Of a stretch of DNA of 4,984 bases, positions 1 to 4,984 are shown in pieces. The stretch comes from a virus (lineage: Duplodnaviria; Heunggongvirae; Uroviricota; Caudoviricetes). The notes beneath the pieces were generated by a model, which was given only the letters and a program-made list of their open reading frames with translations, did no database searches and was not told where the DNA came from. The stretch lies in the IMG/VR virus record IMGVR_UViG_2711768073_000012; one strand, written 5' to 3'. A program made the position numbers and the translations under genes. Numbering within the stretch: position 1 is the stretch's first letter; the number at the start of each line of letters is the position of its first letter.

Positions 1-1
1 C

Positions 2-1498
2 TTTGCTCATCCGGAAGAAATCGACACCATTGTGTCCCACACCCGCGATATTGCCATTCAGGAAGACCGCCACGAGCTGGGCAATGATATTACTCCGCGC
101 TTTAAGGTGGAGTATGTCGACGGCTCAAAAGGCACGCCAACCAGCTACATCGCCACCTACATCGGAAAGAACCTGGACAGCCGCGCCGTGGATGGCATCG
201 ACCCGAAAACGGGCAAGCCACGCGTTGACCACGAAACCGGAAAATCAATGGCCGAGAGCGTGGAACGCGCCATCGGCTGGGCACGCCTTCACCGGGTCCG
301 CCAGTTCCAGTTCTTTGGCATCCCCTCCCGTCAGGTATGGCGTGAACTCCGCCGCCTTGCCAGCCAGATGGCACGCAACCCGGAAGGCCCACAACGGCTG
401 AAGGATGATGCAATGGATGCGGTACTCGCTGCCGCTGATGCCGGGTGTTTTGCCACCTACATTGAGAAACAGGGCGGCGTACTTGTTCCACGCAAAGACT
501 ACCTGATTCGCACCGCCTACGACCTCGCAGATGAGCTGAACGATTACGGCGAACAGAGCGTACAGATTTACGGGATCTGGTCACCACTCATCGGGGAATC
601 CTCCCGTGTGTGCACGCACTCGGATAACTGGAAGCTGGTAAGACGTAAACCGGAAGCGGAAGACAGCACCCGCGAAAATGGTTTTGACCTTCAGGGCGGC
701 CCTGCCGCCCCTTGGACTCGTGGCAATAACTGTCCCCGTGTACAGGAAACGGACAACAACGGGACAGAACAGCCGGAAGAAAGGCCAGCACCGTGGCCGC
801 AGCTTCCTGACGGCGTTGACGTGAATGAATGGATGCGCTCACTGAAACGGCACGAACGCCGGGCGCTGATGCGTTCGCTGCGTGACAAACAGGCAAAAAA
901 CAGCAGTGATGAAATGCAGAACTGGACACAGAGCCGCAAACAGCCACGGCCTTTGCCTGATAACCACGAGTTACTCGCTAAAGAATGGCGGGAGTCTGCT
1001 GAATCTCTCGGCCTGCATATCGGTGAACAGCAGATGCAGCACCTGTTACGGGGCGGCAGTCTGTACGTTGACGGCAGCATCATTGCACCGCAGGGATTTG
1101 AAATTGTACGCAAACCAGATACCCGCCCGGACAGCCGAATCACGCAACTCTGGCAGCGCCTGAGCCGTAATCACGGCGTAAGCAGCACGGAGATCCGCCA
1201 TAACCCGGTCGCCAGCTATCTGGAACAGCTGGGGGCATCAGACCCCGAAGCCGCCGCACACCTGGCATCCACACTTCAGCAGGACCAGAACACCATGAAA
1301 ACCCCCGTTACCGTGCTTTCTGACATGCTGCGCGCCATCCGTGACGCAGTGCACGCACAGAGAATCAGTGAAACCACTGAACGCGCCCACCGCAAAGCAG
1401 ACCTGCTGCGGGGTAGCCTGACCAGTGGAAACAAAAAACAGACAGAAACGGGACTCACAAATCCCGTAAATGAGCAAAAAACGTGCCGCGATATATGA
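2..1498 (+). CDS. A: Replication initiation endonuclease, phage P2 gene A family (rolling-circle initiator), C-terminal part; 5' end lies outside the window
   Basis: Frame is open from nt 2 (FAHPEEIDTIV...) with no stop until TGA at 1496-1498. Contains the paired-tyrosine motif SYIATYIGKN (Y-x-x-x-Y followed by K), typical of the catalytic motif of rolling-circle initiators of the phiX174/P2 A type. Position is consistent with P2 gene order (A, then variable cargo, then cos, then Q). The other overlapping ORFs here are off-frame artefacts of GC-rich sequence. Confidence 0.8.
   Translation, partial: FAHPEEIDTIVSHTRDIAIQEDRHELGNDITPRFKVEYVDGSKGTPTSYIATYIGKNLDSRAVDGIDPKTGKPRVDHETGKSMAESVERAIGWARLHRVRQFQFFGIPSRQVWRELRRLASQMARNPEGPQRLKDDAMDAVLAAADAGCFATYIEKQGGVLVPRKDYLIRTAYDLADELNDYGEQSVQIYGIWSPLIGESSRVCTHSDNWKLVRRKPEAEDSTRENGFDLQGGPAAPWTRGNNCPRVQETDNNGTEQPEERPAPWPQLPDGVDVNEWMRSLKRHERRALMRSLRDKQAKNSSDEMQNWTQSRKQPRPLPDNHELLAKEWRESAESLGLHIGEQQMQHLLRGGSLYVDGSIIAPQGFEIVRKPDTRPDSRITQLWQRLSRNHGVSSTEIRHNPVASYLEQLGASDPEAAAHLASTLQQDQNTMKTPVTVLSDMLRAIRDAVHAQRISETTERAHRKADLLRGSLTSGNKKQTETGLTNPVNEQKTCRDI
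1448..1467. promoter_or_regulatory. Inverted repeat ACGGGA-(8 nt)-TCCCGT inside the 3' end of gene A; candidate protein-binding or ori-associated hairpin
   Basis: Seen directly: acgggactcacaaatcccgt, 6-bp arms. A related element recurs about 73 bp downstream (1521-1540). Function is inferred. Confidence 0.3.
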
Positions 1499-1520
1499 AG
1501 CGCGCACAAAACAGGCAAAA

Positions 1521-1540
1521 GCGGGATTTAAAAATCCTGT
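1521..1540. promoter_or_regulatory. Inverted repeat GGATT-(4-5 nt)-AATCC in the A/parM-like intergenic region; candidate operator or centromere-like (parC-type) site overlapping a possible promoter
   Basis: Seen directly: gcgggatttaaaaatcctgt. It resembles the 1448-1467 element (aaa-cggga...aatcc-gtaa in both). It is followed by an AT-rich stretch (ttaattaat) and a Shine-Dalgarno aggaa 7 nt before the ATG at 1575. The promoter call (-35-like tttaaa, -10-like taatta) is weak. Confidence 0.3.
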
Positions 1541-1574
1541 AACCGATTAATTAATCAACACAAGGAAAAGCGAC

Positions 1575-2537
1575 ATGAAAATTTGTATCGACGACGGCTC
1601 CACCAACATCAAGCTGGCATGGACTGAGAACGGCGAACGCCGCAACGCCATCAGCCCGAACAGCTTCAAGTCGGAATGGTCTGCGCCGTTCGGTGGCACG
1701 CAGCCCGCGAACTACATGCTTGATGGCGTGCGCTATGGTTTTGATCCGGTCAGCGATCGCTTTGTCCAGACGACCGACACGCAATACCAGTACAGCGATG
1801 TGAATATAATTGCCATTCATCACGCGCTGGTCAAATCAGGCATCACACCACAGGAAGTGGATGTGGTTGTCACCCTGCCACTGAGCGAGTATTTCGATAC
1901 AAACGCACAGCCGGACATGGCCAACATCAACCGCAAAAAAGCGAACGTCATGCGCCCGGTGGAGTACCAGAACGGCGAAGCATTCACTATCCGTAACGTA
2001 CGGGTTATGCCTGAATCCATTCCGGCTGGCTTTAAGGCACTGGCTGACATGAGTCCGTTTGAATCCCTGCTGATTGTGGATTTGGGCGGAACCACTCTGG
2101 ATGTGGCAAAGGTTCAGGGGCAACTGGCAGGTATCAGCCAGGTGTTTTGCGATCCACACGTGGGCGTTTCTCTGATGGCCGATGCCGTACTGTCGGTGAT
2201 GGCCACTAACGGTATGCGCACCAGTCACCACATCGCCAATACCATTATCGAACATCGCCATGATGAAGCCTGGTTGCGCCAGCACATCCACAATGACGCG
2301 CATTACGCCAGCCTGATGGCGGTTATTCGTGAAAAGGAAGAAACACTGAAACAACGAGTGATCCGCGCGCTGGCGGGGTTTTCGGGTTACGGGCGGGTGA
2401 TGGTTGTCGGTGGCGGGGCGGAGATTGTGGCACCCGCTATCCGCGAAGCCTGCGGAGTTAATGCGACTTTCATCGCAAAAATGATGAAGCCTGGCTGCGC
2501 CAGCACATCCACAATGACGCGCATTACGCCAGCCTGA
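1575..2537 (+). CDS. ParM/StbA-like actin-fold partition ATPase; the native C-terminus is replaced by 19 frameshifted codons because of a tandem duplication
   Basis: N-terminus MKICIDDGSTNIKLAW closely resembles the plasmid R1 ParM/StbA N-terminus (IDDGSTNIKL phosphate-1 motif). Also present: phosphate-2 motif LIVDLGGTTLDV and adenosine motif VMVVGGGAEIV. SD aggaa sits 7 nt upstream of the ATG. The last 19 residues (KMMKPGCASTSTMTRITPA) are copy 2 of the duplication read out of frame. Confidence 0.85.
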   Translation: MKICIDDGSTNIKLAWTENGERRNAISPNSFKSEWSAPFGGTQPANYMLDGVRYGFDPVSDRFVQTTDTQYQYSDVNIIAIHHALVKSGITPQEVDVVVTLPLSEYFDTNAQPDMANINRKKANVMRPVEYQNGEAFTIRNVRVMPESIPAGFKALADMSPFESLLIVDLGGTTLDVAKVQGQLAGISQVFCDPHVGVSLMADAVLSVMATNGMRTSHHIANTIIEHRHDEAWLRQHIHNDAHYASLMAVIREKEETLKQRVIRALAGFSGYGRVMVVGGGAEIVAPAIREACGVNATFIAKMMKPGCASTSTMTRITPA

Positions 2538-2697
2538 TGGCGGTTATTCGTGAAAAGGAAGAAACACTGAAACAACGCGTGATCCGCGCGCTGGCGGGTT
2601 TTTCGGGTTACGGGCGGGTGATGGTTGTCGGTGGAGGGGCGGAGATTGTGGCACCCGCTATCCGCGAAGCCTGCGGAGTTAATGCGACTTTCATCGC
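2260..2697. repeat. Imperfect direct tandem duplication: two 217-bp copies (2260-2476 and 2481-2697) separated by AAAA; period 221 bp, not a multiple of 3
   Basis: Aligned by eye. The copies differ at 4 positions (2274 t/2495 c; 2357 a/2578 c; 2378 g/2599 t; 2414 c/2635 a). All four are third-codon-position synonymous changes in the parM reading frame. CATCGC occurs at the left boundary (2253-2258) and at the end of each copy (2471-2476 and 2692-2697). Confidence 0.9.
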
Positions 2698-2755
2698 GGA
2701 CGGGGTGCCACAGTTTGCTCTGGTTAATGGGCTGTACGCAATGGACAAGGAGTAA
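2537..2755 (+). CDS. Displaced native C-terminal reading frame of the parM-like gene (72-aa ORF); likely a remnant of the duplication rather than an independent gene
   Basis: Translation MAVIREKEETLKQRVIRALAGFSGYGRVMVVGGGAEIVAPAIREACGVNATFIA is identical to residues about 248-301 of the upstream ORF. It then continues DGVPQFALVNGLYAMDKE, which resembles the ParM C-terminal end (..DLVNGMY..). Removing one repeat unit restores a single ~319-aa ParM-like ORF running 1575 to 2755. Confidence 0.45.
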   Translation: MAVIREKEETLKQRVIRALAGFSGYGRVMVVGGGAEIVAPAIREACGVNATFIADGVPQFALVNGLYAMDKE

Positions 2756-2759
2756 ACCA

Positions 2760-3071
2760 ATGACGACTCCAACCAGACGGATAAGTTTCTATCTGAAGCC
2801 CACCGCCGTCAAGAACGAAGGAGAAGCATGCGCCTGGCTGGACAGCCTTACACCAGAAGCCCGCAAAAGCGGCCAACGCGTGGCTTTTCTGGCCGGGCTG
2901 GCACTTCTGAAAATGAATCCGGCAGAGGCTTATCGACTGGCTGCATGGGCTGGTGATGAAGCGTTATCAGTGACACAAACCAGGACAGAACGCCCCGCAT
3001 CACAGCCAGTATCAACCGCACAGATAACCAGTCAGATGGCCGGAAATATCCGGGCGTTATTTCCTGAATAA
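2760..3071 (+). CDS. ParR/StbB-like partition adaptor (ribbon-helix-helix-type small DNA-binding protein), 103 aa
   Basis: ATG at 2760 is preceded by SD aaggag (2747-2752, 7-nt spacer) and starts 5 nt after the parM-frame stop. Translation MTTPTRRISFYLKP...LDSLTPEARKSGQRVAFLAGLALLK...IRALFPE resembles R1 StbB/ParR (RRTIAFKLNP...LDSIPQGERS...AALTAGLALY...LRSLFP). The 148-aa ORF in the track (from 2625) begins inside repeat copy 2 in a third frame, so 2760 is the preferred start. Confidence 0.7.
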   Translation: MTTPTRRISFYLKPTAVKNEGEACAWLDSLTPEARKSGQRVAFLAGLALLKMNPAEAYRLAAWAGDEALSVTQTRTERPASQPVSTAQITSQMAGNIRALFPE

Positions 3072-3079
3072 CACAACAT

Positions 3080-3097
3080 CAGGGCGAGTTCGCCCTG
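3080..3097. promoter_or_regulatory. Palindrome CAGGGCGA-gt-TCGCCCTG directly downstream of the parR-like gene; hairpin or protein-binding site
   Basis: Seen directly. The same 8-bp arms recur at 3738-3763. There is no T-tract after it, so it is not a classical intrinsic terminator. Confidence 0.4.
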
Positions 3098-3134
3098 CTC
3101 TCCACCTCAGAACATAAACAAGGAGAACGACTTA

Positions 3135-3725
3135 ATGAGCGAAATCAACTATCAGGCATTACGTGAACGTTATTCACCTGTGCCAGTACCGAAATGCCCT
3201 ATTTGCGGCGAGGAAATGTCAATTCAGCGAATATCTGGAGCACAGGTTGTTTATGCCTGCTCCGGTTATGGTGATGATGGAGATTTCAAAATTGGCCAAA
3301 CTCTTGCCGACGAACATTATGAAAAATCACGCGTAACAGTGTTGGATGTCGGGGATCCTGAAGTATTGGCGCTACTTGATTGGCTGGAAACCAAAGACAA
3401 CCGAATCGCTGAACTGGAAAAAATCGCCACTGACTATGCACTTAAATTCCAGAAAGCACAGGACGCATTAAAGTATGCCGCTTTGCTGCATAGCAGGACG
3501 GCGCAACAAACAAATAATTTTGCAGTATCGCTTCCGGACATAAGCGAATATTTCATTAATGACGTATTTCAGCCCTTGCGATACGAGCGGGATGTTGAAA
3601 GAGCCATCATAAAGGCTGGCGGAAAAGCATTGTGGCAGGAGAAACACGAGGACAGAACGCATCAGTCCTGCGATGTAAATCGTGGATGGTTTAGCCCACT
3701 GACGACAGATAAAAATAACACCTGA
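3135..3725 (+). CDS. Ead/Ea22-like family protein (prophage early-region protein of unknown function) with an N-terminal CPIC motif and a central coiled-coil-like segment
   Basis: ATG at 3135 with SD aaggag 9 nt upstream. N-terminus MSEINYQALRE and the segment PEVLALLDWLETKDNRIAELE resemble, from memory, the conserved N-terminus and ..VLALLDELEAAEKRIAELE.. segment of Ead/Ea22-like prophage proteins. Cysteines at residues 21, 24 and 42. Codon composition is visibly more AT-rich than the flanking genes. Confidence 0.5.
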   Translation: MSEINYQALRERYSPVPVPKCPICGEEMSIQRISGAQVVYACSGYGDDGDFKIGQTLADEHYEKSRVTVLDVGDPEVLALLDWLETKDNRIAELEKIATDYALKFQKAQDALKYAALLHSRTAQQTNNFAVSLPDISEYFINDVFQPLRYERDVERAIIKAGGKALWQEKHEDRTHQSCDVNRGWFSPLTTDKNNT

Positions 3726-3737
3726 TCCCCCTCAAAC

Positions 3738-3763
3738 CAGGGCGATAATCGCGCATCGCCCTG
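3738..3763. promoter_or_regulatory. Second copy of the CAGGGCGA...TCGCCCTG inverted repeat (10-nt spacer), directly downstream of the Ea22-like gene
   Basis: Seen directly: cagggcgataatcgcgcatcgccctg. Together with 3080-3097 it brackets the Ea22-like ORF. Confidence 0.4.
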
Positions 3764-3764
3764 C

Positions 3765-3792
3765 TGCACAATAGTGCACAAGTTTGCACAAT
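3765..3792. repeat. Three phased direct repeats TGCACAA at 3765, 3775 and 3786 (10-11 bp spacing, about one helical turn); candidate protein-binding array
   Basis: Seen directly: tgcacaatagtgcacaagtttgcacaat, followed by a T7 tract. Confidence 0.4.
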
Positions 3793-3834
3793 TTTTTTGA
3801 ACGACTTTTTACCCTTCCGGCCCGCATGGCGGCT

Positions 3835-3853
3835 GGATCCGTCAAGGATCCGT
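3835..3853. repeat. Direct repeat GGATCCGT x2 with 11-bp period
   Basis: Seen directly: ggatccgtcaaggatccgt. Confidence 0.4.
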
Positions 3854-3861
3854 GCGTGCAC

Positions 3862-3886
3862 AAAAAAACGCGCTTTTTCTGCGCGC
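3862..3886 (-). terminator. Candidate rho-independent terminator for leftward (- strand) transcription
   Basis: The - strand reads CGCGC-agaaaaa-GCGCG followed by TTTTTTT: a 5-6 bp all-GC stem, 7-nt loop and U7 tract. It lies about 330 nt downstream of the portal stop, so its target transcript is uncertain. Confidence 0.4.
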
Positions 3887-3910
3887 AGGTGACGGGGGAA
3901 CAGCCCGCGT

Positions 3911-3937
3911 TTCAGGGGGTAAATAGCATCCCCTGAA
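3911..3937. promoter_or_regulatory. Inverted repeat TTCAGGGG-(11 nt)-CCCCTGAA
   Basis: Seen directly. One of several palindromes in the presumed cos-proximal region; another is tcacgc-tga-gcgtga at 3974-3988. Confidence 0.3.
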
Positions 3938-4163
3938 CGATGTCGCAGCGACACAACAGAATGGCTGTATTTCTCACGCTGAGCGTGAAAAAGACGTGAG
4001 GGCTTTTGATTTGATGGGTGGCAGATAAGGCCGTCAAAATCGCACTGAGGCGGCGAGAACATGCAGTCAACGCGGTGGGATTGCGTAAGAGTCTGACCGC
4101 CGATGATGACAATAAGCAGAAAAGCGTCGTGAAATTATCTGATTGATACAGGAGCTGGAGAGT

Positions 4164-4188
4164 CGGGGCATAAATTTTTTATGCCCCG
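4164..4188 (-). terminator. Near-perfect palindrome CGGGGCAT-aaatttttt-ATGCCCCG 27 nt downstream of the portal stop; candidate transcription terminator or binding site
   Basis: Seen directly: 8-bp GC-rich arms with an A/T-only centre. There is no external U-tract on either strand, so the terminator assignment is tentative. Confidence 0.35.
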
Positions 4189-4214
4189 GCGAAGCAGCAG
4201 ACAAGCGAAGCGCG

Positions 4215-4984
4215 TCAGGATGTGGGCTGGGTATCTAGCAGTGCGTAAGGGTTAAAGCGGATCACCTCTTCGCCAAGCCAGTCATTGATGTGCTTCATGG
4301 CCTCCATGACGGGCATCAGCTCGTTAATTGCGTAAACCCGCGCGGCCTTCTCCACATCACCAAACGCACTTTTTTCGCCCGGCATCGCCCCCATCAGTTG
4401 CGGCGGAACGCGGTGCGCAGCCAGCACATCATCACGGGATGCCGCCTTAACATTCATGAACTCATCCTTTGCGGTGATCTGCTGGAACGGCAAAATTTGC
4501 ACCCCCTCTTTGCCCCCGTTGGGCGCATGAATGAGCACATTTTTAAACGCACCACCACCACGTGCACCCTGTAACGTTTCTTTCAGGGAGTCCATGCTTT
4601 CGCGGTTTACCTGCGCTGCTCCGATGTAGATGATGCACCCGGCGTGGGATCCATTGTCGTAGTACAGTTTTCTGAACATGTCCGCCGAATGAGACAGGCT
4701 GGCCGAGAGTAATGCGCCGAGATATTCCGGCATGCCGTAGATTTCCTGGTTAATATCCGGATTCATCAGGTGGCACACTTTGCCAGGGCGAAACTGAAAC
4801 GCGTCCTTGCCGTCCTGTACATACCACCATGATTCAAGATCGCTTCCGCGTCGCATGTATTTCGCCAGTGCGTGCCGTAATTTAAGCGGTTCGCCGAGCA
4901 TATTGCTTCGAAGCTCAAGGAATGCGTTACCGAACACAAACCAGTCCAGCGCCAGCGCCGAGAAATCCTGCCGGGAAAGCAGCG
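4215..4984 (-). CDS. Q: Phage portal protein (P2 gene Q type), C-terminal ~255 codons; N-terminus lies beyond the window end
   Basis: The - strand frame is open from the window edge (..LLSRQDFSALALDWFVFGNAFLE..) to TGA at 4215-4217. It contains the HRVPPQLMGAMPG motif, which resembles the conserved (F/H)RVPPxLxG signature of phage portal proteins. Leftward orientation next to the cos-type region and opposite gene A matches P2 synteny. Confidence 0.75.
   Translation of the reverse strand, partial: LLSRQDFSALALDWFVFGNAFLELRSNMLGEPLKLRHALAKYMRRGSDLESWWYVQDGKDAFQFRPGKVCHLMNPDINQEIYGMPEYLGALLSASLSHSADMFRKLYYDNGSHAGCIIYIGAAQVNRESMDSLKETLQGARGGGAFKNVLIHAPNGGKEGVQILPFQQITAKDEFMNVKAASRDDVLAAHRVPPQLMGAMPGEKSAFGDVEKAARVYAINELMPVMEAMKHINDWLGEEVIRFNPYALLDTQPTS

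Follow-up and report, generated by a model that had tools for sequence, protein, structure and literature searches.

In the pB171 par1 system the binding sites of ParR are arrays of 10-bp direct repeats, and the protein packs to form a continuous helical scaffold. Other ribbon-helix-helix dimers (Arc, CopG, omega of pSM19035 and ParG of TP228) can bind inverted, adjacent subsites about one helical turn apart. For the type II ParMRC system of plasmid R1, the reference on its parC site is said to be Dam and Gerdes, from 1994. R1 parC is 159 bp long, with a 39-bp core flanked by two sets of five 11-bp iterons in tandem direct repeat, and this plan of repeat blocks upstream of parM has been described experimentally (Hoischen et al. 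2008, PMC2241845). The locus described here, from a prophage, resembles R1 in having a cis site directly 5' of parM, the order parC–parM–parR, two repeat blocks and a promoter expected in or beside them. Its P88-type ParM is 47% identical to the ParM of an R1-like plasmid, and its ParR belongs to the same Pfam family. The differences lie in the build and in the carrier. The site has two units of about 43 bp, 73 bp apart, each with one 20-bp palindrome; ParR has 103 residues against 116 in the R1-like locus L005, the middle segment of plasmid ParRs being missing; and the carrier is an integrating prophage, where R1 is a plasmid.

Two or three repeat blocks 5' of parM are also found in relatives, namely loci we judged to be R1-like, IncF, IncL/M and IncI plasmids, and phage D6; the IncL/M blocks, too, are about 73 bp apart. 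In a collection of 50,697 records, no other phage but D6, a P1-like phage-plasmid, encodes a ParM from this family (47.8% identity). It likewise has repeated units 5' of parM, but its prophage is an extrachromosomal plasmid and its units are three TCTCA-N6-TCTCA direct repeats rather than GGGATT palindromes. Among solved structures, a profile built from the prophage ParR matches only pB171 ParR (PDB 2JD3, 'StbB protein'), at 3.4e-10. The N-terminal DNA-binding part and the extreme C terminus of the two proteins align, and between them pB171 ParR has about 27 extra residues.

A P88-like prophage and its par genes

The window, by which we mean the whole 4,984-nucleotide stretch that was analysed (IMG/VR record IMGVR_UViG_2711768073_000012), comes from a P88-like (Xuanwuvirus) prophage of the P2 type, with gene A, parM and parR in that order. 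Its features are as follows.

32–1498, + strand: 3' part of gene A (P2 GPA family); Pfam Phage_GPA matches the N-terminal part
700–735, + strand: homolog of the P2 origin nick region, by protein and DNA alignment to the rep_origin of NC_001895
1432–1474, + strand: repeat unit A, an A-rich leader CAAAAAACAGACAGAA, then a 20-bp inverted repeat, then AAATGAG; left boundary of the par module
1448–1467, no strand: inverted repeat of element 1, ACGGGACTCACAAATCCCGT; family consensus ACGGGATTCACAAATCCCGT
1471–1499, + strand: alternative weak promoter candidate between the units, -35 TGAGCA (1471–1476), 17-nt spacer, -10 TATGAA (1494–1499)
1483–1507, + strand: G+C-rich hairpin-like stretch, predicted 7-bp bulged stem with the gene A stop TGA (1496–1498) in the loop
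1505–1547, + strand: repeat unit B, leader CACAAAACAGGCAAAA, then a 20-bp inverted repeat, then AACCGAT
1521–1540, no strand: inverted repeat of element 2, GCGGGATTTAAAAATCCTGT; family consensus ACGGGATTTCAGAATCCCGT
1527–1555, + strand: best sigma-70-like candidate in a relaxed scan, -35 TTTAAA (1527–1532), 17-nt spacer, -10 ATTAAT (1550–1555)
1545–1556, no strand: third, short perfect palindrome GATTAATTAATC (GATT-N4-AATC), overlapping the candidate -10
1562–1566, + strand: Shine-Dalgarno AAGGA, 8 nt 5' of the parM ATG, invariant in the alignment of relatives
1575–2755, + strand: parM (StbA / R1 ParM family), split ORFs with a 221-bp internal tandem duplication
2760–3071, + strand: parR (103 aa, PF10784; Pfam 3.1e-23)

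The intact ParM ortholog of P88 (319 aa) matches Pfam StbA_N at 1.8e-82, ParM_N at 1.3e-68 and R1 ParM (PDB 1mwk) at 9e-93. Between E. coli and a distant Hafnia prophage parM is under strong purifying selection (dS 0.65, dN/dS 0.037). In the window the gene is broken by the duplication, the copies of which lie at 2260–2476 and 2481–2697, so the par system of this particular window is probably inactive. Scanning genomes with ParM gave only three near-identical loci.

ParR has an invariant N-terminal part (PTRRISFYLKP...QRxAFLAGLAL), a hypervariable linker (about residues 66–95) and a conserved C-terminal NIxxxFPE. Over residues 6–67 it shares 32% identity with the L005 ParR, and its C terminus aligns with those of plasmid ParRs. 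The ribbon-helix-helix fold is putative; the AlphaFold (AF2) monomer model is of low confidence (pLDDT 55.6). ParR alleles that differ by up to about 50%, and in the linker only, share the invariant, putatively DNA-reading N terminus, which fits an invariant site; because both are invariant, there is no signal of covariation between ParR and the site. Homolog searches with ParR found matches from this clade only.

It had been supposed, from the letters of the window, that parMR was cargo. The records say otherwise: parMR follows gene A in 14 of 14 closely matching phage records that cover the region (11 distinct phages), and lies 3' of gene A in about 94% of the E. coli places with this gene A tail. 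The pair is core to P88-like (Xuanwuvirus) phages and not hotspot cargo, the variable cargo being located after parR. Of 5426 complete E. coli genomes, roughly 1300 contain a P88-like prophage; among them are O157 Sakai (as Sp13) and strains of O26 and O103. A search of the literature on P88, Xuanwuvirus or Peduoviridae with ParM or StbA found nothing on this site.

Two repeat units upstream of parM

Two similar sequences, AAACGGGACTCACAAATCCCGTAAA at 1446–1470 and AAAGCGGGATTTAAAAATCCTGTAA at 1518–1542, lie 5' of the parM ATG at 1575, the first of them inside gene A, whose ORF runs to 1498. The sequence-only reading had the pair, its place upstream of parM and the overlap with gene A right, and was slightly off in the limits (1447–1470 and 1518–1541), which we take here from the sequence directly. 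It had also listed CAAAA(A)AC(A)G-like motifs, and these exist: CAAAAAACAG (1432–1441), CAAAAAACG (1475–1483) and CAAAACAG (1507–1514). The first and third are the left leaders of two larger repeat units, each made of an A-rich leader and a palindrome of 16–20 bp with the core GGGATT-N4-AATCCC. A repeat search returns the units as a 38-nt direct repeat, 1432–1469 and 1505–1542, with 79% identity; the start-to-start distance is 73 bp, rather than the 71 bp or so first put forward. None of 500 dinucleotide shuffles of 1380–1640 equalled the 30/38 gapless match, the shuffle maximum being 26.

The inverted repeats are another matter. That each element contains one is a weak claim in the window alone, where two 8+4+8 palindromes with at most two mismatches were matched by 51 of 500 shuffles, which is not significant. 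The claim gains its strength from relatives, in which the family consensus of both elements is the perfect palindrome ACGGGATT-N4-AATCCCGT. Set against that consensus, the window reads as a degenerate allele, with one mismatch in element 1 and two in element 2.

The spacing of 73 bp amounts to about seven helical turns, which would put the units on the same face of the helix. Within each palindrome the GGGATT and AATCCC cores are 10 bp apart, centre to centre; the likeness to the operators of Arc, CopG, omega and ParG is an analogy of geometry only. The site ends 28–34 bp 5' of the parM ATG. Beyond element 2, the third palindrome shares with elements 1 and 2 its inner arms and the length of its spacer, and is only partly kept in Hafnia, as GATTAATAAAGC. 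What the site does not have is the build of an R1-type parC, to which it had been likened. Autocorrelation at 10–11 bp does not exceed a z of 0.9 for either the window or P88, whereas the parC regions of plasmid relatives (R1-like, IncF, IncL/M and IncI loci) give 2.7–4.9. R1-style 11-bp iterons laid out by eye (CAAAAAACAGA, CAGAAACGGGA) were accordingly rejected as the organising principle, and A-tract phasing was not significant (110/2000 and 272/2000 shuffles). The leaders may nonetheless be ParR subsites.

Conservation singles out the units. Of 118 loci, 112 have them 73 bp apart, as does Hafnia. Between Hafnia and P88 the units are 75–94% identical (unit A 75–87%, the leader of unit B 94%, element 2 85%), compared with 49% for the gene A tail and 36% for the 22 bp between the units. 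The conservation of the units, unlike that of their flanks, thus lies far above what neutral change would leave, and we count this as selection on the DNA. Nor is it a coding constraint, by our count: the DNA is conserved across the units though the gene A frame is shifted in several lineages (variants of +1A, -1A and -2 nt), and in Hafnia the gene A stop codon falls inside element 1. Two candidates fell away in the same comparison, the G+C-rich hairpin at the gene A stop, of which Hafnia keeps the length at only 36% identity, and CpxR-like GTAAA motifs 3' of the palindromes, which are absent in Hafnia.

The units also keep company with parMR. At locus L056 homology to the window begins at about 1433 and takes in both elements, the site is fully intergenic, and upstream lie a P2-type A that is only 32% identical and an extra ORF. 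At L076 homology begins at about 1443, again with both elements, behind unrelated ORFs. Since the elements accompany parMR behind different upstream genes, they belong to the par cassette. The palindrome is absent from the rest of the 35.8-kb P88 genome. An IMG/VR scan found at least 120 loci; among the matches listed, 115 are P88-type gene A/parM junctions and five (L050, L061, L121, L125 and L128) are par-less, single and unrelated occurrences. Of the earlier proposal of a parC/operator, then, membership in the par cassette and the expected position stand, on this linkage and conservation.

Promoter signals are faint. A standard scan of 1200–1800 found no promoter-like site. In the relaxed scan the best candidate, 1527–1555, matches at 8 of 12 positions, without the -11 A, and is weak; the one between the units, 1471–1499, matches at 7 of 12 and reads TGAACA/TATAAG at the same position in Hafnia (alignment read by eye). 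Element 2 had been said to overlap the only plausible -35/-10 region. It does overlap the best candidate, weak as that is, which is one of the two. Gene A and parM share a strand, and parM begins 76 nt past the end of gene A. Terminator-like matches there are on the - strand only, and on the + strand neither stem is followed by a U-run; as no terminator separates the two genes, read-through is likely.

A probable parC-type site and its rivals

We think it probable, on sequence grounds, that 1432–1574 is a parC-type centromere/operator bound by ParR, part of an R1-family type II cassette parC–parM–parR. Real ParM and ParR genes adjoin the site, and this counts in its favor; that only two strong sites are visible, against the ten iterons of R1, counts against it. 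ParR, as a ribbon-helix-helix adaptor, would bind each palindrome, the simplest arrangement being a dimer of dimers that occupies two consecutive major grooves, and may spread over the conserved leaders. In the complex with DNA, the conserved C-terminal peptide NIxxLFPE would be offered to the tips of ParM filaments, and these would push the DNA copies apart. The same binding could throttle parMR expression, whether through occlusion of a weak promoter over unit B or by stopping read-through out of the (early) gene A operon. That unit A overlaps the 3' end of gene A would be incidental, the A frame simply continuing into the module as far as the first stop codon.

The palindromes could instead be operators of some other regulator of parMR, a host factor or another phage protein, with ParR binding elsewhere, for instance at the CAAAAAAC(A)G leaders. 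Symmetric 20-bp sites are typical of helix-turn-helix dimers. The leaders, CAAAAAACAGA and CACAAAACAGG, are as conserved as the palindromes and resemble iterons of the R1-like L005 such as CAAAAACAAGA. We nevertheless regard this as unlikely: in the P88 genome the palindrome occurs here only, it moves with parMR into other genomic contexts, the mobile module is parM and parR with no extra regulator gene, and to our knowledge the palindrome contains no recognisable motif of an E. coli factor. A signal in RNA seems decidedly improbable, though read-through would place both elements as hairpins in a polycistronic A–parM–parR transcript, where they might act in processing, stability or translational coupling. 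The RNA folds better than shuffled sequence (z -3.7 and -3.9), and element 2 of the window still pairs through G-U wobbles. Low folding energy is, however, automatic for any DNA palindrome, so the z-scores follow from the palindromes themselves. Among the kinds of transition seen in variants, five leave pairing intact and five destroy it, just as neutral change would predict; Hafnia has lost the outer pairs but retains the core sequence; the two hairpins share sequence, not merely shape; and there is neither a relevant Rfam match at E up to 1 nor a U-run on the + strand.

Might the repeats be chance, or a relic in decay with no present function? The window invites the thought, its palindromes being imperfect and, taken alone, within the reach of shuffling, and its parM being disrupted. 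Yet no shuffle equalled the direct repeat, relatives have the sites in perfect, conserved form, conservation reaches as far as the Hafnia prophage, and parM is under strong purifying selection. We consider this very unlikely. We give almost no credence to a part in phage replication, as an origin or a lagging-strand priming signal tied to gene A. Its attraction is plain enough, since in P2 the origin is part of gene A and here element 1 is part of the gene A ORF, and the sequence-only reading had raised it, suggesting a comparison with other P2-like phages. Residues 405–687 of P2 A align with the gene A product at 32% identity, and the protein and DNA alignments place the P2 nick position (29892 in NC_001895) at about 713/714 of the window. 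The nick site thus maps to about 700–735, some 730 bp upstream of the elements, and not to 1440–1574. A comparison with more distant P2-like phages agrees: the only segment of the window with a DNA match to those listed, from Klebsiella and Salmonella, is 692–753, which includes the nick site. Other P2-like A proteins do not align past about 1076 of the window, and the elements accompany parMR behind unrelated genes.

A possible partition system in an integrating prophage

As a parC the site is ordinary in kind, a modest variant. A bolder reading, to which we lend only tentative and rather doubtful support, is that P88-like integrating prophages carry an active type II partition system of a structurally distinct subclass, with a minimal 103-aa ParR and two phased palindromic sites in place of iteron arrays, used on the extrachromosomal circle and silent once integrated. 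Such a circle would be present ahead of integration, once the prophage has excised, or during a carrier state, and the aim would be that both daughter cells inherit the phage. If ParR does bind both palindromes, segregation systems of the R1 family would not be restricted to centromeres of tandem iterons. A pair of symmetric operators separated by seven helical turns, with a shorter adaptor, would then suffice, and the system would be compact enough to appeal for structural work. It would also draw attention to an integrating prophage, present in roughly a quarter of complete E. coli genomes, that retains plasmid-type segregation machinery under strong purifying selection.

There are consequences for annotation as well. 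The last 22 or so codons of what is called the 'replication endonuclease' gene (1432–1498) are read-through into the cis site of the par module. The phage origin belongs about 730 bp further upstream, and parMR should be annotated as core, not as cargo of a defence hotspot.

A repeated site upstream of parM

The most likely reading of the DNA upstream of parM, and one that we think probable from its sequence, is that it is a parC-type centromere and operator for the cassette's own ParR; we infer that ParR binds and represses there and that the site is active in segregation. Systems of this kind are well known, and the architecture here is a variant one. The features concerned are as follows.

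32-1498: replication gene A, 3' part (ORF)
1432-1474: unit A, holding element 1 (1448-1467)
1505-1547: unit B, holding element 2 (1521-1540)
from 1575: parM/StbA gene (ORF)
2760-3071: parR, 103 aa (PF10784)
3' of parR: Ead/Ea22-like ORF
opposite strand: portal gene

The sequence-only reading had proposed two related sequences here, each containing an inverted repeat. Both are present, one or two bases from where it placed them, and a repeat search returned a 38-nt direct repeat (1432-1469 and 1505-1542; 79% identity, 73-bp spacing) whose 30 matches out of 38 were reached by none of 500 dinucleotide shuffles. The inverted repeats are perfect in relatives, where both elements are 8+4+8 palindromes, ACGGGATT-N4-AATCCCGT, but imperfect in the window (one mismatch and two mismatches), where they have no significance on their own, being equalled in 51 of 500 shuffles. 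Of the CAAAAAAC(A)G motifs, also picked out earlier, those at 1432 and 1507 turn out to be the leaders of the two units. Each block is a single symmetric site with a conserved A-rich leader, its GGGATT and AATCCC cores 10 bp apart, centre to centre, and unit spacing among 118 loci is 73 bp in 112 (74 in three, 72 in two, 71 in one). Between the units, at 1483-1507, sits a G+C-rich bulged hairpin whose loop contains the stop codon of gene A; Hafnia keeps its length and not its sequence.

Among the relatives that we found, the Hafnia prophages (L138-L140) are the most divergent. Their parM compares with that of P88 at a dS of 0.65 and a dN/dS of 0.037, so ParM is under strong purifying selection; by Jukes-Cantor arithmetic, the neutral expectation at this distance is ~57% identity. 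The elements retain an invariant core, CGGGATT...AATCCC, and the same unit spacing in Hafnia, and have lost their outermost A/T pair there.

Identity between Hafnia and P88 along the site
gene A tail: 49%
unit A leader: 80%
element 1: 75%
post-element-1: 87%
middle 22 bp: 36%
unit B leader: 94%
element 2: 85%

Par, gene A or RNA

A palindrome scan of IMG/VR listed at least 120 loci; among the 120 listed, 115 are P88-type gene A/parM junctions and the remaining five are single, unrelated matches. Two loci settle the ownership of the elements. In L056 the gene upstream encodes a P2-type A protein that shares only 32% identity with the window's, and an extra 159-aa ORF follows it; upstream in L076 are unrelated small ORFs. 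Each locus has a 98% identical ParM. Similarity begins directly left of element 1 (~1433 in L056, ~1443 in L076) and continues through both elements to parM; in L056 the entire site is intergenic. Nor is the gene A frame conserved across 1432-1498, where Chuche has gained an A, other loci have lost one A or two nt, and Hafnia has its gene A stop codon inside element 1. Because the frame varies and the DNA stays the same, the constraint acts at the DNA level and it is par that owns the module, as one half of the sequence-only reading had it. The other half, that the hairpins are linked to the replication origin, we reject. The P2 nick site, marked at 29892 in the P2 record, 427 bp before the gene A end, aligns by protein and DNA at window ~713/714, within GCCGCCCCTTGGACTCGTGGCAATAACTGT. 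It lies inside 692-753, the likely phage origin and the sole window segment whose DNA matches (85-90%) that of the more distant P2-like phages listed, from Klebsiella and Salmonella.

An RNA hairpin or terminator might be argued from fold z-scores of -3.7 and -3.9, values that any palindrome would yield. Against it stand the lack of any Rfam match or of a terminator-like site on the + strand in a window scan, the natural variation (five kinds of transition preserve pairing, as G-U, and another five disrupt it, the neutral ratio) and the loss of outer pairs in Hafnia with the sequence core retained. A standard scan gave no promoter. A relaxed one gave two weak candidates: an 8/12 match (-35 TTTAAA at 1527, -10 ATTAAT at 1550) that overlaps element 2 as well as GATTAATTAATC, a third small palindrome at 1545-1556, and a 7/12 match between the units (-35 TGAGCA at 1471, -10 TATGAA at 1494). 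Since no terminator lies in between, transcription running on from gene A is likely too.

The site resembles R1-type parC in position and two-block plan and differs in having no iteron arrays. R1 parC (159 bp) comprises five 11-bp iterons, a 39-bp promoter core and five more 11-bp iterons, each iteron taking one ParR dimer (PMC2241845). In the parM-upstream regions of R1-like plasmid, IncF, IncL/M and IncI relatives, autocorrelation is clear at 10-11 bp (z 2.7-4.9), beside a block repeat. At that period there is no signal in the window or in P88 (z at most 0.9), which have only the 73-bp repeat (z 5.1-6.0). A-tract phasing in the window site is not significant.

ParM, ParR and their phage

The intact ParM of P88 matches R1 ParM structures at 9e-93. 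The N-terminal 62 residues of ParR are 32% identical to ParR of an R1-like plasmid, and a profile search finds pB171 ParR (2JD3) at 3.4e-10; an AlphaFold monomer model is of low confidence. Among 53 distinct ParR sequences from P88-like prophages, PTRRISFYLKP, at the N terminus, and QRxAFLAGLAL are invariant, and the C terminus has a conserved NIxxxFPE that aligns with plasmid ParR C termini. Alleles fall to ~50% overall identity with the N-terminal ~65 and last eight residues conserved, beside ParMs that are 95-100% identical. The linker, about residues 66-95, is hypervariable (loci L012-L131). Such a pattern would suit a head that binds DNA, a flexible linker and a tail that binds ParM, and the invariant head would match the invariant site; for the same reason, no covariation of ParR and site is demonstrable. 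The window's own par copy is probably inactive because of a frameshifting duplication in parM (217 nt, 98% identical, 221-bp period; 2260-2476 and 2481-2697), which replaces the last ~20 ParM residues and splits the ORF into 1575-2537 and 2537-2755. The duplication is missing from the complete E. coli genomes that match best (99.7% identity), where 1280 bp align to a 1501-bp query.

Escherichia phage P88 and other Xuanwuvirus (Peduoviridae, P2-like) match most of the window at 95-99% identity. P88 encodes integrase, C repressor and Cox, and its gene A, parM and parR are on the strand of its early genes. In all closely matching phage records that reach this part of the window, gene A leads into parM and parR and the variable genes sit 3' of parR, so parMR is core to the genus and not the cargo it had been taken for. 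The slot between parR and cos/portal (window 3135-3725; L001, L002, L007, L008, L011) differs in gene content from phage to phage, with an Ead/Ea22-like gene in the window and ClpX-zinc-finger-like and other genes in relatives, and appears to behave as the variable tin/old region does in P2.

The par module is common in E. coli: among 5426 complete genomes, the gene A tail occurs in 1368 and the module in 1303, both almost always chromosomal. Decayed variants occur as well. Two have lost most of parM-parR and kept both elements (L124 4075-4260; L143 1501-1720, on the E. coli 2013C-3181 chromosome), and another has element 2 only, beside a truncated parM (L030 233-560).

A hok/gef-family toxin gene is also present in P88-like phages (NC_026014.1 34928-35068, L135; NZ_CP148288.1 1291-1431), which thus have homologs of each of the two classic stability loci of R1, parMRC and hok/sok. 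One complete P88-like genome, NZ_CP148288.1 (L142), encodes integrase, Cox, A, parM and parR and was deposited as a 'plasmid' of an E. coli isolate, circular and 34.5 kb long. A true plasmid state could explain this, as could a phage circle that had been excised or was replicating. The P88-type A protein has 940 aa against 761 in P2. Alignment of other P2-like A proteins with the window's ends by ~1076, and the C-terminal extension beyond (1076-1498, ~140 codons) aligns with none of them. Residues 291-410 of the window's A fragment share 37% identity with a stretch of L076 (32-397) that overlaps a small ORF of its own, and the sequence suggests that the extension arose by gene fusion.

Follow-up and report, generated by a model that had tools for sequence, protein, structure and literature searches.

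Within the window, a stretch of 4,984 nucleotides from IMG/VR record IMGVR_UViG_2711768073_000012, we identified the gpA-to-gpQ segment of a P88-like prophage (Xuanwuvirus, Peduoviridae) that carries, directly behind gene A, a plasmid-type parM-parR pair. Judging from its distribution and gene order, this pair belongs to the fixed backbone of the P88-like lineage and is not sporadic hotspot cargo. On balance, we favor the reading that it is a genuine type II segregation module of the R1 ParM/ParR kind, conserved in P88-like and related P2-family phages, which would move free circular phage DNA by a mechanism that we infer, would be dispensable to the integrated prophage, and is inactivated in the copy analyzed here. 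The presence of partition genes in a P2-like phage, which had been flagged as a surprise from the letters alone, is real but not new, as Rousset et al. 2022 described a putative plasmid partitioning system at this locus in roughly one in four E. coli P2-like phages (PMC9122126) and the module is annotated in RefSeq relatives. A literature search on ParM in P2-like, Xuanwuvirus or Peduoviridae phages found no functional study.

The identity of the window was established by comparison with complete prophages and phages. Minus 221 bases, it matches the prophage of E. coli O103 RM8385 at 100% over about 4.2 kb, and over its whole length it shares 96-97% identity with phage P88 and relatives (96.7% to P88, which is classified as Xuanwuvirus). 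The left part (2-1498, plus strand) is the 3' part of gene A, encoding the P2-type replication endonuclease (Pfam Phage_GPA, 4.4e-13, fragment residues 2-51; "replication endonuclease" in RefSeq relatives); P88-type gpA has about 940 aa, and the gene starts to the left of the window. The right part (4215-4984, minus strand) is the 3' part of gene Q, encoding the P2-type portal (Pfam Phage_portal, 1.6e-16; a 348-aa portal in RefSeq relatives), which extends past the right end. Both reading frames exit the window, and the limits 32-1498 and 4215-4937 initially assigned to them are an artefact of the open reading frame lister, not gene ends. In the identical prophage L002 the adjoining genes encode P2-family capsid, scaffold, terminase and tail proteins, so that both the flanks and the morphogenesis genes place the element among P2-like phages. 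In every locus examined, the order is A, 76 bp, parM (960 nt), 4 bp, parR, variable genes and Q. Positions 3809-3810 correspond to the two ends of the linear GenBank record for phage P88_4B11 and are a probable genome terminus (cos region). ParM, ParR, Ea22, gpA, the portal and the duplication described below all lie at the coordinates given here, and chance matches are impossible. The sequence-only reading of this DNA had staked itself on two points, P2-type A and Q as flanks and ParM and ParR family membership of the products; the Phage_GPA and Phage_portal matches confirm the first, and the second holds as well.

The parM gene (1575-2537, plus strand), frameshifted in this copy, encodes an R1-type actin-like ATPase (Pfam StbA_N, 3.8e-82; ParM C-terminal domain, 9.5e-62), and residues 2-293 of the protein align with solved R1 ParM structures (1mwk, 5aey) with E=6e-90. 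The phosphate-1, connect, phosphate-2 and adenosine motifs are intact (DDGSTNIK, MPESIPAG, DLGGTTLD and GGGAE, respectively), and in an alignment of 107 family sequences these ATP motifs were nearly invariant, with 90-100% conservation. In the same alignment, Q306, L309, V310 and G312 of the C-terminal tail were 98-99% conserved across the family. The proposal of a ParM-like ATPase with actin-fold ATP motifs is thus borne out by domain, structural and motif evidence. The median dN/dS of parM was 0.074 (47 pairs), which indicates strong purifying, not diversifying, selection.

The parR/stbB gene (2760-3071, plus strand) encodes an adaptor of 103 aa (PHROG 2515 "partition protein", 1.7e-57), and the ParR-like assignment made earlier at this position agrees with its Pfam Plasmid_stab_B match (3.1e-23). 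An alignment with phage and plasmid ParRs shows conservation of an N-terminal strand-helix region and of a C-terminal N-x-x-x-L-F-P tail, with R6, F10, Y11, P14, R35, R40, G46, A48, L49, N96 and F101 invariant in both groups. Its position directly after parM, the putative N-terminal DNA-binding region and the putative C-terminal ParM-binding tail are those of a ParR; the fold and the contact with ParM are predictions, and a sequence search of the PDB with ParR returned no match. ParR is very variable, and the best 80 IMG/VR loci contain 47 alleles of it. The variation falls mostly in the linker and can be explained by cargo-exchange recombination breakpoints landing inside parR.

Upstream of parM we found two dyads that are candidate ParR binding sites (centromere/operator). 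Dyad 1, CGGGACTCACAAATCCCG (1449-1466), lies at -126 from the parM ATG, within the 3' end of gene A, and dyad 2, CGGGATTTAAAAATCCTG (1522-1539), lies at -53, 73 bp or about seven helical turns further on. Across the 42 kb of the locus holding the prophage, CGGGA-N8-10-TCCYG has just these two occurrences, against 0.29 expected. Among P88-like loci the half-sites are conserved and the spacers variable, and the phages of Plesiomonas and Hafnia retain the GGGA..CCC of the dyads without change. Directly 3' of dyad 2, at about 1546-1558, is a conserved ATTAATYAA box, and the dyad itself overlaps a TTTAAA that weakly resembles a -35 element; the weak promoter read directly from the sequence at this dyad matches at 8 of 12 positions, and a sigma-70 consensus scan upstream of parM gave no plus-strand promoter above threshold. 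Classical parC iterons (about ten direct repeats of 10-11 bp on either side of the promoter) were absent upstream of parM in the window and in the other phage loci, although the same script did detect iteron arrays in the plasmid and ICE relatives L020, L022 and L023. Alternatively, the dyads could be RNA hairpins, as both together fold with z=-3.6, or sites of another regulator. No terminator-like site was detected on the plus strand between A and parM, which would allow co-transcription of the module with the early replication operon.

The parM gene of this copy is disrupted by a duplication consisting of two 217-nt copies (2260-2476 and 2481-2697, plus strand) that differ by four mismatches and are separated by a 4-nt AAAA filler (2477-2480), giving a period of 221 nt. 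The damage suspected from the sequence alone was confirmed. Copy 2 is the same as the population consensus, and the four differences of copy 1 from that consensus are all synonymous in the parM frame. Residues 1-301 of ParM are native, after which the frame shifts into 19 unrelated residues and a stop, so that the window holds no full-length, in-frame parM; deleting 221 nt gives back the 319-aa ParM present in all relatives. The conserved last 18 residues are displaced into an orphan ORF of 72 codons (2537-2755, plus strand; Pfam ParM C-terminal domain, 3.4e-24, profile positions 90-159 of 159), which corresponds to ParM residues 248-319 with the native C-terminus and whose ATG overlaps the stop of the frameshifted parM (TGATG). 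The same 72-aa ORF is annotated in other genomes in which parM is broken upstream. As ParM thereby loses the conserved helix region at its C terminus, the module predicted from these genes is most likely non-functional in this copy.

The duplication is private to this copy. Its junction was found in none of 5426 complete E. coli genomes, where every match was split into two pieces, and copy 1 had no exact match in the same genomes (best 99.1%, in O121 strains). An exact search for the frameshifted ParM found it neither in about 15 billion proteins nor in a gene-position index. The duplication could also be an assembly artefact, and parM would then be intact here. Other, independent parM knock-outs are present in the population, namely W233*, a +1 frameshift in at least 20 samples and a 22-nt deletion, and their persistence indicates that loss of parM is tolerated, at least in lysogens.

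The distribution of the module was the main line of evidence for its status as backbone. Of the 1371 complete E. coli genomes that have this type of gpA, 1287 (94%) carry parM directly behind it, as judged by a single match running from 3' gpA sequence into 5' parM sequence. The module occurs in roughly one in four complete E. coli genomes, among them sampled O157, O26, O103, O111 and ST131 strains. Beyond the P88 group, the nearest relatives (54-62% ParM identity) are in P2-like prophages of Hafnia, Plesiomonas, Serratia and Enterobacter, at the same position between gpA and the portal gene, and relatives at 52% identity or below are in plasmid or ICE contexts. The phage ParMs cluster together in an NJ tree computed without bootstrap support. 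An intact 319-aa parM was present in all 80 of the best-scoring, near-identical IMG/VR loci to which that scan was confined, a set biased to intact genes from which no pseudogene rate can be derived. A contig scan with one ParM query, which reached near-identical relatives only, gave at least three loci.

What varies lies downstream. The Ead/Ea22-like gene expected in the locus is indeed there (3135-3725, plus strand; Pfam Ead_Ea22, PF13935, 2.4e-31; 109.6 bits against a gathering cut-off of 27), and its cassette is edged on the left by the GC-rich palindrome CAGGGCGAGTTCGCCCTG (3080-3097) and on the right by a second copy of it, CAGGGCGAT...ATCGCCCTG (3738-3763). The parR-Ea22 junction is common to just 204 of 1336 E. 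coli genomes, and Ea22 follows parR in 22 of the 80 best IMG/VR loci. By these comparisons, the variable segment begins within or after parR, and Ea22 and its replacements elsewhere are cargo. The sequence-only reading, which had placed all three genes as cargo in an A-to-Q hotspot, was thus right about Ea22 but not about parM-parR, in view of the 94% of genomes with this gpA type and the four other genera. Hotspot surveys should accordingly count parM-parR as backbone and bound the variable slot from parR to Q.

For the favored segregation module, we propose the following sequence of events. ParR dimers would bind the two CGGGA-N8-TCCYG dyads upstream of parM, and ParR-capped filaments of ParM-ATP would push phage genome copies or bring them into position. 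The module would act while the phage genome is a free circle, either between infection and integration, or following induction, while the genome is replicated as a rolling circle and packaged, and the integrated prophage would be inherited without need for it. More tentatively, a large clade of P2-family phages across Enterobacterales may have vertically kept a phage-adapted ParM/ParR with a minimal two-dyad centromere, which would actively position or separate free circular genomes while the phage establishes itself or replicates lytically by the rolling-circle mode. In P2 and 186, rolling-circle replication and packaging function without such a module, and any benefit that it confers must therefore be quantitative.

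We regard as unlikely, though it is the strongest of the rivals, the possibility that the module allows a low-copy episome, as a phage-plasmid or in a carrier state, if only under conditions or in hosts in which integration fails. P2 replicates by the rolling-circle mode and requires gpA from a repressed early operon, which does not suit a quiescent plasmid state. The idea of an episome, also proposed by Rousset et al. 2022 (PMC9122126), draws on the close homology of the module to a bona fide plasmid partition system. Against it, integrase and Cox were found in every element examined, prophage L002 has an integrase and chromosomal flanks, and of 1533 copies counted in complete E. coli genomes, 1531 (about 99.9%) are on the chromosome. 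The relative PhiSM, in which RefSeq annotates the same parM, integrates at pdxB, as determined experimentally (PMC6456863). Additionally, a broken parM does not keep a copy from being stably inherited. Among the PLSDB matches inspected, a circular 34.4-kb "plasmid", pZ1323PEC0009-2, is a complete, phage-sized P88-like genome; this sole circular record speaks for an episome, but it has an integrase and could be an excised replicating genome. Of the other inspected records, two were prophages inserted into plasmids (one IncC, one IncHI2) and one was a linear contig; a record of 1.4 Mb matched as well. The inspected PLSDB matches were rejected as evidence of a plasmid lifestyle. By the integrase and the chromosomal counts, the module is carried by an integrated prophage and not by an autonomously replicating low-copy replicon, nor is the prophage maintained outside the chromosome as a phage-plasmid would be. 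The stable episome put forward as an option in the sequence-only reading thus fares poorly against the integrases and the chromosomal location of nearly all copies. If a plasmid state were allowed, P2-like phages would have to be reconsidered as facultative phage-plasmids.

A role in defence, exclusion or incompatibility, in which ParR, ParM and the dyads expressed or carried by the prophage would hinder incoming phages, satellites or plasmids by partition-type incompatibility or filament-based exclusion, is improbable. The module does adjoin a documented anti-phage hotspot (PMC9122126), and 47 ParR alleles in 80 loci are reminiscent of arms-race loci. However, a PADLOC search with ParM, ParR, Ea22 and a 123-aa antisense ORF gave no matches to any model, the module is lineage-fixed, unlike the fast-turnover cargo next to it, ParM is under strong purifying selection, and the linker-concentrated variation of ParR is explicable by the recombination breakpoints noted above. 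Slightly less credible still is a non-functional hitchhiker, a relic of old plasmid-phage recombination retained only via linkage to gene A: the frameshift in this copy, the several independent knock-out alleles in circulation and the fact that P2 and 186 do without the module fit decay of this copy and of a minority of others, as had been suggested, but for the lineage as a whole decay is contradicted by a dN/dS of about 0.07, by the 319-aa ORF intact in all 80 best IMG/VR loci, and by ATP motifs, ParR motifs, dyads and position kept across phage lineages at 54-62% ParM identity, a divergence through which a neutral relic would not stay intact.

The closest known system is ParMRC (StbA/StbB) of plasmids R1/NR1. 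Shared with it are the ParM alignment over residues 2-293 (E=6e-90) with all nucleotide-binding motifs, the order of parM then parR, and a ParR of the same Pfam family (PF10784) with an N-terminal DNA-binding strand and a C-terminal tail. The phage module differs in that it is on an integrating phage and not a plasmid, has two dyads 73 bp apart and no 10-11-bp iteron array, has an intergenic region of just 76 bp right behind gene A, and is frameshifted in parM in this copy; phage ParR is also about 25-30 residues shorter, in the middle, than plasmid ParR. Phage-plasmids such as P1 (ParAB), N15 (SopAB) and the SSU5-like phages are extrachromosomal temperate phages with mostly ParA-type partition. 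They share with P88-like phages the combination of a temperate phage and plasmid-type segregation genes, but P88-like phages integrate and use an actin-type system. Within the group, parM/parR of P88, PhiSM, 520873 and P88_4B11 are the same module at the same locus with 95-99% DNA identity, and only the copy analyzed here has the private 221-bp duplication; the window itself is thus an ordinary, previously annotated feature with a private inactivating duplication. Rousset et al. 2022 treated the module as hotspot cargo (PMC9122126), whereas here it is lineage backbone.

The functional model proposed here is AlpAC of the Corynebacterium glutamicum prophage CGP3, whose target is the circular phage DNA after excision, which does not replicate efficiently without it (PMC4446434). 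There too, a prophage encodes an actin-like ATPase together with an adaptor that binds DNA at sites upstream of the operon encoding it. By its description, AlpC is a distant actin-like protein and not an R1-type ParM, the host and phage type are unrelated, and the function of AlpAC has been demonstrated, whereas that of the P88-type module is a proposal. By analogy, the P88-type module may do a comparable job on free phage DNA. If it does act on free phage circles, a cytoskeletal step would be added to P2-type phage biology, together with a compact two-site centromere to study, and if the positioning of genomes holds true, this would be an actin-based DNA step in an integrating Gram-negative phage comparable to that of AlpAC.

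The layout of the window was established from an ORF listing combined with Pfam scans. The plus strand carries the 3' part of a P2-type replication gene A (to 1498; Phage_GPA, 4.4e-13), a ParM ORF of 320 codons (1575-2537; StbA_N, 3.8e-82, and ParM C-terminal domain, 9.5e-62), a 72-codon ORF encoding the ParM C-terminus a second time (2537-2755; ParM C-terminal domain, 3.4e-24), ParR/StbB (2760-3071; Plasmid_stab_B, 3.1e-23) and an Ead/Ea22 protein (3135-3725; Ead_Ea22, 2.4e-31), and the 3' part of a P2-type portal gene, Q, lies on the minus strand from 4215 (Phage_portal, 1.6e-16). ParM residues 2-293 align with solved R1 ParM structures (E=6e-90) with all nucleotide-binding motifs present, and these motifs are 90-100% conserved in a family alignment of 107 sequences. 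The Pfam and R1 structure matches thus bore out the sequence-only reading, which had placed ParM-like, ParR-like and Ea22-like genes between P2-type A and Q. Both the identity of the parM-parR module and its status as backbone are near certain.

Several other features of the window were also observed. P88-type gpA is ~940 aa long and the Phage_GPA profile spans 321 positions; residues 52-488 of the gpA fragment (185-1498), its C-terminal ~440 residues, have no Pfam domain. A perfect 11-bp inverted repeat, CGGGGCATAAA TTT TTTATGCCCCG (4164-4188), located ~27 bp 3' of the portal stop, resembles an ordinary terminator closing the Q operon. Phage P88_4B11 has a linear GenBank record whose last base corresponds to window position 3809 and whose first base corresponds to 3810 (TGCCCTTCCAGCCCGCGTGGCGGCTGGATCC...), and the physical genome end (cos) is probably located there, ~740 bp 3' of parR. 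A 123-codon antisense ORF in the Ea22-to-Q spacer (3691-4062, minus strand) overlaps this probable cos region, had no match in Pfam, PHROG or PADLOC, and is probably not a gene.

The window shares 95-97% identity over 81-87% of length with Escherichia phage P88, Citrobacter phage PhiSM and phages 520873 and 503458, and 98.6% over 76% with P88_4B11; P88 and P88_4B11 are classified in the genus Xuanwuvirus, family Peduoviridae. "Plasmid segregation protein ParM" and "partition protein" are already annotated at the same spot in related phage records. In E. coli O103 RM8385, the matching region is part of a complete P2-type prophage adjoining yecA, with integrase, repressor, A, parM, parR, Ea22, Q, P, and capsid and tail genes.

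With the A-parM junction as the query (window 1100-1900), matches were obtained in 1371 of 5426 complete E. coli genomes, and a single match covered both genes in 1287 of these (94%). The parR-Ea22 junction query (2700-3500) matched 1336 genomes, with both genes spanned in only 204. Loci from O157:H7, ST131, O55:H7, a commensal strain, an IncC plasmid and an IncHI2 plasmid share a constant layout of A, 76 bp, parM (960 nt), 4 bp and parR (312-315 nt), followed by differing genes up to Q. Amongst the best-scoring 80 IMG/VR loci, gpA was found in 78, ParR in 79 and Ea22 in 22, and the parR-to-Q distance ranged from ~950 to 4150 bp. With the first junction kept and the second junction and the distance to Q variable, the variable slot starts inside or 3' of parR. 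The Ea22 gene is the cargo of the window phage. The parM-parR pair, which the sequence-only reading had called cargo of the A-to-Q locus, belongs instead to the backbone of the lineage.

Two copies of a GC-rich palindrome, CAGGGCGA...TCGCCCTG, flank the Ea22 gene (3080-3097 and 3738-3763). Within the best-scoring 80 IMG/VR loci, the palindrome is present in 22, the same number that carry Ea22, and is positioned only just 3' of parR and 600-1500 nt beyond; it may delimit an exchangeable cassette or may act as a terminator. Many plasmids of E. coli, E. albertii and E. fergusonii (plasmid matches H68-H90) carry ead/Ea22-like genes with 82-85% identity to one part of the window Ea22 gene (~3120-3350). 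Most of these plasmids are 100-120 kb, a size that suggests phage-plasmids, in which case this cargo gene would circulate among different types of temperate phage.

The parM gene of the window is damaged by a tandem duplication, in which a 217-nt segment (2260-2476) is repeated at 2481-2697 after a 4-nt AAAA filler, with a period of 221 nt. The encoded ParM is native through residue 301 and continues with 19 out-of-frame codons and a stop; the 18 lost residues, DGVPQFALVNGLYAMDKE, include Q306, L309, V310 and G312, which are 98-99% conserved in the family alignment. Removal of either copy restores the 319-aa ParM of all relatives, and the window minus copy 1 and the filler is 100% identical to the RM8385 prophage from base 1 to ~4250. 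Copy 2 is the population consensus, and copy 1 departs from it at positions 2274, 2357, 2378 and 2414. Because all four differences are synonymous in the parM frame by manual codon reading, they suggest that copy 1 was templated on another natural allele rather than produced by random error. No exact match to copy 1 was found among the 5426 complete E. coli genomes (best 99.1%, in O121 strains), and its differences point to a second, unsampled allele as the template or to a chimeric assembly. The duplication junction occurred in 0 of these 5426 genomes and the frameshifted protein was not found in a collection of 15 billion proteins; the duplication is thus private to the window sequence. It reflects either a genuine, recent rearrangement, in which two co-resident prophages may have been the partners, or an error of assembly.

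A partition module could provide facultative plasmid maintenance, and persistence of the element as an episome had been raised from the sequence. Two parM-specific queries, however, placed 1531 of 1533 and 1408 of 1410 copies in chromosomes, and the RM8385 prophage carries an integrase. The PLSDB matches examined comprised P88-like prophages within an IncC and an IncHI2 plasmid, a linear contig, and a 34.4-kb circular record that retains the integrase; a 1.4-Mb "plasmid" record was outside this set. Since nearly all copies are chromosomal, the PLSDB matches examined include two prophage insertions, and PhiSM lysogens carry the phage integrated at pdxB (PMC6456863), a stable plasmid-prophage state is not the norm, and a maintenance role is unlikely given this near-universal chromosomal location. 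A defence or incompatibility function, for which PADLOC returned no match, is more doubtful still.

Independent parM knock-outs were also found in chromosomal prophages, namely W233* (TGG to TAG) in several assemblies, a frameshifting +1 G insertion after nt 675 in at least 20 samples, and a 22-nt deletion. In a rearranged allele (L028), 70 nt (parM 732-801) are locally duplicated within the stretch that is duplicated in the window; these alleles were amongst the E. coli loci L025, L027, L028, L029, L031 and L032. As such knock-outs persist, the integrated prophage can do without the module.

In a search of 5.8 billion proteins, P88-type ParMs were all at least 91% identical, followed by a gap. 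The next relatives, from Hafnia (62%), Plesiomonas (62%), Serratia (58%) and Enterobacter ludwigii (54%), are all encoded in P2-like prophages between gpA and portal, followed by a StbB-family gene and then by variable cargo such as HicAB or a KAP NTPase. The relatives looked up at 52% identity or below adjoin Rep3, UmuDC, ParAB, anti-restriction or Tra genes, which are plasmid or ICE contexts. In a neighbor-joining tree without bootstrap, phage-context ParMs formed two adjacent clades apart from plasmid ParMs, including R1. A contig labelled 'Vagococcus sp. WN89Y' (L012, NZ_JBQPOM010000071.1) contains a parM that shares 98% identity with its E. coli phage counterpart; the Gram-positive label most likely reflects assembly contamination or mislabelling. 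The median dN/dS of parM was 0.074 over 47 pairs of P88-like alleles. Judged from these sequence comparisons, such selection and the position kept across genera exclude a neutral relic for the lineage and make a functionless module the least probable explanation; the decaying hitchhiker suggested earlier describes the window copy and a minority of other copies with knock-outs of their own.

The finding as originally stated is already known, as Rousset et al. 2022 (PMC9122126) analysed the gpA-gpQ locus of P2-like phages, the PhiSM paper (PMC6456863) lists the gene as cargo, PHROGs holds "partition protein" families for both ParM and ParR, and RefSeq names both. What is added here is that the module is lineage backbone and not hotspot cargo, that its position is kept across genera, that it is under strong purifying selection, that two dyads replace the iteron array, that ParR is short and polymorphic, and that parM has been inactivated repeatedly and independently, the window copy included.

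In plasmid and ICE relatives, parM is preceded by a parC-type architecture of repeated 10-11-bp iterons around the promoter. No iteron array was found upstream of parM in the phage loci, which instead have two 18-bp dyads: in the window, CGGGACTCACAAATCCCG (1449-1466, -126 from the parM ATG) and CGGGATTTAAAAATCCTG (1522-1539, -53), spaced 73 bp apart. The first dyad falls within the last codons of gpA. No further occurrence of the pattern was found in the 42-kb prophage-bearing locus (0.29 expected), and both dyads fit it in 72 of the 78 IMG/VR loci with enough upstream sequence, from the best-scoring 80. There are 35 different versions of the 76-nt intergenic sequence across those loci, with near-constant half-sites and varying spacers. 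In Plesiomonas and Hafnia phages, GGGA...CCC at both positions is invariant despite a different upstream gene, as is an ATTAATYAA box directly 5' of the ribosome-binding site. The two dyads are a candidate ParR site (centromere/operator); alternatively, their sequences can form RNA hairpins (z=-3.6).

The phage ParR shares with plasmid ParRs the N-terminal strand (RRISFYLKP) and the C-terminal N-x-x-x-L-F-P tail, but the P88-type protein lacks ~25-30 middle residues. The best-scoring 80 IMG/VR loci contain 47 ParR protein alleles of at least 3 divergent types, next to ParMs that are 98-100% identical. Similarity to the window at the DNA level breaks off ~55 nt into parR in many E. coli genomes, so the mosaic boundary of the hotspot appears to lie inside this gene; the ParR polymorphism fits recombination breakpoints of cargo exchange there.

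Selection on parM, in a module that the integrated prophage does not need, must act while the phage genome is free, either following infection or upon induction. The module lies directly 3' of replication gene A, and neither a plus-strand terminator-like site nor a consensus promoter was found between A and parM. Given selection in the free state, this location and the precedent of AlpAC, we tentatively favour a role in positioning or segregating phage genomes that exist as free circles, either during establishment or in lytic growth. In prophage CGP3, the actin-like protein AlpC and its adaptor AlpA, which binds upstream of their own operon, link the circular DNA of the phage to filaments, and efficient CGP3 replication needs the two of them (PMC4446434), which makes AlpAC the closest functional precedent for the P88-type module.

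Follow-up and report, generated by a model that had tools for sequence, protein, structure and literature searches.

Two natural alleles of parM placed head to tail in a frame-breaking tandem repeat of a P2-like prophage sequence

How does a gene come to carry two long, head-to-tail copies of one of its own segments, which shift its reading frame and differ from each other only by silent changes? This question is raised by a parM gene in the 4,984-nucleotide stretch of viral DNA analysed here as a whole, hereafter the window. Tandem Repeats Finder detected a single tandem array in this gene, at 2260-2697, with a period of 221, 2.0 copies, 98% matches, no indels and a score of 848. A base-by-base comparison at an offset of 221 resolved the array into two copies of 217 bp separated by the four nucleotides AAAA (Table 1), with exactly four mismatches between copy 1 and copy 2: T/C at 2274, A/C at 2357, G/T at 2378 and C/A at 2414. 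A repeat of this length at 98% identity is far beyond chance. Together with the list of open reading frames, these analyses confirmed the preliminary description of the locus, made from the letters of the window, which had reported a 217-bp tandem duplication with a 221-bp period that frameshifts parM. The same description had called the differences silent third-position changes. Re-alignment in the native frame placed them in the codons L234 (TTG/CTG), R261 (CGA/CGC), G268 (GGG/GGT) and G280 (GGC/GGA), all four synonymous; their silence was thereby upheld, and the codon position had to be corrected for one of them, since three are third-position changes and the one at 2274 is a first-position change.

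Table 1. Features of the window (positions counted from its first nucleotide)
Feature	Position	Strand	Basis
gpA, P2-type replication endonuclease gene, 3' part; the ORF leaves the window at its left end	1..1498	+	PF05840 Phage_GPA; 'replication endonuclease' in the closest genome
Two 38-nt direct repeats (1432-1469 and 1505-1542), each with an inverted repeat inside; candidate parC-like centromere/operator	1432..1542	+	repeat search
Disrupted parM ORF, 320 aa, of which residues 1-301 are native and the last 19 out of frame; ends at TGA	1575..2537	+	ORF list; Pfam
CATCGC, one base (C2259) 5' of copy 1	2253..2258	+	the same hexamer terminates both copies (2471-2476, 2692-2697)
Copy 1, rare B-type parM haplotype (T2274, A2357, G2378, C2414)	2260..2476	+	0 mismatches to L025/L106, L104 and L107; 4 to the A allele
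AAAA filler at the novel junction	2477..2480	+	offset comparison; makes an A5 run and the period of 221 (3n+2)
Copy 2, common A-type haplotype (C, C, T, A), continuous with A-type downstream DNA	2481..2697	+	window minus copy 1 equals L001 over 965-3073
72-aa ORF, ParM residues 248-319 in the native frame	2537..2755	+	Pfam ParM C-terminal domain, profile positions 90-159
StbB/ParR-like adaptor gene, 103 aa, intact	2760..3071	+	PF10784 Plasmid_stab_B, E=3e-23; annotated 'plasmid partitioning/stability family protein'
Ead/Ea22-like gene, 196 aa	3135..3725	+	PF13935; identical protein recorded in 1,193 blocks of the collection
Phage portal gene, 3' part; 17 clustered differences to an otherwise identical A-type prophage	4215..4984	-	annotation and mismatch map; PF04860 matches the homologous gene

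Because the 221-bp period is 3n+2, the parM frame shifts after residue 301. The 19 out-of-frame residues that end the 320-aa ORF read KMMKPGCASTSTMTRITPA, and the stop codon of this shifted ORF overlaps the ATG of the 72-aa ORF within the sequence TGATG (2535-2539). The 72-aa ORF terminates in DGVPQFALVNGLYAMDKE and is the only one to encode the native ParM C-terminus (…ATFIADGVPQFALVNGLYAMDKE). No single frame of the window thus runs through parM including its C-terminal segment: the final 18 residues are coded only in the separate 72-aa ORF, and their displacement after residue 301, as first described, was borne out by the ORFs.

The intact allele was compared with known partition proteins. 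It matches PF06406 (StbA_N) with 274 bits and PF21523 (ParM C-terminal domain) with 230 bits, both above the gathering score, and aligns end to end with R1 ParM (PDB 1MWK; E=1.2e-92, residues 2-316 against 2-318). IDDGSTNIK, DLGGTTLD and V(I/V)GGGAE are conserved in this alignment; we take IDDGSTNIK, DLGGTTLD and GGGAE to be the nucleotide-binding motifs of the actin fold (phosphate 1, phosphate 2 and adenosine, respectively). As judged from these matches, the disrupted gene is a genuine ParM gene, encoding a type II partition actin-like ATPase (StbA). In the 320-aa ORF of the window, StbA_N spans residues 1-157 and PF21523 covers profile positions 1-145 of 159 only; its product retains all the nucleotide-binding motifs and misses the last 18 residues. 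Loss of ParM function by frame shift is the most likely outcome; the locus would encode ParM minus its last 18 residues and possibly also a separate 72-aa C-terminal fragment. Because the repeats are 98% identical, the lesion would be reversible in principle, RecA-mediated collapse of the repeats giving back the intact gene.

The cassette resembles the R1 ParM/ParR (StbA/StbB) system in the end-to-end ParM alignment, in both Pfam ParM domains and in the adjoining Plasmid_stab_B gene, which starts 4 bp downstream of the parM reading frame. It differs from R1 in three respects. First, the R1 system is plasmid-borne, whereas in the window an integrating prophage of the P2-like type carries the cassette, with replication gene A on one side and the portal gene on the other. 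Secondly, parM is broken after residue 301. Thirdly, of a parC centromere only a candidate was seen, the two 38-nt repeats. In R1 parMRC, parC is located upstream of parM, a position like that of these repeats, which from their location are a candidate parC-like centromere or operator. No Rfam RNA family matched anywhere in the window.

Regarding the host element, the parM-stbB region shares 97.8-99.3% DNA identity with phages P88 and Xuanwuvirus P884B11. The gene order gpA, parM, stbB, ead, portal is the same in P88, in P884B11 and in the homologous prophage of O26/O103/O111 E. coli, and the homologous loci show portal, terminase, gpO and P2 capsid genes. By gene order and identity, the element is a P88/Xuanwuvirus-type P2-like (Peduoviridae) prophage of E. 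coli. Of 5,426 complete E. coli genomes, 1,303 contained the parM region, which was chromosomal with few exceptions; in all, it was found at 1,443 places across 1,304 E. coli records, with a maximum of three per genome. At least two parM copies occur in about 10% of the parM-positive genomes, and two or three such prophages often reside together. The cassette is thus an annotated and widespread partition cassette of the parMR type, already known as such; a literature search on ParM in P2-like prophages found nothing relevant.

The origin of the two copies was sought among natural alleles. The window without copy 1 shows 0 differences to the prophage of E. coli E2865 (L001) over 965-3073, while four differences to L001 show up when copy 2 is removed instead. 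Over its whole length, the collapsed window has 99.5% DNA identity to E2865. This common version of parM, here termed A-type, was found exactly in 17 of 97 gapless alleles (L001, L013 and 15 more loci) and is the common type in prophages of O26/O103/O111-type E. coli. Copy 1, with its haplotype T, A, G, C, agrees at all 217 bp with IMG/VR contig 2534681761_000008 (L025) and corresponds to a rare version, termed B-type. An exact search for the A2357-G2378 pair in IMG/VR and metagenomes returned four contigs only (L104, L105, which is L011, L106, which is L025, and L107); three of the four match copy 1 perfectly, and L105 is one base off. The pair was not found among GTDB representatives, and the best match to copy 1 in complete E. 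coli genomes has 2 mismatches (1,411 places). The two copies are therefore two natural alleles of parM, copy 1 being B-type and copy 2 A-type.

Because a natural allele matches each copy, we infer an origin from two diverged alleles and not from slippage, in agreement with the argument originally raised against slippage from one template. A slippage or microhomology-mediated duplication of a single allele, one copy of which then acquired four point mutations, would be in keeping with the presence of CATCGC near both breakpoints, and tandem duplications of about 217 bp are common. Such a history would have had to hit, by site and by base, a natural allele carried by independent contigs, for which the chance is about 4!/651^4 (~1e-10). 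All four differences being synonymous has p ~0.0035 under random mutation, and four differences from the A allele fall in a 141-bp part of copy 1, compared with 0 in the flanking 2.1 kb. We rejected this explanation, whose probability is virtually nil. The locus does share with microhomology-flanked slippage duplications and deletions the hexamer CATCGC at or near both breakpoints, the same motif that mediates a 22-bp deletion in another locus (L085); unlike such events, its copies stem from two alleles and a filler replaces the base expected of a slippage join.

The silence of the differences has a simple counterpart in the natural population. Among 71 distinct alleles, 165 segregating changes are synonymous and 52 non-synonymous, against a random expectation of 24% synonymous changes. 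The all-synonymous differences between the copies are explained by purifying selection on the natural alleles, and the proposal that both copies had evolved under protein-coding constraint was sustained by these counts.

The preliminary description had further proposed unequal recombination between two diverged parM alleles. The two alleles were indeed matched; a single unequal crossover between pure A and pure B was ruled out by the DNA upstream of copy 1. At the six upstream sites that separate A from L025 (1806, 1889, 1898, 1922, 2096 and 2162) the window is A-type at 6/6, and at two of them all four B-type contigs carry the other base (G at 2096, A at 2162). B-type alleles also diverge from the window downstream, from 2801, where the window is again A-type. 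The resulting haplotype map runs as A to at least 2162, B from 2273 at the latest to at least 2414, AAAA, and A from 2495 at the latest onward, with a B tract of 141-314 bp that coincides with copy 1. Since the upstream sites are A-type, a second, homologous switch is required between 2163 and 2273. Neither the complete E. coli genomes nor the B-type contigs contained a natural allele combining an A-type upstream part with B-type 2274-2414, with which one unequal crossover would have sufficed.

Exchange of short tracts is frequent among these prophages: natural alleles include every pairing of the 2274 and 2414 variants, four in all, and of the 22 positions at which the window departs from the A-type prophage, 17 form a cluster in the portal gene, at 4473-4910. 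These portal-gene differences do not match the B-type contigs, which rules out a B-type source for the patch and points to another lineage.

The novel junction, spanned by the sequence CATCGCAAAAATGATG, reads CATCGC-AAAA-ATGATG, whereas a clean pairing of CATCGC microhomologies predicts CATCGC-C-ATGATG. Of the microhomology-mediated joining first suggested, the CATCGC + AAAA junction and the CATCGC near the left boundary were found again, the latter one base off; the join itself is not clean, AAAA standing where C is predicted, and microhomology alone was ruled out as an explanation of the junction. Neither the window nor ~700 kb of related loci yielded a template for the AAAA filler. Illegitimate joins in E. 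coli normally use microhomology and add no extra bases, an untemplated 4-nt filler being unusual. In an unrelated assembly (L085), the 22-bp deletion lies between CATCGCC repeats at 2231 and 2253, its endpoint being the start of the duplication in the window, and CATCGC is plausible as a break point.

Based on the haplotype map, we consider the repeat to be probably a private, frame-breaking lesion, produced by one illegitimate join together with homologous exchange with the parM of a second prophage. A B-type segment of ~217 bp would have been placed head-to-tail beside the resident A-type copy, with four untemplated A between them. The first joint would be a homologous A-to-B switch somewhere in 2163-2273. 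The second would be illegitimate, connecting B position 2476 to A position 2260 beside the CATCGC microhomology, with AAAA as filler. We infer the order of events from this map, to which three routes may lead. First, homology-anchored illegitimate recombination could have occurred with the DNA of a co-resident or superinfecting related phage. Secondly, two template switches could have taken place as two related phages co-replicated in one cell. Thirdly, short-patch gene conversion could have altered copy 1 after an ordinary duplication, with a tract that would stop at the junction because homology ends there. The three routes would give one map and look alike at the sequence level.

Homology-facilitated illegitimate recombination is on record for E. 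coli, with a very low measured frequency of about 3e-10 per recipient cell (PMC3240628). The window resembles this process in that the donor tract opens within shared homology (2163-2273) and closes at a join without homology, and its haplotype map fits the process, although duplication with gene conversion yields the same map. The process usually involves microhomology without filler, whereas the window has four inserted A.

Searches for the same structure elsewhere revealed single copies throughout. Each of the 1,304 E. coli and 14 phage records aligns as two pieces over 1,080 bp, not 1,301 bp, and therefore holds one copy of the 217-bp segment, in a parM of 319 codons, whereas the window has two. 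The junction strings were found in 0 of 107 fetched loci, the exact 32-nt junction string was absent from GTDB species representatives, IMG/VR and JGI metagenomes, and a query over the junction never gave a one-piece alignment in 5,426 complete E. coli genomes. The exact-protein look-up held no record of the 320-aa product. No other parM duplication was seen in the 97 gapless alleles or the remaining fetched loci. Three candidates were discarded on inspection: the longer matches of L059 and L076 are due to a 25-aa ParM-like fragment further downstream, and in L086, a draft assembly with N gaps, the repeated parM pieces are artefacts of scaffolding. The duplication is ordinary in kind, and private to the window among the collections searched.

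A structure seen once raises the possibility of a sequencing or assembly chimera, in which a strain harbors both an A-type and a B-type prophage, the B piece is misplaced by the assembler or by a chimeric molecule (e.g. a chimeric long read, or template switching during amplification), and the true locus is a single intact parM. Both component alleles are expected in such a two-prophage strain, and ~10% of parM-positive genomes have at least two copies. The start of the B-type contig L025, 13 bp upstream of parM, looks like a typical contig break induced by a repeat. The N-gapped draft scaffold L086, with its false repeats of parM pieces, also shows that assemblers mishandle this gene. The window itself, however, contains no Ns, and the novel string CATCGC-AAAA-ATGATG must come from reads, as mis-joins in an assembly graph make no new bases. 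The remaining window matches the A-type prophage cleanly, with no further anomaly, and the breakpoint motif is a deletion endpoint in another genome, as would fit a biological illegitimate event. We regard a chimera as the chief alternative and as less likely than a real lesion. Counting against a real lesion are a junction found in no second sequence and a 4-nt untemplated filler of a kind unusual in E. coli; counting for it are CATCGCC at 2253 as the endpoint of the independent L085 deletion and the common occurrence of recombination and co-residence.

A functional arrangement was also considered, in three forms. If ribosomes slipped by -1 on the A5 run (GCA AAA ATG read as AAA AAT), a 393-aa ParM with an internal 73-residue repeat would result, and such a slip at 2477-2480 would return copy 2 to the native frame (...ATFIAK followed by NDEAWLRQ...). 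Alternatively, the 320-aa and 72-aa products would be co-expressed via TGATG, where the stop of the shifted ORF overlaps the ATG, and complement each other. In the third form, duplication and collapse would switch partition on and off, the 98% identical 217-bp repeats being able to collapse by homologous recombination to an intact gene. The X XXY YYZ heptamer, however, is absent, only A AAA A being present (sequence C GCA AAA ATG), and the downstream RNA is not unusually structured: the predicted junction hairpin comes from a native CATC…GATG palindrome, and its fold does not reach significance (z = -0.88). None of more than 1,600 related loci shares the junction, hence there is no conservation. 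The TGATG overlap is an automatic outcome of the native CTG ATG in the shifted frame, and no evident Shine-Dalgarno sequence lies upstream of 2537. A programmed -1 ribosomal frameshift site was rejected for want of a slippery heptamer, of a stimulatory structure and of conservation, and a functional arrangement of any of these forms is very improbable. Just as doubtful is a last pair of ideas, in support of which nothing positive was found: that the B-type copy with its A4 tail is a fragment of the second prophage's parM which entered as short free nucleic acid (e.g. an mRNA decay fragment that had been oligoadenylated and reverse-transcribed, or a displaced rolling-circle strand), or that an unstable 217-bp repeat constitutes a reversible on/off switch of partition.

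The locus represents no new system or genetic element; it is a one-off recombination lesion (or an assembly chimera) in a known prophage cassette. As a recombination lesion, the preferred reading, it would provide a base-resolved example of DNA exchange between P2-like prophages that joins one homologous and one illegitimate joint. An annotation of the window should mark parM as disrupted or possibly misassembled, and not as two genes.

Finally, the lesion has company. In the collection, 142 blocks have a call for the 72-aa ORF, and in these parM is broken by other lesions; none of the contigs with this ORF carries the duplication. These other lesions comprise a W233 amber codon in four loci, several 1-bp indels and the 22-bp deletion of L085. 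As parM is often broken in prophages, a null allele is tolerated, and the window adds to the evidence that the parMR cassette, present in ~1/4 of complete E. coli genomes, is often inactivated after phage integration. That the lesions cluster near nt 640-742 of parM probably reflects ascertainment, since the 72-aa ORF served as the query.

Inactivation of parM is frequent in integrated prophages, as indicated by the 142 blocks of the collection in which a 72-aa C-terminal ORF is called. This ORF results from an amber mutation of codon 233 (W233, TGG to TAG, window 2271-2273). This mutation is common to four of the related loci fetched for comparison (L084, L087, L089, and L092), and the genes neighbouring parM differ among these four prophages. 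In the window, the frame-shifted parM ORF ends in a stop codon that overlaps the ATG of the 72-aa ORF in a TGATG sequence (2535-2539). This overlap arises automatically, because the native CTG ATG is read in the shifted frame.

In a further related locus, L085 (GCA_005399485.1), parM lacks 22 bp (nt 665-687, corresponding to window 2238-2260), and this deletion lies between CATCGCC direct repeats located at window 2231 and 2253. Its endpoint is the base at which the duplication of the window starts, and the deletion is thus an illegitimate event that occurred independently at this motif.

Repeated parM pieces were also found in the related locus L086 (GCA_002973245.1, JZQA01000170.1), where nt 1-390 and nt 732-801 of the gene each occur twice between positions 2438 and 5219 of an N-gapped scaffold. 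These repeats are a scaffolding artefact affecting the same gene, and they bear on the alternative explanation of the window's duplication as a sequencing or assembly chimera of two prophages, carrying the common and the rare parM allele, in one strain. In two other loci, L059 and L076, a 25-aa stretch (4306-4380) with 72% identity to ParM residues 87-111 lies ~350 bp downstream of an intact parM and may be the remnant of another parM-like gene.

Upstream, the parM start lies directly 3′ of a pair of direct repeats, one of which is contained in the 3′ end of gene A. Each repeat harbors an inverted repeat (ACGGGA-N7-TCCCGT and GCGGGAT-N6-ATCCTGT), and the pair is a candidate parC-like centromere or operator.

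Location of sequence features in the window
Feature	Window position	Strand	Remarks
38-nt direct repeats	1432-1469 and 1505-1542		79% identity, 73 nt apart
Stretch between Ead/Ea22-like and portal genes	3726-4214		~490 bp
Hairpin, example	3774-3789	plus	GC-rich, T-run
Hairpin, example	3868-3886	minus	GC-rich, T-run
Portal gene patch	4473-4910	minus

The portal gene patch gathers 17 of the 22 differences from an otherwise identical A-type prophage (the type carrying the common parM allele). No exact match to it was found among the fetched loci or complete E. coli genomes, the best showing 8 mismatches over 584 bp. The patch derives from an unsampled lineage through mosaic exchange.

Between the Ead/Ea22-like and portal genes, neither a Pfam-supported ORF nor an Rfam match was detected, and the stretch contains several GC-rich hairpins with T-runs. 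The cargo at this position differs in related prophages, where it includes, among others, Ogr/Delta, Rrf2-like, and AAA_15 genes.

Follow-up and report, generated by a model that had tools for sequence, protein, structure and literature searches.

The window analysed here, a stretch of 4,984 nucleotides, belongs to a P88-like prophage (Xuanwuvirus, P2-type) that is related to phage P88 and spans 36.6 kb in its parent genome, and it is 99.3-99.8% identical to a prophage of E. coli O103 RM8385. Gene A, which codes for the replication endonuclease, takes up its left end (Pfam match to Phage_GPA at 32-1498). The prophage also carries a parMRC partition module, with parC-like repeats for ParR at 1432-1581, upstream of parM, and with parR, the gene for an StbB-like partition adaptor, at 2760-3071 on the plus strand (Pfam Plasmid_stab_B, 7.8e-23). 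In a RefSeq relative whose annotation covers the locus (L013), parR is annotated as a plasmid partitioning/stability protein. It is the final conserved backbone gene left of a cargo slot at 3072-3764, which adjoins the portal gene Q; this gene is partial in the window, lies on the minus strand (4215-4937; Pfam Phage_portal and RefSeq annotation) and forms the right conserved flank. The position of the slot between gene A and the portal gene was confirmed by Pfam, by the RefSeq annotation of L013 and by the P2 layout, and the slot is that of the gpA-gpQ cargo hotspot already published for P2 (PMC9122126; PMC13586616).

A variable cargo slot

A ParR-based locus search yielded three loci from genome contigs and 80 from the viral collection. 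The content of the hotspot was found to vary between near-identical phages: unrelated genes replace the Ea22-like gene of the window between flanks that are 88-98% identical, and the 79 loci compared contain at least 28 alternative cargos, all of low GC (0.34-0.48). The cargos of sister loci include DUF3800, DUF4760, AAA_15 together with OLD-TOPRIM, HTH-M78 together with PIN, and a MarR-like gene pair. None of the 79 loci had an empty slot, the shortest cassette being 537 nt long, and a synthetic empty-site junction query gave only two-piece matches among the 30 listed, with matches that contain cassettes of up to ~676 nt being merged into one place. Of 1483 complete E. coli genomes with a match to the locus, 221 showed the Ea22-type arrangement with 80% or more of the query covered.

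The locus is largely ordinary, in that the Ea22-like gene fills a known slot for swappable cargo, where 28 or more low-GC cargos, this gene among them, can take each other's place. An earlier note on this DNA had regarded an Ea22-like gene next to a partition module in a P2-type hotspot as unusual, a view that does not fit a known hotspot (PMC9122126) and an arrangement shared by that many genomes.

The Ea22-like gene and its product

The open reading frame at 3135-3725 on the plus strand codes for an Ead/Ea22-like protein of 196 aa. This assignment, proposed before, was borne out by a match of residues 2-140 to PF13935 (Ead_Ea22; 2.4e-31, 109.6 bits against a cut-off of 27); the protein also matched phrog_368, which is annotated as of unknown function, and PF13935 was present in all of its 531 homologues. 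The GC content of the gene is indeed lower than that of its flanks, at 0.453 compared to 0.576 in gene A, 0.551 in parM, 0.542 in parR and 0.541 in the portal gene, and its GC3 is 0.42 compared to ~0.63 in the neighbours; a GC content as low as this occurs in 16.6% of 591-nt windows across the parent prophage. The lower GC, and the replacement by many unrelated genes in relatives that are 92-98% identical elsewhere, agree with the earlier view of a separately acquired gene.

The protein consists of a conserved N-terminal tag, a putative zinc-ribbon domain with the pattern CxxC...C...H, a long coiled-coil helix and a small C-terminal domain, and the family alignment is modular, its C-terminal parts being non-homologous modules. 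Cys21, Cys24 and Cys42 (together with His61) are conserved in 17 of the 32 aligned homologues, a conservation pattern that suggests a putative metal site. AlphaFold2 with the 32-sequence alignment predicted a helix at 75-123 (pLDDT 58.7 and pTM 0.31 for the protein, a quality insufficient for a fold search). A sequence search of the PDB returned zero chains at E up to 1, and no PADLOC model matched the protein. The earlier statement that Ead/Ea22-like proteins have no established function needs qualifying: lambda Ea22 was reported to favour lysogeny (PMC7093339, PMC10834534), an activity reported for the Ea22 of lambda and Stx phages only (PMC7093339). The gene of the window is a reasonable candidate for superinfection exclusion or lysogeny control because it is placed among defence cargos.

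Upstream of the gene, a leader at 3098-3134 on the plus strand contains the ribosome-binding site AAGGAG (3120-3125). A leader block, AACATAAACAAGG(A/G)G, is common to cargos of the Ea22 type and of the ClpX-zinc-finger type, and a possible CUCUCC:GGAGA pairing appears in the predicted fold of the leader. A scan for the sigma-70 consensus found no sigma-70-like promoter at 3000-3135; a weak promoter, or one for another sigma factor, could have escaped it.

Two stem-loops at the borders of the slot

As the earlier note had described, the gene is surrounded by two palindromes with identical arms, each followed by CT. The left palindrome (3080-3097, plus strand) lies 9 nt past the parR stop and reads CAGGGCGA-gt-TCGCCCTG, then CT. 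Its realistic form is the stem-loop CAGGGCG-agtt-CGCCCTG, with a stem of 7 bp and a 4-nt loop (-13.0 kcal/mol, z = -4.05). This hairpin immediately follows the parR stop in loci that carry at least eight different cargos, among them the Ea22, ClpX-zinc-finger, DUF4760, L034-type and L055-type cargos, and it is absent with others. In IMG/VR, the left pattern occurred after parR, or else as chance matches in GC-rich contigs. The left hairpin behaves as part of the parMR module.

The loops seen in the left hairpin were AGTT, AACT, CATC, TATC and TATT, of which AACT (L084) is the reverse complement of AGTT. In the alignment of the left stem 91% of the cells were paired, compared to 31-40% in slid controls. 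Covariation was weak, with one compensatory change, from G-C to A-U in L055, which 173 of 500 shuffles matched; all four transitions seen in stems yield G-U pairs on the plus strand only (p ~0.06). Most relatives have CTGAT after the left stem, which lengthens it, and the trailing CT is a lineage variant. Within 0-3 nt of its 3' end the left stem gives way to one of at least seven different sequences, and in a recombinant (L079) whose CATC loop is coupled to the Ea22 leader the exchange point falls inside the 9-nt 3' arm. A terminator scan passed the left hairpin on the minus strand only, with the tail ATGTTGTGTT; in L042-type cassettes a minus-strand gene stops right at the hairpin, which is followed on that strand by AUGUUGUGUUAUU.

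The right stem (3738-3763, plus strand) begins 12 nt past the Ea22 stop codon, after the spacer TCCCCCTCAAAC (3726-3737, plus strand), of which only the ...AAAC end is kept across upstream genes. Read with 8-mer arms the right palindrome is CAGGGCGA-taatcgcgca-TCGCCCTG, then CT; its realistic form is the stem-loop CAGGGCGAT-aatcgcgc-ATCGCCCTG, with a stem of 9 bp and an 8-nt loop (-15.6 kcal/mol, z = -3.71). Across 16 distinct contexts the loop varied at five of eight positions and each arm at one of nine, in a comparison whose search pattern fixed the arms except for the outermost base; stems were intact in all Ea22-bearing cassettes found independently by position. The genes that precede the right hairpin are Ea22 genes with several different 3' ends and, in one case, an unrelated HTH gene. 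The hairpin occurs once in a phage without parMR, and has decayed to a relic in a cassette in which a minus-strand DUF3800 gene replaces the plus-strand Ea22 gene. In IMG/VR, its pattern was present in only 24 contigs and was followed by C and TGCAC in 23 of them.

The right hairpin adjoins the start of the conserved right backbone (3765-3798, plus strand), which opens with three TGCACAA repeats (3765, 3775 and 3785) in exact 10-bp phasing, followed by a run of seven T that lies 28 nt beyond the hairpin. This block contains a weak terminator-like site on the plus strand, GTGCAcaagttTGCAC with AATTTTTTT, at 3774-3789. Between the slot and the portal gene, a terminator-like hairpin with a T7 tail lies on the minus strand at 3868-3886 (GCGCGCAGAAAAAGCGCGT with TTTTTTGTGC).

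The hairpins assort independently

The earlier note took the two palindromes for a pair that delimits one unit, with the boundaries of the gene coinciding with them. When related prophages were compared, this match of insertion boundaries and palindromes was found on the right and, on the left, not consistently. In all loci compared the variable segment stops at 3764/3765, immediately behind the right palindrome, and from there the window is again homologous to every relative; in L055/L058 an unrelated two-gene cargo lies between versions of both hairpins. On the left, at least seven cargo classes have no left hairpin, and in these the backbone breaks off at the parR stop (3071-3074). The idea of a delimiting pair fell, with the left hairpin kept alongside at least eight other cargos and the right hairpin occurring without the left one (L054, L076, L098, L101 and L104). 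The sharp joints need no hairpins, since the TGCAC boundary is equally sharp in hairpin-free cassettes (L004, L005, L010, L012, L038 and L059). The left and right palindromes are independent border stem-loops, not matched ends of one element, and they stay in place at the borders when the cargo is exchanged.

The identity of the arms was evaluated against chance. The 10-mer TCGCCCTGCT occurs at 3090-3099 and at 3756-3765. Exact copies of CAGGGCGA number five, four of them in the two palindromes, and with up to one mismatch 12 occurrences were counted compared to 5.1 expected, a number that one of 200 shuffles reached. The 36.6-kb prophage contains 29 perfect hairpins (arm of at least 7, loop of 2-12), and only one pair of them, left and right, has arms in common. 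A local alignment of left against right recovered the 10-mer alone, which 34 of 2000 shuffles equalled (p = 0.017). Since the left-hand CT varies between lineages, the older arm identity amounts to 7-8 nt, for which the rough expectation between two segments of such size is ~0.08. The arm repeat is real, and only marginally beyond chance (p ~0.02-0.08); it is probably a coincidence or the result of old shared ancestry, without functional coupling.

Further candidates were discarded. Duplication of a larger unit, made up of hairpin and flank, was rejected on account of the dissimilar flanks, for which 469 of 2000 shuffles scored equally, and a seeming likeness of the leader to the right-hand spacer failed the same shuffle test. 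Concerted evolution of both hairpins was rejected too, L006, L014 and L055 having changed on the left only. The palindrome has no further copies in the 36.6-kb prophage beyond the two, and Rfam gave no known RNA family in 1400-4300 at E up to 1. The hairpins are not a dispersed element; apart from the chance matches in GC-rich contigs, their IMG/VR patterns are confined to this locus.

A probable role in the transcript and its rivals

The anatomy of the hairpins, their comparative distribution and their pattern of conservation are established by the results above. The stems are GC-rich and kept while the loops vary, and the substitutions seen preserve pairing in the plus-strand RNA. I infer a function at the level of RNA and a route of exchange: on balance, the hairpins are probably independent insulator or 3'-end stem-loops of the plus-strand RNA at module borders, and the cargo would be swapped through the conserved flanks. 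Insulation, suggested in the earlier note in the form of terminators or attenuators, is the most plausible function of the hairpins, and it has to be separated from termination proper: the plus-strand tails are CUCUCCACC and CUGCACAAU, a U-tract is absent from both, and neither hairpin is therefore a canonical intrinsic terminator. Other plus-strand cargos end at the same position in canonical terminators of their own.

In such a scheme the left hairpin would form part of the parMR operon at its 3' end. With no promoter of its own detected, the Ea22-like gene probably depends on a promoter further upstream, whose transcript would run through the left hairpin. Lacking the plus-strand U-tract, this hairpin would not terminate fully and may instead attenuate the transcript, serve in its processing or stabilise the message upstream of it. 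On the minus strand, where a U-rich tract follows it, the same hairpin could terminate minus-strand cargo genes. The right hairpin would close the cargo transcript just before the weak backbone T7 terminator and shield the conserved block. Cargo would be swapped by recombination in the conserved flanks, and breakpoints would gather at the hairpin edges because the hairpins are the innermost conserved pieces of these flanks.

This reading leaves the arm identity (p ~0.02-0.08) unexplained, and the sharp joints at the left stem as well as the exchange point in L079 are equally expected if the hairpins are active recombination joints, acting as linkers or microhomologies or through replication stalling and template switching, with the identical arms as footprint or facilitator. 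I consider such active joints unlikely, if still the foremost of the rivals. The abrupt junctions of the left stem with seven or more unrelated sequences (0-3 nt from its 3' end), the L079 crossover inside the 9-nt arm, the inverted loop AACT of L084 and the unrelated cargo between both hairpins in L055/L058 all fit them, and the words GGGCG and CGCCC recur in several other border hairpins of the hotspot, such as the P88-type terminator ACGCCCT..AGGGCGT and CCAGGGCGG in L067. The exchange process at such hotspots is, moreover, still to be elucidated (PMC13586616). The comparison of loci speaks against this explanation: the TGCAC boundary is as sharp in the six cassettes without any hairpin, at least seven cargo classes break at the parR stop instead, no empty single-hairpin site exists in the 79 loci, and the right hairpin decays once the plus-strand gene is gone. 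The dissimilar hairpin flanks (469 of 2000 shuffles equal) and the lack of concerted change, with L006, L014 and L055 altered on the left only, weigh against it as well. Stems of 7-9 bp are also short for cruciform extrusion or RecA-dependent exchange. The wider claim, that these border stem-loops and similar ones between cargo modules are physical joints of cassette exchange in P2-type phages, is somewhat more doubtful again; if true, it would offer a testable mechanism for the rapid swapping of defence genes.

That the palindromes are operators in duplex DNA, where one dimeric regulator such as ParR or another phage regulator would bracket and co-regulate the cargo gene, has little probability indeed. 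The identical 8-bp half-sites stand in dyad symmetry at both positions and the stem sequence is highly conserved beyond its pairing, both in favour of this reading. The shared regulator site that had been proposed is nevertheless unlikely because only two copies exist in the prophage and because the 8-mer arms are spaced by 2 nt on the left and 10 nt on the right, which is hard to fit to one dimer. Each hairpin is commonly found without the other, the G-U-compatible or compensatory variants in L006, L014 and L055 alter the supposed recognition sequence, and the parC-like repeats for ParR upstream of parM are unrelated to the palindromes in sequence. At the other extreme, the arm identity could be pure coincidence between two GC-rich stems of terminator type, and the hairpins could merely persist neutrally. 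GC-rich stems use a small vocabulary of words, and coincidence sits well with an identity that spans just 7-8 nt in most lineages (~0.08 expected for segments of such length), or with a 10-mer at p = 0.017. Neutral persistence is contradicted by stems that are kept while loops and flanks diverge, even in phages of the Salmonella, E. albertii and E. marmotae types, and by the decay of the right hairpin to a relic where its associated gene was lost. Taken as a whole, this explanation is improbable, less so than the operators and more so than the recombination joints. Stems kept across lineages, together with the decaying relics, point to selection on each hairpin, though not to a link between the two.

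Relation to known systems

The P2 hotspot, the tin/old locus next to cos (Rousset et al. 2022, PMC9122126; NAR 2026, PMC13586616), has the same gpA-gpQ position as the slot described here. Its content is likewise hypervariable between near-identical backbones, its cargo is likewise of low GC, and defence-type cargos (OLD-like TOPRIM/AAA, DUF4760) are found in sister loci of the window. In contrast to P2, the parMRC module lies between A and the slot, and the left border is therefore parR and not A. The Ea22-like cargo is also on the plus strand and probably read from upstream, whereas P2 old/tin lie on the opposite strand with a promoter of their own. Terminators, hairpins and palindromes are not mentioned in PMC9122126 or PMC13586616. 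The P2 cos sequence GGCGAGGCGGGGAAAGCAC was matched no more than weakly in the window, at two places: 3889-3907 (13/19) and ~4045-4063 (12/19).

As it stands, the locus holds one more cargo gene of a phage hotspot that is already well described, and the stem-loops at its borders look ordinary. What is added is modest, namely the anatomy of the cargo slot in P88-like phages at the level of nucleotides: a fixed hairpin next to parR that may act on either strand marks the left border, and a sharply fixed block opening with three 10-bp-phased TGCACAA repeats marks the right one, where the second hairpin persists behind different cargos.

The lambda Ea22/P22 Ead family (PF13935) resembles the protein of the window over residues 2-140 and in its modular make-up, in which a coiled coil links a short N-terminal region to a C-terminal domain. 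In lambda, Ea22 belongs to the early proteins of the exo-xis region, and an NMR structure of its C-terminal domain has been reported (PMC7093339, PMC10834534). The settings differ, with a P2-type hotspot here and a lambdoid exo-xis region there; the C-terminal domain of the window protein has no sequence match to solved structures (E up to 1), and its N-terminal domain differs in the conserved CxxC...C...H motif.

Morons, in the sense of Hendrix and colleagues, are extra genes with their own promoter and terminator, located between genes that are adjacent in related phages. The Ea22-like gene resembles them in its foreign composition, in being present or replaced between conserved neighbours and in the stem-loop that follows it. 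Unlike a moron, it has no detected promoter of its own, its 3' stem-loop lacks a U-tract, the slot was never empty in 79 loci, and the hairpins belong to the borders and do not travel with the gene.

Intercistronic and 3' stem-loops, such as the REP hairpins in malEFG, stabilise the upstream mRNA or attenuate read-through in operons. The hairpins of the slot share with them a GC-rich stem without U-tract between co-oriented genes, with the stem kept and the loop variable; they differ in being confined to one locus rather than forming a dispersed family, and they are known here from sequence. The attC sites of integrons are also palindromes at cassette borders, with many alternative cassettes per slot. 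In contrast to attC, the present locus has perfect stems that lack extrahelical bases and R'/R'' core sites, and its two hairpins assort independently. The sole integrase of the prophage, in which no integron integrase was found, is the phage one at the prophage end, ~9 kb away.

A variable cargo slot between genes A and Q

A prophage of E. coli O103 RM8385 (L097; L-numbers denote related hotspot loci in other phages and prophages) is 99.3-99.8% identical to the window, which belongs to the P88-like phage group (Xuanwuvirus, Peduoviridae). The locus, in which replication endonuclease gene A is followed by parC-like repeats, parM, parR, a variable segment, a conserved non-coding block and, on the other strand, the portal gene Q, is the gpA-gpQ hotspot known from P2-like phages (PMC9122126). 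In P2, the same slot is occupied by tin and old.

The interval from the parR stop to the conserved block was extracted from 79 loci, other loci holding longer cargos, and comprised 28 cassette types of 537-1935 nt, all low in GC (0.34-0.48). Among the cargos are DUF3800 and DUF4760 genes, an AAA_15 and OLD-type TOPRIM pair, an HTH-M78 and PIN pair, a MarR-like two-gene set, small-protein arrays with a ClpX-type zinc-finger protein at the head, and several Ea22-like variants. An Ea22-like gene at this place, called unusual in the earlier note, turned out to be common: the arrangement covers at least 80% of the query in 221 of the 1483 complete E. coli genomes matching the locus. With all cassettes low in GC, this composition and a 'foreign' look are generic for the slot. 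Two low-GC islands elsewhere in L097, a YecA-family gene between ogr and gene D (6551-8081) and a serine O-acetyltransferase gene among tail genes (14871-15961), are probably further cargo slots of the same prophage.

The Ea22-like gene

The ORF at 3135-3725 (196 aa) matches Pfam Ead_Ea22 (2.4e-31) and already carries an Ead/Ea22-like annotation in RefSeq. As had been noticed by eye, its GC content is lower (0.453, GC3 0.42) than that of gene A (0.576), parM (0.551), parR (0.542) and the portal gene (0.541). This dip is real and not extreme, since 16.6% of 591-nt windows of the parent prophage, which overlap other accessory regions, are equally low.

The family is strongly modular: behind a retained N-terminal tag (MSEINYQALRE), the N-domain and the C-terminal domain each exist in alternative forms, with a coiled coil between them. 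Of 32 aligned homologues, 17 conserve residues C21, C24, C42 and H61 of this copy, whose N-domain could plausibly be a zinc ribbon. The AlphaFold2 model is of low confidence (pLDDT 58.7) and shows a long helix at 75-123. The protein gave no match in a PDB sequence search and no hit in a PADLOC scan, and its PHROG matches are groups of unknown function. For lambda Ea22, a role in favouring lysogeny via an unknown partner has been reported (PMC7093339; PMC10834534).

Compared with L006, L014 and L015, the N-terminal domain itself (3166-3383) is swapped: alternatives to the CxxC zinc-ribbon domain occur between the retained first ~11 codons and the coiled-coil/C-terminal part, which makes the gene a mosaic with internal exchange points. 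In some homologues (P0013 and P0021) the stop codon is lost, and the reading frame continues across the spacer, right hairpin and TGCAC repeats, which appends 25 residues (CSPSNQGDNRASPFCTIVHKFAQFF).

Borders of the cassette

On the right, homology restarts at 3764/3765 in every comparison, one base past the right palindrome and at the first of three TGCACAA repeats with exact 10-bp phasing. This boundary is as sharp where other terminators stand there (P88-type AAACGCCCT-cttcc-AGGGCGTTTATTT; GCGCC-gataa-GGCGCTTTTTTT) and in cassettes without any hairpin, and is therefore set by the backbone, not by the palindrome. The backbone begins with the three repeats and a T7 run (3765-3798), and since every one of ~80 cargo variants ends exactly there, it is presumably essential, perhaps as a packaging/terminase-binding or other cis-acting site. 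A deletion in L055/L058 runs from the second repeat to about 3860. The 19-nt cohesive end of P2 matches the window weakly, at 3889-3907 (13/19, adjoining a terminator-like minus-strand hairpin at 3868-3886) and about 4045-4063 (12/19), and cos was not confidently placed. Just past the portal-gene stop codon lies a perfect palindrome with 11-bp arms (4164-4188, CGGGGCATAAA-ttt-TTTATGCCCCG), which by position probably corresponds to the tQ terminator of P2.

On the left, at least seven cargo classes have the parR stop (3071-3074) as the end of the backbone. In many others the left hairpin is kept and divergence begins 0-3 nt from the 3' end of its stem, where at least seven different sequences are joined (ACTTTAA, CACAAAAC, TCCCATTC, CCAACGCAC, CTCCACC, ATCCCCTC and CCACCAATCCC). 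It follows parR in front of Ea22, ClpX-zinc-finger, DUF4760, L034-type and L055-type cargos, with CATC, AGTT, TATT, TATC or AACT as its loop. The right hairpin is preceded by several different Ea22 3' coding ends and by an unrelated HTH gene, and stands without the left one in L054, L076, L098, L101 and L104, an E. albertii phage without parMR. Its pattern was found in only 24 IMG/VR contigs, in 23 of them exactly at the cargo/TGCAC junction. The two hairpins thus assort independently. The palindromes bracket a mobile unit only loosely, and that picture holds for a subset of loci, as in L055/L058, where an unrelated cargo is enclosed by versions of both.

In L079 (3813-3870), a ClpX-type loop (CATC) and parR end are joined to an Ea22-type leader, which places the exchange point inside the 9-nt 3' arm, and in L084 (3813-3842) the left loop is reverse-complemented (AACT, not AGTT). 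Another cargo module, encoding a 174-aa protein with no Pfam match (L098 1437-1498, L101 1930-1995, L104 1919-1980; left ends of L054, L076, L083 and L087), has a conserved leader with a GC-rich stem, CGGGG(T/C)G-cactgt-CGCCCCG, showing U-G/C-G alternation. Judged from these sequences, stem-loops seem to punctuate module junctions across the hotspot.

Sequence and conservation of the hairpins

Palindromes with the same arms do flank the ORF, as the earlier note had it: CAGGGCGA-gt-TCGCCCTG at 3080-3097 and CAGGGCGA-taatcgcgca-TCGCCCTG at 3738-3763, each followed by CT. In the RNA fold, the stem of the left element has 7 bp and closes a 4-nt loop (-13.0 kcal/mol, z = -4.05), and that of the right one has 9 bp and closes an 8-nt loop (-15.6 kcal/mol, z = -3.71). 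The arm 8-mer is over-represented within the window, and among 29 perfect hairpins in the 36.6-kb prophage these two are the sole pair with common arms. Nevertheless, the arm identity, although real, is only marginally beyond chance, because local alignment of the two elements recovers just TCGCCCTGCT, equalled by 34 of 2000 shuffles, and the left 'CT' is a lineage variant (CTGAT in most relatives, giving a 9-11 bp stem). Pure coincidence of the arms would be compatible with reading the hairpins as border stem-loops. The 3' end of the parR coding sequence (3036-3056, AATATCCGGGCGTTATT; AACATCAGGGCGTTATT in L101) resembles the left-hairpin 5' arm and loop (3075-3093, AACATCAGGGCG-AGTT or -TATT), which may reflect a short local duplication or chance.

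The right hairpin was compared in 16 distinct contexts: variable positions numbered 5 of 8 in the loop, 25 of 30 upstream and one of nine in each arm, a count that is partly circular as the inner stem was fixed by the search pattern; right stems were intact in all Ea22-bearing cassettes located independently by position. For the left hairpin, 91% of cells are paired versus 31-40% in slid controls, with one compensatory change (G-C to A-U, L055) and six one-sided changes, each to G-U or U-G; covariation is weak, being equalled by 173 of 500 shuffles. All four stem transitions observed, three left (L006/L014/L092) and one right (L032/L064), preserve pairing in plus-strand RNA only, which is suggestive of selection on that strand (p ~0.06). 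Where a minus-strand DUF3800 gene replaces Ea22, the right hairpin is a decayed relic (AAAGGCGA-aaatcatgta-TCGCTCT).

Proposed role and alternatives

No sigma-70-like promoter was detected upstream of the Ea22-like gene, and its leader/ribosome-binding block, AACATAAACAAGG(A/G)G, is common to ClpX-zinc-finger cargos; the gene is therefore probably read from upstream, through the left hairpin. Since neither hairpin is followed by a plus-strand U-tract, both would act as attenuator, processing or 3'-stabiliser stem-loops; of the two insulating roles suggested earlier, this would favour the attenuator over the full terminator. The left hairpin would also double as a bidirectional border, because on the minus strand it is followed by AUGUUGUGUUAUU and passes a terminator scan, and the coding region of the minus-strand DUF4760 gene in L042-type cassettes ends right at it. 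The right hairpin lies 12 nt past the stop codon, ahead of a weak backbone terminator-like site (3774-3798, 5-bp stem and T7). Hairpins and backbone site would insulate parMR, cargo and conserved block from one another's transcription. The predicted leader fold (3098-3126) pairs CUCUCC, which directly adjoins the left hairpin, with GGAGA in the ribosome-binding site of the Ea22 gene; translation may thereby be weakly occluded.

Cargo would be exchanged by recombination in the conserved flanks, which would put breakpoints at the edges of the innermost conserved pieces. That the hairpins themselves are active recombination joints is a minority reading, and would be the more interesting one if true. 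Speaking for it are the sharp left joint, the L079 crossover within an arm, the inverted loop of L084 and the enclosure of the L055 cargo by versions of both hairpins. Against it, hairpin-free cassettes have an equally sharp TGCAC boundary, in many cargo classes the break falls at the parR stop, the two hairpins do not change in concert, their flanks are dissimilar, their stems are short, and no empty site was seen among the 79 loci (shortest cassette 537 nt). It is unlikely that the palindromes form a duplex operator shared by one regulator, another proposal of the earlier note, as the 8-mer arms are separated by 2 nt in the left palindrome and by 10 nt in the right one, only two copies exist in the prophage, and these assort independently.

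The hotspot itself is already published, and the hairpins look like ordinary module-border stem-loops. Two papers on the hotspot (PMC9122126; PMC13586616) do not mention terminators, hairpins or palindromes, and the latter describes the process of recombination as not yet elucidated; the nucleotide-level border anatomy of the slot is thus a small addition.

The partition module

Within parM, I found a tandem duplication of 217 bp with a 4-nt filler (2260-2476 and 2481-2697), which replaces the last ~17 ParM residues and leaves the second C-terminal copy as a separate ORF (2537-2755). The near-identical RM8385 prophage lacks it and has an intact parM of 960 bp, and no uninterrupted match to the junction turned up among the complete E. 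coli genomes listed. Either the duplication is genuine and specific to this strain, disrupting the partition ATPase, or it arose in assembly. The region separating gene A from parM holds direct repeats of ~26-38 nt (1432-1469, 1505-1542 and 1556-1581; CAAAACAG.CA.AA.CGGGA...), each with a short internal inverted repeat (ACGGGA...TCCCGT); these probably represent the module's parC centromere and promoter.

Follow-up and report, generated by a model that had tools for sequence, protein, structure and literature searches.

A probable cos site marked by phased TGCACAA boxes in a non-coding block of a P88-like prophage of the P2 family

Introduction

A repeat-dense block of DNA lies between a group of cargo genes and the portal gene in a stretch of 4,984 nucleotides recorded as a Caudoviricetes virus in IMG/VR (IMGVR_UViG_2711768073_000012; this whole stretch is referred to as the window below), raising the question of whether this block is where terminase would cut the DNA for packaging and, if so, at which bases and by which signals the site would be recognized. 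According to published work, the terminase of P2 and P4 cuts a circular monomer at cos to generate 19-nt 5′ ends (PMC2231350, PMC3931495), P2-family phages package monomeric circles, unlike lambda (PMC2231350), and the conserved cos of P2 and P4 comprises ~55 bp (PMC9594776, PMC3931495; Ziermann & Calendar 1990 as cited there). It has also been described that P4-type satellites share only the cos/packaging signal with helpers such as P2 (PMC9122126, PMC9594776). An initial annotation of the window, made from its letters, had pointed to the block as a place for cos and had offered a centromere as an alternative. The present analysis was directed to this issue by comparing the block with related phages, prophages and satellites.

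Results

The window and its cargo

Judging from its sequence, the window is part of a P88-like (Xuanwuvirus, Peduoviridae) prophage of the P2 family. Over the block, the identity is 93–95% with phage P88 and with further records of Xuanwuvirus (Peduoviridae) and 100% with Escherichia coli E2865, and similar sequence was found in 1182 of the 5426 complete E. coli genomes. A P88-like prophage was also present in a contig labelled Vagococcus sp. WN89Y; its portal is 100% identical to that of phage P88, and this is probably a case of contamination. The arrangement of the features is given in Table 1. The block has the cargo hotspot of the gpA side to its left and the portal gene to its right, and cos is likewise placed in the annotation of P2 and 186; the literature also puts the cos of the P2 family between the gpA-side hotspot and the portal gene (PMC9122126). 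The cargo (1575–3725) is situated between gpA and the cos/portal part, with its right boundary, at 3764, abutting the first cos box. The reading frame of the portal gene runs past the start given in the list of open reading frames, at 4937, to the window edge, and its stop is at 4215.

Table 1. Features of the window and of the block under study (positions in the window; a dot indicates no strand).
Feature	Position	Strand	Remarks
gpA-type replication gene, 3′ part	to 1498		
ParM/StbA gene	from 1575		StbA_N and ParM C-terminal domain, 3.8e-82 and 9.5e-62
StbB/ParR-like gene	2760–3071		Plasmid_stab_B, 3.1e-23
Ead/Ea22-like cargo gene	3135–3725		
Non-coding block under study	3726–4214		
Hairpin with 9-bp stem (CAGGGCGAT / ATCGCCCTG)	3738–3763	+	just 3′ of the Ead/Ea22-like stop
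Distal array of three TGCACAA boxes, then T7 run	3765–3798	+	starts at 3765, 3775 and 3785
Imperfect GC-rich dyad, CCGGCCCGC atg GGCGGCTGG	3817–3836	.	centre ~61 bases before the cohesive-end start
GGATCCGT direct repeat	3835–3842, 3846–3853	.	11 bp apart; two BamHI/GATC (Dam) sites
Proximal fourth TGCACAA box and A run	3857–3868	+	31 bases before the cohesive-end start
Short GC hairpin, CGCGC ttttttct GCGCG	3868–3886	-	next to the predicted cut; resembles a terminator on the minus strand
Predicted cohesive-end segment (cosN homolog), GGTGACGGGGGAACAGCCC	3888–3906	+	positional homology in alignments
Non-coding spacer, cos to portal gene	3907–4163	.	conserved only within the E. coli lineage
Hairpin with 11-bp stem	4164–4188	-	27 nt downstream of the portal stop
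Portal gene, 3′ part (gpQ homolog)	4215–4984	-	Phage_portal, 1.6e-16; right-hand anchor of the block

In the cargo, the ParM gene was found to contain a 221-bp tandem duplication at 2260–2697 (two copies, 98% identical), which shifts the frame and results in the ORFs 1575–2537 and 2537–2755. This duplication is missing from E. coli E2865, in which parM is intact (960 bp) and the cos block is 100% identical, and also from two other relatives. Related hairpins (CAGGGCGA...TCGCCCTG) are present at 3080–3097 and 3738–3763, after the stops of the StbB-like and Ead/Ea22-like genes, respectively. The latter hairpin folds at −21.5 to −22.5 kcal/mol (z −3.5) and, by sequence comparison, is part of the variable cargo and not of cos, because homology with most relatives begins only at 3764/3765. 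It is probably the 3′-end or terminator hairpin of the cargo transcript.

The block was confirmed to be without coding capacity, its ORFs showing no constraint, which bears out its initial description as non-coding. In the identical sequence of E. coli E2865, no gene is annotated by PGAP (NCBI) in the block. The longest plus-strand ORF annotated (4018–4146, in two phage records) has variable sites distributed 21/17/15 over the codon positions, and its frame is interrupted by frameshifts or a stop in 6 of the 64 distinct relatives, and the coding test for the small ORFs of the block indicated no codon-position bias, some relatives having them broken. An Rfam scan of the whole window gave zero matches, and a scan for sigma-70-like promoters found none in 3000–4984.

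Probable assignment of cos to 3764–3906

Four independent lines, which are the limits of homology, a satellite, an alignment with known cos sites and the box geometry, place cos at 3764–3906. As the best explanation of these observations, we consider this segment to be the cos site of the P88-like, P2-family prophage, with a probability of roughly 0.8. Its homology, its position, its conserved geometry and its sharing with a satellite are matters of direct observation, as described below.

With respect to the limits of homology, the backbone shared with most relatives begins at 3764/3765, exactly at the first box, and the DNA to the left is exchangeable cargo. When prophage loci were picked from IMG/VR by an exact 18-mer from 3888–3905, the resulting 28 loci aligned to the window only over ~3760–3925, most of them over 3764–3906. 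The same was observed for phage phiT5282H (Novemvirus), which aligns to the window only over 3765–3909.

As for the satellite, E. coli E9 (NZ_CP104500.1) contains a P4-like element with genes for an Icd-like protein, a primase, an integrase and ogr/delta, and its similarity to the window is confined to 3764–3924 (~160 bp), the only DNA that it has in common with these phages. The 501-bp segment flanking cos in this element is present in 53 complete E. coli genomes, and ~400 Xuanwuvirus prophages match only the ~160-bp cos part of it. In the E9 element (1–9100 of L007), one gene product is annotated as "P2 family major capsid protein", and the gene beside it encodes a protein of 236 aa for which Pfam gave no match.

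For the alignment with known sites, the annotated ends of P2, 186 and P4 were joined and then aligned with the window. As a result, the 19-nt cohesive end of P2, 186 and P4 (GGCGAGGCGGGGAAAGCAC) fell opposite the window's segment 3888–3906, and positions 3857–3910 aligned column for column with the P2, 186 and P4 core, which runs from a TGCAY box with an A run through a hairpin or GC-rich flank and the cohesive end to a CGCG flank. The window is linked to the P2 type by an intermediate type of cos (group B), which has TGCAC boxes with GGCGAGGCGGGGGAGCAAG. The module alignment between the window and group B gave z values of 8.8–12.5, with 0 of 300 shuffles reaching the score, and that between group B and P2, P4 or 186 gave z values of 6.5–9.0 (0 of 300 shuffles each), the direct comparison of the window with the P4 module giving a z value of 3.8. 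Thus, the initial proposal that the block contains the cos of a P2-like phage is borne out by homology, the satellite and the conserved geometry, and the alignment to the cos regions of P2 and 186, which the same annotation had suggested as a check, locates the cohesive-end homolog at 3888–3906. The annotation had, however, named as a candidate a motif of loose resemblance at 4048–4067, which is ~160 bases too far to the right.

Phased TGCACAA boxes

The fourth line of evidence is provided by the repeats. The motif TGCACAA is present at 3765–3771, 3775–3781 and 3785–3791, in agreement with the earlier observation of three copies at helical-turn spacing (10 bp apart), and a fourth copy, which had been missed, is present at 3857–3863. 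All four copies are on the plus strand, and the 4984 bases contain no further one. The phased triple was reproduced in 0 of 200 dinucleotide shuffles with two mismatches allowed; the bare count of four copies is not significant alone, having been reached in 13 of 200 shuffles. Relative to the predicted cohesive-end start, the boxes start 123, 113, 103 and 31 bases before it. The proximal box corresponds to TGCATTAAAA inside the published 55-bp cos of P2 and P4, and its TGCACAAAAA is nearly invariant in both cos groups. Among the 64 distinct close relatives, the boxes are nearly invariant.

To examine this geometry more widely, 78 P2-like prophage loci were fetched via their portal protein, and the strict four-box architecture was detected in 30 of them and in 0 shuffled loci. 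The offsets of −123, −113, −103 and −31 (for the intermediate type, 121, 111, 101 and 29) were found again in over 15 genera, which include, among others, Citrobacter, Edwardsiella, Trabulsiella, Kosakonia, Enterobacter, Pantoea, Erwinia, Brenneria, Xenorhabdus, Photorhabdus and Morganella. In P2, 186 and P4, TGCAT boxes occupy the positions equivalent to those of the TGCACAA boxes of the window, and the more distant 186-like prophages have the same plan with TGCAT, the box type following the phylogeny of the whole structural module as represented by portal identity. On these sequence comparisons, the phased repeats appear to be a family-wide feature, P2, 186 and P4 included. A full-text literature search, with the original P2/P4 cos paper outside its reach, found no description of the distal boxes.

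By analogy with the R sites of lambda cosB, the four boxes are most likely terminase recognition sites. The initial reading of the repeats as a terminase or IHF-type array is retained with regard to their membership in cos and not with regard to IHF, because no match to the IHF consensus WATCAANNNNTTR with up to one mismatch was found in 3726–4130, the sole nearby match being at 4136, outside the module.

It is unlikely, although not to be neglected, that the boxes, with or without the dyad near −60, are conserved beside cos without being terminase sites. The cos itself would then be the proximal ~55 bp (3852–3912), and the boxes might bind a host or phage regulator or might insulate cos from transcription of the cargo hotspot. 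Published work does give the conserved cos of P2 and P4 as 55 bp (PMC9594776, PMC2231350, PMC3931495), and a core of ~55 bp implies that the three distal boxes may be accessory or dispensable or may serve another role; the fourth box, however, is identical in sequence to the three distal ones and is inside this core. The transcript of old-tin in P2 starts (33424/33426, minus strand) just left of the P2 boxes (calculated to be at 33452–33478), so that the box DNA is a promoter region in P2, and in the window boxes 2 and 3, together with the T7 that follows, make up a weak terminator-like hairpin on the plus strand, which could be in line with regulation or insulation. Against a regulatory role of the boxes, the block contains no promoter-like site. 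The spacing between the boxes and the cut is also base-exact across genera, unrelated flanking genes and satellites, and such a fixed spacing is expected of one nucleoprotein machine and not of a promoter or terminator of variable cargo.

Dyad, direct repeat and hairpin within the module

Between and beside the boxes are elements that are less conserved in sequence. A dyad is centred at −57 to −65 in 28 of the 42 distinct cos modules, with differing arm sequences, and a GC dyad is at the equivalent place in 186 and P4, whereas P2 has none there. The perfect stems of the −60 dyad average 4.7 bp, compared with 3.9 bp in shuffles, which is a weak signal. The hairpin at 3868–3886, which had been recognized earlier as terminator-like on the minus strand and is indeed present, is located where P2 and P4 have the hairpin CCGCCCCG..CGGGCGG, and its GCGCGC arm flanks the predicted top-strand nick. 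It folds no better than shuffles (z −0.8). Because of the short stems and of folding that is no better than in shuffles, neither the −60 dyad nor the cut-site hairpin is proposed to have a structural role. The several palindromes that had been reported for the block were identified as hairpins or dyads at 3738–3763, 3817–3836, 3868–3886, 3911–3937 and 4164–4188.

The direct repeat of GGATCCGT with an 11-bp period, also reported earlier, was located at 3835 and 3846. The pair is conserved among close relatives (E. coli lineage), with the first copy being specific to the E. coli Xuanwuvirus lineage and the second overlapping a GGATC that the "group A" cos sites keep at ~42 bases before the cohesive end. 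The corresponding segment is unrelated or variable sequence in the satellite, group B, P2, 186 and P4; the repeat is lineage-specific, and its inclusion as a general part of the site does not hold. Packaging is tied to the methylation state at P1 pac. The GATC (Dam) sites at 3836–3839 and 3847–3850 are inside the cos module, with GGATC kept in several genera, and, by analogy with P1 pac, they might link packaging to the methylation state.

Predicted cohesive end and sequence termini

The nick positions are predicted within about ±3 nt, as gaps in the alignment allow an overhang of 16–19 nt. Segment 3888–3906 matches the 19-mer of P2 at 13 of 19 positions, which is at the chance level by itself, and direct 19-mer comparisons with the ends of P2, 186 and group B also gave chance-level scores. 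The assignment of the cut site, therefore, rests on its context, and the homology of distant relatives stops at 3906. No phage record was found to start at cos, and no phage, IMG/VR or metagenome sequence was found to start or stop at 3888–3906. In the IMG/VR contigs carrying the 18-mer, all of which are prophage-like, the site is internal in every case, and none of the 72 metagenome contigs carrying a 26-mer ends at 3886–3906, the nearest one ending 22 nt beyond (L273).

A linear record of a related phage, LR595891 (P88_4B11), is opened at the position corresponding to window 3809, between the distal boxes and the dyad. This record is a clean circular permutation with no terminal overlap. Its start was considered as a candidate for a physical end, but it is off the conserved cut-site position and was treated as arbitrary; the literature search found no paper describing LR595891 and no reason given for its start.

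Spacer and portal-side hairpin

The spacer that follows the cohesive-end segment contains hairpins at 3911–3937 (z −3.35) and 3967–3995, in addition to ORF 4018–4146 and the motif at 4048–4067. The hairpin at 4164–4188 has a predicted energy of −24 kcal/mol (z −3.7) and a variability of 0.3–1.2% among close relatives, and it stands where P2 has the terminator tQ and 186 has tW. Unlike these, it is followed by ACUCUCC, without a U run, and was not called by the terminator scan. From its position, it would close the portal operon as a terminator. In E. coli S19-651 (L286 2501–2563), the 63 bp of 4152–4214 are 100% identical beside a different portal gene. In that strain, the distance from the upstream ORF to the portal gene is only 66 bp, so that there is no cos module at that place. 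A copy in Salmonella enterica has ~620 bp inserted between the portal stop and the cos region.

Other candidate functions and positions

The motif at 4048–4067, GGCGGCGAGAACATGCAGTC, which had been suggested as cos-like, is very improbable as the cut site. It is ~165 bp from the portal stop, compared with a gap of 168 bp between the cohesive end and the Q stop in P2 (186 being similar), and it matches the P2 end at 12 of 19 positions. This score is, however, below that of the typical best chance match, at least 13 matches being reached in 74 of 100 shuffled windows. Furthermore, TGCAY boxes are missing at the expected offsets, the motif carries substitutions among close relatives, and its region shows no conservation in phiT5282H, in the satellite or in any of the distant relatives that have the same cos core. 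The motif is, thus, a chance-level match in DNA that is unconserved outside the E. coli lineage.

Equally hard to sustain is the alternative that the boxes serve as a parC-like centromere away from its usual place, to which the ParR/StbB-like protein encoded in the neighboring cargo would bind: the cargo does include a genuine type II partition pair (ParM and StbB domains) and the repeats are phased, but the boxes belong to the backbone starting at 3764 and not to the cargo, and they are found at the same distance from cos in elements lacking ParM/ParR, such as P2 (old/tin), 186 (orf97) and P4 (psu), phiT5282H (FtsH-like gene), the 23CRST028 prophage (RelE/HTH cargo) and the E9 satellite. This disposes of the centromere proposed in the initial annotation, as the boxes occur in elements without parMR and the backbone starts at the first box. 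Type II systems usually keep parC upstream of parM. A better candidate for parC is a 38-nt direct repeat at 1432–1469 and 1505–1542, upstream of the parM start, the two copies of which are 79% identical with a spacing of 73 bp and contain the palindromes ACGGGACTCACAAATCCCGT and GCGGGATTTAAAAATCCTGT. It is plausible that the repeats at 1432–1542 are the parC/promoter region of the ParM/StbB pair.

Discussion

The cos module described here is of the ordinary P2-family kind and does not represent a new kind of system. It resembles the cos sites of P2, 186 and P4 in its location, with the hotspot on the gpA side to its left and the portal gene's 3′ end to its right, in a predicted G-rich cohesive-end segment flanked by GCGCGC-like sequence, in a proximal TGCAY box with an A run ~30 bp before the cut and in three phased distal TGCAY boxes ~100–123 bp before the cut. 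The GC dyad near −60 is shared with 186 and P4, and, as for the cos of P2 and P4, the module is common to phage and satellite. On the other hand, its boxes are TGCACAA and not the TGCAT of P2, 186 and P4, and its end (GGTGACGGGGGAACAGCCC), which is predicted from sequence, differs from that of P2 (13/19) and is possibly 2–3 nt shorter in the alignment. The hairpin beside the cut is different in sequence from that of P2 and P4, and the spacer between the cohesive end and the portal stop is ~310 bp, compared with ~170 bp in P2 and 186. The site of the ParM/StbB/Ead-like cargo is like the accessory and defence hotspots adjacent to cos in P2 and P4 (Rousset et al. 2022, PMC9122126), although, unlike the defence systems of those hotspots, the cargo of the window consists of a partition pair and an Ead/Ea22-like gene, with no recognized defence system.

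The cos of lambda is organized as cosQ-cosN-cosB, with R sites for gpNu1 and the IHF site I1. The resemblance of the present module to it is a functional analogy only, in which a nicking site is flanked on one side by distant short boxes for terminase recognition, with a segment in between that could bend the DNA or give it structure. Lambda cos and the window are not related in sequence, gpM and gpP being unrelated to gpNu1, and, unlike lambda cosB, the module has no IHF consensus and its boxes are all in one orientation.

On the analogy with P2, P4 and lambda, we propose a mechanism in which the binding of terminase to the boxes and the exact cut positions are inferred. Terminase, consisting of the homologs of gpM and gpP, which would be encoded outside the window, may recognize the four TGCACAA boxes. 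With their like orientation and starts 10, 10 and 72 bp apart, the boxes would be presented on roughly one helical face of the DNA. The binding would set the nuclease ~31 bp beyond the last box, on the G-rich segment, where staggered nicks around 3888 and 3906 would produce 5′ cohesive ends of ~19 nt, with the predicted left end reading, from ~3888, 5′-GGTGACGGGGG... In the mature packaged chromosome, the boxes would be at its right end, because the conserved signals are all on one side of the cut.

The cos of the Xuanwuvirus prophages is present in about one-fifth of complete E. coli genomes, and none of the records examined carries an annotation of it; this analysis locates it with an accuracy of a few bases and sets the right-hand boundary of the cargo hotspot. 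The predicted virion ends should be of help for genome orientation, for PhageTerm-type analyses and for the design of cosmids and transducing particles for this helper group. In addition, the family-wide boxes are a candidate for terminase recognition and for the specificity of packaging between helpers and satellites. We tentatively suggest, as a possibility that we hold to be somewhat less probable than its opposite, that the packaging signal of the P2 family is not the ~55-bp core but a segment of ~145 bp, consisting of phased TGCAY boxes in a 3+1 arrangement and a GC dyad near −60, whose distances from the cut are kept to the base in the Peduoviridae and in their satellites, and that the TGCAC/GGTGAC type of the window and the TGCAC/GGCGAGGCGGGGGAG and TGCAT/P2 types are groups of packaging specificity. 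The base-exact 3+1 box architecture, together with its TGCAC and TGCAT variants matched between helper and satellite, is the only part of the site that might repay experiments. If the suggestion is true, the specificity groups would decide which satellites, of the P4 type or the E9 type, are mobilized by each helper.
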